A DNA stretch of 64,000 nt. It comes from an uncultured Candidatus Binatia bacterium (GTDB taxonomy: Bacteria; Desulfobacterota; Binatia; UBA9968; CAXXLF01). The position numbers were made by a program, and so were the translations under genes. The stretch is from assembly GCA_965218425.1 (NCBI GenBank), contig OZ244621.1, positions 56,187 through 120,186 of the forward strand, in the 5' to 3' direction. The notes beneath the pieces were generated by a model. That model was not told the DNA's origin, did no database searches, and saw nothing but the letters and a program-made list of their open reading frames with translations. Below are positions 1 to 64,000 of this stretch, one piece after another. The stretch's first letter is position 1. Each line of letters opens with the position of its first letter.

Positions 1-203
1 AGGCACCAGTTGGTCCCAGGCTTTCATGTCCGGGAAAAAATTACCATACCAGAAGGCGCCGCCACCGCCGGGGGAAGCCGGTCTTCCGCCCGCCCGGGTG
101 GCATCTTTTGATTGCCTGACGAGCTGTGCCTGTGAATAGAATTCACCCCCGTGACCGTACACGACATCAAGGTCTGACCTGCCCCCAGGAGTGGTACCAC
201 CCT

Positions 204-1109
204 TTAAGTTAGAGCCGGAATTATCTGGAGTCCAGCCCATGGGGATGAATTCCCAGCCTGCGCTCTGGGCAGAAAGGCCTCCGGTGCCGGAGAACGATAG
301 CCCAGGGCGCTGTGAGGCCGCCGCTGGTTATACTCTCTTCTCCATCTTTCGATCAGCACCTGAGCTTCCCTCAGGGTTTCAAACACCTCCCGGTTGAGCA
401 GCTCATCCCTGAGTTTTCCGTTAAAACTCTCCACGTAGCCATTCTCCCAAGGACTGCCAGGCTCGATGTAGAGTGTCCTGACACCAATGGCCTTGAGCCA
501 GTCCCGGATAGCCTGAGCCGTAAACTCGGGGCCATTGTCGGACCGAAGGGACTGCGGCACGCCCCGTTCCACGAATAGCTCCGCTAACCGTTCCAGCACA
601 TCCCGGTGATTCATCCGTCTGGCCACATCAATCGCCAAGCACTCCCGGGTGTATTCATCCAGGATGCTCAACAGCCGAAAGGCCCGACCGTCTTCGGTTC
701 GCTCGTGCACGAAGTCATAACTCCACACATGGTTTCGATGCGCCGGTCTCAGGCGAATGCAGGAGCCATCAGTCAACCGGAGCCTCCCTCGCTTAGGCTG
801 ACGGCTGAGGACTTTCAGCCCTTCCTGCCTCCAGAGCCTCTCCACTCGCTTGTGGTTGACCTTCCACCCCTCCCCACGCAGCATGGCCGTAATCCTCCGG
901 TAGCCGTATCGCCCGTATTCGCTGGCCAGCTCCATCATCCGAGCCACTAGTCTTGCTTCCTCTTCCGGGATCTCTCGGACTCTTCGTTGCGTCGATCGCG
1001 GCTGTCCCAACACTTGGCAAGCCCGGCGTTCGGAGACTCGATCAGGTCCCAATCTTTCTCTGGCCCATATCACCGCTCGTCTCCTCTTCGCCGGGCCTAG
1101 AAGTTTCCC
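204..1109 (-). CDS. IS3-family transposase OrfB (DDE integrase core), expressed by -1 frameshift
   Basis: [39 protein letters not shown] motifs. The frame is -1 relative to orfA, with slippery heptamer G GGA AAC at 1109-1103. Confidence 0.92.
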
Positions 1110-1375
1110 GAGGACACTTCCTTCAGGATCTGGTTGTCCAGCGATAGATCCGCCACCAGCTTCTTCAACCGCGCATTCTCCTTGTCCAAGGCCTTGAGCC
1201 TCTTGGCCTGATCCATCTTCAGGCCTCCATATTCCTTCCTCCACCGGTAGTAGGTCTGCACGGTTACCCCCACCTGCTTGCACACCTGGCCCACCGCCTT
1301 CCCTTGGGCCAAGCTCACCTCCGCCTCACGCAGCTTGAGGATAATCTGCTCGGCCGTAAATCGCTTTCTTGCCAT
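1097..1375 (-). CDS. IS3-family transposase OrfA (HTH)
   Basis: [20 protein letters not shown]...[12 protein letters not shown]...[21 protein letters not shown] is a typical OrfA. Confidence 0.95.
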
Positions 1376-1994
1376 CCTTGCCTCCTTCCTAAAATCAAAA
1401 TCCCTAACATTTCACCTGGACTCGTTTTAGGGGGCAAGGTCAGGTCCACATAAGGGTTGTCGAAATAGAACCTCACGTCGGGCACGATGGACATTGAAAT
1501 GGGGAGGTAATTGTAATGCAGCAACCGTACCGGCTTGTCGCCCCGCATGTTACTCAACGGGTGGCTGTAATTACGAGGAACTAAAAACCTGCTGTGTTTT
1601 TGCCACTCGAAAGTCTTTTTAGTCTTTTCTTCTCCTCCCCACAGGGTGGTTAGGCCGCGTCCCTCCACGACGTACACGATCTCGTCCAAGGTAAACTTTA
1701 GCGGAGGTAGAGTTCTTCCGGGTGCGATTTCTGACACGCGGGCCTCACTGACCCCTTCCTGGCCCGCAAGCTTTAGAAAGGCTGCACGACACTCCCTTTC
1801 GGGCCACTCTCCCAGCTCCAGGGTCCTCAAATCTTCAAGGTAATACCCTTTATGGATTGGAATTCCCGTGGACTCGATCCATTCATCGTAGGCAGAAGTG
1901 CGCCTCAAAAACTTGCCGCCGCATTATCGGTTATTACCTCTGTAACACTAGGAGCTGCGGCCATACCGTCCTTTTTCCGTGTCCCGAATAACCG

Positions 1995-3044
1995 TCAACT
2001 CACTTTGAGAAGCGGGAATATCCTTTTTGCCGTACCGGCAAAGATCTTCATCTTATCCTCAGCACTGAGAAAGCCAATGCTGTCAATCACTGGAATCAGG
2101 TCATCCGAGGGTTTGTCCGTTTCTGGATTCATGACTCCAGAGCCTGTGCCCGGAGCCTCGGTTCCGAAAAGCATGCGCTCTGTTCCTCTTTGTTTGATGG
2201 CGGTGGCAAGAAAGTCCTTGTCATAAGCACAGGTATCAAAGAATAGATTGTTGCTGAGGTCCATTTGGCGACGGCCTCCTCCTTGCCTCTGAATCCCCAT
2301 ACCCACCTGGCCCCCTGAGGATTCCCCGGAGGCTCTGGACCCGCGAGGAAGGATGCGTCTGAGCGCGCCACCGCAATGGCAGATGATGATCTTGAGGTTT
2401 GGAAACCGTTCGAAGACATCGCTGTGCTCCAGAAGGAGCGTGGCCAAAGTCTCCTCCGTAACGTTATTGTACTGGTAATTGTGGGGAATGATTTCAATGC
2501 GAGGGTCCCGACTGATGGAAGGGTGAACAATGAGAGGAGCGTTCCACTCCTGTGCCTTTTCATAGAGTGGAAACCAGTATTCCTTGTCCATGCCAGGCGT
2601 TTGCCGATCCGCGCCAGGATCCGGGTTCACCATGGCACCCACGAATCCCAACTCTTTGATGCATCTTTCGAGTTCCGGGATACAGTTTTTGCTGTCCAAT
2701 TTGGAATTTTGGGGGAGCTGGGCGATCCCCACAAAGCGGTTTGGATACATTTTACAGTGCTGTTGGATGATATTGTTTGTGATTCGAGTCCATTTTTCCA
2801 CGAGGAAGGCCGCCTCCCAGTGCATAAACGCCACCGGTCTGGCTGAAATCATCTGGACATCGATATTTCTGTCATCCATTATCCTCAGGTGCCGCTCTAG
2901 GGCTGTCTGCATAAGTTCATCGGAGATCTCAAGGTCTCCGTCCCCCGGGCTCCTCAGGGCGATAAGATTATAGGCGTAGGCCCTGAAATGGGGTGGGGTC
3001 GACATATGACCATGCACGTCAATTACTTTTTGTCCGTTATACAT
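1995..3044 (-). CDS. Amidohydrolase_2 family, LigY/LigJ-like ring-cleavage product hydrolase/hydratase
   Basis: IDVHGH, QMISARP, NPDP, HCGG, FDT, FGTE motifs. Confidence 0.85.
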   Translation of the reverse strand: MYNGQKVIDVHGHMSTPPHFRAYAYNLIALRSPGDGDLEISDELMQTALERHLRIMDDRNIDVQMISARPVAFMHWEAAFLVEKWTRITNNIIQQHCKMYPNRFVGIAQLPQNSKLDSKNCIPELERCIKELGFVGAMVNPDPGADRQTPGMDKEYWFPLYEKAQEWNAPLIVHPSISRDPRIEIIPHNYQYNNVTEETLATLLLEHSDVFERFPNLKIIICHCGGALRRILPRGSRASGESSGGQVGMGIQRQGGGRRQMDLSNNLFFDTCAYDKDFLATAIKQRGTERMLFGTEAPGTGSGVMNPETDKPSDDLIPVIDSIGFLSAEDKMKIFAGTAKRIFPLLKVS

Positions 3045-3291
3045 CGTTTTCTCCTTTCACTGCTGGCTCTTTTAGTGCCGGGGACTGGGAGCAATAAATT
3101 ATTGGTTAAAATTCACCATACTTTCTCGACGTCTACTTAGAGAAAAAATGGAGATCCTATCAAGAAAGAGAGCGGGTCCATTGACTTAGCCATAGCAATC
3201 GTGATTTAGTTAACCCTACCGAATGTAATTCCTTCGGGTAACCCATAAGTCCTTAAATGTTTGTGCGGCCATTAACTCAAGGGAGGTGCTT

Positions 3292-3678
3292 ATGAAAACT
3301 GTCCGAATATTTTTGGTTGCCGCCTTGGCCCTGTTCTTGTTTCTCGACAGCAGTTGGGCGCAAGGGAAAAGAGGCTCCAGCGGAAAGCGGTTAAAGGAAA
3401 TGACGGTGGTAATCAGCGAGGTGGGCGATGCTACCATTGGCTATCAAGTGGAGCGAAGGGGAAGGCTTCGTACGACATACATCGGAATCGCTTCAGTGAC
3501 CAAGATCAAAAAAGATGGCAAGGATCTAACTATTAAGGAGCTAAAGAAAACCGATAAGGTGGTTGTCACTTTGTACCAAGATCCTGAGGATCCCTATTTC
3601 CCTGCCCTCTCTGTCAAAGTGATCGGCAAGGGAGAGCTGATGAAGCGCGCTCGAAAGGGAAAGAAAAAGAAAAGTTAG
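3292..3678 (+). CDS. Hypothetical exported basic protein (small beta-barrel-like)
   Basis: RBS GGAGG; signal peptide MKTVRIFLVAALALFLFLDSSWA; Lys-rich mature region. Confidence 0.7.
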   Translation: MKTVRIFLVAALALFLFLDSSWAQGKRGSSGKRLKEMTVVISEVGDATIGYQVERRGRLRTTYIGIASVTKIKKDGKDLTIKELKKTDKVVVTLYQDPEDPYFPALSVKVIGKGELMKRARKGKKKKS

Positions 3679-3711
3679 TTCCTCGAGCCCTTTTCCGATC
3701 CCGTGTGGGGT

Positions 3712-4458
3712 TTAATCGGGCTTACCCAGCAGTCTTGAGTAAAATCGCCAAGCGGAAGTGAGGTGTCCCGTGGTTCTACGTCCTCCTTCCGCTGTCATGT
3801 TGCCAATGCTCTCAAAGGCTTTGATGTCCTCGTCGGGAATGGGTTCCGGAGTACCCAAAAGGGACGCCTGGTAATTCATTTCCGCTAGTTGGTTGAGCTT
3901 GATGGCCGTAACCGTGGCTTCTTGAACGCTTTGGCCAACTGAAGTGATGCCGTGGCCTCGCATGAGACAGACTCTTTTATCGCCGATGGCCTGAGCAAAC
4001 TCTTTGCCTCGCTCGTCATTGGAAATCAAAATACTCCGTCTGTAATTAGCGATACCATCCGTATAGATTCTGAGGCCCGATGGGTCGTAGGCGCCGTAAA
4101 GGGGAAGGAGCGGCTTGTTGCAGATGGTAAAAAGGACCACGGTGGGCGGGTGAATATGAATGACGCTTTGCACGTCCGGCCTGGTTTTATAGATCCAAGT
4201 GTGAATGAAGACCTCCTGGGGCCGGGCGAGGCCTTCGTCTCCCTCCAGCTTGTTCCCGTTGAGGTCAACCGTGATGACCTCTCGGGCCGTGGTGAACCTC
4301 ACCCCTTCTTCCTCGGGACCCCTTGCCCTGATGAGGACCTTGTCGGTTCCTTCAACCCGAGCGCTCACATGGCCGGTTGCTTCTTTGGTCAAATTCAATT
4401 TTCCCAGGATGCGGCAAGACTCCGCAACGACCTCTTTGAGTTCCTGCACATTTGCCAT
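3712..4458 (-). CDS. Class II aldolase/adducin family, 3,4-dihydroxyphthalate decarboxylase (PhtC)-like
   Basis: SCRIL, GHVSAR, RARGPEEEG, SVIHIHP and MRGHG Zn-binding motifs. Confidence 0.8.
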   Translation of the reverse strand: MANVQELKEVVAESCRILGKLNLTKEATGHVSARVEGTDKVLIRARGPEEEGVRFTTAREVITVDLNGNKLEGDEGLARPQEVFIHTWIYKTRPDVQSVIHIHPPTVVLFTICNKPLLPLYGAYDPSGLRIYTDGIANYRRSILISNDERGKEFAQAIGDKRVCLMRGHGITSVGQSVQEATVTAIKLNQLAEMNYQASLLGTPEPIPDEDIKAFESIGNMTAEGGRRTTGHLTSAWRFYSRLLGKPD

Positions 4459-4467
4459 ATGTCCTCC

Positions 4468-5595
4468 CTACTTTCTGAAGACCTTGTCCAATAGCTTGTC
4501 GGCCGGTCTCCGATCCACAAACCTGGAGTCGTCCCCATCGAAATAAGGACGCCCTTCTACCCTGATCCGTTCCTCAGGAATCATATCTTTTGGGACGTCT
4601 ATCCTGAGGGAATTGGGCCGTCTTCTTTTCAACACGTCTTTTCCCTCCTGCATGAGCAACTGGGCGTCACGGGAGAGGAGCCAATTCATGAATACCTTTG
4701 CCGCATTTGGATGAGTCGCCTTCTTGAGGAAACTCATGGTGTGACCGCCGGAAGTCAAAGTGCCACCTTCCTTGAGAGTATTGATCTGTCCCAGGGGAAG
4801 CCCCTGATCGATGGCGTCGCCTACCTCGGAGGTCGGACAGGGAAGACAGATGCTGAACCTGCCTTTGGCGAGCCAATCGATGGGCTGGCGATAGTCCCGG
4901 GCTATGGTCACCTTCTGACCGCCGTAGAGCCGTGTCATGAATTCGGGGCCCAGGGTGGGCATGTAGTACATGAACAGTAGCGGGGTGTCTGCTCCCCGCA
5001 TTCTGGGATCCATGGCGGTAATTTTACCCTTCCACTTGGGATTGAGAAGATCTCTGTAAGACTTGAACTCCTTGGGATTCACCAACTTTGTATTGTAATT
5101 GATATTCACCCCGCCAGCGTTTCCCACGAAAACGAAAACATGCTTCGTTTGCGGGTCCAGATACTTGTGTCTTCCCTGCCACCATTTGGATTCATCCACC
5201 ACGTCAGGAAGACTCAGATGAGGAGCGATGGGCTGCGTGAGATTATTAACGTACAAGGTGCCAAAATTCGAGCCCTTGCCGCCTATGAATATGTCTGGAA
5301 TGTACTTACCCGCTCGGCGCTCCGCGATGATTTTTGGGCCCAGGAGCGATCCCCTGCCTGGCTCGAACTTCACATCAATTGCAGGGTAGGCCTTTTTGAA
5401 AGCCTTTAGCATTGAATAATACCCGCGGAACGGGTGACCTGCGTAAATGACAACCTTCCCTTCTTTTTGTGCTGCCCTAACAGTTGCCTGCCAGTCCTTC
5501 TCCTGAGCGAAAATTGCATGGTTCGGCAACCCCATCAATATCGCATAAACGGTTAAAGAAACGGTCATCCTTACCAAGGCAATCCTAAATCTCAT
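4468..5595 (-). CDS. ABC-type extracellular solute-binding protein (Fe3+/thiamine-like fold), no cognate permease adjacent
   Basis: Signal peptide; AAQKEGKVVIY, DLLNPKWKGKI, HPNAAKVFMNWLLS motifs. Confidence 0.85.
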   Translation of the reverse strand: MRFRIALVRMTVSLTVYAILMGLPNHAIFAQEKDWQATVRAAQKEGKVVIYAGHPFRGYYSMLKAFKKAYPAIDVKFEPGRGSLLGPKIIAERRAGKYIPDIFIGGKGSNFGTLYVNNLTQPIAPHLSLPDVVDESKWWQGRHKYLDPQTKHVFVFVGNAGGVNINYNTKLVNPKEFKSYRDLLNPKWKGKITAMDPRMRGADTPLLFMYYMPTLGPEFMTRLYGGQKVTIARDYRQPIDWLAKGRFSICLPCPTSEVGDAIDQGLPLGQINTLKEGGTLTSGGHTMSFLKKATHPNAAKVFMNWLLSRDAQLLMQEGKDVLKRRRPNSLRIDVPKDMIPEERIRVEGRPYFDGDDSRFVDRRPADKLLDKVFRK

Positions 5596-5631
5596 GTAAA
5601 CGTCCTGCGAGCAAACACGAATGAGGCTTCA

Positions 5632-6387
5632 CTATTTCTGAAGCAATTTTTTATAATAGCGCCAGAAGGAGGGTTCTCCCGTGGTGCTCGGCCCCTCAAG
5701 CCTTCTTCGCGCGCCCCTGGCCCACCGCTCCTGATATTCAATGATATCCCTGTCAGGAACCGGCTTGGGGGTCCCGATGGCATAGGCCATGTAGTTTATC
5801 CTGGCCAGCTCGAATACGTTCAGGCTGATGGATGTGGACTCCTCAACGCTTTTTCCGGCGGTGGTCAAGCCGTGGCCCAGGAGAAGGCAGGCATTTTTCT
5901 CACCTATAACATTCATGAAATCCTTGCCCAATTCTTCGTTGACGATGGTTACGGTGCGGGGATAGAGGGGGATGCCTTCCACACAGAGTTTCATGCATTG
6001 AGGGTTATAAGCGGCAAAGATGGGCAGCAGGGGTTTTTCCGCTGCAGTTAACGCCACCACCCAATCCGGATGAGTATGGATGACGCTCTGCACATCTTCC
6101 CTCTCCTTGAATACGGCCAGATGCATGTCGGTCTCATGGGGCGCATCCAGCCCCTTTGCCGCCTCGATGACTTTCCCATTGATGTCAATGGTAATGATGT
6201 CGGTCTCGGTGGCAAATTGAAGGGCGGCCTCATCCGGCCCCTTGGATTTGATGAGAATCCTGTCAGTGCCCGGGATCCTTACGCTGACATGCCCGAAAGA
6301 ACCCTGGGTGACACCACGAAATCCCAATATGCGACATGAAAAGGCGACTTTCTTTTTCAGCTCTTTGATGGTTTGGGCTTTTGTCAT
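5632..6387 (-). CDS. Class II aldolase/adducin family, PhtC-like (second paralogue)
   Basis: SCRIL, GHVSVR, SVIHTHP, LLGHG motifs; collinear with 3712-4458. Confidence 0.8.
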   Translation of the reverse strand: MTKAQTIKELKKKVAFSCRILGFRGVTQGSFGHVSVRIPGTDRILIKSKGPDEAALQFATETDIITIDINGKVIEAAKGLDAPHETDMHLAVFKEREDVQSVIHTHPDWVVALTAAEKPLLPIFAAYNPQCMKLCVEGIPLYPRTVTIVNEELGKDFMNVIGEKNACLLLGHGLTTAGKSVEESTSISLNVFELARINYMAYAIGTPKPVPDRDIIEYQERWARGARRRLEGPSTTGEPSFWRYYKKLLQK

Positions 6388-6417
6388 AGTTCCTCGCTCG
6401 TGAGCCGGACGTTTCTC

Positions 6418-7425
6418 CTAGTTGAGCTTCAGGTTAAAGAGTTTCTTGGCATTCTCTTCAAAAATCGCCTTACGATCCGCCTCACTCAACCACTCGATGC
6501 TCTCAATCACCGGCCTCAGATCATCCAGGTACCGCCCGGTGTCGGGATGAACGGCTGTCCCCGTGCCCGGCTTCTCCGTGCCGTACATACAGCGATCGAC
6601 GCCCGCCACCTTGAAGAGCAGATCCAGCCCATCTTTCGAATAGAGGCAGGTATCAAAGTAGAGTTTCCGAATGGCGTCTTCAAATCTTTCACCGCCCCGC
6701 TGAAATCTCGGCGCCATGAAACGTCCCATCTGATAAGGAATGGCACCACCGCCGTGGGAGATGATGATCTTCAGCTTGGGGAAATCATGGAAGACCTTCG
6801 AGCTCAGTAGGGACATAATGGCAATGCTTTCTTCGTTGATGAAATGGAGGCTGTAGGTCAAGCGGGTGGACTGGCAGCTTGCCGTGTGTACGTGCCCGGG
6901 AACGTCCAATTCAACCAACTTTTCGTAGAGTGGATACCAAAACTCATCTCCCATCCCTGGAGTTTCATCACCACCCCGCTCCCCGGGATCCGGATTAACG
7001 AGGCAGCCCACAAAGCCTAACTCCTTAACGGCGCGTTCCAATTCTGGAATACAGTTCTTTGGACTGACACCCGGGGACTGCGGGAGACCCGCCACTCCCT
7101 GAAAGACGTCCGGGTGGAGTTTGCATTGCCGAGCGATGATATTATTGGTCTCTTCGGCAAACCAGTGCACGAGCCTTTCCGGCTGTTTCCACATCATCTG
7201 TGAAAAGGGTCTTGGGGAGATCAGTTGAAAGCCAATCTGCCCTTGCTTGAGATGCTCCATGTGGGATTTCGAACCAAAGGTCGGACTATTGAGGATCTGT
7301 TCAATACGCTCGTCACTCACATTGACTTTTCCACGACCATGGGCCCCGCGGCTGGACAGTAACCCAACGTGATAGGCCTGAAGCTCCGGTGGGGCGGTGG
7401 TGTGACCATGCATGTCAATCAACAT
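6418..7425 (-). CDS. LigY-like meta-cleavage compound hydrolase (amidohydrolase_2)
   Basis: IDMHGH..APPEL.AY..GLL..RGAHGRG, LISPRPF, YSLHFINEE, SHGGGAIPYQ closely follow the LigY pattern. Confidence 0.8.
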   Translation of the reverse strand: MLIDMHGHTTAPPELQAYHVGLLSSRGAHGRGKVNVSDERIEQILNSPTFGSKSHMEHLKQGQIGFQLISPRPFSQMMWKQPERLVHWFAEETNNIIARQCKLHPDVFQGVAGLPQSPGVSPKNCIPELERAVKELGFVGCLVNPDPGERGGDETPGMGDEFWYPLYEKLVELDVPGHVHTASCQSTRLTYSLHFINEESIAIMSLLSSKVFHDFPKLKIIISHGGGAIPYQMGRFMAPRFQRGGERFEDAIRKLYFDTCLYSKDGLDLLFKVAGVDRCMYGTEKPGTGTAVHPDTGRYLDDLRPVIESIEWLSEADRKAIFEENAKKLFNLKLN

Positions 7426-7623
7426 AAGAATCTCCTTATCTAAAGGGGAGAGAATTAAAGTCGTTTATAAAAGGCGGCTTATTGACGGTGGCTCTTTTTC
7501 CAACAAGCCGGTCGCTCTTGAAGTAGTATAGAGGGCGCCACGTTGTCAAGTAGCGAGGGTCAGCGGAAAGATGGCAGGCTTGACTAAGTAAGGACACTCG
7601 ATTAGGGATGACAGGGTTTAGCC

Positions 7624-8520
7624 ATGGAGGATACAATCAAATTAGCCACCATCGAGACGGGGGGCACCTGGGGCCGGCTCGGCAATTGGCTCGCGGCCAG
7701 TCTAAAACCGGCTGGATTCGAAGTCCAAATGTTGAAGCGCGGCGGTGAGATCCCTGAGACGGCCTATCGGGTGGACAGCGGAGAGGCCGACCTGTCCGTA
7801 ACCACCACCTTTGGAGCGCGTGAAGCGTACCTTGGCAGACCACCATATGAAAAACAACTTCGGATAAAAGGCATCGCCGAGATTCAGTACCCAAATCATT
7901 GGTTTGTCAATATGATCAGGGCTGAGACAGGACTGTCTTCCTTTGACGACCTGGTGAGGGAGCGTCCGGCGCTCAGCCTTTGCCTCCCCTCGCCCACCAT
8001 GCTTGTCTCGTACCCGGTGAAGGCCATATTCAGGCTCTTTGGCATGGATCCCTACACGGACATTCCAAAATGGGGTGGGGAGATTATTACCAATTTCAAT
8101 ACCGCACCTGAACTCATTGCAACGGGGCGTGCCGATGGTCTGTTCCGGGAGAACAGCCCCACCCGCTACGATATCTCTCAGCAGGCTGAAATGAGATTCT
8201 TTCAACTGACTGAACAGCAGGTGCAACAGGTTGCGGATGAAATGGGCATGAAAACGGGCCTCATCGAGGCGAAGACCTATGAGCACCAGCACGAGAAAAT
8301 CCGCACCCTCGACGCAGAAGGATTTACCATTTTCGCACGCAGCGATCTACCGCCAGAGATGGGTTACCGTATCGCCAGGGCAATCGATCACCATACCGCA
8401 ACCCATTACATCAGCTCGTCTACTTTTTATTCACCGCGCTTTGCCGTTCATACCGGTGTGCCGCTGCTAGAAGGCGCGGCAAGATATTACCGCGAGTGCG
8501 GTTATCTCCCGACATCCTAG
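7624..8520 (+). CDS. TAXI-family (TRAP solute receptor fold) protein without a signal peptide
   Basis: LATIETGGTW, GEADLSV and the C-terminal TGVPLLEGAARYYRECG are TAXI-like; there is no hydrophobic N-terminus. Confidence 0.7.
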   Translation: MEDTIKLATIETGGTWGRLGNWLAASLKPAGFEVQMLKRGGEIPETAYRVDSGEADLSVTTTFGAREAYLGRPPYEKQLRIKGIAEIQYPNHWFVNMIRAETGLSSFDDLVRERPALSLCLPSPTMLVSYPVKAIFRLFGMDPYTDIPKWGGEIITNFNTAPELIATGRADGLFRENSPTRYDISQQAEMRFFQLTEQQVQQVADEMGMKTGLIEAKTYEHQHEKIRTLDAEGFTIFARSDLPPEMGYRIARAIDHHTATHYISSSTFYSPRFAVHTGVPLLEGAARYYRECGYLPTS

Positions 8521-8624
8521 AATTTGTTTAAATACAGTCCTAATGTGTGCGACGAGAAAAGAAAACGGTCCCCATGAAAGCGCAATGTCTGTTGTTATGG
8601 GTAGACCGAAGGCGGAATTCAGCG

Positions 8625-9935
8625 TTACTCTGCGCTACGTCTCCCCGGCGCCTCGCCTTTTGTGGGTTGCTGTCCCTCGCTGAGCTGAGCCTTTTTCCTA
8701 GTGGCATCCCTGGAAAGCTCTAAAATCATCTTGCGAAAAATAGTGAGCTGGGAGTCCGTGGGGGCGAGGTGCTCCGGGGTCCAGAACCGGCAGGAGGCGG
8801 CTCCCCTGCCGTCTTGGCTGCTGAAATTGTATTCCAGTGGATTTCGAATTAGAGCGAAGTGCAGTTTTCTCCAAAGGCGGCTGATTCCGTTATGAGCCTG
8901 AGGGAAATAGAAATAAATGATGCGCGACAGGTTGGGTCCCACGGGAACCGCGTACCTCGTAGTACCGCCACCCGTACGGACCACGCTGGGGAGGTGATGC
9001 CCCTGCCTCCATTCCTCGTATTTTTCGAAGGGGCTGCGATTTCCCGACCTCCTGAATCGTTTAAAAAACCATTGCCAGAGTAAACGCCATCGACGAAGTG
9101 GCCACACCCCGTCCACGCCGGGGTAATACATCTGGTAGGGGACTTTACCGTCTTTAGCGTAATAGTTCGCTCCCGCGTGGGTAGTCACCAACCCCCTCCC
9201 ATTAACGATTTGCCCCTGGGCGTTGACGGGGGTGCGAGTCCGGCCCGGAGATATTCCCGTCAACTGGTTGATGGAATTTCGATGAAGGTAGAGGGCATTG
9301 TGGGAGTCGCTATGGTTCTCGATGGCTAAAAGCCAATTGAGAGGCCAGTAGGTATAGGAGCTGAGCACAACTCTATTGTGTTCGAAAAACTCCGGTGGAA
9401 TGTCCTCTTCCATGGGAGCCGGCTTGCCCTCCCCCATCCATATAAATACCCACCCATGCAGTGTCCGGGTTGTATAGGTCCGCGCCTTAAGGTTGCCCAC
9501 CATCTTGGAATCCGGTCCCTCCGGAATGAAGGCAACACATTCTCCATGGCGGTCAAAGGTTGCCCCATGGTAGGGGCAGGAAAGAAAACCCCGATAAAAA
9601 CAGGCCCCCTCGCTCAGGCTGGCGCCCCGGTGCGGGCAGATATCAGATAATGCCACCACCTCTCCCAGCTTATCCCTGAAGAGTACCAGGTCGTCTCCTA
9701 GCATCTTCCAATAAACGGGTTTCTTAGCCACTTTCTTTGCGGGTAGCGCAGGATACCAGTACTCGCGCAATCCCAGGGGGGGAATGCCGCTGCGAGGGTC
9801 TTCACCCGGCTCGGCGGATTCGGACCTGGAGAAATGGGCTCTGGGCAAAGTCGGCGGTAAGGGTATACCCCTGGGCCTGTGTTCCAGGATCTCCCTCTCC
9901 GTTCTCCTTTCATATCTCCTGATCCATGCACCCAT
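8625..9935 (-). CDS. Rieske non-heme iron oxygenase alpha subunit (CarAa/OxoO-like)
   Basis: LGLREYWYP; CPH...CPYH Rieske motif; NW..AIEN..D.H.....H iron site; late QD Asp. Confidence 0.85.
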   Translation of the reverse strand: MGAWIRRYERRTEREILEHRPRGIPLPPTLPRAHFSRSESAEPGEDPRSGIPPLGLREYWYPALPAKKVAKKPVYWKMLGDDLVLFRDKLGEVVALSDICPHRGASLSEGACFYRGFLSCPYHGATFDRHGECVAFIPEGPDSKMVGNLKARTYTTRTLHGWVFIWMGEGKPAPMEEDIPPEFFEHNRVVLSSYTYWPLNWLLAIENHSDSHNALYLHRNSINQLTGISPGRTRTPVNAQGQIVNGRGLVTTHAGANYYAKDGKVPYQMYYPGVDGVWPLRRWRLLWQWFFKRFRRSGNRSPFEKYEEWRQGHHLPSVVRTGGGTTRYAVPVGPNLSRIIYFYFPQAHNGISRLWRKLHFALIRNPLEYNFSSQDGRGAASCRFWTPEHLAPTDSQLTIFRKMILELSRDATRKKAQLSEGQQPTKGEAPGRRSAE

Positions 9936-9974
9936 GGTTCGTTTCCCTTTGCCACAAGAATGAGCCCGGTACTG

Positions 9975-11138
9975 CTAGTTCAAGAAACGCTCATCATAGG
10001 GGATCCCCGGCCTCAACAGTTCGGGCCCTCTTTGGCCAATGACGATGATCTCTTCCAGCTTCACGGCCTGAGTCGCACCCACCTCGCCCATATAACATTC
10101 CACCGCGATGAGCTGATTGGGTTCCAAAAAGGCGTCCGCCTGGGCCTTCTTCTTGGTGATGTGCGGATAACCCGAAGATCCCAATCCCATGCCATGGCCG
10201 ATATTGTAATTGTATAGCTGCGCCCTGTACTTCTCCGGGACCTGCGGCGCTTTTTCCAACACCTCGGCAAAAGAGCGACCGCACTGAAAGACATCAACGG
10301 CTCCCAGTAAATAATCGTAAGCGAGTTTATAGAGATCTCGCTGTTCGCTACTTGGCCGGTCACCCACGAAGAAGGTCCGCGACCCATCACCGCGCAAACC
10401 ATTAAAACCACGCCCATGGAGATCTATACCCACGAACTCTCCTTCTTTGAGCCGACGCTCGGTGGGCCAGCGGCGCCACGGATTCATGTTCTCTCCCGAG
10501 CATACATTGAGCTGCGCGATATCCTCTCCTCCGGCTTCATACCAAGCGGTCACCACCTTTGCCGCCAGTTCGTTCTCGCTAATGCCCGGACGAATCGCCT
10601 TACGAAACGCGTTCATGGTCTGGAAGTACTGTTCTCCAACGACACGATAGATGGCCAGCTCGTCCCGTGTCTTTACCGCCCCGGCGTGCTCAATCACGGG
10701 CTCTGCGTTGGCTAGACGGATTCCCGCCCCATGCAATGAGAGGATGAGGGAACTTGAAAGGCGGTCCACAGCCAGCACCTCCTTGGCCAGCCCGTACTTT
10801 TTCATAAGATCCATGATGGCCAGGCCGAAACGCTTGACCTCGTCAGGGTTGGAGCCGTCACGTGCGGCATCTCGCCGATAGAGAGGTTCCTGTACGTTAG
10901 CATGGTGCCTCTTAACGTATCCCACGTCCCGCCCCCGGATAAAGGCGAGCACCTCACCTTCCGCCGGCACAAAGAGCTCACCACCCGGCACCTTTTGATT
11001 GAGCAGATACCGTCCGGCTACGGTATTGTCGCACAGATACATGGCCCCGATGCCGCGCCGTTTCATCTGGGCCTGGGCTCGGACGAGACGGTCCCGCTTG
11101 AGTCGTTGGTCGTCCCACGTTCTAGTGACATCCATCAT
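9975..11138 (-). CDS. M24 (Xaa-Pro peptidase/creatinase fold) family protein
   Basis: VKT..E, ID....GD.SRT, GHG.GL, AVE, KLEE metal-ligand pattern; RBS AAGGAG before the ATG at 11138. Confidence 0.8.
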   Translation of the reverse strand: MMDVTRTWDDQRLKRDRLVRAQAQMKRRGIGAMYLCDNTVAGRYLLNQKVPGGELFVPAEGEVLAFIRGRDVGYVKRHHANVQEPLYRRDAARDGSNPDEVKRFGLAIMDLMKKYGLAKEVLAVDRLSSSLILSLHGAGIRLANAEPVIEHAGAVKTRDELAIYRVVGEQYFQTMNAFRKAIRPGISENELAAKVVTAWYEAGGEDIAQLNVCSGENMNPWRRWPTERRLKEGEFVGIDLHGRGFNGLRGDGSRTFFVGDRPSSEQRDLYKLAYDYLLGAVDVFQCGRSFAEVLEKAPQVPEKYRAQLYNYNIGHGMGLGSSGYPHITKKKAQADAFLEPNQLIAVECYMGEVGATQAVKLEEIIVIGQRGPELLRPGIPYDERFLN

Positions 11139-11230
11139 TGACGTTGTTTCTCCTTGTTGTGTCGAAATGGGGTGTCGGACCATGTGTGCTTTGCATGGAC
11201 TTCAAGGGATGTGAAGTGAGACCTGCGGAA

Positions 11231-11659
11231 TCAAGCCACCGGATCATTTAGACCCTCCAGGGCCTGGGCCACCCAAAATTGCAGGTCTTCCGGAGACGGT
11301 CCAGCAACTCCAACGCCGCCAATCAACTTCCCTTTGACAATCAAAGGGATGCCCCCCGGCCCCACCCAGAACTCGCCCGGATACATAGCCGACAGGCCGA
11401 TGATGTTGTAGTTGCCGGGATGGCCAGCGAATTGATCGCGTACGGACTGGGTGTTCTTTTTAAATGCCACTGCAGTCTTAGCCTTGGCAACCGCGACTTT
11501 TTCACCGAACCCGACCCTTTTCTCTCCTGTACGGGCGTAGGCCACAAGACTCCCCGCATCGTCAACCACGGCAATGGAAACATCCACCCCCGCCTCTTTA
11601 GCCTTGAGCTTGATCTTGCCGATACATTCTTCCGCGAAGGTTAAGGTCATTTTTGCCAT
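11231..11659 (-). CDS. GlcG/HbpS-family heme-binding protein
   Basis: VSIAVVDDAG, AKAKTA, GGIPL..G.LIGGVGVAG motifs. Confidence 0.85.
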   Translation of the reverse strand: MAKMTLTFAEECIGKIKLKAKEAGVDVSIAVVDDAGSLVAYARTGEKRVGFGEKVAVAKAKTAVAFKKNTQSVRDQFAGHPGNYNIIGLSAMYPGEFWVGPGGIPLIVKGKLIGGVGVAGPSPEDLQFWVAQALEGLNDPVA

Positions 11660-11756
11660 GGAAGCGCTCCATTGCCCATCAACGCAACAGTCTGCGGTGT
11701 TTCGAGGAGGTTACTCTATTAAAATGACCGGGTTATTTCAAGGCGCAGGTACGCGC

Positions 11757-12218
11757 CTAGATGGATTGAAATCGTTCTACACCGGCGCATATGTTGAAGC
11801 TGCTACCCCGCACGAATCCCAAGAGGATCATGTTGAAGTTGTTGGCTAGGTCCACCGCCAGGTTTGAAGGAGCGCTCACCGCTGCAACAACAGGGATACT
11901 TCCCATGAGGGCCTTTTGCATGATCTCAAAACTAGCCCTGCCGCTCACCATCAGTATAGAGTCGTGGAGGGGCAGTCTATTCTTGGTCAGTTGTTCCCCA
12001 ATCACCTTGTCCACGGCATTGTGCCTTCCCACGTCCTCGTAGAGAGTGATCAGGTTCCCGAATCCATCAAAGAGACCTGCTGCATGCAGGCCACCGGTTT
12101 GCTGAAATACCTCTTATGCGGGCTGGAGTCGTTCTGCCGCCAGTTTAGCAGTGGCACCGCACCCGAACCCTATTTCGGAAACCCTGAGACCGGTTCTTCC
12201 AAGCCTCCGATACTCCAC
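11757..12218 (-). pseudogene. Chimeric remnant: aldo/keto reductase N-terminus fused in frame to the C-terminal half of FdhD, with an internal TAA
   Basis: GGAGG then GTG at 12218 gives MEYRRLGRTGLRVSEIGFGCG... TAA at 12116-12114 is followed in the same frame by EVFQQTGGLHAAGLF...EDVGRHNAVDK...SGRASFEIMQKA...SAPSNLA (FdhD). Confidence 0.85.
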
Positions 12219-12301
12219 GATGGTTAACCTCCGAACATCGATGATGAATTCAGTCCTTGGGAGATGGTTATCTTAACTGTGTTATTTTCCTGGGATCAGG
12301 A

Positions 12302-13420
<1,119 letters not shown>

Positions 13421-13429
13421 TTAACTCCA

Positions 13430-13909
13430 TTAAACATCCAGTTCCACAATTTCAGGATCCATGGATTGGCCGTTGATCTGGAGCCGGGCAACGGCAACTG
13501 GAAGCTTGAACCGTCGTGGCCCGGCGCTACCCGGATTGAGAAACATGACTCCGTTGTGATGGGTAATCCAGGGTTGATGGGAGTGGCCACTGATTACGAC
13601 ACCAAACCTCGACTTTGCCGGGTCCAGGTCCAGCCTCTTGAGATCGTGGAGAACGTAGATGAGCATCCGGTCTAATTCAACGACTTCCGTTTGCTGAAAA
13701 TCCCGCGCCCAATCACCCTGATCGACGTTCCCCCGAATAGCCACCACAGGAGCAATGGATTGTAGTGTTTCGATTACCTCTCGTTTGCCGATGTCCCCGG
13801 CATGAATGACCAACTCCGCACCTTTCAGTGCCAGGAGAGCTTCAGGTCTTACCAGTCCATGGGTATCCGAGATCACTCCTATAAAGCGTTTTCCCATTTT
13901 TATAACCAT
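13430..13909 (-). CDS. YfcE/MJ0936-type metallophosphoesterase
   Basis: ISDTHG, HAGD, RGNVD, GHSH, NPGS motifs. Confidence 0.9.
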   Translation of the reverse strand: MVIKMGKRFIGVISDTHGLVRPEALLALKGAELVIHAGDIGKREVIETLQSIAPVVAIRGNVDQGDWARDFQQTEVVELDRMLIYVLHDLKRLDLDPAKSRFGVVISGHSHQPWITHHNGVMFLNPGSAGPRRFKLPVAVARLQINGQSMDPEIVELDV

Positions 13910-13955
13910 TAGTGGGTAGGCCTAACCCACCTGGGCATATCATTAGCTGGAGTGG

Positions 13956-15194
13956 TCAATCGTTGAGCATCTCAAGATGCTGTCTGAGGGCGTTTAGATT
14001 CGGCGCTATGGGCTTGATCTCCTCTTTGGGGTCCATGACAGCGGACGGTTGCTTGAGACCATGACCGGTGATGTTGCAAATGACCGTATCATTCTGACCT
14101 ATGGTTCCCTCTTGCCGCAGTCGCCGTGCTGCGGCCAACGAAATAGCCCCTGCGGGCTCCGCAAAAACGCCGGCAAAACGTCCCAAAAGTAACTGCGCTT
14201 CCAGGATTTCTTCGTCGCTGAAAGAAACGGCCGTTCCTTTGGATGCTCGAATAGCGTTCAGGGCACGCCACCCCATAGCACTGGGATTACCCACCTTGAT
14301 GCTCTCCGCCACGGTCTCCCCAACTGTAACCGGCTCGGTTTTCGTTTCGCCCTTTTCAAATGCGAGTGTGATGGGGGCGGCAGCCTGGCTTTGTGCAGCA
14401 ACGAGTCTCGGCAACCGATGGGCCCAACCGAGTCCGTTGAGCTCCTGATAGCCCTTCCAAATGGCATAGAGTCCCGTTCCTCCCGCGCTTGGATGGATGA
14501 TCCAATGGGGGACATGTTCGTCCATCTGATCAAAAAGCTCATAGGCATAGGATTTTTTACCCTCGTTGCGATAGGGGTTGGAGGATAAACAGTCATACCA
14601 GCCGAAGCATTCGATGGCGGCGCTGTAAAGATTTGCCCCATCATTGTCCAGGTCCCCGTCCAGGGAAACCACGGTGGCACCATAGGCCCGCGCCTGGGTG
14701 ATCTTAGCCGTGGATATGCCGTGGGGAACCATCACCACACAGTTCAGACCAGCGGCGGCGGCATAGGCCGCAACCGATGCGGCCGCATTTCCTGTGGAGA
14801 TGGCCACTGCGGTCTCGAAGCCAAGCTCCTTTGCTTTTGAGAGGCCTACAGCATTGCTCCGGTCCTTGAGGGAGCCCGTGGGTAGGACCGTATCGTTCTT
14901 TAGATAAAGGCGGCTCAATCCCAATTCTTGGGAAAGGCGCTTCGGTTTCAGCAGAGGCGTGTAGCCTTCCCCTAGAGAGACAATGCGCGTACGGCTCTGA
15001 ATGGGAAAAAAATCGAACCAGCGCCATAGGGTATGGTCCGTAGACTTGCGAATTTCTGTCAGGTGAGATCGAGTCAGATGGGATAAATCTACCATTACTT
15101 CGAGAACGGAGGAACAGGAGGGGCACTGGAAGGTGGTTTTCGATTTCGACTCTTCACCGCATTTCGGGCACTTTATCGTTTTAACTAGCCCCAT
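13956..15194 (-). CDS. thrC: Threonine synthase (PLP fold II)
   Basis: N-terminal Zn-ribbon; LGEGYTPL, PTGSLKDR, STGNAA, FAEPAGA, ITGHGLK motifs. Confidence 0.85.
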   Translation of the reverse strand: MGLVKTIKCPKCGEESKSKTTFQCPSCSSVLEVMVDLSHLTRSHLTEIRKSTDHTLWRWFDFFPIQSRTRIVSLGEGYTPLLKPKRLSQELGLSRLYLKNDTVLPTGSLKDRSNAVGLSKAKELGFETAVAISTGNAAASVAAYAAAAGLNCVVMVPHGISTAKITQARAYGATVVSLDGDLDNDGANLYSAAIECFGWYDCLSSNPYRNEGKKSYAYELFDQMDEHVPHWIIHPSAGGTGLYAIWKGYQELNGLGWAHRLPRLVAAQSQAAAPITLAFEKGETKTEPVTVGETVAESIKVGNPSAMGWRALNAIRASKGTAVSFSDEEILEAQLLLGRFAGVFAEPAGAISLAAARRLRQEGTIGQNDTVICNITGHGLKQPSAVMDPKEEIKPIAPNLNALRQHLEMLND

Positions 15195-15230
15195 GGTTCC
15201 CTTCCTTTGTCTCAGTCCACAGTTAAAAAT

Positions 15231-18137
15231 CTAAAATCGTCCCGGTTCTTGTTGCGCTAAGCTGTCCCAAAAGAGTTCCACTGGATGTCTGGCCTTGCGA
15301 CCCGTTAATTGATGGATTTGCTGGCGACAGGAGATCCCAGACGTCACGATCTCCGTTTCATTCCCCGCAGCCCGTACAGATGGCGCGAGCCGACGGTTGC
15401 CCATGGCAAGGGATAATTCGTAGTGCTCCTTTTCATAACCGAAGGAGCCTGCCATGCCGCAGCAGCCTGAGTCCACTTCCTGGACATCATATCCAGCCCA
15501 GCTGAGCATAGCAACCGTTTGTCGTGTACCTACCAATGCCTTTTGATGGCAGTGACCGTGGAGGAGGGCCTTGCGGTTGTTCTTCCGAAATTCAAAGGAC
15601 AGTCGACCCGCCTCCTGTTCGCGCAGGAGAAACTCTTCAAAGAGAAAGCTTTGACTTGCCACCTTCGTGGCGGCGTCACTGCGAAGTAAATCCGGATACT
15701 CATCCCGTAGGGTGAGCAAGCAGGAAGGCTCCAATCCCACGATGGGAACTCCCCTTTTTGCGTAACCTACGAGCCGCTCCACATTAATCCTTGCGTTTCT
15801 CTTGGCCTCATCGAGCATCCCCTTGGAAATGAGGGGCCGCCCGCAGCACTCCTTTTGGGGCAGCACCACCCGGTAGCCACCCCGCTCTAGGATTCGTATG
15901 GCATCCATGGCCACAGAAGGGGTATTGTACGTATTAAAGGTGTCATGAAAGAGGACCACCTCCCCCTTTGAGCCGTCTCCCACAGGAAACCTCCTGTGGA
16001 ACCAGTCGGTCAGGCTTTCATTTGCGAAGGGTGGCAAGGGACGTCTACGGTCAATTCCCATCAAGCGGTCCAGCAACCAACGGTGGACACGAGAATTGAG
16101 CAGCCGGTTTGAGATCGGCGCAAGACGGGCTCCCCAACGGTTGACCGTTTCGACCCTGCCGAACAACCGGTTACGCAGAGGCAGGCCATGGGCCTTATAG
16201 TGGTGGGATAAGACCTCATATTTCACCTTGGCCATATCCACGTTCGAGGGGCATTCCGCCTTGCATGCCTTGCACTCCAGGCAAAGATCCAGGATTTCAT
16301 TGAGACGTTTTCCCGCAAATTCTTCCTTAGGGAGCTTCCCTGCAAGCACGGCCCGAAGCGCATTAGCTCGTCCTCTGGTGGAATGCTCCTCATCTAAGGT
16401 TGCCATATAAGAGGGGCACATGGTCCCAGCCAGCTTCTTCCGGCACACACCCATGCCACTACACATCTCTATTGCCGCTGCAAAACCGCCCTGCTCACTG
16501 AAGTCGAGGGTTGTTTCCGGTTCCCAAATTTCCGTAGAAGGGCTCAGCCGAAGCGACTCCGACATTGGCGGGGCATCAACGATCTTTCCCGGGTTCATCA
16601 AACCCTTGGGATCAAATGCCCTTTTAATTCTACGGAATGCCTGATAGAGGTCAGGACCAAAGAGTTTTTCGTTGAAGTGGCTGCGCGCCAGGCCGTCGCC
16701 GTGCTCACCGGAAAGGGCCCCACCCGACGCCAGCACCAGATCCGAAATTTCACTGGCGATCTTGGTCATCTTAGCAATCTCACCCGGCTCCTTGAGATTG
16801 ATGAAGGGACGGATGTGAAGACACCCGACCGAGCAGTGACCGTAATAGCCGGCATTTACATCGTGGCTTTTGAGAATATCTCGAAATCCCTTCACAAAAT
16901 CCGGCAGCTTGGCAGGGTCAACGGCCGTGTCCTCCACAAAAGCAATGGGCTTTCTCTCCCCCTTCATTCCCAGCAAAAGGCCCAGACCGTCTTTACGTAG
17001 CCCCCAGATCCTCTGAACTTCCTCGGGTTCGAAGGCCTGAATAGAATCGTAACCCATACCCTGATGCCTTCGGAGAGTTTCCAGTTTTTCGATTTTCCCC
17101 TGTACTTCTCGCTCCGTGGACCCGTCATACTCCACAATCAGAATCGCATTGGGGTCTCCTTGAATGAATCCCATCCGCTTGGACTGAACCAGATTTCTTC
17201 TGGCTAAATCGAGAATCTGCCGGTCCAGTAGCTCAACGGCATAGGGTCCCGTCTCCACGACGGCGGGAGAAGCCTCCAGGGCTTCCCAAACCTCTCTGAA
17301 GTGAATGACATCCAAGGCCACGTGTTTGGGTTTACGGACGAGCCTTAACTTGGCTTCCACGACACATGTCAGCGTTCCCTCGGAGCCCACTACCAGACGT
17401 GAAAGGTTAAGGGGCTGAGGTTTCACGAATTCGTCCAGGTTATAACCAGACACTCGGCGCAAGATCTTAGGATAACGGGCAAGAATTTCCTCCCGATGAC
17501 CATCGACGATGTCTGCCAGTTCCCTGTAGATATGGCCTTCCGAGGTCTGGGATTGGCACTTGAGCGCCAAATCTTCAAGGGATAGCTCCTTCGTGACCAA
17601 CTCCCTGCCGTCTGGCAGATAGGCAACGAGTTCCAATACGTGGTCCAGGGTCTTTCCGTAGGCAATGGAGTGCATGCCAGCGGAGTTGTTGCCGGTCATG
17701 CCACCGATAGTGGCACGGTTGGAGGTTGAGGTGTCAGGGCCAAATAGGAGACCCATGGGCCTGACATAAGCATTTAACTCATCCTGAACCAGTCCCGGTT
17801 GAACCTTGCACCAAAGCTCGTCCGGGCTGACCTCCAGCACACGGTTCATATATTTGGAGAAATCAAGGACGATGGCATGCCCCACCGTTTGCCCGGCCAG
17901 AGAGGTCCCGCCCCCTCGCGGGAGGATGGGAACGCTGAATTTGTTTGCCACCTCGATAACGGCCTGAACATCGCCCTTGTCTCGCGGCAAAACCACGCCT
18001 ATGGGCTCGATCTCATACATGGAGGCGTCCGTGGCGTACAGCAGTCGGGAAATACGGTCAAAACGTACCTCTCCGTCTACTCGCTTGTGCAGTTCCAGGG
18101 CAATTTCCCGGTTGCCGTCTTTCCTGTTCGAATCCAT
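15231..18137 (-). CDS. FAD-binding plus 4Fe-4S plus CCG-domain oxidoreductase (YdiJ / GlcD-GlcF fusion type)
   Basis: PRGGGTSLAGQ, GSEGTL, GEHGDG, CLECKACKAECP, CCG motifs. Confidence 0.92.
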   Translation of the reverse strand: MDSNRKDGNREIALELHKRVDGEVRFDRISRLLYATDASMYEIEPIGVVLPRDKGDVQAVIEVANKFSVPILPRGGGTSLAGQTVGHAIVLDFSKYMNRVLEVSPDELWCKVQPGLVQDELNAYVRPMGLLFGPDTSTSNRATIGGMTGNNSAGMHSIAYGKTLDHVLELVAYLPDGRELVTKELSLEDLALKCQSQTSEGHIYRELADIVDGHREEILARYPKILRRVSGYNLDEFVKPQPLNLSRLVVGSEGTLTCVVEAKLRLVRKPKHVALDVIHFREVWEALEASPAVVETGPYAVELLDRQILDLARRNLVQSKRMGFIQGDPNAILIVEYDGSTEREVQGKIEKLETLRRHQGMGYDSIQAFEPEEVQRIWGLRKDGLGLLLGMKGERKPIAFVEDTAVDPAKLPDFVKGFRDILKSHDVNAGYYGHCSVGCLHIRPFINLKEPGEIAKMTKIASEISDLVLASGGALSGEHGDGLARSHFNEKLFGPDLYQAFRRIKRAFDPKGLMNPGKIVDAPPMSESLRLSPSTEIWEPETTLDFSEQGGFAAAIEMCSGMGVCRKKLAGTMCPSYMATLDEEHSTRGRANALRAVLAGKLPKEEFAGKRLNEILDLCLECKACKAECPSNVDMAKVKYEVLSHHYKAHGLPLRNRLFGRVETVNRWGARLAPISNRLLNSRVHRWLLDRLMGIDRRRPLPPFANESLTDWFHRRFPVGDGSKGEVVLFHDTFNTYNTPSVAMDAIRILERGGYRVVLPQKECCGRPLISKGMLDEAKRNARINVERLVGYAKRGVPIVGLEPSCLLTLRDEYPDLLRSDAATKVASQSFLFEEFLLREQEAGRLSFEFRKNNRKALLHGHCHQKALVGTRQTVAMLSWAGYDVQEVDSGCCGMAGSFGYEKEHYELSLAMGNRRLAPSVRAAGNETEIVTSGISCRQQIHQLTGRKARHPVELFWDSLAQQEPGRF

Positions 18138-18158
18138 GTTTAGCGCTTTTATATCATG
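17997..18158. repeat. Direct repeat copy 1 (5' end and upstream region of the FAD oxidoreductase gene)
   Basis: Collinear with 30000-30161 at offset 12003; 3 mismatches over the first ~83 nt, more diverged beyond. Confidence 0.9.
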
Positions 18159-18450
18159 CCCTACGGCAAATAGTTAAGTGAGTTTCCACAAGATTCTTTT
18201 CTTTGAAGTCCTTAAATCTTTCCTGTAGGTTCAGGTAACCAAGTTTAACTTTCAACGTCCAAATTGCTGGGAACCTGACCCCAAGTTGAAAAATAGTCGA
18301 AGTAGTGGCGACTATGGCCACTATGGGCTGGCTGCTGCTTGACAGTAAAGAGGGAATATGCTAACAGCCCGCTAGTGTGGAGCCATGGGCCTCGATGCTC
18401 GGATAAGAACTTATGAATAAATAGAACTTGTTAATAATAAGGAGGCATCT

Positions 18451-19623
18451 ATGAGACGGCGCCAAACGGTTCCAGCGATTGTTGTGGTTTTTTTCAGCAT
18501 TGCCTTGGCCCTGGGGGCTGTGGCCAGCGGGGGGGCCGCAGGTGTCCCCAAGACTGCCGGCGAACTGGCGCTCGAAGCGCTCGTCCAGCAGGCAAAACAG
18601 GAACCCAAGCGCGTCGTGTCGGGGATGACCGGGAGCGGTTGGCGCTTTTGGCCGGAACTCATGAGGCGCTTTAATGAACGGTTTGGGCTCGATAAAGAGT
18701 TGGCGCTTGCGCCGCCAGGGGTTTCGGAGAGCACCAAAATATCGCAAGCTAAGATGGTTGTAGCCGCGGGAGGGAAGCCAGAGTATGGGTGGTACACCAC
18801 CGGTAGTGCCCACCTGGCTGTCCTTATGAATGAGAATTTCTCGGTGCCAATAGAGAAATGGGAACTTTTACTTTCGGAGATCAATCCTTTGGTGAAGTCT
18901 GGTCAGGTGAGCGCCAGCAGCATTAGCCCACCATTCTACCGCGGACACGGATTTACCTTGAGCACCCGGAGCAAGGGATACTTGTACAATACCGACACGA
19001 TTACGCCAGACAAGATGCCGAGAAGCCTCCGTGAGTGGGCCGACCCGAAGTACGCAGGGCGGTATGCCTATCTGCCTTACACGACCCGATGGGAAGCGTA
19101 TGGCTTCAAATACCGAGATCGAAAGCAAGAGTACCTCGATATTGTGGACCGTATTGGGAAAGGGGTGCGAATCATCAGCAGGGCGAGTGATGAGCTGAAC
19201 ACCCGCTTGATAGCGGGAGAATTCGATTTCTATGGGACGAATGCATGGAGTTTAATCGACGTCAAGAAAGAACGGCCGGATGCGCCGGTAGGACTCTGGT
19301 TTTTCCCCGAGGAGCATAATGTGACAAGTGCGGTCATGATGTTCGTTCCAGTGAAGAGCACTACGCCCGCCACCGCAGCGCTCTTTATACTGTTCATGAC
19401 CACCCCCGAAGCACAGGAGCTGCGGTCTCAGGAGGTGCCGAATGTGCTCTATGGAACAACAGCCCCTGACCTGAAACTAAGGGCGGCGATGGAAGAAATC
19501 GGGGTTAAGCCATTCCTTTGGATAGAATCCGATGAAGCAAAGACGTTCCTCGCGTGGTACAAGACCAAGGAAGGAAAGGCGTTCCTTAAGGAGGTAAAGA
19601 AGCGAGTCCGGCAACGGAAGTGA
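18451..19623 (+). CDS. ABC transporter substrate-binding protein
   Basis: RBS AAGGAGG; signal peptide; YNT...P.S...ADPKYAGR; followed by permease and ATPase genes. Confidence 0.85.
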   Translation: MRRRQTVPAIVVVFFSIALALGAVASGGAAGVPKTAGELALEALVQQAKQEPKRVVSGMTGSGWRFWPELMRRFNERFGLDKELALAPPGVSESTKISQAKMVVAAGGKPEYGWYTTGSAHLAVLMNENFSVPIEKWELLLSEINPLVKSGQVSASSISPPFYRGHGFTLSTRSKGYLYNTDTITPDKMPRSLREWADPKYAGRYAYLPYTTRWEAYGFKYRDRKQEYLDIVDRIGKGVRIISRASDELNTRLIAGEFDFYGTNAWSLIDVKKERPDAPVGLWFFPEEHNVTSAVMMFVPVKSTTPATAALFILFMTTPEAQELRSQEVPNVLYGTTAPDLKLRAAMEEIGVKPFLWIESDEAKTFLAWYKTKEGKAFLKEVKKRVRQRK

Positions 19624-19827
19624 CCGATGGCCCATTGCCGGGATAGCCTGTTGAGGATTATAGAGCTCGCCGGACAACCCGAAAAATCGCACCTGGGTGC
19701 CAAGGGATTGGGGAGGTTGACTGCTCCCACCGCGGCGGTATAGCCCATGACGGAATGGATGAGGCCTAAGACAAGGGCTCCGGAAGGGCTGAAGTTGGGA
19801 AATAATTGGACTCATGGCTGATAGCGA

Positions 19828-21636
19828 ATGGCAAGCGTGGTAAACGGTCTTAGGGTTCAACGAATCAGGGCGACGCTCGGAAGGGGCGCTGAGAAATATT
19901 CGAAGCCGCACTACGTGCCCCTGGCTCTGGGAGGTCTTCCGCTTGTAGCTGTGGTCGTTTTGGGGGTGTTCGCGCTCTATATGAGCTTCGTTCCCCTCCT
20001 CCCCACGACCCTCGAGTGGACGCTGGACCACTGGAAGGGCGTCATTCGACCCTACATGATAACCCAAGTGCTACCGAACACCCTCATTGTCGGGTTCGGC
20101 ACGGTAACCCTGGCACTGTTCTTCGGAGCTCCTATCGCGTGGTTGCTCAATCGCACCACGATGCCTCTACGCACCTGGATGTTCGTGGGCATCGCAATCG
20201 CATTGATCATTCCGGGGTTCGTAAAATCAATGGGATGGGCAGTCCTCCTGAACGAGCGCATCGGCATCATAAACAGGATGCTCACGGCCGTCCCCGGCGT
20301 GGATACCATTCCCCTCTCAGTGGGCAACATCTGGGGAGTCGCATGGGTTCAGGGCCTGACGCTCACTCCTATGGTAGTTTTCCTAGTTTCCGGTCCCATG
20401 CGCCAACTTGATCCGGCGTTAGAGGAAGCAGCGGCCACCTCTGGTGTCAACCGCTTTGTGACTTTCCAACGCATTAGCCTACCGTTAGTCTTGCCGGCCA
20501 TTCTAGGAGCTGGCATCTATGTATTTATGACGGCCGTGTCCATCTTTGAGGTGCCGGCGATCCTGGTCGGACTGGGGGGGCAGGCCCCTGTGTTGGCGAC
20601 CGAGCTATTCTACGCAGTTCAAGGCGATGACGTGTTCGCAGAGCCGTCGTTCGGTTCCGCTGGTGTTTTTGCCGCCTTGATCATGGTACCCAGTTTGGTG
20701 GCTCTCTATTTTTATTTCAAAGTCATAAACCGGTCCTACCGGTATAGTGTGGTGACCGGCAAGGGCTATCGTCCTAGGCTGGTTGACCTGGGCCGATGGA
20801 CCTGGGCGGGCGTTGGCTTTGTTTCCCTTTACTTGACCTTGAACACCGGCCTCCCGTTTCTGGCTCTTCTGTGGAATTCTTTGGTTCCCTATCAGCTTCC
20901 CAGCTGGAGTGCTCTGGACAATATCTCATTCCAACACTATCACCCAGGGACGTTATTTACCCTGTTTGGCGGCTGGTCAGTGATCCGCAACACGATTGTC
21001 TTAATGGTGAGCGTGGGCGTCGGAGTGACGTTCTTTAGCGTGATGATTTCGTGGGTAGTGGTACGGACGAGGCTGCCCATCCGGCGGCCGTTGGATATGA
21101 TAGCCATGCTGCCGCATGCGATTCCGGGTCTGGCGTTTGCGTTTGCCCTGTTCGTGATTGCCTTGGTGCTGGATATCCGGATATCGTGGCTGTCGATCAG
21201 GGGCACGCTAGCGCTTCTTATTATCGCAAACCTACTTAGCCAACTTTCCTTCACAACACGGCTGACCAACGCGGGTCTGATTCAGGTGCACCGCGAGCTA
21301 GAGGAGGCAGCAAACGTCTGCGGGTGTGCAACGCTCAAGACCATCTGGACTGTCCTCATTCCGTTGATCCGGCCCACACTGGTGTTCGCCACCGCATATG
21401 TGGCCCTTCGCACTTTCCGCGAGTTAACCATGGCGCTGTTTCTCGCAAGCCCTGAGAGCCAGGTCGTTTCGGTGAAGGTCTTCCAAATGTGGACGGACGG
21501 ATCTCCAACTGAAGCCGCGACCGGTGGAGTGATGTTGATAGTTGTCATGTTACTCTTGGTGTTACTGGCGAATTTTGTCAGCCGTGGCCGCATTCTGGGA
21601 CGAGCAATGACCACCCGGCCCGAGGGGAGCATATGA
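19828..21636 (+). CDS. ABC transporter permease (FbpB/ThiP-like, duplicated domain)
   Basis: Many transmembrane segments and two LEEAA motifs. Confidence 0.92.
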   Translation: MASVVNGLRVQRIRATLGRGAEKYSKPHYVPLALGGLPLVAVVVLGVFALYMSFVPLLPTTLEWTLDHWKGVIRPYMITQVLPNTLIVGFGTVTLALFFGAPIAWLLNRTTMPLRTWMFVGIAIALIIPGFVKSMGWAVLLNERIGIINRMLTAVPGVDTIPLSVGNIWGVAWVQGLTLTPMVVFLVSGPMRQLDPALEEAAATSGVNRFVTFQRISLPLVLPAILGAGIYVFMTAVSIFEVPAILVGLGGQAPVLATELFYAVQGDDVFAEPSFGSAGVFAALIMVPSLVALYFYFKVINRSYRYSVVTGKGYRPRLVDLGRWTWAGVGFVSLYLTLNTGLPFLALLWNSLVPYQLPSWSALDNISFQHYHPGTLFTLFGGWSVIRNTIVLMVSVGVGVTFFSVMISWVVVRTRLPIRRPLDMIAMLPHAIPGLAFAFALFVIALVLDIRISWLSIRGTLALLIIANLLSQLSFTTRLTNAGLIQVHRELEEAANVCGCATLKTIWTVLIPLIRPTLVFATAYVALRTFRELTMALFLASPESQVVSVKVFQMWTDGSPTEAATGGVMLIVVMLLLVLLANFVSRGRILGRAMTTRPEGSI

Positions 21637-21685
21637 TCTGTCATTTCGTTCGAATTCGGGGAAGCTACCGCGGTAAGGACGAACC

Positions 21686-22852
21686 GTGATTCGCGTCCAG
21701 GATCTAAAGAAACAATACGCGACCGAGACCGGCTTTGTAGATGCCATCCGTGGCGTCAGCCTGACCGTTCAGCCTGGTGAAATCTATACGTTATTGGGTC
21801 CGTCCGGGTGCGGGAAGAGTACGATGCTGCGCTCGATAGCAGGGCTGGAAAGGCCGAACACGGGAACGATCACCGTTGCCGAGGACCAGGTGGTATTCAG
21901 CCTAGTAGAAGGGATCAACGTTCCCGCACACCGCCGCGGAGTGGGAATGGTCTTCCAGTCATACGCTATCTGGCCACATATGACCGTGTTTGAAAACGTG
22001 GCGTTTCCTCTTCGGCACGGGAGCTTTAAAGTTCCGAAAAGCCAGGTTAGGGACATGGTTATGAGGACGCTGGAGTCGGTCCAACTCGCAGCATTCGCAG
22101 ACCGGCCCTCGCCCTTGCTCAGCGGCGGTCAACAACAGCGGGTGGCTTTGGCGAGGGCACTAGTCTATGAGCCAACCATCCTTCTGCTCGACGAACCGCT
22201 TAGCAATCTGGACGCCCAGCTCCGTAAGGAGATGCGCAGCGAAATCGCGGCGCTCATAAAACACTTAGGAGTGACCGCTCTGTACGTCACGCACGACCAA
22301 GAAGAGGCGTTGGCCATCTCCGACAGAATCGCCGTCATGGACGACGGCCTGATTCAACAAGAGGGGATCCCCGACGAAGTGTACACCTATCCCGCTACCG
22401 TGTTCGTAGCCCAATTCGTAGGCAAGAGCAACTTCATGAAGGGTCGAGTCACGCAAGTCACACGGGACATGATCCGTGCGGCGTGCGGAAGCTCCGTCAT
22501 CTCTTCTTGGCACCATTCCGGTTTCAGCCACCTCAAGGTGGGCGATGAGGTCCAGATTTGCATTCGTCCGGGAGATGTCGAACTCCACCACAATCAGACG
22601 GCATCTAGGCCGAATAGCTTCCCCGCCGAGGTTGAAAAGGTCACGTTTTTGGGGGGAAGCAGGCACACCATCATCCGTGCCGGGGAAATCGGACTCGAAG
22701 CTGAGAGCCATGGGAGGAGCAGGTTTGCGGTGGGAGACCGCGTGTGTGTTGAACTACCCGCCGATAGTATCAGGCTATTCAGTTCCACGGAACCTGCTAC
22801 GCAAACCGCTTCCCCTTCCCAGAACGCCGTTCTTGACAATATGGAGCACTAA
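21686..22852 (+). CDS. ABC transporter ATP-binding protein (PotA/FbpC-like with TOBE domain)
   Basis: GPSGCGKS, LSGGQQQR, LLLDEP, VTHDQ motifs. Confidence 0.95.
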   Translation: MIRVQDLKKQYATETGFVDAIRGVSLTVQPGEIYTLLGPSGCGKSTMLRSIAGLERPNTGTITVAEDQVVFSLVEGINVPAHRRGVGMVFQSYAIWPHMTVFENVAFPLRHGSFKVPKSQVRDMVMRTLESVQLAAFADRPSPLLSGGQQQRVALARALVYEPTILLLDEPLSNLDAQLRKEMRSEIAALIKHLGVTALYVTHDQEEALAISDRIAVMDDGLIQQEGIPDEVYTYPATVFVAQFVGKSNFMKGRVTQVTRDMIRAACGSSVISSWHHSGFSHLKVGDEVQICIRPGDVELHHNQTASRPNSFPAEVEKVTFLGGSRHTIIRAGEIGLEAESHGRSRFAVGDRVCVELPADSIRLFSSTEPATQTASPSQNAVLDNMEH

Positions 22853-22926
22853 CGTAGACTGGAATTCGGCCAGCACCGATGACGTTCAGAGGTGCGGACG
22901 GAGATCGGCCTTGTAAGGAGGTGGCC

Positions 22927-24138
22927 ATGCTTAGTCTGGAAGAGAACGAACTACTGACACAAGTTGGTCGCGGAACTCCGTGCGGTGAATTGCTCCGCCG
23001 CTACTGGCAGCCAGCTGCCCTTAGTGAAGAGCTGCCGGCGGATGGGCCACCTATTCCCATCCAACTTCTAGGTGAGAACCTGGTTCTTTTTCGAAACGAC
23101 GGAGGACGTGTTGGCCTGCTGGGCCTTTACTGCTCCCACCGAGGTGCCGATCTCAGCTATGGGCGGCTTGAGGACGGCGGCATCCGCTGCATCTACCACG
23201 GGTGGTTGTATGACATTCACGGGCGCTGTTTAGAGCAGCCGGCTGAACCTCTAGAGAGCAAGTTCGCCGAAAAGATTCGACACCCTGCTTATCCATGCGT
23301 CGAACGGGCAGGGCTGATCTTCGCATACTTGGGTCCGGGAGAGCCACCTCTATTGCCCAACTATGAGTTTCTGACGGCGCCGCGGGATCACATTATCGCC
23401 AGCAAGGTGTACAGCGAATCTAACTACCTTGGGGCCTTGGAGGGCGGGATCGATCCGGTCCATGTGACCTTCTTGCACCGGGACCTTTCCCGGGCATCCG
23501 ACCCGCGGACCTTTGGCGACACACCGCCTGCGATCCACACGGAGGAAACTGATTTTGGCGTTCGCATTTACATGGTCCGAAAGATCGACTCTGATCAAAA
23601 CTACGTCGGTATCACTAACTATGTTCTCCCAAACGTCAACACGTTCATGGGGCCATTTGGCCGGTCCGGATATAGCGCCAACTGGTTCGTCCCGATCGAC
23701 GACACCCACTGCTGGAAATACAACTTCAACTTTGACCGGGAGAAGCCGATACCCGATGACGACCGCCGCCGCCGTCGCGGCGACACGGATGCGAATTATC
23801 ACCCTGTCGCCAGCAAGTCGAACCGGTACCTGCAGGATCGGGCGTCCATGAAAGCCAAAAGCTATGCGGGGATACCCGTCGAGCACTTCCAGGCGCAGGA
23901 TGCTTGTGTCGCGGAGGGGCCAGGGCCCATCCAGGATCGCAGCCAGGAACACCTTGGCTACACGGATCAGGCCATCATCGCGTCCAGAAACCTGTTACGG
24001 CGGGCCATCGAAGCGGTCCGAGTGGGGAAGGAGCCGCCCCATGTGATCCGCGAGCCTTCAGCCAACCGGCTTGACCATCTCGTGGTCCGGAGCGAGGTGC
24101 TCCCTCAGTCGGTGGACTGGCGCTCCTTCTGGCGGTAG
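22927..24138 (+). CDS. Rieske oxygenase, phthalate 4,5-dioxygenase / LigXa O-demethylase type
   Basis: MLSLEENELLTQVGRGTPCGELLRRYW; CSH...CIYH; EGGIDPVHVTFLH; QD; RBS AAGGAGG. Confidence 0.9.
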   Translation: MLSLEENELLTQVGRGTPCGELLRRYWQPAALSEELPADGPPIPIQLLGENLVLFRNDGGRVGLLGLYCSHRGADLSYGRLEDGGIRCIYHGWLYDIHGRCLEQPAEPLESKFAEKIRHPAYPCVERAGLIFAYLGPGEPPLLPNYEFLTAPRDHIIASKVYSESNYLGALEGGIDPVHVTFLHRDLSRASDPRTFGDTPPAIHTEETDFGVRIYMVRKIDSDQNYVGITNYVLPNVNTFMGPFGRSGYSANWFVPIDDTHCWKYNFNFDREKPIPDDDRRRRRGDTDANYHPVASKSNRYLQDRASMKAKSYAGIPVEHFQAQDACVAEGPGPIQDRSQEHLGYTDQAIIASRNLLRRAIEAVRVGKEPPHVIREPSANRLDHLVVRSEVLPQSVDWRSFWR

Positions 24139-24201
24139 CGGCTACAAGACGCCGAACGGTCCGCGCAACTTTCAACGGTTTCGTCCTGGAGGAGGTGAGC
24201 G

Positions 24202-25187
24202 ATGGCAGCAACACAACGCGTGATACGGCGGCCCAGGACCATGAGGTCGCGTCTCATGCTGGAGGTGGCCTCCGAGTTGGTGGCCGGGGAGGTTCCTGGC
24301 CTGGAGGAGGAGTGGCCTTACCACCAGGTAGACATTCGCCTTCGGGAGCAGGGCGGCAACGATTGGCGGCTCTGCTTTTTCGCGAGCGACGGCCCCAACG
24401 CCGTCGACTCCATCATGAGCGGCGAGGCCAGCGTGGCGATCTGCAACCCGGGCGGCGTACTGTGGCTATGGCGGTCCAGGGAGCTGGGCCCTTCAAGGAA
24501 CCACTACCCCTAAGGGCGATCATGGTGCTCCCGCAGTTCGACCAGCTCGGCTTCGGTGTCAGCGCCAGCACGGGTCTCGCGGATGTTTCCGACATTGGGG
24601 ACCGCCGCTACCCGCTGAAGGTGTCTCTTCGCGGGCAGCGAGACCACTCGGTCCACATGGTGGCGGATCAGGTCTTCAGCGTCCATGGATTCTCGCTAGA
24701 CGACATCGTCTCCTGGGGCGGCGAGGTCCGCTACGACGAGGAGATGCCGAACGGGCCGAACCGCATCGGCGCGGTCGAGCGCGGCGAGATCGACGCATTG
24801 ATCGACGAGGCGATGCCCATGTGGGGCGCGAAAGCGCTGAATCTCGGGATGCGCTTCCTCAAGATCGATGAGCCATACCTGCAGCGGTTAGAAGCAATAG
24901 GGTTACGACGAGTTGCGATCACCAAGAAGGAATGGCCCAAGCTGGACCGGGACGTGTGGACCGTTGACTTCAGCGGCTGGCCGGTGTTTTGCCGTGAAGA
25001 CCTCGCGGATGATATCGTGCACGCTTTTTGCGTCGGGCTCGAGGCACGCAAGGATCGAATCCCGTGGTACGGCGTTGGACCGCTCCGGCTTGATCTGATG
25101 GTTACCGACACGCGCGAGGCGCCCCTTGCGATTGCGCTGCACCGGGCCGCCGAGCGCTTCTGGCGGGAGCGAGGGTACATCCATTGA
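24202..25187 (+). pseudogene. TAXI-fold protein without a signal peptide, frameshifted at ~24461-24464
   Basis: The frame of 24202 (..AICNPGGVL) continues as AMAVQGAGPF... in the frame of ORF 24195-25187, across an apparent extra TG (CTG TG GCT). C-terminus LHRAAERFWRERG is TAXI-like. Confidence 0.75.
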
Positions 25188-26422
25188 CCGACTCGGGACC
25201 TACAGAAACCTGGACGGGCTTTTCGCTCGCCGAGCGAGACCGCCGCTGGAATGCCGTTCGGCGCAACGCAGTCGCGGTGGGCTTCGATTGCATCCTGGTG
25301 CCCCCGTGCGTGGACGGCAGAAATCTCCGGATCTCGCCGGAGAACTCGCGCGGAACCCGTTCGGACTGCCGCTACCTGACACAGATGGAGAACGCGGCGG
25401 TCGTCTTCCCAACGGACGGCCGCGCTCCGGTGGTGATCAATGATCGGGGGATCGGAAACAAATGGATAGCCGAGGCAAGGCCGGTCGCCGCGGGAATACG
25501 AGGTCCCCGGGCCCCCGCAGTTGCGGAGGCATTGCTCGACCTGGGAATGGAGCGGGCCCGGATCGGCGTCACGGGCTTGAAAGGGGGCAGATTTGGACAT
25601 GTTCGTGCTTCCGACGGCACGGTGACTCATGGGGCCTATGCGGAAATCCAACGACGCCTTCCCAATGCTCGCTTCGAGGATGCGACCGATATTGTCGGAT
25701 GGTGCCGCTACGTGAAGAGTGAAGAAGAGATTGCGTGTCTGAAACGGGCAGCTGCCATCACGGCAGCCGGCATCCAAGAGATGATTGCCGTGGCCCGCTC
25801 GGGCGTGGATGTGGCCCTTCTGTACGCCAGCATCACGAGGCGTATGCTGGAACTCGGTAACGAGCATCACCCATGGAATCTTGAAATCGGACCCATCGGT
25901 GAAGCGCTGGCTCACATCGAAGACCCGCCCATCGGCCGACGGCTCCAACCCATGGATCTGATCACCAACGAGATCTATGCCGTCTGGGGCGGTCTGTCTG
26001 TACAGGACGTTCAGCCTATTCTACTAGGACTGATTCCGGAAGAATGGAAACCAGTGATCGACGTGCAGGAGGAAGCGTTCGAGGCGGGGCGAGAGTTCAT
26101 GCGGCCGGGTAGACCCTTCCGCGATCTCATTGGCGTAATCAACCACGTGGGAGCAAGGCGGGGGATGCGGACTGCCGTCATGCTGCACAGCCGTGGCTAT
26201 GGCAATGAGGGTCCTTACGTGAACCCCCAGGATGGACCCTCAGATGTCATCCAGGATGTCCACATAGAAAAGAATACGGTCTGGGTCTGGAAGCCTCACG
26301 CATACAGTGCCGACGGGCAAATCTACTTCCGCTGGGGGACTTCCATCCTGGTGACCGACAAAGGCGGCGAACCCCTGATCTGCCGTCCGCACGGCATGGT
26401 CTCCATTACTGGGTACAGCTGA
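25184..26422 (+). CDS. Non-canonical M24/creatinase-fold protein
   Basis: FSLAERDRRW, RYLT, VKSEEE; ligand positions read NE/Q/H/K/G rather than D/D/H/E/E. Confidence 0.8.
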   Translation: MTDSGPTETWTGFSLAERDRRWNAVRRNAVAVGFDCILVPPCVDGRNLRISPENSRGTRSDCRYLTQMENAAVVFPTDGRAPVVINDRGIGNKWIAEARPVAAGIRGPRAPAVAEALLDLGMERARIGVTGLKGGRFGHVRASDGTVTHGAYAEIQRRLPNARFEDATDIVGWCRYVKSEEEIACLKRAAAITAAGIQEMIAVARSGVDVALLYASITRRMLELGNEHHPWNLEIGPIGEALAHIEDPPIGRRLQPMDLITNEIYAVWGGLSVQDVQPILLGLIPEEWKPVIDVQEEAFEAGREFMRPGRPFRDLIGVINHVGARRGMRTAVMLHSRGYGNEGPYVNPQDGPSDVIQDVHIEKNTVWVWKPHAYSADGQIYFRWGTSILVTDKGGEPLICRPHGMVSITGYS

Positions 26423-27615
26423 TGGGAGACCGCCGCGAAGAAGAGGCGGCCGGTGGCTGGGCCGGGTACTCCCTTGGCGAACGGGACCGGCGCTGGCAAT
26501 CCGTTCGCGAGAACGCTGCCAGGGCCGGCTTTGACTGCATCTTCATTCCCCTAGGGAACGGCACTGACGGTCGCTACCTGACGGGGTACCGGGCGGCGTC
26601 GGTGGTGCTTCCAATCAATGCCCAGCCGCCCATCGTGATCATTAATCCCCTTACCGAGCGAGGTGCTACAAACAGCTGGGTGCCTGAGCCACGCCGGGTG
26701 GGACGGCAGTGGGGCGAAGCGATGGCCCAGGCACTACTCGATACGGGCATGGAACAGGCCCGGATCGGAGTGACAGGCCTGAAGGGATGTACGCTGAGCC
26801 ACGTGCGAGCGCCCGAGGGCGTGGTCAACCACAGCTCCTATGCGGAAGTGGTGAAGAGGCTACCGAAGGGCCGCTTCGAGGATGCCACAGATATCCTGGG
26901 GTTCGCCCGATACGTGAAGAGCGTGGAGGAGGTCGAATGTCTCGGCCAAGCGGCCGCTATCGCCGAGGCTGGCATCGAGGAGATGGTGGAGGCGGCGCGT
27001 CCAGGCCTCGAAGTGACAGTGCTTTACGCCAGGGTTATGGAACGCATGCTGGAGCGAGGAAGTGAATACTATCCCCTGGTGCTCTCGGTGGATCCGATTG
27101 GCGCACCCGAGCGGATTCGCTATGCTAGCCCGCCCGCCGGCCGACGGCTCGAGGCCGATGCTCTCATCACCAATGAGGTGAGCGCCATCTACAGTGGCCA
27201 AATGTGCCAAGATGTTCAGCCCATCGTGTTGGGGCCGATCCCGGAGGAATGGAAGCCGGTCATCGAGCTCCAGCGCGACGTCTTCTATGCAGGCATCGAG
27301 TTCATGAAGCCAGGGGTGGCTCTCGGGGAGTTGATCGACCTCGTCAATGGGTTCGGAGAGAAGCGGGGTATGAAGACGATGACCATTATGCATGGACTCG
27401 GTTACGGGGACGATGGTCCATTACTGACGCCGCGCGAGCAAGGTGAAAACGTTCGGGACGTGCGACTCGAGGAAAGGAACGCCTTCGTCTGGAAGCCCTC
27501 CGCCATGACCCCCGACGAGCGGATCTCCTTCGTCTGGGGAGGTGGTGTAGTAGTAACTGAGAAGGGCGGCAAGCCGCTCTTCAAGCGTGGTTACGGGATG
27601 GTGGCGATCGCGTAG
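26422..27615 (+). CDS. Non-canonical M24/creatinase-fold protein (tandem paralogue)
   Basis: YSLGERDRRW, VKSVEE, ITNE, QDVQP, HGLG, WKP; translationally coupled (TGATG) to the previous gene. Confidence 0.8.
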   Translation: MGDRREEEAAGGWAGYSLGERDRRWQSVRENAARAGFDCIFIPLGNGTDGRYLTGYRAASVVLPINAQPPIVIINPLTERGATNSWVPEPRRVGRQWGEAMAQALLDTGMEQARIGVTGLKGCTLSHVRAPEGVVNHSSYAEVVKRLPKGRFEDATDILGFARYVKSVEEVECLGQAAAIAEAGIEEMVEAARPGLEVTVLYARVMERMLERGSEYYPLVLSVDPIGAPERIRYASPPAGRRLEADALITNEVSAIYSGQMCQDVQPIVLGPIPEEWKPVIELQRDVFYAGIEFMKPGVALGELIDLVNGFGEKRGMKTMTIMHGLGYGDDGPLLTPREQGENVRDVRLEERNAFVWKPSAMTPDERISFVWGGGVVVTEKGGKPLFKRGYGMVAIA

Positions 27616-27649
27616 CTCTCGACCCGTGATGGCGTCTGAACGAACCAAT

Positions 27650-27775
27650 GTCCCCTGAGCTGGGCCTGACCCAGGGGGTGGCCCAGGTTCTGCTGGGTCC
27701 CGAGCAGCCGGTAACGGTGGCTAGGCTCAGCGATAGCCGGAAAGTGGCGGTGATGGTATTTCGGTACCCACCCCG
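27650..27775 (+). ncRNA. Candidate structured RNA, family unknown
   Basis: Nested stems, a GTAA (GNRA) loop, a TTCG loop and a possible pseudoknot in the intergenic region before the cupin gene. Confidence 0.4.
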
Positions 27776-27811
27776 TATTTGCTCGGTGCCATTTCAATTT
27801 ACAGGAGGGGC

Positions 27812-28195
27812 ATGATGCCTAGAGATAACACTAAAGAGGTGAAGATAGAGGCAGGGGACGTCGCGGTGTTCAACCCTGAAGATTTTCGGTTCTTTCATCC
27901 CGACGAGCCCATGATCGTCGGGGTCTATCGGGATGGGATCGATATTCGACACATCACCCTCAGGAATTTCGAGCCAGGGCAGGTTACGGATCTCCACATC
28001 CATCCGGAGAACGCCCACTGCATCTACATCCTTGAGGGAAGCGGGGAGGTCTTGAGGGATGGAGCCCCGCCGCTGCCCGTCAAGGCCGGCCAGTTCCTCG
28101 TCGTTCCCCGGAACACACTGCACGGCCTGCGCAACACGGGCGACCGCAGGCTTTCCTACCTGGGCGTAAACGCTGGAGCCGAGCCGGGCCAGTAA
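27812..28195 (+). CDS. Cupin domain protein
   Basis: HIHP...YILEGSG...G....VP....HGLRNTG; RBS AGGAGG. Confidence 0.85.
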   Translation: MMPRDNTKEVKIEAGDVAVFNPEDFRFFHPDEPMIVGVYRDGIDIRHITLRNFEPGQVTDLHIHPENAHCIYILEGSGEVLRDGAPPLPVKAGQFLVVPRNTLHGLRNTGDRRLSYLGVNAGAEPGQ

Positions 28196-28466
28196 CGGCC
28201 TGAGAAGCCCCATTTGTTCTGCAAGCAATGCGCGTGGAGCCAGGCCTGGTGTACGTTCGACTGTCCGGGCTTGCCCACTCCTCGGGCAGTGGAATCGAAC
28301 GCATCGATGCCTTCCTCGGAGAGAGTTGCCTGGACGTTCTGATTGACGTTCGGAGGGCTTGGCCGCGACGATCATGATCGCCCGGCCATCTCTAGTCTCC
28401 ACGTGCGCGGCCAAGCCGACCGCGTGAGACTGCGCAGAGGGGAGCGAGCAGCCGGTAGGAGGAGCC

Positions 28467-29462
28467 TCAGTCCCAATAGGCAAAGGCCATGCCGCACCCC
28501 GTGCCAGCGAGGGACCGATAGCCCGGGATGTAGTCCCCGATGAAGTGCGGCGTCATGGACTCCATTGCGCCGGCAGCGGTTATCCAGTTGCGGATCTCGG
28601 ACGTGCCGAGGTTCAGCCGCTCACGGGGCAGCGTCTTAAGCGCCTGAGCATCCCCTTCCGCTATGCCAGTGATAGTCCGGCGGTCTATGTCTTCATCGAT
28701 AATAGTATGGCTAAGGCCGCCGGACGCCATGATGACCACGCCCTTGTCGCTGTCCCATGACTCCACGGCGGATCGCAGCGCTTGCCCAAGCCTGTAGCAG
28801 CGTGCGGGCGTCGGCTGGTTGGGCGGAAAGAACGTGTTGATCATCACCGGCACCACGGGAATCTCGGAACCAGGCAGCATGTGCTGGTAGAAAAACTTGA
28901 AGGCGTGACCAATGCCCACGTCAGGGCGCAAGCTGTCCGAGCTGGCCACGTCAATCTCCTCATCGCGTAAGTAGCCGATCAGGTGCTCGGCCAAGCTCCT
29001 TTCGGCAGGCCGCTCCCTTGGTCCCACCAGTTCAGCTTCCACGGCGGACTGCAACTCATCAAGCCTTGGAGCGTTCCAGCCCTGCGATCGGGTGGTCCGC
29101 TGACCGCTGCCGTGCCGGCGGACCAGGTTGATGGTGCCCCCATGGTATATGCAGAACATCGGCATGTTGGCGCTGTGGAACTGCTCCTGCTGATCGTCCC
29201 CTATCATCACGATGACGTCGGGGTCGGCCTTCTCCAGCACCGTGGCTAGTGTCCGCAGATTTGTCTGGGCCGAGTCGTAACGCTCGCGGATGTGGTCTTC
29301 GGAGAGCTCCTTTGCGATATTCACCTTCACCGCGTGACGCAGTGCCTCGAAGTTGATGCGCTTGTCCGTCTCGTCCTTCTCTCGCAGCGCGTACCAGCCT
29401 TCTATTGGCAGACGCAATTGCGGGGCATGAGGAGTCGCAACGCCAAGTACGATATTCGCCAT
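28467..29462 (-). CDS. Type II extradiol ring-cleavage dioxygenase, LigZ-like (LigB superfamily)
   Basis: IVLGVATPHAP, GDDQ.E, GHAF, NTFFPPNQPT..RCY, ASGGLSH, GTSEIRNW, YRSLAGTG..MAF.YW follow the LigZ pattern. Confidence 0.85.
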   Translation of the reverse strand: MANIVLGVATPHAPQLRLPIEGWYALREKDETDKRINFEALRHAVKVNIAKELSEDHIRERYDSAQTNLRTLATVLEKADPDVIVMIGDDQQEQFHSANMPMFCIYHGGTINLVRRHGSGQRTTRSQGWNAPRLDELQSAVEAELVGPRERPAERSLAEHLIGYLRDEEIDVASSDSLRPDVGIGHAFKFFYQHMLPGSEIPVVPVMINTFFPPNQPTPARCYRLGQALRSAVESWDSDKGVVIMASGGLSHTIIDEDIDRRTITGIAEGDAQALKTLPRERLNLGTSEIRNWITAAGAMESMTPHFIGDYIPGYRSLAGTGCGMAFAYWD

Positions 29463-29581
29463 AGATCATCCTCCTCAACCGGACTGCCGAATCATTGCAG
29501 GAACAGATCGCTGCGTTCCCATCTCACCGCACCCACCAGATAGTGGGTACCGCAACACCCATACGTTGTCAAGCGGCTGTC

Positions 29582-29860
29582 TGTGGTCCCCCCATCTCAG
29601 TTGTCCTAAAATTCCACATCTCAATTGTCCTCATCTTTATTATAGCAGGTGTTGGAGGACAATAGCGGATGCAGGATAAAGAGAGACGGATGTTAGAGAA
29701 AAAAACTGGTGCAGGAGATCCTTTCAGGGGACGTAACGCAACAAGAAGCGGCCTTGAAACTGGCTGTGAGCCCTCGGTCTGTACGCCGGTATCTAAGTCA
29801 GGTTTTAGAGCGGCTGAGCCGAACGATCTTTGGCAAATCGACTTCAGGGCAAGGTGAATT
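29582..29860 (+). mobile_element. Degenerate, internally deleted IS481-like transposase remnant with one end
   Basis: TGT start; 15-nt repeats CATCTCAGTTGTCCT (29593) and CATCTCAATTGTCCT (29617); HTH fragment VTQQEAALKLAVSPRSVRRY joined across a frame change to integrase-core fragment FRAAEPNDLWQIDF. Confidence 0.65.
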
Positions 29861-29999
29861 TCCCTTTGCGATGGAAATGACTCGCTATGGCGTCCGAAGC
29901 ACCATTCCCAAGGCTTTGTCAGATGAGCGGCGGGCTACATTGATCGAACGCGACGCCATGACAAAATTGCTCCTCGAAGACATTGCCGAGCGCGATCCT

Positions 30000-30161
30000 G
30001 CCTATGGGCTCGACCTCATATATGGAGGCGTCCGTAGCGTACAGCAGTCGGGAAATACGGTCAAAACGTACCTCTCCGTCTAATCGCATGCCCGGTTCCT
30101 CCGCAATTTCCCGGTAGTCTTGCGATGGGCTTGAGTCCATACTTGCCATTCTTATATCACG
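30000..30161 (-). repeat. Direct repeat copy 2: truncated 5' end of the FAD oxidoreductase gene
   Basis: Encodes MDSS...REIA...RLDGEVRFDRISRLLYATDASIYEVEPIG; homology stops abruptly at 30000. Confidence 0.9.
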
Positions 30162-30382
30162 TTTCGGCTGGGTTTGGCCGCAGGGCGACCCAAGTTGACT
30201 TATAGGGATGTTATCGGATACTCATTGGCCACTAGGAGAAAGGAACGCCTTGTTTTCTTTCTGAGGAACTATAAACATCTCTCAAAGTATGATTTCATGG
30301 GAAAAAAGCGGTCTATTGGAACTGTTTTTGACTCTGTCTCACGATGGTCTTTTTTCTCTGTCTAACGAAGTGGAGAAAAGCA

Positions 30383-30952
30383 TTGGATAAACAGGCTAAG
30401 GCTCGACTAGACCCGGCAAATGCTCCGCCTCGTCGTGGAACTCCACGTTACCGGGCCGAAGCCATGGAGGCCTTTTACGATGGCTTTCGCAGGGCCGGCA
30501 TTGATTTCGTCGTGTTTCTACCGGATACCATGCTGGACGGAATCGAACAGTTGATCTTGGAACGCGCGGAGATGGACACCTATCAGTGTACGAGAGAAGA
30601 CGAGGGTGTCGCCATGGCCATGGGAAGCTACCTGGCGGGTAAGAAACCGGTGGTGATGATGGAGGGGTCCGGCATCGGACTTTCCGGTCTGATCCTGGCA
30701 CGCGGTATTGTCCAGAGGACGCCCACCCTTCTCGTTGTCAGTCATAACAGTACCCTGGGAGAGCGCTACGATTACCACGGCGCAACACGACTGGTTACCG
30801 AGCCCATATTGAAGGCCCTCGGTATCCCCTATTACGTGCTCTTCGACCCCGGTCAGATTCCAACGGTATTAACCGAGGCACAGCGCACCGTTGAGGGGCA
30901 AAAAATTCCTGTTGGCGTTCTTGTCCCGAACCACGTGATGCGGGAATCCTGA
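30383..30952 (+). CDS. TPP-enzyme N-terminal subunit (sulfopyruvate decarboxylase alpha, ComD-like)
   Basis: LPD, TREDEGVAMAMG.YLAGKKP motifs; start codon uncertain. Confidence 0.8.
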   Translation: MDKQAKARLDPANAPPRRGTPRYRAEAMEAFYDGFRRAGIDFVVFLPDTMLDGIEQLILERAEMDTYQCTREDEGVAMAMGSYLAGKKPVVMMEGSGIGLSGLILARGIVQRTPTLLVVSHNSTLGERYDYHGATRLVTEPILKALGIPYYVLFDPGQIPTVLTEAQRTVEGQKIPVGVLVPNHVMRES

Positions 30953-30961
30953 AAGACCAAC

Positions 30962-31543
30962 ATGAACCGTATCGAATTTCTTAAGGCGGCATGCCGTGTG
31001 AGAGCAGACGCGGCAATGATCATCGGCCCCGGTCTTGCGAACTATCCCATTGCGGCTGGAGCCGACCATCCATTGACCATCTACAATATGGACATGCCCT
31101 ACGCCACGCCCATGGCCCTGGGTTTGGCCCTTGCCTGGCCGGAGAAAAAAGTGGTGTCCATGGAAGGCGATGGCTCCCTGCTGGCGGGAACCGGTGTTCT
31201 GACCACCATTGCCCGCTATCAGCCACGAAACCTAACCGTAATTGTGTTGGATAACGAATCCTATTTGACCACCGGCTCCGGGCGGGCTCCAACCGCCACC
31301 GCTTCAGGGACCGACATTGAACAACTGGCGCGAGGTGCAGGAATGGCTCACACTGCCACACTAACGGAAATGGTTGAGGCGGGAGAGGTCACTCAGCGGG
31401 CATTTCAAGAACCTGGGCCTTGGCTGCTGGTTGCCAAAGTGGACAAAACCGATCAACACCAGATTGATCGCAGCCAACTACCCGTTGACGTGTTTGAGAG
31501 TGCAATGCGATTTCGTAGAGCCGCCATGCAGGAAAGGCGTTAA
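30962..31543 (+). CDS. TPP-binding subunit (sulfopyruvate decarboxylase beta, ComE-like)
   Basis: GDGS...DN TPP motif; ALGLALA. Confidence 0.82.
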   Translation: MNRIEFLKAACRVRADAAMIIGPGLANYPIAAGADHPLTIYNMDMPYATPMALGLALAWPEKKVVSMEGDGSLLAGTGVLTTIARYQPRNLTVIVLDNESYLTTGSGRAPTATASGTDIEQLARGAGMAHTATLTEMVEAGEVTQRAFQEPGPWLLVAKVDKTDQHQIDRSQLPVDVFESAMRFRRAAMQERR

Positions 31544-31619
31544 TGCCCGGCATGGATCAAACCCCGTTCCCGTTTACCCGTCAAACAATGGAAGCTGATC
31601 TGGACAAGACTTCTAACGG

Positions 31620-32612
31620 CTATATTTTAAACGGGTCCAAGCAGCTGGGTGCGAAGAGCTTTTCGAGGTCCAGTCTCTTTTTTATCAAGCCTTGTTCCAG
31701 GAGGTAGGACTGAAGGGTCTCCAAGGCATGCTGGTTGGCGGTAAACCCGTAGGGCCAGTAGTCCTCTCCCATGAGGAGCCTGGTCTCTTCATAATCCGCC
31801 AGAGTCCATGGCAGACTGGTGTAGAGAACGTTAGAATCGTAGATTTTACTAAAGCAGAGATCCTTTGCCGCACAAAAGGCCTTGTAAAGGCTCTGGGCGA
31901 CCCAGGGAGCCTTTTCATAGACGCCCATACGAATCACCACTAGATGCATGAGAGGGAAAATCCCCGTCTTGCGAAAATAATCCATCTCGACTCGCTTGTA
32001 GTCGGGAAAGAGCCTGCGGACCTTTGGCGAGCCGCTAAGAAAGCAGGAAGGCATACGCGGTGACATCAAGGCGTCTATCTCGCCACTCTCAATCATCGAG
32101 TTAAGAGTTCTATCGTCGGGAATGACCTTTAATCGAATTTTGGGAGGCAGATCGAAGTCGACCCTGTCCTTGCGCCCTGGCTGTTCCTCACCACCCTGAA
32201 ACCAGTGTATTTCTTCGGGGGCGACTCCGTATTCATGCTGCAAAAGCCCTCTGAGCCAGACGGACGCTGTCATGGTGTACTCCGGCACTCCTACGCGCTT
32301 TCCTTTCAAATCTTGCGGCCGTTCAATGCCGGCAGAGGAGTTGATGAAAATGCAGCGGTGTCGGAAGGTCCGCGAAGGAAAGACCGGTATGGCCGTGAAC
32401 GGACACCGCCCCTGTGCGGCAGCAACCAGAAAGGCCCCCAGGGACAATTCCGCAATATCGAAATCCTCATAGCGGAGCATACGCCAGAAGATCTCCTCTA
32501 CGGGAAGCGCCAGATAGGTGAGGTCAATCCCCTCGGGTTTTATGGCGCCGTCACGCAGGGCTCGAGTGCGGTCATAGTCCTCACAAGCCAATGTGAGATT
32601 TAACTCGCTCAT
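31620..32612 (-). CDS. 4,5-dihydroxyphthalate decarboxylase-like protein (OphC/Pht5 family)
   Basis: LTLAC.DYDRTRAL, IPVFPSR.FRH, GVPEY..TA, IFP.MH, DYWPYG motifs. Confidence 0.85.
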   Translation of the reverse strand: MSELNLTLACEDYDRTRALRDGAIKPEGIDLTYLALPVEEIFWRMLRYEDFDIAELSLGAFLVAAAQGRCPFTAIPVFPSRTFRHRCIFINSSAGIERPQDLKGKRVGVPEYTMTASVWLRGLLQHEYGVAPEEIHWFQGGEEQPGRKDRVDFDLPPKIRLKVIPDDRTLNSMIESGEIDALMSPRMPSCFLSGSPKVRRLFPDYKRVEMDYFRKTGIFPLMHLVVIRMGVYEKAPWVAQSLYKAFCAAKDLCFSKIYDSNVLYTSLPWTLADYEETRLLMGEDYWPYGFTANQHALETLQSYLLEQGLIKKRLDLEKLFAPSCLDPFKI

Positions 32613-32910
32613 ACCTCAATTCTACTCGCTCCGCTTTTTCTTTGGTGGCAGTGGTTCGATCTTGGAAAGCAAGCAAGTTGGAAACAATAACAACCACAAA
32701 AAAGGAATGTCAAGGAACCTGAATTTTGCCAAGCGATAGAGAGGCATCCTACCGGATTCTATATCTAGCCTCTTCTTGCCGCGTGCCATTCCCTATGGCT
32801 TAATATGATCAGCCTTAGCCATTGCATGGGAACAGGGTCAAGCCCCATTCTGGAAGAAGGGATTTTGGATTGGTTAGAGTTAGCAATGCAAAACCATGGG
32901 AGTCTACACT

Positions 32911-34088
32911 ATGGCTGACGGAGTAAACCATATGGATCGGTTTCTCGCCCATCTTGACTCACGGGAGCTTCTGCTTGAGTTGAACTGAGAGGAGTGGCTC
33001 GACGTTTCAACACCCTACCCGCAGGTCAATTTTTCCACCCATGAAGTCACGGTTCGGTTCGAAAGAAACGGCTACCCATGGGACATGCACGGGTCGTTTT
33101 ACACCCCGGCGAAGGAAATCGATCCAACGAAAGCGTTCGTGATGTTCCACGGCGGTGCGGGCAGCGAGAAGATCATGGACCTGACCCCCGATGGCCGGCC
33201 CGGTCTTGCACGGGTGATTGCCGCGCAGGGCCTTAAAACCTTGAACCTGACCTACCCCGGCCATTATCCCCCCGGCGGAGTCTGGCGGACGCCGGTACCG
33301 GACCGAATGCCCATCTATCTTCTGGATGAAGAACCGTCCTTGGAAGAAATATTCGATCGAAACTTGAAGTGTACCTTTAATACCATTATGCAAGGTGCTG
33401 GATTACTGGTGGATAATCATCTTTCCGGTCGTCGTATAATAGCCTTTGGGCATTCCACCGGCGGTCCCATGGCGGCTCATCTAACACGCTTTACCAAGAG
33501 GACGAAGGTGATCGGGCTTGTGGGTTTTGGCAGCGACGGACCGGACGGTTGGCGCAAAGAGTGGAGGGATAAAACAGGCGTGGAGCGGTACCATGAAGTC
33601 CCCTTGGAGAAGATCTCGCGGCGCTCACCCCAGAGTTTTCGAGAAGCGAAATATGAAGATCCCCAGGACCTGACCCCTTGGGGAGGGGCGGAGGAATACA
33701 TCGAACTGGTCTGTAACATTCGTTCGCAGATGAAGACCAGCCTCTGTGACAATCAGCATAATGGAGCCGTGGGCATTCAGAACAATACCCAAAGCGGACT
33801 GGACTTCCTCGCGAAGAGTACTTCGATCATCTCAAGGATCCGGATTGGTTAAAGACAATAAGCGTGCTGCTTGTGGTCGGTGAAAATGACAAGGGACACT
33901 GGGTCAAAGGGGATCGGATCGAGGACAAACGGGAAATGTTCATGGCACGAAAATACGCCGCCGTTACCCGAAGCACTCATCTAGTCCTGATCCCGCGCTA
34001 CGGTCACGTCGGCTACGCGGAACTCCACAACGAAAAGATCGCCTACCTCTGGCTGTGGGCGGCTAAAGCTGGGGGCTTTGATTCTTAG
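32911..34088 (+). pseudogene. Alpha/beta-hydrolase-fold gene with a nonsense codon and a frameshift
   Basis: ATG 32911 is in frame with ORF 33085 across TGA 32986-32988. GHSTGG nucleophile elbow present. A frameshift at ~33778 joins to EQYPKRTG...VLLVVGEND...YGH. Confidence 0.75.
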
Positions 34089-34125
34089 ACAGTGTGCCAC
34101 TCCACCTGCATCCCATCAATTGGCG

Positions 34126-35208
34126 TCAAGCAGTGGAGTAGCCTGCATCCTCGAATTGCCGGCGAGGCATTCGCTCCGGGTGTTCAGGGAATTTTGACGT
34201 CAACTGACCGCACGCCGCGTAGATGTCCCTACCCATCGTTTTTCTGACCAGGGCATGGGCGCCGAGGCGGATCAACTCGTTTTTGAACTGAAGCACGGTT
34301 TGTTGGCTTGGTCGGGCATAGTCCGCATCCGGATGTTCGTTAAACGGGATGAGATTGATCTTGTTGGGCACCGACCGAGTCAGCCGAAACAGTTGACGTG
34401 CATGTGCCACAGAATCGTTCAAACCCTTGAGGAGCACGTATTCAAACGTTACCCGCTCCCCCGACTCTTCCGCATGGCCACGGCAGGCCTCGAGTAACTG
34501 TCTGATGGGATACTTCTTGTTGATGGGCATGACGGCGGAACGTATCTCATCGTTAGAGCCGTTCAAGCTCACCGCAAGCCGGGCGCCCGATTGGGTAACC
34601 AATGGGATAAGGGGTACCAGACCTGAAGTGGACACGGTGATCTTTTTTCGCGAAAATTTGATACCCACACCTTCCGTCAGTATTTTTATGGCTGAGAAAA
34701 CCGCTTCCGGATTATCAAGGGGCTCACCCATTCCCATGAATACCATGTTGGTCATGCGCTTTCCCGCCGGCACCACCTCCCTCGCCCGAACAAACTGACT
34801 GACGATTTGACTTACGGATAATCGCTTTGCGAGCAATCGCTTGCCGGTGAAGCAAAACTTACAGGCCAGGTTGCAACCTACCTCGGTGGACAGACAAAGG
34901 GTCAACCGCTCCTCTGCCGGGATCAGCACTGCTTCCACTGTCTGGTCATTGCCCACATCCAACAAGATCTTGATCGTACCGTCTCTGCTTTCGACTCTTT
35001 CGACTACCTGGGGATAATCAAAGTAAAATAGGTTTTTCAGTTCAGCTCGAAAGGCAATGGACAGGTTCGACATCTCATTGAAATCTTCCACGCCCTTTTG
35101 ATAGACCCACTGGTAGAGCTGCTGAGCACGAAACCTCTCTTTCCCAAGGCCCGCCAAACTCTCTCTCAATTGTTCAAGAGTCAGATCGTAAAAATTCAAT
35201 GCCGACAA
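34126..35208 (-). CDS. rlmN: 23S rRNA (adenine-2503-C2)-methyltransferase, radical SAM
   Basis: CNLACKFC, MGMGEP, TVSTSG, NLIPFN, AACGQL motifs. Confidence 0.95.
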   Translation of the reverse strand: MSALNFYDLTLEQLRESLAGLGKERFRAQQLYQWVYQKGVEDFNEMSNLSIAFRAELKNLFYFDYPQVVERVESRDGTIKILLDVGNDQTVEAVLIPAEERLTLCLSTEVGCNLACKFCFTGKRLLAKRLSVSQIVSQFVRAREVVPAGKRMTNMVFMGMGEPLDNPEAVFSAIKILTEGVGIKFSRKKITVSTSGLVPLIPLVTQSGARLAVSLNGSNDEIRSAVMPINKKYPIRQLLEACRGHAEESGERVTFEYVLLKGLNDSVAHARQLFRLTRSVPNKINLIPFNEHPDADYARPSQQTVLQFKNELIRLGAHALVRKTMGRDIYAACGQLTSKFPEHPERMPRRQFEDAGYSTA

Positions 35209-35395
35209 TGATAAATCTCCAGAATCATTGGAATAAAGTTATTTATGCCACAGCATGGCCCCGCGGGCAATACAACGATTACCCGGGGGCAGGCTGTTCC
35301 TCCCCTGGATGGGATAATTACGAGCCGGTGGAATCGTTGGGCAGGTGGACTGTCAGAATCTAGCAAGAAGCCAATGGTTCCTGAAAACAATAACC

Positions 35396-36376
35396 CTATA
35401 GCTTGAATACTTGCCTGGCGTTGTCCTCGAAGATCAACTTCTTTTGACCCGCTTCCAGCCAGCTGATTCTCTCTACGGCCGGCCGTAGGTCGTCCAACAT
35501 CCGGCCTTCGTGCTGGAAGGTGCCACGGCCGGGTGTCTCCGTGCCGAACAGCACGCGATCCGGTCCAACCACCTTGATCAGAAGTTCCAGCGCCTCCTGG
35601 GTGTACAGCGTTCCATCAAACCACAGCTTGCGGTAGCCGTCGAGGAATGAACCGTTGTACTTGGACCCGTACATGGCGCCCGCGCCACGCCCCGGAGGGG
35701 TCAGGTGACGCCCGATTTGGTATGGTGTGGCACCTCCGCCGTGGCAGAGGATCAGCTTCAGCTTCGGGTGCTGTTCCAGTACTCCTCCATAGACCAGCGT
35801 CGGCCCGGAGATACTCTCCTCCACCGTCTGGCCAACCAGATACGAGGTCCGGTTGCGGAGGTAACGTGGACCCGTCAAGTACGCTCCGTGCAGAAACAGC
35901 GGCACGTCCAGCGCCACCGCCTTCTCCCATAACGGCACCCAGTAGTCGTCGTCCAAGGGCTGCATGGTATCGTTACCCTTGGGATTGGGGTTCACGATTG
36001 CCCCTACCATACCGAGCTCGCGTACGGCGCGCTCAAGCTCCTGTACGGATGCCTCCAGGTCTGCCTGCGGTAGTGTAGCCAGGCCGCGAAATCGGTCCTG
36101 CTTGCGGGAAACCGCTTCGCTCAGCACGTTGTTGAATACCCGGGCCCATGGGATGCTGATGTAAGGGTTCTCATTGTGGAGCATAGACACAGGCCGGATA
36201 CTCAGAATTTGCATGTCGATACCTCGCTCGTCCATGCACTTGAGGTTGGTCTCGTTCTCATCGTCGATGCCACGTACCGGTTTTGCCGTGTCCGGGATAT
36301 TGCGCAGGCTCACGGTGGTCCAGAAGAACTCTCTTAAACCAGGAGCCATCCAATGGCCATGCATATCGATAATCAT
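35396..36376 (-). CDS. Amidohydrolase_2 family, LigY/LigJ-like (third paralogue)
   Basis: IDMHGH, QILSIRP, HGGGATPYQIGR, FGTETPG motifs. Confidence 0.85.
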   Translation of the reverse strand: MIIDMHGHWMAPGLREFFWTTVSLRNIPDTAKPVRGIDDENETNLKCMDERGIDMQILSIRPVSMLHNENPYISIPWARVFNNVLSEAVSRKQDRFRGLATLPQADLEASVQELERAVRELGMVGAIVNPNPKGNDTMQPLDDDYWVPLWEKAVALDVPLFLHGAYLTGPRYLRNRTSYLVGQTVEESISGPTLVYGGVLEQHPKLKLILCHGGGATPYQIGRHLTPPGRGAGAMYGSKYNGSFLDGYRKLWFDGTLYTQEALELLIKVVGPDRVLFGTETPGRGTFQHEGRMLDDLRPAVERISWLEAGQKKLIFEDNARQVFKL

Positions 36377-36794
36377 CTTTCTTCTCCTTTCAGTCGGTAA
36401 CTCACAGATTCGGCGCCTGTCGGCACAAAGTTAATTTTGCTTCTCTTCGCCCGCCAAGTGCTACCTAGCACACAAGCTTGAGGGTGGACAAGAGCAATTC
36501 CTTGTGGGTGACGGCCTGCAATACCCCTCGTCCATAATGGGGGATGGCTGGTCGTTTTGGCGATTTCCCCTCCGCAATCAAAACCTTCAGTATGTTGACA
36601 CCCCATTCATGCTCGGACGGCTTCCCAAAAAGCATTGGGTCATAGGTTTAGGTAGGCGATGGATTTATCACACACATGGAGTGCCATCAGAAAATCAGGC
36701 GGCTTCCCGGGGATTAAGGAGGAACCCATGAATGGGCATGGGGATCTGCGCGACTTTATCAACCATCGGGGGCAGGTCATTGGCGCGAAAAACT

Positions 36795-37481
36795 CTATCG
36801 GTCCTGGAAAGCCCTTCTGGCCCGATCAAATATGGCATGGAACATCTCCCAGGTTAGCTTGCCCGTAAAGGTATTTTGTTGGCTGGGATGATAGGAGGCA
36901 ATGAGAGTCAGCTTGCTATTCAACTGGACGGTCGCCCCATGACCGAATCCAGGGCGAGGTTTAAGTCGGGTGCCCCCGTTATCCCAGTGAGCTTTTAGAA
37001 AGGAATCAAAAGCGATCTTTCCCAGAGCAATGACGACTCTCATTTGCCTTAAGAAAAGAAGCTCCCGGGCCAGGTAGGGTTGGCAGTTCTCAAACTCTTC
37101 TCTCAGGGGTTTGTTTGCCGGCGGGGCGCAGCGTACCGCGGCCGTGACGTAACAGTTTGTTAGCTGAAGTCCGTCCTTGCGGTGGTCCGAGTTAAGTTGA
37201 TTGGCGAAACCATATTTATGAAGCGCCCCGTACAACCAGTCTCCGCTCCGGTCACCCGTGAAGACCCTGCCAGTTCGATTTCCCCCGTGAGCCGCCGGCG
37301 CCAGCCCCACAACGAGAAGCCGTGCCCTTGGATCCCCAAATCCCGGGATCGGTTTTGCCCAGTAATTCTCCCCACGATACCGCCGGGGAGGATCCTTTGA
37401 TACCTGCTCACGCCAGCGCACCAACCGTGGACACCTGTGACATCGGATAATGGAGTTTTGCAGTTTCGTCAACGATTCCAT
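36795..37481 (-). CDS. Uracil-DNA glycosylase family 5 (UdgB-like, Fe-S)
   Basis: C.RCPRL, GLAPAAHGGNRTGR.FTGD, RCAPP.NKP, YHPSQQN motifs. Confidence 0.92.
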   Translation of the reverse strand: MESLTKLQNSIIRCHRCPRLVRWREQVSKDPPRRYRGENYWAKPIPGFGDPRARLLVVGLAPAAHGGNRTGRVFTGDRSGDWLYGALHKYGFANQLNSDHRKDGLQLTNCYVTAAVRCAPPANKPLREEFENCQPYLARELLFLRQMRVVIALGKIAFDSFLKAHWDNGGTRLKPRPGFGHGATVQLNSKLTLIASYHPSQQNTFTGKLTWEMFHAIFDRARRAFQDR

Positions 37482-37641
37482 TGCAATTCGCCTTCTTGCT
37501 AGCACATTGCCATTTGCCGTTACCAGGCCGTTGCCCCAGGGGACGTAGATATCATTGAGCCACCAAGCATAGGAATGGATGGCTCAACCCTCAGACAAGT
37601 GCGAATTTTGACGCCATGAGTTCTCAAAATCAATAGTTTCC

Positions 37642-37672
37642 TTGACGCCTTAAGAGTCCTTTGCTATAGAAT
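37642..37672 (+). promoter_or_regulatory. Putative sigma70 promoter of the complex II operon
   Basis: TTGACG-N17-TATAGA with TG extension, upstream of RBS AAGGAG and GTG at 37696. Confidence 0.5.
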
Positions 37673-37695
37673 CCAGGAAAGGAGAACCGAGTTAA

Positions 37696-39321
37696 GTGAA
37701 TGAATATGACGTCCTGGTGATCGGTGGAGGTGCCGCGGGACTGAGGACGGCCCTTGCCGCCAAAAGTGCCGGGGCTTCTGTTGGCCTGATAACAAAGGTT
37801 CATCCGTTAAGGACTAATTCGGCCCTCGCGCAGGGTGGCCTCAATGCCCCCTTGGGCAAGGATGATTCCACAGACAGTTACGTTACCGATACCCTCGCGG
37901 CGGGAGACGGTTTGTGTGAAGCCGACGTCGTGCGCATCCTCGCCCAGGAAGCCTCCAACGAAGTCTTCTGGCTCGAGCACATGGGAGTTCCCTTCAACCG
38001 AAGCCAAGGGAACCAGCTGGCGCTTCGTCCTTTTGGGGCGAACAGTCGAAATCGAACCTGCCATGCGGATGATCGGTCCGGGCACATTGTCCTCCAAGTG
38101 CTTCATGAACAGTATCAGCGGGAGCAAATTCCTTCCTTTGAAGAGTGGTTCGTGACCTCTTTGGTGATTGATGACGGAACCTGCCGGGGGGCCATAGCGC
38201 TTAATCTGAGGTCGGGAAAATTTGATCTGTTCCCCGCAGGCGCCGTGGTGCTCGCCACAGGTGGCTTTACCCGGACGTACAGTCCCTCAACGGTGTCAAT
38301 CGGAACCACCGGCGACGGGCAGGAGCTCGCCTACAGGGCTGGGGCACGCCTCATGGACATGGAGCTGATTCAGTATCATCCAACTGTTTATCCCGGGAAA
38401 CAGGGACTTTTGATCACCGAGGCGGTGTTAAGTGAAGAGGCGGTTATTGCCAACGACAAAGGAAACAAGCTCGAACAGTCCAAGAATGTACCCCGGGACA
38501 AGATCTGTTCGGCCATGAATGACATGATGCAAAACGGGTCTGGTTCCGTCTTGCTGGATCTGAAACCCATGGGTAAAGAGAAATTATTATCGCAGTTTCC
38601 GCAAACCCATGAGCTGGTGCGCGCGGTTGCCGGCCTGGATTTGACCCAGGAAGCCGTGCCCATTCGTCCGGTGGCCCACCGCCCTATGGGGGGCATCGAA
38701 ACCGATCATGCGGGGCAAACCTCTATCGCCGGACTGTCCGCCGTCGGAGAGTGCGCATGTAACGGGTTAAATGGCGCGGGCCGCCTGGCGGGAAATACTT
38801 TGACGGAGTCGGTGGTCTTCGGCAAAAGAGTCGGAGAAGCGGCTGCTATTTATGCGAAGGGCGCGCAAAAGAAAAACATTCCTAGCGCTCGGTTGTCCGA
38901 CGAAGAGAAACGGGTTGCCCGGATTATCTCGGGACAATCGGCTCAGGATTCTTCAGGAAAGATTCATACGGAACTGGGTGAGTTGATGAACGGAAAGGTC
39001 GGGCTAGTGCGTGACGGTGCGGCAATCCAAGAAGCCTTGAATCATATTCAAAACCTAAGGGAGCGTTACTCGAAGCTGGGTGTGAAGAACCCGTCCAAGA
39101 TTTTTAACTACGAACTCACCACGTATCTTGAGCTCGGCTCTATGTTAAAAATGGCGGAGGCGGTGACCCTGGCCGCTCAGGCCCGCACGGAGAGTCGTGG
39201 GGCCCATGCTCGGGTGGATTTCCCCAAGAAAGATGACGCCAATTGGAAAGCTCACACTTTAATTCGGTTGGTAGACGGTTCACCGAAACTGGAAAGTAAA
39301 CCGGTTGGCCGCACAGGGTAA
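37696..39321 (+). CDS. Succinate dehydrogenase/fumarate reductase flavoprotein paralogue lacking the covalent-FAD His
   Basis: GGGAAG, QYHPT, PRD, AH..MGG, GRLAGN, ESRGAH motifs; RTNS..AQGG replaces RSH...AQGG. Confidence 0.88.
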   Translation: MNEYDVLVIGGGAAGLRTALAAKSAGASVGLITKVHPLRTNSALAQGGLNAPLGKDDSTDSYVTDTLAAGDGLCEADVVRILAQEASNEVFWLEHMGVPFNRSQGNQLALRPFGANSRNRTCHADDRSGHIVLQVLHEQYQREQIPSFEEWFVTSLVIDDGTCRGAIALNLRSGKFDLFPAGAVVLATGGFTRTYSPSTVSIGTTGDGQELAYRAGARLMDMELIQYHPTVYPGKQGLLITEAVLSEEAVIANDKGNKLEQSKNVPRDKICSAMNDMMQNGSGSVLLDLKPMGKEKLLSQFPQTHELVRAVAGLDLTQEAVPIRPVAHRPMGGIETDHAGQTSIAGLSAVGECACNGLNGAGRLAGNTLTESVVFGKRVGEAAAIYAKGAQKKNIPSARLSDEEKRVARIISGQSAQDSSGKIHTELGELMNGKVGLVRDGAAIQEALNHIQNLRERYSKLGVKNPSKIFNYELTTYLELGSMLKMAEAVTLAAQARTESRGAHARVDFPKKDDANWKAHTLIRLVDGSPKLESKPVGRTG

Positions 39322-39341
39322 AGACAGAGGAGGAGGATTCC

Positions 39342-40298
39342 ATGGAAGTTACTTTTAAAGTTTATCGTAAGGATCCGGAGAAAGACAACAAGCCGGGACA
39401 CTCCAATTACACCGTGGACGTCGCAGAGGACAACACTGTGATGGACGGGCTACTCAAGATCCGGGATGAGCAGGATGGCACCCTCGCGTTCCGTGCATCT
39501 TGTCTCCGCGGTTATTGTGGTGAGTGCACTGTACGCGTGAACGGCAAAGGCTGTTTCGCCTGTACCGCCAGGGTAAAGACATTTACCCAAAAAGGCCCTG
39601 AGATCCAACTTGACCCGCTCCGTAACATGCCCATTATCAAGGACCTGGTTTACGACTGGGACGCATTTCTGTGGGATAAGATCAAAGCGGTTCAACCCTG
39701 GCTGGAACCGGGCGAACCGGTTTCCAATGGAGACTCGGTCACCGAGAAGGAGATGCAGGATCTACGGCATGTGATGAGTTGTTATTACTGTGGTCTCTGT
39801 GATGAGGGATGCACCCTTCTTCCAGTGGACTTTGATTTTCTGGGGCCGGCGGCATTGACTAAGGGATATCGATTCGCATTCGACCCAAGGGATACCGCCG
39901 GAAAGGATCGTCTAAAGGTCCTCGAGCAGTCCAAAGGGGTCTGGGACTGCGTCCACTGTTTCGAGGCCACTGAACACTGCCCCAGGGGCATCGACCCGAC
40001 AAAGCGGATTATGGCTATAAGGGACAAGGCCTTCAAAGTTGGCATTAGCAATGAGAGAGTCGCGCGGCATCACAAGAGCTTTGCAGCTTCTGTCAAGGAA
40101 AGCGGATGGTTGGACGAAGGGCGGCTTGCGGTGGAATCTGAAGGCCTGACCAACGTGAAGGGTCTAGCAGGGCTTCTCCCCACAGCCGCAAGGGCTTTGG
40201 TTAGAGGAAAGGCCCCTATTCCCTATATGCACGCGAAAAGGCCTGGGGCCGACCGAATCAAGCGGATATTTGAAAAAGGAGAAAAGGAGAAGAAATGA
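39342..40298 (+). CDS. SdhB-like iron-sulfur subunit with a C-terminal extension (type E-like)
   Basis: C....CGEC...C; CYYCGLCDEGC; CVHCFEATEHCP; extension of about 80 aa. Confidence 0.9.
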   Translation: MEVTFKVYRKDPEKDNKPGHSNYTVDVAEDNTVMDGLLKIRDEQDGTLAFRASCLRGYCGECTVRVNGKGCFACTARVKTFTQKGPEIQLDPLRNMPIIKDLVYDWDAFLWDKIKAVQPWLEPGEPVSNGDSVTEKEMQDLRHVMSCYYCGLCDEGCTLLPVDFDFLGPAALTKGYRFAFDPRDTAGKDRLKVLEQSKGVWDCVHCFEATEHCPRGIDPTKRIMAIRDKAFKVGISNERVARHHKSFAASVKESGWLDEGRLAVESEGLTNVKGLAGLLPTAARALVRGKAPIPYMHAKRPGADRIKRIFEKGEKEKK

Positions 40299-41176
40299 AA
40301 TACGCTTTTTATCCTGGTTGCGTTTCCCGTGGCGGGTGCCCGGAGCTTTATCCGTCGGCCGTGAAAGTTTCAGACGCGTTGGGGATTGAACTGGAGGAGA
40401 TGAAGGATGTGGCCTGCACGGGCGCCGGGGTTCTCCCCCAGTACGTCTCCGACCCAATTAATGCCCGCACCTTTGCCAAGGCGGAAAAAATGGGTCATTC
40501 AATCATGACCATTTGCAGCACCTGCCAGGGTGTGATGCTTCAGGCCAATTACAGGCTCAAAAATGATCCAGATTATCGAGCCATGATCAACAAAGAATAC
40601 CTTGCAGAGGAGGGGCTCGAGTACAAAGGAACCATCGAGGTCAAGCATCTCCTCTGGGTTATCTTTGAAGACTACGGCATTGAGCGTCTAAAGTCTTTGA
40701 TCAAAAAACCCCTTAATGGGCTCAGAGTATCCCCTTTTTATGGTTGTTTCTTGCGCCGGCCTCCCGAGGTTGTTGTCCCCACGAAGGCAGAGGCTGCAAG
40801 AAAAACTTATTTGAATGATTTGATAAGGATTCTAGGCGCCGAGTGCGTGGACTTCAGTGGCATGGGCAAGTGCTGTGGCTTTCCCATTTTAACGGCTAAC
40901 GAACAAAACTCCCTCGCAATGGTTGGAAAGCATACAGGTGAGGCAAAGGATAAAGGGGCGGACTGTATGCTTACTCCGTGCCCCCTCTGTCACCTGAACT
41001 TGGATGGGAACCAATCCAAAGCGGCGCAACAAGAGGGAAAAGATATCGGACTGCCCATAATCCATTTACCTCAATTCCTGGCCATGGCCCTTGGCTTTGA
41101 CACAAAAGACCTGGACTTGAAACGGCACCTTGTCTCAGCGGATACAGTCGAATCCAAGGTGAACATGCTTACCTAG
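40295..41176 (+). CDS. CCG-domain subunit (HdrB-like, type E complex II anchor)
   Basis: YPGC, CSTC, YGC, CCG, CPLCHLNLD motifs. Confidence 0.9.
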   Translation: MKYAFYPGCVSRGGCPELYPSAVKVSDALGIELEEMKDVACTGAGVLPQYVSDPINARTFAKAEKMGHSIMTICSTCQGVMLQANYRLKNDPDYRAMINKEYLAEEGLEYKGTIEVKHLLWVIFEDYGIERLKSLIKKPLNGLRVSPFYGCFLRRPPEVVVPTKAEAARKTYLNDLIRILGAECVDFSGMGKCCGFPILTANEQNSLAMVGKHTGEAKDKGADCMLTPCPLCHLNLDGNQSKAAQQEGKDIGLPIIHLPQFLAMALGFDTKDLDLKRHLVSADTVESKVNMLT

Positions 41177-41285
41177 GAACCCCTCGGTGGATAGCCTTGG
41201 CTTATCTTGTGCTTGCCGGGTCGTAATCGTGCGCCGCCCCGGCATTCAAACCAAGGGTTATCGCCAGACAGACAAATCGTAGCTC

Positions 41286-41489
41286 ATGACCGTGGAAAAT
41301 AAATCACCTAACCCCGTGAGCCTCGCCCGTGAGATTATGCGGTTCCACAAAGAAAAACACCCGTACGGTCGTAACTACGCGGTTCGAGTCCGGCTAGGTC
41401 ACGCTGAGATTCAGGACGTGACTGCCGTTGCAGAGATTCTTTCGGCAATTAAAGAGCTCGGGTATGAGGTGGTGAAGAGGAACAAGTAA
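41286..41489 (+). CDS. Small hypothetical protein
   Basis: 67-aa ORF ending 3 nt before frdA on the same strand. Confidence 0.6.
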   Translation: MTVENKSPNPVSLAREIMRFHKEKHPYGRNYAVRVRLGHAEIQDVTAVAEILSAIKELGYEVVKRNK

Positions 41490-41492
41490 GGA

Positions 41493-43226
41493 ATGGTAAG
41501 CCACGACCTCGTTGTTGTCGGAGGAGGCGGTGCCGGCTTGAGGGCCGCCATTGCCGCCGCAGAGTCATCCAACCAAAAATTGTCCATTGGCGTCGTCTCC
41601 AAGGTCTATCCCATGCGGAGCCATACGGTATCCGCCGAGGGAGGATCGGCAGCCGTGCTACGACCGAACGACAGCCATGACCTCCATTGCAAGGATACCA
41701 TCTTCGGGGCGGATTTTCTGGCCGACCAGGACGTTGTGGAGGCCTTTGTCAATGAAGCCCCGGCGGAATTGATCCAGATGGAACACTGGGGTTGCCCGTG
41801 GAGCCGTGACCCAGATGGAAAGGTCAGTGCGCGGTCCTTTGGAGGGATGAGCGTCGATCGTACGTTATTTGCGGCTGATAAGACCGGTTTCCATATGCTG
41901 CATGCCCTGTTTCAGACCTCCCTCAAGTACGAAAACATTGTGCGCTATGACGAGTTCTTTCTGACATCCCTGCTGTCTGACGATGGCAAGGTTCGGGGCG
42001 TAACCGCGCTCAACATTTATACGGGTCAATTGGAGGGGATCTCTGCCAAGGCCGTGATTATGTGCACGGGTGGTGCAGGACGGATATTCCCCTTTACCAC
42101 AAACGCGGCCATTAAGACCGGCGATGGGATGGCCCTTGCCTACCGCGCAGGGGTGCCCTTAAAGGACATGGAATTTGTCCAGTATCACCCCACGGGATTA
42201 CCCGGCACGGGTATCCTGATCACCGAGGCGTCAAGGGGCGAGGGAGGCTGGCTAAGAAATAAGGACGGTTACCGCTACCTTCAGGATTATGGGTTGGGCC
42301 CTCCCACCGATACGCCAACCCATAAAAAGATGGAGCTTGGTCCACGCGACATTCTATCCCGCTGCCACATGCAGGAGCTGCAAAAAGGACGTACCTTTGA
42401 AGGTCCCAATGGTCACTATGTCCACCTCGACCTTCGACACCTGGGCGAGGAGAAGATAAACCTGAAGCTCCCCTTTGTAAGGGAGTTGGCCAGTAAATAC
42501 GTGGGCATCGATCCGGTCTACGAACCCATCCCTGTTCGTCCAGTGGTTCACTATATGATGGGAGGCATTCATACCGATATCACGGGAAAAACTCCCATTG
42601 AGGGCCTCTACGCTGCCGGGGAAACCGCCTGTGTGTCCATCAACGGCGCCAATCGGTTGGGATCCAACTCGCTCACTGAGTGCCTCGTCTTCGGCGCCCG
42701 CGCTGGAAAGGCAGCTTCCGAATATATCCAAGGGCAGTCTCCACCTTCTTCCATTACCCTCGAAGCCCTTGCCCGCGACGAGCAGAATCGAATCGACAGC
42801 CAATTCCTTAATAACAAGAACGGGAAAGAGCGCATCGCGGACATTCGCACCGAGATGCAGATGTCCATGGAGGAAGGCATCGGGGTTTATCGCAGCGAGG
42901 AGTCCATGAAAGAAACCTGCAATAAGCTGGCCGATCTCAGGGGACGTTTTGCCAATATCAAAGTTGAAGATGCTAAAGGCGTGTTCAATACGGAACTCAC
43001 CAGCGCCCTGGAATTGGACTTTATGCTGGATATTGCACTGGCAGTGACCCATTGCGCCCTTGAACGAAAAGAGTCCCGAGGGTCTCACACTCGAACGGAC
43101 TTTCCCGAAAGGGATGACGACCAATACCTGAAACACTCCCTTGCCTATCGCACCCAGGGAGAGCCAAAGGTGGATTACCTGCCGGTTACCATCACTCGTT
43201 GGCAGCCGGAGGAACGAAAATACTAG
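41493..43226 (+). CDS. frdA: Fumarate reductase flavoprotein subunit
   Basis: [11 protein letters not shown] (His44 for covalent FAD), [33 protein letters not shown] motifs. Confidence 0.93.
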
Positions 43227-43249
43227 CCCATGGTGGAAGAGGAGTTTTG

Positions 43250-43996
43250 ATGAGCGACGAGAAGGTCACACTGAAGGTTACCCGCTACCGGCCAGGTCAG
43301 GATTTGGCCCCGACCATGCAGAGTTACACGGTTCCCTATCGTAGCGATTGGGTGGTGCTGGATGCGTTAAACTATATCAAAGATCAGATGGATGGGACTC
43401 TGAGCTACCGCTGGTCCTGTCGTATGGGCGTATGCGGTAGCTGCGGGATGATGGTCAACAACGTTCCCAAGTTAACCTGCGCTGCATTTTTGCGCGATTA
43501 CTATCCGGGAGAGATCCGCGTTGAGCCTCTGGTGAATTTCCCGGTTATTCGCGACCTGGTCATTGATATGAGTGATTTCATGGCCAAGCTAAAGAGCGTG
43601 AAGCCGTGGATCATTCGTGAATGGGAAAAGCCCGTATCCGAAGGAGAGTATCTCCAGACTCCCGAACAGCTCGACGCTTACAAGCAGTTCACGCAATGCA
43701 TCAACTGCATGCTGTGCTATGCCGCCTGTCCGGTCTACGGTCTGGAACCTGAATTTGTGGGGCCCGCGGCTATTGCGTTGGGATACCGCTACAATATGGA
43801 TTCACGGGATCAGGGCAACACAGAGCGGGAGTCGGTCATTGGGGGCCATGACGGCGTGTGGCACTGCACCTTCGTGGGCGAATGCAGCGAGGTTTGTCCC
43901 AAGCATGTGGATCCAGCGGCCGCCATCCAGCGTTCCAAGGTCAATACCACAAAGCAATGGTTCACCTCTTTGCTTTTACCCTGGGGGCAGAGATGA
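43250..43996 (+). CDS. frdB: Fumarate reductase iron-sulfur subunit
   Basis: [40 protein letters not shown] motifs. Confidence 0.93.
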
Positions 43997-44040
43997 CCCG
44001 TTCGATTAAGCTCAGGGTTATCCTGAGGAGGTCCGAAGGA
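43997..44040. repeat. REP-like intergenic palindrome
   Basis: TTCGA..AGCTCAGGG / TCCTGAG..GTCCGAA imperfect inverted repeat between frdB and frdC. Confidence 0.5.
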
Positions 44041-44086
44041 TGAGTCGCTCAATCCCGAGGAAGACCGATGGGAGGAGTTTCGAAGG

Positions 44087-44500
44087 ATGAACGGTCCGGG
44101 GCCCGATAAGTCCAAGCTCTATTATCCCAGCATGCCCACCATGTGGTGGTTGAGGAAGCGCAGTTACTTCCTTTTCATGGTCAGGGAGCTATCGAGTGTT
44201 TTTATAGCGCTCTTTCTCGTTGTTTTTCTCGCTCAGATCTACCAGTTAGCCGATGGCCAGCAGTCCTACACCGCCTTCATTCAAGGACTCGGGTCTCCTG
44301 CGTGGATTACCTTTCACGTGGTGGCCCTCTTGTTCGCCCTTTATCACACCTTTACATGGTTCCAATCCAGCTCGGTGGTTCTTCAGATTAAGATCGGGCG
44401 ACGGGTGCTCCCTCGCTCGGTTGTCATGGCCCTCCACGTTGGAGCTTGGGTGGTGGCCTCCGCCGTTGTTTTAATCATGTTTATTTCACTACGGAGTTAA
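44087..44500 (+). CDS. frdC: Fumarate reductase membrane anchor C
   Basis: WW....Y..FMVRE and LYHTFTWF motifs; three TM segments. Confidence 0.88.
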   Translation: MNGPGPDKSKLYYPSMPTMWWLRKRSYFLFMVRELSSVFIALFLVVFLAQIYQLADGQQSYTAFIQGLGSPAWITFHVVALLFALYHTFTWFQSSSVVLQIKIGRRVLPRSVVMALHVGAWVVASAVVLIMFISLRS

Positions 44501-44502
44501 AA

Positions 44503-44838
44503 GTGGCTGAGAAAAAGACATGTGAGCCCTTTTGGTGGGCGCTGTTCTCTGCAGGGGGAGTGGTGGCGGCTTTTCTGGTTCCAATCCATATTGTTCTAGT
44601 GGGTTTGGCGGTCCCCCTTGGTTGGATCTCGGATTCCGGCGTGTTATATCAGCAATGGTGGGTCAAGGCTTATCTCTTTGTGCTCATCAGTCTGCCTCTT
44701 TACCATTGGGCTCACCGATTTTACTTTACCCTGAACGACATGGGGCTGAAAGCGATGGGTAAATCCCTTGCCGTCTTATGTTACGGAGGTGCGGTTTTGG
44801 GCACATTTATAACCATTTGGATCCTGCTACAGGTATAG
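44503..44838 (+). CDS. frdD: Fumarate reductase membrane anchor D
   Basis: EPFWWALFSAGG, LP.YH..HR, CYG motifs. Confidence 0.88.
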   Translation: MAEKKTCEPFWWALFSAGGVVAAFLVPIHIVLVGLAVPLGWISDSGVLYQQWWVKAYLFVLISLPLYHWAHRFYFTLNDMGLKAMGKSLAVLCYGGAVLGTFITIWILLQV

Positions 44839-44847
44839 GAGGTTAAA

Positions 44848-45129
44848 ATGGCTGAGCAAGAAGAAAAATTAACTCAGGCCGACTTCGTAAAACGGGCAAT
44901 CCAAAAGCTGAGAAAAGATCCCTATAAAGGTATCCACTCAGTCTATTCAGGTTTCAATGAGGCATTTCGGGGATATTTCAACGAAGATCCCATCAAATGG
45001 ACTAATCAGCTGGCTTCTCAAGGGGTGATCGAGACCCGTCCGGCACGAGGTGGGGTTATGCTTTATCTGCCGGGAGAGGCTCCGGCGCGTAGCACCGGTC
45101 AGGACGTACTCAAAAAGATGGGGCTTTGA
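44848..45129 (+). CDS. Small hypothetical protein
   Basis: Strong RBS AGGAGG; last gene of the operon; motif KGIHSVYSGFNEAF. Confidence 0.75.
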   Translation: MAEQEEKLTQADFVKRAIQKLRKDPYKGIHSVYSGFNEAFRGYFNEDPIKWTNQLASQGVIETRPARGGVMLYLPGEAPARSTGQDVLKKMGL

Positions 45130-45162
45130 CCTTACTCCGGCGATTCTTCCCAATCGACCCGT

Positions 45163-45561
45163 TCACTCATAAATTATAAGCTCCAAGAGATTCTGGTCCG
45201 GATCTCGGAAGTAGATACTTTCACCAGTTGTGCCACCGGCCCGTCCTCCGGATCGAGTAACAGGACCTGCCTCAATGGGGATGGCCAGCCGTTCAAGAAG
45301 CTCCATCAACGAATCACGCGTCCCACTCCATACAAAGCAGAAATCACCACACCCTGGTCGAGCCGTAGGGCCCTTGAGAATATATTCGTTAGACTGCCAC
45401 GCAGCCGGTCCGTGGAAATTGATCTTATGGTCGCCGAAATGAACCGAGAAACGCGATTCCGACGATTGCTTTACCGTAAATCCAAGGCGCTCGTAGAAAA
45501 CGAGCATCTCATCCACCCTGGCGATAGGAATGGCTACATGATCGAAACCTGCGATGGCCAT
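45163..45561 (-). CDS. VOC/glyoxalase family protein
   Basis: FDHVAI, FY..LGF, FG..KINFH, GPV.R.GG, YFRDPD.NL.E motifs. Confidence 0.9.
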   Translation of the reverse strand: MAIAGFDHVAIPIARVDEMLVFYERLGFTVKQSSESRFSVHFGDHKINFHGPAAWQSNEYILKGPTARPGCGDFCFVWSGTRDSLMELLERLAIPIEAGPVTRSGGRAGGTTGESIYFRDPDQNLLELIIYE

Positions 45562-45832
45562 ATCGCGCCCCCTTTGCCCGTAAAGTCATCACCTTTGTAA
45601 CTCGCAAGCCCTCTCTATGACCCTAACCGTGACTTCCGCCATCTCGAAAAAGCACCTGATTCCTAACAAGGCGACCAATGGCCAGCACCATAGGGAAAAC
45701 AACTAACGCTCCCGGCACCAACAGCGAGATTATAATAAGAGACACTCGCATGGCACGGGTTTCGTATTGTTTCAACTTGTCGATGGCAACTACTAGCTAC
45801 GCTGATGCTAGAGCTTTCATTCGCAGCCACGG

Positions 45833-46648
45833 CTAATTTTTCGGCGTATACACTACGGGTATGCCATTGGTTCCAACTGGAATATAAACCGTTGTATGGT
45901 TGGGCGAGCTGGCCATTTTTTGCTGAGCCATGATCGCCTCGTGTTGCAGGTAGTTGGCCGTTAGGGTTTCATTGATAATTCTCTGCGCCTCGGCAATACC
46001 CTTTGCCTCTTCGATCTTTATTTCGGCATCCCTTTGGGCTATTTCTTTCTGTACAATTTTCTCTTCCAAAAGTTGCTGCGCGGCAAATTTCTGCTCAACG
46101 GCCTTAGAAACTACCGGCGGATAATCGACATTTCCAACAACAAGACTCACCAGTTGGAAAGGCGTGCCTTTTACATGCTCCAATAGCTTGCTCTTGATCT
46201 TATCGGCAAGAACGTCGCGATTGCCCTTAATTTCTCGACTCGTGTATTGTTGCACGGAAGCCCGAATGAACGTTCTGAATGGCTCTTTTACAAACCGTGT
46301 GTACCAGTTTTTGCCACCGTACTTTTGCACGATCTCTTTGACCGATCCTGGAGCGATGGAAATGACTGCGTGAAATCTGAAGGCGACATTCAAATCGTCC
46401 TTTGCCAGAATTTTGAGATCTTCGTCGTAAGTGAGTGGCCGCATATCAATGTTGGTGACCCGATTGCGCCACAATGAAAACCCGAAGTTACCCGGACCTT
46501 TGATGACTCCCCGGAATCCGCCTTTGCCATATACTCGGGGTTCCTCATAAACATACCCTTCGTTCCCCGCAGGGGTGTGTGAGTTCGTGCAACCAGTGAT
46601 CAGGAAAAGAATAAGAAACACCCCCGACAACAGTAATGAGTGCTTCAT
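45833..46648 (-). CDS. SPFH/prohibitin domain lipoprotein
   Basis: Lipobox ITGC; AVEQK.AAQQ; EAKGIAEAQ coiled coil. Confidence 0.85.
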   Translation of the reverse strand: MKHSLLLSGVFLILFLITGCTNSHTPAGNEGYVYEEPRVYGKGGFRGVIKGPGNFGFSLWRNRVTNIDMRPLTYDEDLKILAKDDLNVAFRFHAVISIAPGSVKEIVQKYGGKNWYTRFVKEPFRTFIRASVQQYTSREIKGNRDVLADKIKSKLLEHVKGTPFQLVSLVVGNVDYPPVVSKAVEQKFAAQQLLEEKIVQKEIAQRDAEIKIEEAKGIAEAQRIINETLTANYLQHEAIMAQQKMASSPNHTTVYIPVGTNGIPVVYTPKN

Positions 46649-47207
46649 AATAACCTCCTATCGTTTGGCTAGAACCTGTACAATATACCGTAAAACATTT
46701 GAAAGCTAACGGATAAGCTCATCCCGTTAGGTTTGTCCTGGAGGGCACTCGGAAGGATTCCGCTGGATTTGAACGTTTAAGATATGTCGTAATCTTTAAT
46801 ATTTTGGCGGTACTTAGCGTCTGAATGACGCCTCTATGATTGCAATTTGAGATCATGCAGGGTTTTCCCCTAGAAATAGTTTTCCGTTCTCTTCCTTCAT
46901 TGGGATTGCTAAAACCGCCGTTCTGCCCTGAAGTACGGAAATCGAGCCTTTCCGCTTCAAGCATTTCCCGAACCTGCGCTTTTGCACCGGTATGCCAGTT
47001 GAAAGGATATCGTTTTTTGAACCTTCGATGTTCGCTTCGATATAAGCGGCAAGGAAATCAATTTTTGATGAGCTCGGACTCGATCCTCACTTTTTTCGCT
47101 TCTGCCCGGAAGGTTTGAGTCCGATATCCTTGATTCTCGCCTTTCCCATCAGTACATGATGTCAAAGCGAGAAAAGCCAATACCAGACGCAACCTTTTGT
47201 ACACCCG

Positions 47208-48314
47208 TTAATCCAGCCAGTCTTTATCTTTCAATTTTTGGGGAAGATACTTTTTGGTGAGGTATTGAAAGTCCTTGTTGGCGAGGGCGTCCAGTTCGTA
47301 CTTGAGACCCATTGAGAGCATTCGCTTGATTTCTTTCTGCCATTCCTTTTTTTGAAACCATGGGTAGTTCATAAGCTCTTTGGCCCGGGTAACGTCTTTA
47401 TCGTTGAGCTTGATGCCGACATTACGCGGGAGACCGTATTTTTCTGGATCGGCACTGGAAAGGCCGATAAATTTGGCCTTCGGAATGGCCATGCGCTGAC
47501 TTTCAAAAGCAAGGTTGATGGAGCCCTGCTTGACCACCGAGTAGATATAATAACCCCAGGGGTCATTGTCCACGAGGACATAGACCGGGAGCCCCTTTTC
47601 TTCGTGCAGCCGGCGCGCCAGGCGCCTGACGCCTCGTGGCGGTTGGCCATTTCCCGTAAGGAGGACACAGTTATGTCCCCGCCAAAACTTGTCTTCCGAA
47701 AGTCGATTCCACTGGGTACCCTTCTCAACGAGAAGGACGAAATCAGCGGCACATCTCCTGATCTGGATGTATTCCGGCTCGACGATGGAGGGAACAGAGT
47801 AGCCGCCCTTCCCCAGCCGGGTACAGTCCACCTGGTCACCGTCATCAACCAATACCAGTGGTCCGATAACGGTACCGCCGTTGTCGGCACGTACATGTAA
47901 TTCTTCACGGAGGGCTTCCAGGGAGACTTCCAGGTCTTCGATGACGGGATCTGATTCGTTTTGGCCGTCAAAAGTATTTTCGTGTGAGTCTTTAATCGTA
48001 TGTTTGGCGCGGTAGTAGATTTCCCTGAGAGAGGTGGTGAGGTTCAATCGCTGGAGCTCGGACAGGGCATCCGCCACGAGCACTGTCTGCATAAATTTCT
48101 TCGCCATACCCACATTGAAAAAAGAGCGAGCCTGTTTATTCTTTCCCATCTCGATAATGCGTTTCTTCTGGTTAAACTTGACATTGGAAAGTGAGCGCAC
48201 GGGAATTTCAAGTGTCGGGTCCTTGCTCTTTTGCGCGGCCGTGATGACTGTGTCCGCGACTCCAACAAGTTTCTTCGCCACTGCACCGTTACTGCTGGGC
48301 TTTTTTCGTGCCAT
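47208..48314 (-). CDS. top6A: DNA topoisomerase VI subunit A (Spo11-like)
   Basis: REIYY catalytic Tyr; toprim VEK, GQP and DNDPWG; ELDAL. Confidence 0.93.
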   Translation of the reverse strand: MARKKPSSNGAVAKKLVGVADTVITAAQKSKDPTLEIPVRSLSNVKFNQKKRIIEMGKNKQARSFFNVGMAKKFMQTVLVADALSELQRLNLTTSLREIYYRAKHTIKDSHENTFDGQNESDPVIEDLEVSLEALREELHVRADNGGTVIGPLVLVDDGDQVDCTRLGKGGYSVPSIVEPEYIQIRRCAADFVLLVEKGTQWNRLSEDKFWRGHNCVLLTGNGQPPRGVRRLARRLHEEKGLPVYVLVDNDPWGYYIYSVVKQGSINLAFESQRMAIPKAKFIGLSSADPEKYGLPRNVGIKLNDKDVTRAKELMNYPWFQKKEWQKEIKRMLSMGLKYELDALANKDFQYLTKKYLPQKLKDKDWLD

Positions 48315-48322
48315 TGTGTTAC

Positions 48323-50338
48323 CTATTGCTTCCTGCGTTTTACGCTTTTCTTGGCTTTTACGGCGAGTGAAACCGCCTTCTTCTCGCCAGTAGACTTCTT
48401 GGCCCCCGTTGCTTTGCCCTTAGCCTTTGCTGTCACTTTCTCGTTCCCATTCATCTCCCCGGACCCGCCGGATTGCCCCTCTTCTTCGGAGGCTTCCTGC
48501 GGTGGGCCCACTTCAACATGCCCATTATCACCCATTATGGGAACCTCTCCTTCGGTTCTCTCCGGTGTCACGATAATGGAGAATGGGAGGCCTTCTGGGC
48601 CGTCTCCGTTCTTTCCCAATAGTTCGTCGGTTTTTTCTCCACCCGTTCGCTTCATGGCAATTTTTTGAAGCTGTTGTTTGAGTTTCTCCGTGAGCAGTTT
48701 ACCCCCCTTGAGGTGGTTGCAGGCTTCCACGACTTCCTCGATGTAGAGCTCAAAGATATTGCGCCGACGAAACTCGCTCTTTGCGTGCTCGCGACGTCTA
48801 AGAAAAGACCCTAGGCGCCGACCGCATTCCTGCAGGGCGAGTTTGATTTCCTTTCGTATTTCATCGTAGTCCGCGATTGCTTCTTTGGATTCACTGGTGA
48901 ACGGAACCCAGACCGAAGCCATATGAACAAAAATCACCATTGGACCGGATGGCAAGGCGCCCCTGGACTGTGGAACTCCATAATTGCGCCAACTTGTCTC
49001 CAGGGCCGATTTGAAGGTGGAGCAGGCGGATTGCTGGTAGAGAAGCGGAACGCGGTTGGCGTAGCGGATGACACTGGCCAGTTCATTGCCGTTATTTCGA
49101 CTCTCCCCTTCGGCAAGGGGAACCATTTTCTGATCCTGGTTCTTACCCACCTCATCAGGTCCTTTGCCATACGCTAGGCCCGCCTCAATGACGAATGGAT
49201 TGCCGCGGTAGACGGCTGGAGGACGGGTTACCGCAGTGTAAAAATCCCCGGTAATTTGCTTGTACAGGCCGTAGAGAATAGCCTTTTCGCCGATGGGCGA
49301 GATGCAGTTACTGGGCGGGGCCATGATCTTAGTGGACTGAATGGCCTTGTAGAGCGCCTCGGTCTTTTCTCCGTTAACGTCTCGGGGCCTTGTGCGCGGC
49401 GAAATATTGGCCGCCTTGCAAATTTCCTCGGCGAGTTTTGAGGACACGCGGCTGAAATCGCCGCTTAGAAAGCCGGAGAGCCGGTGACTCTTAGTGTCCT
49501 GAAGCATCTTCAGCATCATCCCGAACTCGATGCCGTAGGGATGCGGTTTGATTTCACGCGGTGGCGGAGGAAGCTCTTGAATGGTCCGCTGATATTCCTT
49601 GGTCTCACCTTCCGGGTTTATATACACGAGGTGTACATGTGGATTGGCAATGGAGGTCTCCTCTATATACTCGTCCACAGAGGCGCGCCCCTTCTGGTAG
49701 CGGCCTTCAATTTCCAGAGTGACCTGGGTCCCCGTGTGATTGTCCCATTGAACCTGCTTTTTCTCGATGATCAGAGGCTCATTTTTCTTAGTGTCGATTT
49801 GGACCTCGAAATAGTTGGCGGGAGTCTTGGCGCTGGTTCGGGAGATAATCTGTACGGGTTTCCCGGTTGTGAGCTGGCCATACATGCCGGCGGCGGAGAT
49901 ACCGATCCCCTGCTGTCCGCGGCTCATGCGAAGCCGGTGGAATTTTGACCCGTAGAGGAGCTTGGCAAAAATCCGCGGGATCTGTTGTCGCACAATACCA
50001 GGACCATGGTCAGTAACGGTTACCCGAAACCGGGTGGCCTGACTCGGAGCGGGCGCGGGCCCTCCGTTGACCGCCACCTCCAGCTTAACGGTTACGTCTG
50101 GGAGGATTCCGGCTTCCTCGCAGGCGTCAAGTGCATTGTCGACGGCCTCCTTTACGCATGTAAGCAGGGCTTTTCTCGGGTTATCGAATCCCAGCAGATG
50201 GCGGTTCTTGGTAAAGAATTCAGAAACAGAGATCTCCCGCTGACGAGCCCCCATTTCGACTGCGGTTACCGTCGGTCTCGGCTCAGCCCCGAAGCTGGAT
50301 TCCTCGGGTTGGTCAGCTTTCTTGTTGCTTTTCCGCAT
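48323..50338 (-). CDS. top6B: DNA topoisomerase VI subunit B
   Basis: EISVSEFF.KNR, EAVDNALDA, D.GPG, LLYGSKF, SRGQQGIG, RYANRVPL, VPFTSESKE motifs. Confidence 0.95.
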   Translation of the reverse strand: MRKSNKKADQPEESSFGAEPRPTVTAVEMGARQREISVSEFFTKNRHLLGFDNPRKALLTCVKEAVDNALDACEEAGILPDVTVKLEVAVNGGPAPAPSQATRFRVTVTDHGPGIVRQQIPRIFAKLLYGSKFHRLRMSRGQQGIGISAAGMYGQLTTGKPVQIISRTSAKTPANYFEVQIDTKKNEPLIIEKKQVQWDNHTGTQVTLEIEGRYQKGRASVDEYIEETSIANPHVHLVYINPEGETKEYQRTIQELPPPPREIKPHPYGIEFGMMLKMLQDTKSHRLSGFLSGDFSRVSSKLAEEICKAANISPRTRPRDVNGEKTEALYKAIQSTKIMAPPSNCISPIGEKAILYGLYKQITGDFYTAVTRPPAVYRGNPFVIEAGLAYGKGPDEVGKNQDQKMVPLAEGESRNNGNELASVIRYANRVPLLYQQSACSTFKSALETSWRNYGVPQSRGALPSGPMVIFVHMASVWVPFTSESKEAIADYDEIRKEIKLALQECGRRLGSFLRRREHAKSEFRRRNIFELYIEEVVEACNHLKGGKLLTEKLKQQLQKIAMKRTGGEKTDELLGKNGDGPEGLPFSIIVTPERTEGEVPIMGDNGHVEVGPPQEASEEEGQSGGSGEMNGNEKVTAKAKGKATGAKKSTGEKKAVSLAVKAKKSVKRRKQ

Positions 50339-50520
50339 ATCCTATCTCAGTTCGCCGCCCAAGGGCGAATAAAGTAGTTTGTAGCTCTGCTAAACTGTTG
50401 AAAACACTGGTTAGTAAGCTGTGGTGTTGTGGCAGATTCGGGCAAAGCGCCCGAAGTATTTTAGAGACATTGTACCGTAATTCCAATGAGTTAGCAAGAA
50501 ATAATTAAACCCTGGAAGGT

Positions 50521-50632
50521 TTACCCAAAACCAGATAATACCAGGGACGTGAGTCCTGGGATGAATGTTCCGAACTTTCCCGAAGGGAAGAGCTCCAAAG
50601 CCACGGACATAAGTGCGTGGCTCGGCGTTTAC
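50521..50632. mobile_element. Non-autonomous IS200/IS605-type palindromic mini-element (PATE-like)
   Basis: Subterminal hairpins at 50541-50559 and 50599-50622, central hairpin TTCCC-GAA-GGGAA, TTAC at both boundaries; no transposase. Confidence 0.55.
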
Positions 50633-50927
50633 ACGCCTTGAACACGCGACTCTGGGTATTGGTGCATAGAAGATATACCCAGCGAGTGCACTGGGCTCCC
50701 CATTATAGGTCTCGGGATGCCTCCTAGAGCGGCAAACCGACGCAGCTTTCCACAACCCCGAAGCAGGTCATGGACGGAACCCTTTCCTGGAAATCCCTGG
50801 TGGAGTAATTTCACAGTAAAGACGGGATATTTTAGCGTCGGAAAAGATTAAATCGAGAAAATCTGGACTTTTTCTCATCCCTGGGGTAAGGAAAAACTAA
50901 ACTTACCTTTTGGGGAGGAGTCCTGTT

Positions 50928-52061
50928 ATGGCGAAGAACGGATTCAGAGTGTTCGATAGCGACATGCACATTATGGAGCCCCCCGACCTTTGGCATCGCT
51001 ACATTGAGCCCGAGTTCAAGGAACACGCTCCCATCGGCCTCACCAGTGACGATGTGAGGGACTTGAGAATGGCTCACTCTGATGGGCGGCAATGGGGTCA
51101 CAACCCATCCAGAGATAAGATCCGATCGACCCGGGGACAAAATTTTCAACGGACTCAAATCATCTATCGTTATTACTCTGAACAGGGTTGGTCGTCCAAG
51201 GTACAACTTGAGGCCATGGATGTGGAAGGAATCGATGTGGGTGTCCTCTATCCCACCAGGGGGCTCACCGCGCTCGCCGAGCCCAACATGGAACCCCGCC
51301 TCGCCGCGGCCATCGCGCGCGCCTACAATAATTGGCTCTACGATTTCTGCAGTGAAGATCCGCAGCGTCTCTTCGGGGCGGCCATGATCTCACCCTACGA
51401 CGTCGATGAGGCGGTGAAAGAAGCCCAGCGATGCAAGAAGGAACTGGGTTTCCGTGCCGCCTTCATTCGAGCCAACCTTTTTAACGGAAAGAACTGGTTT
51501 GATGAATCTTACGATCCCCTATGGTCTACTTTGGAAGAATTAGACCTTCCCCTGGGTTTTCATGAAGCCACACGCAGTGGAGTGAACAACCCAGGAGAAC
51601 GTTTCGAGCCCAATTTTATGCTTCGTAGGGCATTCTCTCAGCCGTTGGAGCAGATGCTCGCCTTGGGAAGTTTCTGCGCCGGTGGGGTTTTGGCTCGCCA
51701 CCCCAAACTGCGTGTGGCCTTCCTGGAAGGAAACTGCAGCTGGCTACCCTGGGTCCTGTGGAGGCTCGATGAGGCAGTGGAACTCGACGGTGATACCTGG
51801 ACAAAGGGATTGACCATGGCACCTAGTGAATACTTCAAAAGGCAGTGCATTGTCTCCGTGGAACCGGATGAACATATTGCCCGTTCCGTAATTGATCAAC
51901 TGGGATGTGATCATCTCGTATTCTCGACTGACTATCCCCATGGCGATTCGCGGTTTCCCCATGCCATCGACACCTTCCTCGAGTTACCTTGGAGTGATGA
52001 GGAAAAACGTAAAATACTTTGGGATAATTGCGCTTCATACTATGGTTTCCATCTCGGTTAG
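50928..52061 (+). CDS. Amidohydrolase_2 family protein
   Basis: DSDMHIMEP, LYPT, AYNNWL, FLEG...W, FSTDYPH.D motifs. Confidence 0.9.
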   Translation: MAKNGFRVFDSDMHIMEPPDLWHRYIEPEFKEHAPIGLTSDDVRDLRMAHSDGRQWGHNPSRDKIRSTRGQNFQRTQIIYRYYSEQGWSSKVQLEAMDVEGIDVGVLYPTRGLTALAEPNMEPRLAAAIARAYNNWLYDFCSEDPQRLFGAAMISPYDVDEAVKEAQRCKKELGFRAAFIRANLFNGKNWFDESYDPLWSTLEELDLPLGFHEATRSGVNNPGERFEPNFMLRRAFSQPLEQMLALGSFCAGGVLARHPKLRVAFLEGNCSWLPWVLWRLDEAVELDGDTWTKGLTMAPSEYFKRQCIVSVEPDEHIARSVIDQLGCDHLVFSTDYPHGDSRFPHAIDTFLELPWSDEEKRKILWDNCASYYGFHLG

Positions 52062-52115
52062 AGATGAGCAGGACACAGTGCGCATCCTATTTTATTAGAG
52101 GAGGACGGAAAAAAC

Positions 52116-52703
52116 ATGTCGCAAGGACGAGAGATTTTTGACAAGTTTGTTCAAGACCTGCGCGCCGCGTGGAGCGAACGGCAAGATGTTGAACTACGTA
52201 TGAAACGGTCCGCGCAATTGCTTGAAAGCCTGGTGAGTAATCCGGCGCTCCGTGAGCGTTCAAAGACATGGCCCTCAACTGAGGGGCCCCCCACCAAAAA
52301 CCTGCTTCTCTATGAGGACCCCGATTATGGTTTCGCCGTCAATGCGGTTGTGCGTACTCCCGGCCGTGTGGGGAGCGCTCATGATCACGGTGAGAGCTGG
52401 ACGGCATACGGCCTCCTCGACGGCACAGAAAAATTAGAGCACTACCGGCGACTCGATGACGGTAAAAAGGAAGGCTACGCGGAGATCGAGCTCGACTACG
52501 TTGACGAAGGAACAGCCGGTAAGGTGGACCTGGTGCCACCCTTTGCGATTCATGCAGAGGTGGGTGGGCCAGGTAGATCCGTTGCAGTGATCATACGTTC
52601 CCTACCCATCGGTCGCAGGGGAAATTCATCGCGCTTTGACCGTGAAAAGCATACCTGCTCCCATGGCAACGGCCCGGTCCAGATCCCGCTTGAGGTCAAC
52701 TGA
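52116..52703 (+). CDS. Cysteine-dioxygenase-like cupin
   Basis: AHDHG..W..YG and PP..IH three-His pattern. Confidence 0.75.
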   Translation: MSQGREIFDKFVQDLRAAWSERQDVELRMKRSAQLLESLVSNPALRERSKTWPSTEGPPTKNLLLYEDPDYGFAVNAVVRTPGRVGSAHDHGESWTAYGLLDGTEKLEHYRRLDDGKKEGYAEIELDYVDEGTAGKVDLVPPFAIHAEVGGPGRSVAVIIRSLPIGRRGNSSRFDREKHTCSHGNGPVQIPLEVN

Positions 52704-52769
52704 TTGTTACCCCAGGCAAGATGGAGACCTTTGAAGTTCAATAAGGGTCGATCTTAGGAAGGAATCAAT

Positions 52770-53846
52770 ATGTTCGAAGGGCGTAAAACCTTTTACGAAG
52801 AATGGGTGGAGCATGAAGGTTTGGAGATCATCCGCGGCTTTCATATCGATGATATGATGAAGTTGGGCCTCCGATGGTGGGACCGAATCGGGGCCGCAGC
52901 CGTACATATTGATCTAGAGGGTACAGGTGATCTGGCAGGCGCCTATGCTTGCGAGATAGAGGGGGGCAAGGAGCTCAAGCCCCAGCGCCATATCTATGAA
53001 GAGATGATCTACGTCCTGTCAGGCAGAGGGGCAACTTCGGTCTGGTATGAAGGCTGGCCCAAGCTTACCTTCGAATGGGAGCCCGGGAGCCTATTTGCCA
53101 TTCCCTTGAATGCCTGGCACCAGCACTACAATGTGGAAGGGCACAATTCCCTTCGGTTTCTTTCTGTCACCACGGCGCCTATTGTCTTAAGCCTCTATCG
53201 CAACCCGGAATTTGTATTTAATAATAACGCCGTGTTCCCAGAACGTTATGACGGGAAGAGCGATTACTTCACTCGATCGGACGACTCGATCAATCAAGTG
53301 CTGGAGTCCAATCTTGTGGCGAATGTCAACCATTTGAAATTGCCTGCCGAAGAAGGAGCAAAAGTAAGTCGAGGGAAGGGTACCACCAATACCCTTATTG
53401 AAATGGCTAATGGAATTTTGGGTGCGCACATTCTCGAGATATCTCCGGGGATCTACAGCAAGCTTCATCGTCACGGTCCCGGGGCTCACGTGATCTGGCT
53501 TGCGGGCGAAGGTTATACCCTGACTTTTCCTGATGGCGGTGAAAAGAAAAAAGTCGATTGGAAGGCCGGTACCATGTTGGTCCCTCCCACCTGGTGGTGG
53601 CACATGCACTGCGTCACTTCCAAAGACCCTGGCAAACACCTTGCCCTAAAGCTGAACAGCTGGAGGCGACCGCTAACCCATATGCACGATGGGACCGTGA
53701 CCAGCGTCAAAGAAGGCGGGAACCAATACGACATGGAGGATCTCGAGCCCGAGTTGGCGGATTACATCCACTCAACCTTTGTGCGCGAGTGTGAGAAACA
53801 CGGCACCCCCGTGCGCATAAGCCACCCCCTCAACGGCGGAGCATAA
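52770..53846 (+). CDS. Bicupin (gentisate-dioxygenase-like)
   Basis: QRHIYEE.IYVLSGRG, IPLNAWHQH, HRHGPGAH, PP..WWH.H motifs. Confidence 0.82.
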   Translation: MFEGRKTFYEEWVEHEGLEIIRGFHIDDMMKLGLRWWDRIGAAAVHIDLEGTGDLAGAYACEIEGGKELKPQRHIYEEMIYVLSGRGATSVWYEGWPKLTFEWEPGSLFAIPLNAWHQHYNVEGHNSLRFLSVTTAPIVLSLYRNPEFVFNNNAVFPERYDGKSDYFTRSDDSINQVLESNLVANVNHLKLPAEEGAKVSRGKGTTNTLIEMANGILGAHILEISPGIYSKLHRHGPGAHVIWLAGEGYTLTFPDGGEKKKVDWKAGTMLVPPTWWWHMHCVTSKDPGKHLALKLNSWRRPLTHMHDGTVTSVKEGGNQYDMEDLEPELADYIHSTFVRECEKHGTPVRISHPLNGGA

Positions 53847-54012
53847 CCAATCAAGGAAAGACCCGGGTTTACTTGTTGCTTTTCACCTCGTGTTTCGCCA
53901 TCCCGGACTTTCTTTCCCTGTTATTCCACCATCAGTCGTGCAATGCTTGGTTGATCGGCATATACCTTCTGAGCCCATTAGAATTGGCAAACCTTAATCT
54001 ACGGGGTGTTAC

Positions 54013-55437
54013 TTGGCACAACTGACCCCCCGCGGCGATCGGCTTCTCCTGGCCAATGCATTGTTGGGCGCGTTTTTATCCGGGGCGGCCATCCGCATAT
54101 TTGACGTGGCCATGCCCACGGTGGCTGCCGATCTGAACACTGACCTGGTGGGAGTAGTGTGGGCGGTCCTGGGTTTCTCACTCGCAGCCAGCGGGCTTTC
54201 ACTGGTATTCGGTAGAATCGGTGACCTTTACGGTCACCACAAGATCTATGGTCTGGGATATTTGGTCTTCCTGGCCGGTTCCCTCCTCTGCGGTCTGGCG
54301 CGAAATATTGCCCAGCTCGTTCTTTTTCGCGTACTGCAGGGTCTTGGTGTCGCCATGAATCAAGCAGTAGGACGGGCCTTGGCGTTTGAAGCCGCTGCTC
54401 CAGGGCATGGAGGGAGAGCGCAGGGATACATGACCACGGCGTTCCACATGGGTTTTTTGCTCGGACCCAGCCTGGGTGGGCTCACCATTGATTATGTGGG
54501 CTGGCGCTGGACTTTTATTGGTTTCGTTCCCCTCGGTGCTATAGGCGCAATTCTGACTTTCGTACATTTCAGACACGCAGATCCGCGACCGGCGAGCCCC
54601 ACGAAACCCAAGGTGGACTATCTGGGGGCGACCCTCCTTTTCGTCAGTGCCATGGCATTGGTGCTATTTATAGACCAGCGCATTGTGAGCTGGGAGCGAA
54701 CAGGTTTGAAGACTCTTTTGCTTCCTGTTCTTGCGGTATCTTCCCTTGGTTTTATACTTTGGGAACGCCGCATCCAGAGTCCCATCGTTAACTTTGCGTT
54801 GTTCCGGGACAGGATGTTTTCATTCAGTGCCGTGAGCCTACTTATCGTGGCGACGGTCTATGTCCTTAGTAGTCTAATCTTGCCCTTCTATCTTCAGGAC
54901 ATCCTAAAGTTTAGGCCTAGCTTTATCGGTTTGCTGTTCATGGTTCCCCCGATCTTTACGATCACTCTTGCGCCATTAAGCGGCTCCCTTTCCGATCGCT
55001 ATGGTCCTCGGCCGGCGGCAACGATTGGCGTAGCTGCTTTGCTTGCGTCCGTGCTATTGGGAGGCCTATTGAGGGTGGATTCCCATTGGTTTTTACCAAC
55101 GTTGATCCTAACTTTGGGAGGGTTCGCAAACGGATTTTTCAATCCAGCCAACAGCGTTGGGATAATGCATTATACCCCTAAACAGCACATGGGATTTGCC
55201 TCAGGGATCATCAGTCTAATGTTCGGGACGGGCGCGGTAATTGGAGTTGCCCTGGCGAGCCTGCTCATGGTGACAGGCTTCCGCATCTCCACGGGTATTC
55301 CCGCCGCCCAACCTACCCCAACTATGCCGGGAGCGTTTGTGTCTGCGGTGAACTTTGCTTTTTGGGTAGCGTCGGCTGCGTGTGCCTTGGGGCTCCTCAC
55401 CTCCATCTTGCGTGGAGATGGGAAGAGAACAAGCTAA
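54013..55437 (+). CDS. MFS transporter, DHA2-like (14 TM)
   Basis: GRIGDLYG, RVLQGLG, GP.LGG, WRW.F, DYLG motifs. Confidence 0.9.
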   Translation: MAQLTPRGDRLLLANALLGAFLSGAAIRIFDVAMPTVAADLNTDLVGVVWAVLGFSLAASGLSLVFGRIGDLYGHHKIYGLGYLVFLAGSLLCGLARNIAQLVLFRVLQGLGVAMNQAVGRALAFEAAAPGHGGRAQGYMTTAFHMGFLLGPSLGGLTIDYVGWRWTFIGFVPLGAIGAILTFVHFRHADPRPASPTKPKVDYLGATLLFVSAMALVLFIDQRIVSWERTGLKTLLLPVLAVSSLGFILWERRIQSPIVNFALFRDRMFSFSAVSLLIVATVYVLSSLILPFYLQDILKFRPSFIGLLFMVPPIFTITLAPLSGSLSDRYGPRPAATIGVAALLASVLLGGLLRVDSHWFLPTLILTLGGFANGFFNPANSVGIMHYTPKQHMGFASGIISLMFGTGAVIGVALASLLMVTGFRISTGIPAAQPTPTMPGAFVSAVNFAFWVASAACALGLLTSILRGDGKRTS

Positions 55438-55627
55438 CTGATTCAGATATCGGCACGAAGCGTCACCTCAACGGTTATGCATGAGATAATCTAATATCCG
55501 CCTCCCTTGATTACTCAAGTACAATCCAGAAAAAAGGCGGCGGCACCATCTGGACCGCCGCCCATTAGAGGTAAAAGGAGCCCAACACCCCTTTTTCTCT
55601 CGGCTGTTTTGCCAGTTAACTGGTTTT

Positions 55628-56740
55628 TTATCTGCGCCTGCGACCGGTTTTTCCCGCAAAGGCCTCGTTCAGAAGTTTACGCAATTGGGGCTTACCATCC
55701 ATGGCCGCTTGGTCATAGGTCTTGATGGCCCCCGGCTGCGGGACTCGCCATGACTCATAATAATCATTGGGTACATCTAACCGGCGGCTGACATAACCAA
55801 TGGCCTTGCCGAGACGGTACTGGCCGTCTTTGCTCAGCAGCCAGTTAATGTAAACCCTTGCGGCATTGGGGTGAGGCGCGCGGTTGAACATGGCCAATGC
55901 ACCGGCCCCCGGACTTATATCGGAACCTTCCTTGAGCTCGTTTGGCTTTAGAATCTTTATGGGGAGACCCCGCCTAAGGGCATCGGATAAAATGGTGGAC
56001 CGGGGTGCTAAAAGGATAGGATATTTTCCCCGTGCGACTGAGTCCATGGCAAGTGCCGGGTCCCCGATTATGACGGGTTCATGATCGGCCAACGCCCTTA
56101 TAAAACCTTCCCCCAAATTCGGATGGAGCATGAAAAACATAAAAGTCGCTTGGGCCGACCCTGGTCGCCGGGGATCTGCGAAGACGATTTTCCCCTTCCA
56201 CTTGGGCTTGAGGAGGTCTTTGTACGACTTGAACTCCCCAGGTTTCACAAGGTTGGGATTGACACTAAGAATTGCACGTTGGGTGGGAAGCATTACCAGC
56301 ATCTCACGCCTCGGATCGACGAATTCGAGATGTCCATCGCGCCAGGTCTTACCGTCTTTAACATCGGGTAAGATTAAGGCCGGCTCCAGGGAATCAAAGG
56401 CCCTCATGGGGATCATGGCCGTGAGCCCTGTGGTGGTGCCCCCAATGAATACATCCCAAAGATACCTCCCGGCGCGACGCTCCAACCCCGAACGAGTTGA
56501 TTGTTGACCGCCTCTACCACCGAAGTAATCCACTGTAATGCCATACCTCTTCATAAAAGGTTGGGTCAGAGCGTCCCGAGTATCTGTCCCTAGGGGGCCC
56601 ATGACACCCACCTTCCCCTCCTTCTTGGCAGCAGCCAGGACCTTTTCCCATTCATCTTGGGATGCGGTTCCAATTTGGGCAGAAAATATAAGCCCCCAAA
56701 TAACTAACATTGAGATTGCTATCAAAATATTGCGCCTCAT
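55628..56740 (-). CDS. ABC-type extracellular solute-binding protein, orphan
   Basis: Signal peptide from ATG 56740; AAKKEGKV, DLLKPKWKGKI, APHPNAA; paralogue of 4468-5595. Confidence 0.85.
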   Translation of the reverse strand: MRRNILIAISMLVIWGLIFSAQIGTASQDEWEKVLAAAKKEGKVGVMGPLGTDTRDALTQPFMKRYGITVDYFGGRGGQQSTRSGLERRAGRYLWDVFIGGTTTGLTAMIPMRAFDSLEPALILPDVKDGKTWRDGHLEFVDPRREMLVMLPTQRAILSVNPNLVKPGEFKSYKDLLKPKWKGKIVFADPRRPGSAQATFMFFMLHPNLGEGFIRALADHEPVIIGDPALAMDSVARGKYPILLAPRSTILSDALRRGLPIKILKPNELKEGSDISPGAGALAMFNRAPHPNAARVYINWLLSKDGQYRLGKAIGYVSRRLDVPNDYYESWRVPQPGAIKTYDQAAMDGKPQLRKLLNEAFAGKTGRRRR

Positions 56741-56835
56741 AAGCTGTTCCTCCGTCCCGGAACAATAAGATACAATCGGCCTTTGTGTCAAACTCATCAA
56801 TCTGTTAACCAGTATAGGCAATTGGAGGGTAATCA

Positions 56836-57843
56836 ATGGCGAAGGAATTTCTGCTTGGCTGCCAGTGGAGGGGGATTCAACATACCCGTGAAGTGCCGGT
56901 GGAGACGCAATTCCAGATGATCCGAGATTCAGGGGTCTTTGACTACCTAGACCGGCTTCCCCCGACAGATGTCTTGGATGAATACATCCGCTGCTCCCAA
57001 AAGTACGATATTCCCCTGCATACCGGAACTTGGTATTACCAGCTCGGACGGGATGAACCTCTCCTCACCGAATACCTGCACAACGCCGCACGGGCGGGCC
57101 TTAAGATGCACAACATAATGATCTTCACTCATCATGCCGACGGACATGCAGTCACGGATGAGGAGATTGTGGAGTGCTATTGCCGCACCTGGGAGCTAGG
57201 GGACCGTCTAGGCGTCCAACCCACCTTCGAGCTGCATGTAAATATGTGGTCAGAGGATTTCAGGCGGGTAGCTCCGGTTGGGGAAAAGGTCCGTGCCAGG
57301 GGGCTCCCTTTTAACTTCACACTTGACTACAGCCATTGCGTTTTCAAGATGGACAATCCCGAGGAGTTACAGCGTTCTGGAATCAAGGCTGATGTGGATG
57401 TCGGCCGCGTGGTACTGGATCCCTTTGAACCGGGAAATTTGTGTGACCGTTGGCTTGAGATGAACATGGTCGTGTACGCGCAGTTTCGTCCAGTGGCCCC
57501 AAACAACCCTAAGAATGTTTGGGCCATGGATCAGAGTGGTAACCCGGGACGAGGAATTCAGTATCCATTTGTGAAGCCAGAGCCAGGCCAATGGCATTCC
57601 CCCTGGCATGCTTGGAAATTGGAGGCATCGAAGGAGGCCGTGCGCAAGGTGCTGCGCTATCATATCACCCATCCCGAGAGCCCACTGCAGTTTATCAATA
57701 CGGAAATGATCGACACGCTGGATTACGGGAAAAATGCAAAGTATTCGCTTTTCGAACACAATGTCGCATGTGCGCAATGGATTCGTTCTACATGGCAGCA
57801 GCTTAAGGCAATGCACAATGCCGGGATTCCGCTACAGGTTTGA
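56836..57843 (+). CDS. Xylose-isomerase-like TIM barrel protein
   Basis: FE.H..MWSE and LDYSH motifs; RBS GGAGG. Confidence 0.65.
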   Translation: MAKEFLLGCQWRGIQHTREVPVETQFQMIRDSGVFDYLDRLPPTDVLDEYIRCSQKYDIPLHTGTWYYQLGRDEPLLTEYLHNAARAGLKMHNIMIFTHHADGHAVTDEEIVECYCRTWELGDRLGVQPTFELHVNMWSEDFRRVAPVGEKVRARGLPFNFTLDYSHCVFKMDNPEELQRSGIKADVDVGRVVLDPFEPGNLCDRWLEMNMVVYAQFRPVAPNNPKNVWAMDQSGNPGRGIQYPFVKPEPGQWHSPWHAWKLEASKEAVRKVLRYHITHPESPLQFINTEMIDTLDYGKNAKYSLFEHNVACAQWIRSTWQQLKAMHNAGIPLQV

Positions 57844-57861
57844 GAACGGTTCTGTAAGTTG

Positions 57862-58282
57862 AATTCATCCTGGGGATTCAGTCACCTCGCGGCTTTGATC
57901 ACTTCCGTCACGGGAGTTGGGTTATTTTTTGTGCCGGTACCCGACGGCATGCCGGCTGAAGTCATGCCTTGAGCTGGAGTCATTGTGGTAGTGATTGGAC
58001 TGTGGGCAACGGGATCTGCCCCGGAGTATTTCACGTTGGCTTTGCGGTACAGACACTGGGCTTGGTTTAAAGATTGCAGTTGCTACGGGATGGCCCTTGG
58101 TCACGAGCTGGACTATGACCCTCTTCCCCTATGAGCCGCCGCCACTGATGGTGGCTGTGCAGCCGGGTGGTCTTCGGAACGGTCAGGTTATGAGGTTGAT
58201 GCTCGCTATGGTACTACTGGCATCGCTGGTCATTGTGCCGTTACAGTATTGCTGGCGGCGATTTATGGGTTATTTTGAGTAG
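57862..58282 (+). pseudogene. Internally deleted SLC13/DASS permease remnant
   Basis: N-terminal piece ...VPVPDGMP...*AGVIV...GLWATG joined to C-terminal piece FPYEPPPL.VA...VPLQY.WRR.MGY; about 420 nt of a gene normally well over 1 kb. Confidence 0.6.
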
Positions 58283-58283
58283 T

Positions 58284-59186
58284 TCAGGTCTTTTGGCTTG
58301 CCGAACGCCGAACTTCCGTCTTCTCTCCAAGCTCTATGGACATCAAATCCTCACCGACTTCCAAGGGGCCCGAATACTGTTTCCTTGTGGAAGGGATTAG
58401 ATCCTTCAGCAAATAGTCACCAAATAACAAAATATGCGTGTGGATTGCCAGTTTTGGCTTCGCGCGACTAAAAACTTCTCCCGCGCTCTCGGGTGTAGTG
58501 TGATTTGAGGCTATGGTTTTGCCAAATTGACTTTTTTGCAGGAATTCGTTCGACATGCCAACCACTTCATGAACCAAGAGATCTACTCCTTGAGAAAATT
58601 GGATGACGTTCTCATTAAACCGTGTGTCCCCAGAGAGGACTACGGATCGTCCGGCAAAGTCAATTCGGTATCCATAAGCAGGTTTGATCCGGCCGTGATC
58701 CACTTCAAAGGCGGTTATTTTTAGACCTTTGTTTTCGTAGACCACCCCACCGGTGAACTCTTCAGCAATCACCCGGATCCCTTCCTTTTGATAATGGGAC
58801 CGGATACGTATATCAAACTGATAGGCTTGCTCGAGGTGGGACATCATCTCCTTTGTCCCTCTGGGTCCCCGAACCGGCAGGGCAACTTGTCTGCCACCCC
58901 ACGCCTGATTAATCCAACCGGTGAGCCACAGGTCAGGGATACCCACCACGTGATCGGAATGGAGGTGAGTTAGAAATAGCCCGGTAATTTCTGAGAATCG
59001 GATCTTAAGCTGAAATAACCTTTGCAATGCGCCTCGACCGGCGTCAAAGAGAAATTTTTCCGATCCGGCTTCAACGAGAGTGCATGGCCCGAACCGCTCC
59101 ATTATTGGTGGAGGGCCCCCTGTGCCTAGCAGGGTAACTTTGAGTGTATCAGGTGCGCCGCTTGCCATTGCATTCTCCTCATTCAA
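58284..59186 (-). CDS. MBL-fold hydrolase, RNase Z/arylsulfatase-like
   Basis: LLGTG.P, DAG, THLHSDH, SGDT, LVHE, HTT motifs. Confidence 0.9.
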   Translation of the reverse strand: MNEENAMASGAPDTLKVTLLGTGGPPPIMERFGPCTLVEAGSEKFLFDAGRGALQRLFQLKIRFSEITGLFLTHLHSDHVVGIPDLWLTGWINQAWGGRQVALPVRGPRGTKEMMSHLEQAYQFDIRIRSHYQKEGIRVIAEEFTGGVVYENKGLKITAFEVDHGRIKPAYGYRIDFAGRSVVLSGDTRFNENVIQFSQGVDLLVHEVVGMSNEFLQKSQFGKTIASNHTTPESAGEVFSRAKPKLAIHTHILLFGDYLLKDLIPSTRKQYSGPLEVGEDLMSIELGEKTEVRRSASQKT

Positions 59187-59378
59187 CTCATGAATATTGG
59201 GATCATTAATCTCTAAGAAATCCTAGAGGCAGATTCAATGCTTCCCAAAGAATGCTGGCTTCGGGACTTGAATTGCCTCTCCGTCTCTGCATAAAATGCG
59301 CTACATCGTCGATTGATCGTTCTCATTTTCTTCCGTCCAAAGCACCTGGAAGTTTAACCAAAACAGGAGATCAAAATT

Positions 59379-60497
59379 ATGGCAATTGCACTCTCGCACG
59401 GTGGATCAAATATTTACTCCTCATCATCACGATCCGACGAGCTTCTGGTTGGAACCAAGGAAGGTGTCGTTATTCTAAAACGGGGTTCCAGTACCCAGTG
59501 GGATGTGGCGCACCGCGCCTTGCCCGACCAGTTTATCAGTTCTATTATCATAGAGCCCGACAGCAAGACCATCTTCGCCGGCGCCTTCTATGGCACAGTG
59601 CACGCCAGTACGGACGGTGGCAGAACTTGGCAGCGGCGGGATAACGGCCTGACGGTGCATGATGTCTATAGCCTGGCCTCGGTAAAGTTGAACGGCAAGG
59701 TTCGAGTCTATGCAGGGACAGAGCCCGCCCACCTTTTTTACAGTGAGGACCTGGGTCACCATTGGACAGAATTACCGTCCTTGAGATCCGTACCCAGTAC
59801 ACCCCAGTGGAGCTTCCCTGCCCCACCACACATCGCGCACACAAAATTCATCACTTTTGACCCTCTCAATCCCGCCAAGATGTATGTCTGTATCGAACAG
59901 GGCGCCCTATTGGCCAGCGATGATGCCGGTCAGAGCTGGAAGGAACTCAATACTGTTGGATTTTACACCGATAAGAATCGCCCGCTGGAGCATTTCTACG
60001 ACGTTCACAAGGCAATGATCCACCCGCACGATCCTAAAAGAATATTTGTGAGCGGTGGCGCTGGCCTGTACGTTAGCGCTGATGGGGGTGGCCATTGGGA
60101 GCGATGGACCAGCCCGGATTGGGCCACAGACGTCTATCCTGACGGTCTCGTCCTCAACCCAAACCAACCGGACACCATGTTTGTTTCAGCCGCAGAGCAC
60201 AATCCTCGCACCTGGCGTGAGGGCAAAACCCCCGGCCATGCCGGGACGCGAATATATCGTACCATTGACGGCGGGCGCACCTGGAAAATACTAGGCGACG
60301 GGCTGGCAGACCGGATGAAGCACGAAGCCGGGGCGTTATGTCTGGAGAGCCATGGAGAGTCGTTCTCAGTCTTTTTTGCAACCACTGGAGGCGATCTCTA
60401 TTGCACTGAGGATGGCGGAGATCACTGGTCTTTAATTAGTAGCGGCTTGGCGCCCGTTTCGAAAAAAGGGCATGAGCGCCTATTGAGAACGGCGTAG
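59379..60497 (+). CDS. BNR/Asp-box repeat beta-propeller protein
   Basis: Repeated S.DGG.(T/S/H)W motifs; AGTEPA; WSFP.PP...H. Confidence 0.88.
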   Translation: MAIALSHGGSNIYSSSSRSDELLVGTKEGVVILKRGSSTQWDVAHRALPDQFISSIIIEPDSKTIFAGAFYGTVHASTDGGRTWQRRDNGLTVHDVYSLASVKLNGKVRVYAGTEPAHLFYSEDLGHHWTELPSLRSVPSTPQWSFPAPPHIAHTKFITFDPLNPAKMYVCIEQGALLASDDAGQSWKELNTVGFYTDKNRPLEHFYDVHKAMIHPHDPKRIFVSGGAGLYVSADGGGHWERWTSPDWATDVYPDGLVLNPNQPDTMFVSAAEHNPRTWREGKTPGHAGTRIYRTIDGGRTWKILGDGLADRMKHEAGALCLESHGESFSVFFATTGGDLYCTEDGGDHWSLISSGLAPVSKKGHERLLRTA

Positions 60498-60864
60498 TAC
60501 CAATTCGCGGCGTAGGTCACTTGGGAATGGGGCGTCTAACCAGCCTAGAAAATCTGCTTCACTTCGCTCTTCCTCGGGCTCATCAGCAGCGCTAACCACT
60601 GCCTCTGATTCGCAAAGTTTTTCCTGCTCCGGTTCTGTCTCCTCAAAAAGCCGTTCCATGGCCTCCCTCCCCTTGAGGCCTTCCATCTCGATCTTGAGGC
60701 GAAGGTTGTTGGTGCTGTCCGAGTGGGCTAGTGCCTGTTCCAAGCCGATCTTTCCCTCTTTAGTAAAGCAACACGGCGTGATCAAAGGTCCGGCATCCCT
60801 CATGGATACCTTGTTCCATGGCTTCCTTCAGGACATCCACCTCACCATTTCGAATCAAGTTCTT
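60480..60864 (-). pseudogene. C-terminal remnant of a PilT/PilU type IV pilus ATPase
   Basis: KNLIRNGEVDVLKEAMEQG..EGCRTFD, a frameshift at ~60761, then KEGKIGLEQALAHSDSTNNLRLKI. Confidence 0.7.
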
Positions 60865-61087
60865 TTATAATTGCGGAGCCCGGGTTGGGAAGAAACAATG
60901 ATATTTTGTTGGGGCAAAAATTTCCCGATCTGTTTCTTCGAATATTCTCGGTCGTTTGCCGTAATCACCCAACGGCCTCACTTCCCCCCCAAACCTTGAC
61001 CTAGTCTCTACTCTCATAGATACTTCCAATTGAAGCACTGCAGGAAGACAGATCCCTGTCTTCCTGCTTAATTTCACGGGCTCGCCC

Positions 61088-61528
61088 TTGGAAAATCATC
61101 AGGAAATAGGACCACGGGTCATGATCCAGCAGGTTTCTCAGGTTGCCGGCTCATCCCCTCACCTCTGGGTCGTGGCTTGGAACATCCAGAACGCTGGAGA
61201 CCAACCGCTGCAGATCCTAAATGCACAGTGCCCCCATGGTCGATTTCGAGCCGGCAGGGTAGAGCTTGCCGATTACCCAGAGCTAATGCCCGGTAAAAGC
61301 ACACGCCTTGAGCTTGCGGTCACGTGCAAGGAGCCACCCGGCACTGTCGTGGAGAATACTTTTTTGATCCTCCAGGCCAAGTGGCGGAATCAACTCTGGC
61401 GGATATTGACTCGACTGACCATGACCTTTGACCAACAGGGTGCCCCAAATGGATTCACCGAGGTTATCACAACGCAGTCCGTCGGGTTCTCCAAGGGAAT
61501 GGGAGGGAGTGAAGATCCCCTAGACTAG
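61088..61528 (+). CDS. Hypothetical protein (beta-rich, possibly Ig-like)
   Basis: 146-aa ORF whose stop overlaps the RBS of the next gene; start codon uncertain. Confidence 0.7.
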   Translation: MENHQEIGPRVMIQQVSQVAGSSPHLWVVAWNIQNAGDQPLQILNAQCPHGRFRAGRVELADYPELMPGKSTRLELAVTCKEPPGTVVENTFLILQAKWRNQLWRILTRLTMTFDQQGAPNGFTEVITTQSVGFSKGMGGSEDPLD

Positions 61529-61540
61529 GAGGGAATCCCA

Positions 61541-61762
61541 ATGCCGATGAATAACGAAGAAAAAACCATTCTGCAAAAACTGCGTGGCTGACATAACAAC
61601 TGAGGCCTCGGCTTCGAAGAGACCACGGGTATGGTCTCCAACAGTCTCAATGTGGATCTGCAGGAATTGCTCAAGAAGTTGCAACGAATCAAGCGGGAAT
61701 ACGGTAAGAGCGCTGAGTTTCAGGATTGGCGAAAGCAAGTCCCCAAGGACTGGCCCATCTAA
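61541..61762 (+). CDS. Candidate small selenoprotein, 73 aa, with two in-frame UGA codons (UxxxU)
   Basis: RBS AGGAGG; MPMNNEEKTILQKLRG-U-HNN-U-GLGFEETTGMVSNSLNVDLQELLKKLQRIKREYGKSAEFQDWRKQVPKDWPI-TAA; TGA at 61589 and 61601. Confidence 0.7.
61619..61638 (+). promoter_or_regulatory. Putative bacterial SECIS hairpin
   Basis: GAGACCA-CGGGTA-TGGTCTC, a perfect 7-bp stem with G at loop position 2; the loop lies 22 and 34 nt after the two UGAs. Confidence 0.6.
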
Positions 61763-61783
61763 TTCCTTAAGATTAAGGATACT

Positions 61784-62551
61784 CTACAAGCCAGGGACGT
61801 CGGGTAATCGAACCACGGGTTGCCGCACTTGGAGGCGGGATACCCCCGCCCAGAATTCTCGCTGTCTGGTCATGGCCTGAACGTGTCCATCCCACTCCAG
61901 GGTAAACGCGGTTACCCCCAGTTTGACGGCACTTCTGACCTTTTCCTGTGTTACTGCATCCGTGGCAAATCCCCTGAGCGCGTCAATCTGGCGTCTGCCA
62001 TGGGAATCGTCCTGTTCGGCATGGAGTCGGTAGGTTTCCGCCGCATGTGCTGGGAACTTATAATACCCCGTCAGTTCCCTGTACACCTTTGCGGCAACAC
62101 CGTTGGTTCCACCATGCTGACTCTCCACGAAGCTAAGCATGGCGATGCCTTCCAATGCCGAGCGTCGTTGACAGCAGCCGGTGAGCATCTCGATGGCAGC
62201 CATGGTCCCTGGCGTCGGTTCCGCCGAGTCAGCCTCTTCCCGCGCGATACCACCCTCCTCGAGGAACTGGAGTAACACATCGGCATGACTTTTGGGTCCG
62301 GACAGTTCTTCCATGAAGTTCTCAAGCACCACATCCATGGGTCCGTAGTGTTTTTCGGCCACAGCGTTGATGGCAATGTAACCGAAGAAAATAGCATTGG
62401 TGCGAACCCGTAGATAGTGCTGAACCTCGCCGAGGATAATCTGCTGACGGGTCCAACGGTGTTGAATGATACCCTGAAACCAAGGGTGTTGTTCCATGGG
62501 TACCTCTCGGGCGTAACTCCAAAGCTCATCTATGAATTGATCTGAAGACAT
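61784..62551 (-). CDS. PqqC/CADD/TenA-like heme-oxygenase-fold diiron protein
   Basis: HPWF, ENFMEE.....SH, FVESQ, H...D..H ligand pattern; RBS AAGGAGG. Confidence 0.8.
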   Translation of the reverse strand: MSSDQFIDELWSYAREVPMEQHPWFQGIIQHRWTRQQIILGEVQHYLRVRTNAIFFGYIAINAVAEKHYGPMDVVLENFMEELSGPKSHADVLLQFLEEGGIAREEADSAEPTPGTMAAIEMLTGCCQRRSALEGIAMLSFVESQHGGTNGVAAKVYRELTGYYKFPAHAAETYRLHAEQDDSHGRRQIDALRGFATDAVTQEKVRSAVKLGVTAFTLEWDGHVQAMTRQREFWAGVSRLQVRQPVVRLPDVPGL

Positions 62552-62635
62552 GGACCTAACCTCCTTGAGAGAGCAGCCGAGAAGCCGATTGCTCATCCCA
62601 TTCTCGGTAAACGACCCTCCTGATGGAAGCGAGCT

Positions 62636-63247
62636 TCAGGGTATTTCCATTCCGCGCCGCACTGCAGGACGATTGCCCATGGCCCTGAACCATCGATGGA
62701 CGTTGGAAAATTCCTCCAGCCGGACCTGGTGCCACTCGAAGTGAGCCACCCAGGGGTAGGTGGCGATATCGGCGATGGAATAATCGTCCACAAGAAATTC
62801 CACTTGTGCGAGACGCTTGTCCAACACGGTGTAGAGCCGTCTGGTTTCTTTGCTGTAGCGCTCGACGCCATACGCGACTTCCGCTGCGTGCCGTATAAAA
62901 TGATGAGCCTGACCGAAGATCGGACCCACACCGCCCATCTGAAACATCAACCATTGAATCACATGGTATCGTTTCTTTGTTCCCCTTGGTAGCAGTTGAT
63001 TGGTCTTGTCTGCTAGATACATTAGGATCGCTCCGGATTCGAACAGCGGGTAGGGTTTCCCGTCAGGTCCTTCACGATCGACGATTGTTGGGATTTTATT
63101 GTTTGGGTTCAGCTCCAGGTACTCCGGCTCAAATTGTTCTCCCTTGCCGAGGTTGATGGGATGAACTTCATAGGGCAGGCCCACTTCCTCAAGCATAATG
63201 GAGACTTTTCGTCCGTTAGGTGTCTTCCAAGAATAGAGATCGATCAT
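62636..63247 (-). CDS. Glutathione S-transferase, Nu class (YfcG-like)
   Basis: TPNG motif, NPN.KIP, FESGAIL, QWL.FQ.GG.GP, YSIADIA. Confidence 0.9.
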   Translation of the reverse strand: MIDLYSWKTPNGRKVSIMLEEVGLPYEVHPINLGKGEQFEPEYLELNPNNKIPTIVDREGPDGKPYPLFESGAILMYLADKTNQLLPRGTKKRYHVIQWLMFQMGGVGPIFGQAHHFIRHAAEVAYGVERYSKETRRLYTVLDKRLAQVEFLVDDYSIADIATYPWVAHFEWHQVRLEEFSNVHRWFRAMGNRPAVRRGMEIP

Positions 63248-63259
63248 AAAAGAAATCCC

Positions 63260-64000
63260 TTAAGTTGAAAGAAAATTCAAAACCTTCTCACAAAAAATTT
63301 TTCTAACATCCCACATCAACAGATGAGCGGCACCATCGATCACCTCCACCCGAAGGTCTGGTTCTTTTTCTTTTAGAATGGCGCACCTCTTGGCGGCAGA
63401 CCCACGATCCTGAGCGCCATAGAGCATGAAAAGCGGAGCCGATACCTCCGTTAGGCGCTGGGACAGCGGGATCTGGCCCTTTTGTGATTCACGCGCCTTC
63501 AACCGCTCAAGTGACGCCTCAAAATTTTTTCCCAGACTCATTTCATGTCTCTGTCGCAAGACCTCGGGAGTAATGAGGTCTTTGTTATAAAGGTTGCCTT
63601 CCAAAAGCCTCCTCGTATCCTCCAGGGTTGGCGAGGCTTGGGTCCCTTCCTCTCCCTGCGCTGGACCCCCACCCCCTTGATCCGTTAACCGGGGGAGGAG
63701 ACTGCCTGTACCAACCGTCACCACCTTAATGACGCGATCAGGATGCTTCAATGCCAGCCCCATGACAAATCCTCCCGCTTGCGAGTGGCCGATCATGGAG
63801 GCCTGCCGGATCCCAAGGACATCCATGAATTTAACAACAAAGGCTTCCCTGTAGGAAGGTCGGTAGTCTTTTGGATTATCGGAATGACCGTAGCCGGGTT
63901 GGTCATAGGCAATAGCGCGAAACCCGCCCTGAGCCAAGGCGCCCAACGTATCCTTCCAAACGTCAGCGGAAGAGCCCAAGGATGCGCCATGAAGTAACAC
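63260..64000 (-). CDS. Alpha/beta hydrolase (5' end outside the window)
   Basis: LLHG, DQPGYG.S, GHSQAG, G..D, GAAH motifs. Confidence 0.88.
   Translation of the reverse strand: MLLHGASLGSSADVWKDTLGALAQGGFRAIAYDQPGYGHSDNPKDYRPSYREAFVVKFMDVLGIRQASMIGHSQAGGFVMGLALKHPDRVIKVVTVGTGSLLPRLTDQGGGGPAQGEEGTQASPTLEDTRRLLEGNLYNKDLITPEVLRQRHEMSLGKNFEASLERLKARESQKGQIPLSQRLTEVSAPLFMLYGAQDRGSAAKRCAILKEKEPDLRVEVIDGAAHLLMWDVRKIFCEKVLNFLST

What the first reader, a model, noticed from the sequence alone, without database searches (positions are those of the whole stretch)
61541..61762. Hidden small gene with two in-frame UGA codons (U-H-N-N-U) and a SECIS-like hairpin: candidate new di-selenocysteine protein
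Seen: the gap between ORF 61088-61528 and the convergent PqqC-like gene holds a strong RBS, an ATG at 61541 and a 73-codon frame ending in TAA at 61762. Its only interruptions are TGA at codons 17 and 21 (G-U-H-N-N-U-G). A perfect 7-bp hairpin with a CGGGTA loop (61619-61638) follows, with its loop 22 nt after the second UGA and 34 nt after the first. Established: bacterial SECIS elements sit just 3' of the UGA with the apical loop about 16-37 nt away and a G in the first two loop positions; both UGAs fit, so one hairpin might serve both. Inference: a small helical selenoprotein with a UxxxU motif (diselenide redox or metal binding). I do not recognise the family. The ORF track misses the gene entirely.
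Basis: partly seen in the sequence, partly recalled or inferred. Interest (0 to 1): 0.93.

Follow-up and report, generated by a model that had tools for sequence, protein, structure and literature searches.

The report
Unannotated small protein with two selenocysteines
A 73-codon gene that gene finders cut down to a 43-residue stub very probably encodes a small helical protein with two selenocysteines one helix turn apart, belongs to a family with no name, and always sits beside a haem-oxygenase-like iron enzyme gene.

Summary
Window 61541-61762 (+) is a 73-codon frame with TGA at codons 17 and 21.

- **Conservation:** 34 of 41 related genomes and at least 80 metagenome contigs carry the gene. 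Both internal codons are always TGA, while the true terminator drifts between TAG, TGA and TAA.
- **Coding frame:** there are no indels, and purifying selection acts in one frame on both sides of the TGAs.
- **Cys homologues:** archaeal homologues (59 loci, mostly Thermoplasmata MAGs) have TGC/TGT at exactly these two positions, giving an invariant CxxxC.
- **Hairpin:** the 7-bp hairpin at 61619-61638 has frozen synonymous sites inside its stem and free ones beside it. The Cys forms have no fixed equivalent.
- **Machinery:** the genome has selA, selB, selD and tRNA-Sec.
- **Family:** no Pfam or NCBIfam model matches, and the 2026 catalogue of 119 prokaryotic selenoprotein families has no equivalent entry.
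- **Structure:** the model is a confident four-helix bundle with a weak, inconclusive helix-turn-helix likeness. Both Sec residues lie on helix 1.
- **Neighbours:** in bacteria and in archaea the gene is adjacent to a haem-oxygenase-like (PqqC/TenA/"iron-containing redox enzyme") gene. In bacteria it also follows a conserved Ig-like 146-aa gene.

Function is inferred, not shown. My leading reading is a selenol redox or metal partner of that enzyme. A small regulator is the main rival.

The parts
61527..61533 (+). Shine-Dalgarno-like AGGAGGG, 7 nt before the ATG
   Evidence: Read. GGAG-type motifs stand before the conserved ATG in most of the homologues printed.
61541..61762 (+). Full gene: 73 codons plus TAA. 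Product MPMNNEEKTILQKLRG-U-HNN-U-GLGFEETTGMVSN...DWPI (P0001).
   Evidence: Homologue in 34 of 41 related genomes. 33 of 34 have an ATG at the conserved start.
61589..61591 (+). UGA-1, codon 17, read as selenocysteine
   Evidence: TGA in 34 of 34 genomes. Aligns with an invariant Cys (TGC/TGT in 58 of 58 loci) in the archaeal homologues.
61601..61603 (+). UGA-2, codon 21, read as selenocysteine. It is also the first three bases of hairpin 1.
   Evidence: TGA in 34 of 34 genomes. Aligns with the second invariant Cys.
61601..61616 (+). Hairpin 1: TGAGGC / loop CTCG / GCTTCG. It is an auxiliary structure with a variable tetraloop, so it is probably not the SelB-binding site.
   Evidence: Arms identical in 33 of 34 genomes, with all 4 loop positions variable. 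On 101 distinct sequences the inner five pairs show 0 mismatches in 505 cells, one pair switches G.U to A-U (63 vs 38), and the closing pair is unpaired in 18 and G-C instead of C-G in 2.
61619..61638 (+). Hairpin 2, the SECIS-like element: GAGACCA / loop CGGGTA / TGGTCTC
   Evidence: 7-bp stem in 33 of 34 genomes. In 73 distinct metagenome segments found with all synonymous sites free, the in-stem codons are GAG 73/73, ACC 73/73 and GTC 71/73 (the other 2 are GTT, which keeps a G.U pair). Adjacent sites are free: GAA 38 / GAG 35, GGT 54 / GGC 17 / GGG 2, TCC 34 / TCG 30 / TCA 9. The Cys forms have no fixed equivalent.
61631..61762 (+). The 43-aa ORF from the internal ATG: the stub that gene callers annotate in place of the real gene
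   Evidence: Of the 124 representative clusters hit by the family profile, 96 are such stubs, and 85 of those are exactly 43 aa.
61088..61528 (+). Upstream co-directional gene, 146 aa: Ig-like beta-sandwich of unknown function with invariant P49-H50 and C80. It ends 12 nt before the small gene's ATG.
   Evidence: Homologue directly upstream in 33 of 34 genome loci and in 66 of 66 metagenome contigs with room for it. AF2 pLDDT 89.8, eight strands. Only generic ApaG/ASF1-type fold matches. No Pfam or NCBIfam family.
61784..62596 (-). Convergent haem-oxygenase-like gene (Haem_oxygenas_2 / TENA-THI4-PQQC superfamily). The true start is probably the Met at about 62551, judging from the orthologues.
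   Evidence: PF14518 at 53.3 bits against a cut-off of 28.9. Present in 32 of 34 genome loci and 37 of 41 metagenome contigs with room. A homologue starts -3 to +125 nt after the Cys-form gene in 53 of 58 archaeal loci, and 46 of those 53 match the same Pfam families.
61764..61779 (.). Perfect 7-nt inverted repeat TCCTTAA/TTAAGGA in the 21-nt gap between the two convergent stop codons. It may be a shared terminator hairpin.
   Evidence: The terminator scan did not call it because it is AT-rich. Its function is inferred.

Best explanation
Window 61541-61762 is a real protein-coding gene, and both of its in-frame UGA codons are decoded as selenocysteine. The product is a 73-residue four-helix protein with Sec17 and Sec21 one turn apart near the end of helix 1 (G-U-x-x-N-U). 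It is the Sec form of an unnamed family whose archaeal members carry an invariant CxxxC.

Recoding (inferred): SelB bound to Sec-tRNA(Sec) docks on the conserved 7-bp hairpin with its G-rich hexaloop (61619-61638). That hairpin lies 15 nt after UGA-2. The same hairpin probably also serves UGA-1, 12 nt further upstream. A second conserved hairpin, which contains UGA-2 itself and starts 9 nt after UGA-1, would then act as a compact spacer or pausing element.

Function (inferred from gene neighbourhood only): the two selenols form a redox-active or metal-binding pair. This pair works with the adjacent haem-oxygenase-like, probably iron-dependent, enzyme, and in bacteria also with the Ig-like 146-aa protein encoded just upstream.

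My odds are about 0.93 that this is a true di-Sec gene of a family not yet catalogued, about 0.6 that hairpin 2 alone recruits SelB for both UGAs, and about 0.45 that the protein is a redox or metal partner of the neighbouring enzyme rather than a regulator or a substrate.
For: SHOWN

1. Conservation of the TGAs. Of 41 related genomes, 34 have a homologue at 40-82% identity, and each has exactly two in-frame TGAs. Both sites are TGA in 34 of 34, while the real terminator is TAG 17, TGA 11, TAA 6. A further 80 metagenome contigs (79 distinct peptides) all give complete frames, with terminators TAG 47, TGA 19, TAA 14. In that set the two TGAs and the FEET[TA]GM[VI] peptide were required by the search pattern.

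2. One continuous coding frame. All 110 sequences span exactly 210 nt from codon -13 to the stop. Median dN/dS is 0.49 before UGA-1 (1.31 and 1.94 in the other frames) and 0.35 after the internal Met (0.99 and 2.16). Position entropies are 0.77/0.55/1.26 and 0.83/0.42/1.20.

3. Cys homologues. A profile search of 1.84 billion representatives gave 22 full-length CxxxC proteins. In an alignment of 6 Sec forms and 22 Cys forms the invariant columns are C17, C21, F25, T28 and M31. In 58 of 58 archaeal loci both codons read TGC or TGT. A profile search of the 5.8-billion set found 505 family members.

4. Hairpin tied to the UGAs. Synonymous sites inside the stem are frozen and those beside it are free. 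Only 1 of 707 stem cells is mismatched, and 13 are G.U. The equivalent 20 nt fold at a median of -9.2 kcal/mol in Sec forms (33 of 34 at -5 or lower) against -4.6 in Cys forms (18 of 58).

5. Sec machinery in this genome. tRNA-Sec scores 76.5 bits with anticodon TCA. selA, selB, and a selD that itself carries a TGA are present. SelA is found in 39 of 41 relatives.

6. Sequence correctness. Contigs from three runs, which between them come from three studies, match across both TGAs with 0 differences.

7. Structure. AF2 gives pLDDT 91.2 and pTM 0.75, with helices at 5-21, 25-35, 40-54 and 58-64.

8. Partner. The HO-like gene is adjacent in 32 of 34 genome loci and in 37 of 41 metagenome contigs with room. 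It also follows the Cys form directly in 53 of 58 archaeal loci, and 46 of those 53 belong to the same Pfam families. The bacterial and archaeal enzymes share E57, H60, E97, H104, E113, E194, D196 and H199.

ESTABLISHED KNOWLEDGE

Paired Sec/Cys homologues plus a downstream stem-loop are the standard criteria for calling bacterial selenoproteins (review PMC13188914, sections read; deep-Sep paper PMC12013277, passages read).
Against: - There is no direct evidence of expression or of selenium in the product.
- On a single sequence the hairpin is not thermodynamically unusual (z = -0.84).
- The hairpin is almost invariant, so there is little true covariation. It also overlaps the invariant peptide FEETTGMVS, so part of its conservation could be protein-level. 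Only the synonymous-site pattern separates the two.
- It does not visibly resemble the region after the selD UGA in the same genome, and no Rfam family matches.
- Seven of 41 related genomes lack the gene although six of those seven have SelA, so the gene is dispensable.
- One homologue (L041) has no start codon at the conserved place and lacks the upstream gene.
- For the functional part, the bacterial HO-like gene is convergent and therefore not co-transcribed. Synteny inside one order is not independent evidence, so the neighbourhood argument rests on two lineages (this bacterial order and the archaea).
- The structural neighbours are all DNA-binding helix-turn-helix domains, which favours the regulator rival.
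- The closest 'Cys' protein, P0006, may be a Sec form shown with C.
Confidence: 0.8

Rival explanations
1. The gene and the two Sec residues are real, but the protein is a small helix-turn-helix regulator. Its selenol pair (thiol pair in archaea) senses redox state or a soft metal and controls the neighbouring genes. On this view it is not a physical partner of the enzyme.
For: Nearly every top structural neighbour is a DNA-binding HTH domain. Foldseek lists homeodomains, MntR, ComA/DosR and Lrp-type proteins (best E 0.46, TM up to 0.58). After a de novo design at Z 8.0, VIA-align lists MntR at Z 6.3, DR2539 at 6.3, IdeR at 5.8, GerE at 5.6 and sigma region 4 at 5.5-5.7. The weak sequence hits are SlrR, at E 0.012 and 15.7 bits against a cut-off of 250, and the regulator CapW at E 0.26. 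In archaea the small gene is the first gene of the pair. From recall, many autoregulated metal-sensor repressors are placed this way.
Against: All fold scores fall in the range that the tool itself calls common for helical bundles (Z under 8), and no HTH family in Pfam or NCBIfam matches. By my own residue count, the window protein has 12 Lys+Arg against 10 Asp+Glu, so it is not strongly basic. Strict adjacency to one enzyme family across bacteria and archaea is, as an inference, more typical of subunits or chaperones than of regulators. In bacteria the supposed target gene is convergent.
Confidence: 0.25
2. The UGAs are ordinary stops. On this view a 16-codon leader peptide ends at the first TGA, the conserved hairpins are a regulatory RNA that occludes or exposes the internal ATG, and only the 43-aa protein is made.
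For: The internal ATG (61631) is invariant in 34 of 34 genomes and sits in the 3' part of hairpin 2. A GAGGAG or GAAGAG stretch lies 9 nt upstream of it. All gene callers predict the 43-aa ORF.
Against: In the Cys forms the homologous protein is one continuous ORF through both positions, so residues 1-30 belong to the protein. AF2 packs helix 1 into the bundle at pLDDT 87-92. A genuine stop would drift between TGA, TAA and TAG, as the real terminator does, and a second in-frame TGA four codons later would serve no purpose. The codon between the UGAs shows synonymous AAT/AAC variation (25 vs 9). The leader and the 43-aa ORF are in the same frame with no indel in 110 of 110 sequences.
Confidence: 0.03
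3. The UGAs are read through as a standard amino acid (Trp, Cys or Arg by near-cognate decoding, or a lineage-specific code) and not as Sec. Alternatively, the locus is a decaying pseudogene.
For: No selenium measurement exists. Cys insertion at UGA would give the same CxxxC as the archaeal forms.
Against: TGA serves as the gene's own terminator in 11 of 34 and 19 of 80 homologues, so the code is standard. The full Sec machinery is present. A position-specific hairpin accompanies the UGAs and is absent from the Cys forms. Decay is excluded by purifying selection and by the absence of any indel or extra stop in 110 sequences.
Confidence: 0.03

Closest known systems
Catalogued bacterial selenoproteins with two closely spaced Sec: metal-binding 'putative mercuric reductase' family (UxxU, NF041115), FmdB-family regulatory protein (UxxU), Prx-like oxidoreductase (UxxU), rhodanese/DsbD-like TsoB (UxxxxU)
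   Same: They have two UGA codons a few codons apart in one gene, Cys-containing homologues, and a presumed redox or metal-ligand role for the selenol pair (Table 1 of PMC13188914, read).
   Different: The spacing here is UxxxU, which is not in that table. The fold is a four-helix bundle, not a thioredoxin, rhodanese or zinc-ribbon fold. No NCBIfam model of those families matches.
Bacterial SECIS elements of the E. coli fdhF type (recalled; consensus as used by bSECISearch)
   Same: A stem-loop lies inside the coding region just 3' of the UGA. Its apical loop begins 22 and 34 nt after the two UGAs and has G at loop position 2, followed by GG(U/C).
   Different: One SelB-type hairpin is shared by two UGAs 12 nt apart. 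An extra conserved hairpin contains the second UGA. No Rfam model matches.
Helix-turn-helix DNA-binding domains: the DtxR/MntR N-terminal domain, and LuxR/GerE-type and sigma region 4 domains
   Same: The order and packing of helices 1 to 3-4 are similar: MntR 1on1 at Z 6.3 with 62 residues aligned, and GerE 1fse at Z 5.6.
   Different: There is no significant sequence similarity and no wing. The scores are within the noise range for helical bundles. The defining CxxxC/UxxxU pair has no counterpart in those domains.
Non-haem iron enzymes that work with a small dedicated partner protein, such as PqqC with PqqD in the PQQ operon, or MbnB with MbnC (recalled analogy, not tested)
   Same: A small protein is encoded next to a haem-oxygenase-like or iron-dependent enzyme across distant lineages.
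   Different: There is no homology to PqqD or MbnC (no Pfam hit). The partner enzyme is below the cut-offs of the PqqC and CADD models. No peptide substrate gene was seen.

Membership tests
Bacterial selenoprotein gene (SelB/SECIS-dependent UGA recoding) | In-frame UGA conserved in orthologues, with coding conservation on both sides | tested here: met
   Both sites are TGA in 34 of 34 genomes. In-frame dN/dS is 0.49 before and 0.35 after the TGAs, and there are no indels in 110 sequences.
Bacterial selenoprotein gene (SelB/SECIS-dependent UGA recoding) | Homologues with Cys aligned to the UGA position | tested here: met
   22 full-length CxxxC proteins. C17 and C21 are invariant in the joint alignment. 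TGC/TGT in 58 of 58 archaeal loci.
Bacterial selenoprotein gene (SelB/SECIS-dependent UGA recoding) | Stem-loop 3' of the UGA at SECIS distance with G in the apical loop, under RNA-level selection | tested here: met
   7-bp stem with loop CGGG(T/C)A, 22 and 34 nt after the UGAs. Synonymous sites are frozen in the stem only. 1 of 707 cells is mismatched. The Cys forms have no fixed equivalent. Binding by SelB was not tested.
Bacterial selenoprotein gene (SelB/SECIS-dependent UGA recoding) | selA, selB, selD and tRNA-Sec in the same genome | tested here: met
Bacterial selenoprotein gene (SelB/SECIS-dependent UGA recoding) | Selenium demonstrated in the protein | not testable with these tools
   This needs 75Se labelling or mass spectrometry. 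No RNA run was listed for the locus either.
Catalogued double-Sec families (NF041115 UxxU metal-binding, FmdB UxxU, TsoB UxxxxU, MbdU and others) | Match to the family's NCBIfam or Pfam model | tested here: not met
   No NCBIfam or Pfam model reaches its cut-off for the window protein or for any of the 28 family members scanned.
Helix-turn-helix transcription regulators (DtxR/MntR, LuxR/GerE, sigma r4 types) | Fold match clearly above background, plus a family sequence signature | tested here: inconclusive
   Z is 5.5-6.3, below the tool's stated noise level for helical proteins. Best Foldseek E is 0.46. SlrR scores 15.7 bits against a cut-off of 250.
Haem_oxygenas_2 / 'iron-containing redox enzyme' family (the neighbouring gene 61784-62596) | Pfam PF14518 above the gathering score | tested here: met
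   53.3 bits against a cut-off of 28.9. 47 of the 54 partner proteins scanned match PF14518 and PF03070.
CADD (TIGR04305) or PqqC (TIGR02111) proper (the neighbouring gene) | NCBIfam model above its cut-off | tested here: not met
   The window protein scores 49.7 bits against a cut-off of 200. The archaeal partners score 24-30 bits against 200 for CADD, and 23 bits against 240 for PqqC.

The most novel reading that the evidence does not exclude
This would be the first selenoprotein dedicated to a haem-oxygenase-like diiron enzyme: a four-helix protein whose two selenols, one helix turn apart, deliver electrons or a metal to that enzyme. It would be made by an unusual compound recoding signal in which one SelB-binding hairpin decodes two UGAs 12 nt apart. 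A second conserved hairpin, which sequesters the second UGA, would act as a spacer or pause element. If so, this small gene could be one of the main reasons why this bacterial order keeps the Sec machinery.
Probability: 0.3. Interest if true: 0.8.

Novelty: new member of a known kind. Interest (0 to 1): 0.68.

Why it matters
**Annotation.** Pipelines miss this gene everywhere. In a library of 1.84 billion representative proteins, 96 of the 124 clusters hit by the family profile are stubs that start at the internal Met. A diverse protein family in an environmentally widespread bacterial order is therefore recorded wrongly.

**Selenoproteome.** This adds a family with a UxxxU spacing that the 2026 catalogue of 119 prokaryotic selenoprotein families does not list. 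In this genome the only other selenoprotein gene I identified is selD, and none of the five molybdopterin-enzyme matches carries a TGA. I did not scan the whole genome for selenoproteins.

**Recoding mechanism.** Two UGAs four codons apart with one conserved SelB-type hairpin give a compact natural system for asking how SelB reloads, or whether one SECIS can act twice on the same ribosome passage.

**Enzymology.** The cross-domain link to haem-oxygenase-like 'iron-containing redox enzymes' of unknown function gives that orphan enzyme group a testable partner.

Tried and rejected
**Complex prediction.** The cognate archaeal Cys-form pair (P0251 with P0133, as alignments A7 and A8) gave 'no answer' with a score of 0.00. 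This is neither support for binding nor evidence against it.

**Expression.** No run on record as RNA holds the locus, so this says nothing about expression.

**Rfam.** The only matches on 61400-61900 are two chance-level ones, SNORD52 and mir-1825.

**Other SECIS elements in the same genome.** The region after the selD UGA folds differently and shows no obvious likeness. None of the 5 molybdopterin-enzyme matches has a TGA. No useful comparison was therefore possible.

**Natural experiment.** I looked for Cys/Cys forms that keep the FEETTGMV peptide, to see whether their synonymous sites break the hairpin. The metagenome scan found 0 matches.

**P0006.** This is the closest full-length 'Cys' protein. 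It is at most 64% identical to any Sec form I hold, so I cannot say whether its two C's are Cys or U displayed as C.

**Fold and sequence searches.**
- Small protein: Foldseek found nothing at E 0.001 or better, the best natural VIA-align match has Z 6.3, and the best PDB sequence-profile hit has E 0.26.
- ESM Atlas: the best score for P0053 is 0.76, a lead only. For the 146-aa protein it scores 0.98 against unnamed 'hypothetical protein' clusters and 0.82 against DUF1573/Ig-like.
- 146-aa protein: only generic Ig-like matches (ApaG, ASF1, TRAP-beta) at TM 0.3-0.4.

**Spurious hits.** P0009, P0117 and P0125 (1081-2180 aa) matched the profile several times. They are repeat or zinc-finger proteins and I rejected them. 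P0095 is an odd 59-aa call that I did not follow up.

**Phyletic test.** SelA is present in 39 of 41 relatives, so presence or absence hardly discriminates. G005 lacks both SelA and the gene. G021 has the gene but no SelA was found (92% complete, 440 contigs).

**Phylum-wide search.** 0 of 300 other genomes matched at E 1e-5 or better. Only 17 candidates per genome were scored. I report this as 'not found in those searched'.

**Conserved Cys in the HO-like partner.** None is shared between the bacterial and archaeal enzymes.

**Literature.**
- 'UXXXU' with 'selenocysteine': 0 papers.
- 'heme oxygenase-like' with 'diiron' and 'Nitrospira': 0 papers.
- The selenoprotein searches that used Nitrospira or Nitrospirota as a guessed search word gave nothing on this family in their listings.
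- I read Table 1 and passages of PMC13188914, passages of PMC9312934 and passages of PMC12013277.
- Haft & Tolstoy 2025 is not held, and I know it only through the review's table.
- Supplements are closed. Candidate lists in the supplements of the deep-Sep paper or the groundwater-MAG study could contain this family.

**Taxon.** The tools gave no name for the window's genome or its relatives, and I did not determine one.
Full report
**1. The observation**

- AGGAGGG lies at 61527-61533, the ATG at 61541 and the TAA at 61760-61762.
- TGA lies at 61589-61591 (codon 17) and 61601-61603 (codon 21).
- The peptide is MPMNNEEKTILQKLRG-U-HNN-U-GLGFEETTGMVSN...DWPI.
- The perfect 7-bp hairpin is GAGACCA-CGGGTA-TGGTCTC at 61619-61638. 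Its loop begins 22 nt after UGA-2 and 34 nt after UGA-1.
- A mechanical ORF list shows only a 43-aa ORF from the internal ATG at 61631.

Taken alone the RNA fold is unremarkable: z = -0.84, and 39 of 200 shuffles fold at least as well. The case therefore rests on comparison.

**2. Conservation of the gene and of both TGAs**

A six-frame search of 40 relatives plus the window's own genome found a homologue in 34 of 41 genomes (E from 1e-44 to 2e-13, identity 40-82%). Every one has exactly two in-frame TGAs. After fetching all 34 loci, every copy reads G-U-x-x-N-U-G-[LVAG]-[GSD]-F-E-E-T-[TA]-G-M-[VI]-S-N.

Both internal codons are TGA in 34 of 34. The real terminator is TAG 17, TGA 11, TAA 6. 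So TGA is an ordinary stop in these organisms, and true stops drift. An ATG stands at the conserved start in 33 of 34. The exception, L041, also lacks the upstream gene.

A metagenome scan required the two TGAs and the peptide FEET[TA]GM[VI] but left every synonymous site free. These give 79 distinct peptides. All 80 frames are complete, mostly 71-77 aa; two run longer because of my simple start rule. Terminators are TAG 47, TGA 19, TAA 14.

Contigs from three runs, which between them come from three studies, reproduce the window sequence across both TGAs with no difference. Contigs from other organisms in the same samples share the hairpin block, and their upstream ends again show GGC-TGA-(9 nt)-TGA.

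**3. One continuous coding frame**

All 110 usable sequences span exactly 210 nt from codon -13 to the stop.

| Segment | dN/dS in frame | dN/dS in the other two frames |
|---|---|---|
| 13 codons before UGA-1 | 0.49 | 1.31, 1.94 |
| After the internal Met | 0.35 | 0.99, 2.16 |

(All.) Codon-position entropies tell the same story: 0.77/0.55/1.26 before and 0.83/0.42/1.20 after. Between the UGAs, the Asn codon varies synonymously (AAT 25, AAC 9).

**4. Cys homologues**

A profile of 33 read-through peptides was searched against 1.84 billion representative proteins and gave 124 hits. By count these are:
- 96 stubs starting at the internal Met, 85 of them exactly 43 aa;
- 22 full-length proteins with CxxxC at the two UGA positions;
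- 6 others: three giant repeat or zinc-finger proteins that I reject, two shorter fragments, and one odd call.

In a joint alignment of 6 Sec and 22 Cys forms the invariant columns are C17, C21, F25, T28 and M31. A profile search of the 5.8-billion set found 505 members. None has a Pfam domain. Where a source gives a name, it is mostly 'hypothetical protein' from Thermoplasmata MAGs, with a few evident mislabels.

59 loci from named species-representative genomes were fetched. Nearly all are Thermoplasmata, with a few labelled Bathyarchaeota, Nitrososphaerales, Methanobacteriota or Micrarchaeota and one labelled 'bacterium'. In 58 of 58 loci where the motif was found, both codons read TGC or TGT. 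This meets the standard Sec/Cys criterion.

The closest 'Cys' protein, P0006, has the bacterial-type sequence. I could not see its DNA, so its C's may be displayed U's.

**5. The recoding signal**

*Hairpin 2 (61619-61638).* Both arms are unchanged in 19 of 34 genomes. In 14 the closing pair is G.U instead of A-U; this is an ACG-to-GCG change, so the amino acid changes while the pair is kept. One genome has a mismatch.

In the 73 distinct metagenome segments:

| Site | Position | Codon counts |
|---|---|---|
| Glu | in stem | GAG 73/73 |
| Thr | in stem | ACC 73/73 |
| Val | in stem | GTC 71, GTT 2 (keeps a G.U pair) |
| Glu | just before the stem | GAA 38, GAG 35 |
| Gly | loop | GGT 54, GGC 17, GGG 2 |
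| Ser, third base | just after the stem | C 34, G 30, A 9 |

(All.) Over 101 distinct sequences, 1 of 707 stem cells is unpaired and 13 are G.U.

The Cys forms have no positionally fixed hairpin. Their equivalent 20 nt fold at a median of -4.6 kcal/mol and reach -5 or lower in 18 of 58. In the Sec forms the median is -9.2 and 33 of 34 reach that level.

*Hairpin 1 (61601-61616).* This second element contains UGA-2 in its 5' arm.
- The inner five pairs are never broken (0 of 505 cells).
- One pair alternates between G.U (63) and A-U (38).
- The closing pair is unpaired in 18 of 101 and reads G-C instead of C-G in 2.
- The tetraloop is free, with at least 19 variants, including GNRA-type loops.

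Because its loop is not conserved, I take hairpin 1 to be structural and not a SelB site.

*Inference.* With UGA-1 in the A site, hairpin 1 starts 9 nt downstream, at about the mRNA entrance, with hairpin 2 right behind it. Four codons later hairpin 1 has been melted, and hairpin 2 lies 15 nt after UGA-2. This is close to the spacing of about 11 nt that I recall for E. coli fdhF. So one SelB-binding hairpin can plausibly serve both UGAs. This has not been tested.

**6. Machinery**

The genome has:
- tRNA-Sec (76.5 bits, anticodon TCA);
- selA;
- selB;
- selD with one in-frame TGA.

SelA is present in 39 of 41 relatives.

**7. The protein**

AF2 on the 33-sequence alignment gives pLDDT 91.2 and pTM 0.75, with helices at 5-21, 25-35, 40-54 and 58-64. 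Residues 17 and 21 are therefore one turn apart on the same face near the end of helix 1.

No structural or sequence relative is significant. The weak neighbours are almost all helix-turn-helix domains. No Pfam or NCBIfam family matches.

**8. Neighbourhood**

*Bacteria.* A 146-aa gene ends 12 nt before the small gene's ATG in the window. Its homologue is present in 33 of 34 genome loci and in 66 of 66 metagenome contigs with room for it. It is a confident Ig-like beta-sandwich with invariant Pro-His and Cys residues.

A convergent haem-oxygenase-like gene (PF14518 at 53.3 bits) is present in 32 of 34 genome loci and in 37 of 41 contigs with room. 56 of 57 hits are convergent.

*Archaea.* In 53 of 58 loci an ORF of about 298 aa starts -3 to +125 nt after the Cys-form gene on the same strand. 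Of those 53, 46 match TENA/THI-4/PQQC and Haem_oxygenas_2, and 45 of the 54 proteins scanned carry an N-terminal zf-C2H2_9 finger. Sources name these proteins 'iron-containing redox enzyme family protein', or auto-label them 'pyrroloquinoline-quinone synthase'.

The bacterial and archaeal enzymes are 23-34% identical. They share E57, H60, E97, H104, E113, E194, D196 and H199. That fits a carboxylate/histidine metal site of the haem-oxygenase-like diiron type, though this is my inference. Both are far below the CADD and PqqC model cut-offs.

Adjacency of the same two families in a bacterial order and in archaea is the only functional evidence. It rests on two lineages.

**9. Mechanism and rivals**

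I commit to a selenol pair that acts as a redox or metal-handling partner of the neighbouring enzyme (about 0.45). The regulator reading (about 0.25) has the fold neighbours in its favour. 'Two ORFs with real stops', 'read-through as another residue' and 'pseudogene' are each at about 0.03 or less, for the reasons given under the rival explanations.

**10. Known or new**

The 2026 review's table of 119 prokaryotic selenoprotein families lists UxxU and UxxxxU double-Sec families but no UxxxU entry and no small helical family of this kind. NCBIfam release 20 has no model that matches. Full-text searches found nothing on this family.

I therefore class this as a new family within a known kind (bacterial selenoproteins with a Sec/Cys pair), with an unusual double-UGA signal.

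In an even sample of the phylum, 0 of 300 other genomes matched. Among the genomes searched, the Sec form is confined to the window's order.

Noticed in passing
G000:C1:1307623-1308549 (-), outside the window: The genome's selD is itself a selenoprotein gene, with one in-frame TGA in the context HVKASG-U-AAKLGP. It lies next to selB. tRNA-Sec and selA are within about 10 kb.
   Followed up: partly
window 61040-61067 (+), with a promoter-like site at 60996-61024: A perfect 12-bp hairpin (GCAGGAAGACAG-ATCC-CTGTCTTCCTGC) followed by TTAATTT sits between a sigma-70-like match and the start of the 146-aa gene. It could be a 5' leader structure or a terminator. It remains unexplained.
   Followed up: no
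L041 (G024:C3, small gene at about 1495-1710 on the reverse strand of the locus): This is the only homologue without a start codon at the conserved position (CCC instead of ATG) and the only one without the upstream 146-aa gene. Its upstream region appears to have been replaced, yet both TGAs and both hairpins are intact.
   Followed up: partly
window 61597-61648, in runs X1, X2, X4 and X5: Assembly contigs of the window's organism break inside the hairpin block, and summed depth jumps from about 4-10 to 60-200. Many co-occurring relatives share these ~45 nt almost exactly. The conserved recoding signal therefore behaves like a short repeat in metagenome assembly graphs.
   Followed up: partly
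window 61784-62596 (-) and orthologues (alignment A6): The bacterial HO-like proteins have an invariant vicinal Cys-Cys (G140-C141-C142-Q-R-R-S) that the archaeal partners lack. The archaeal partners instead carry an N-terminal C2H2 zinc finger (PF16293) that is missing in bacteria. Also, the window ORF probably starts at the Met 15 codons after the first ATG, judging from the orthologues.
   Followed up: partly
window 58284-59186 (-), 59379-60497 (+), 62636-63247 (-), 63260-64000 (-): The surrounding genes, named from reading their translations only, look like a metallo-beta-lactamase-fold protein, a BNR/sialidase-like repeat protein, a glutathione S-transferase-like protein and an alpha/beta hydrolase. 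I did not test whether they are conserved next to the trio.
   Followed up: no
P0095 (59 aa, from the representative library): This predicted protein has the Sec-form sequence from LGFEETTGMVSN onward but an unrelated N-terminus and a basic tail. It is probably a mis-called or frameshifted version of the gene in some assembly.
   Followed up: no
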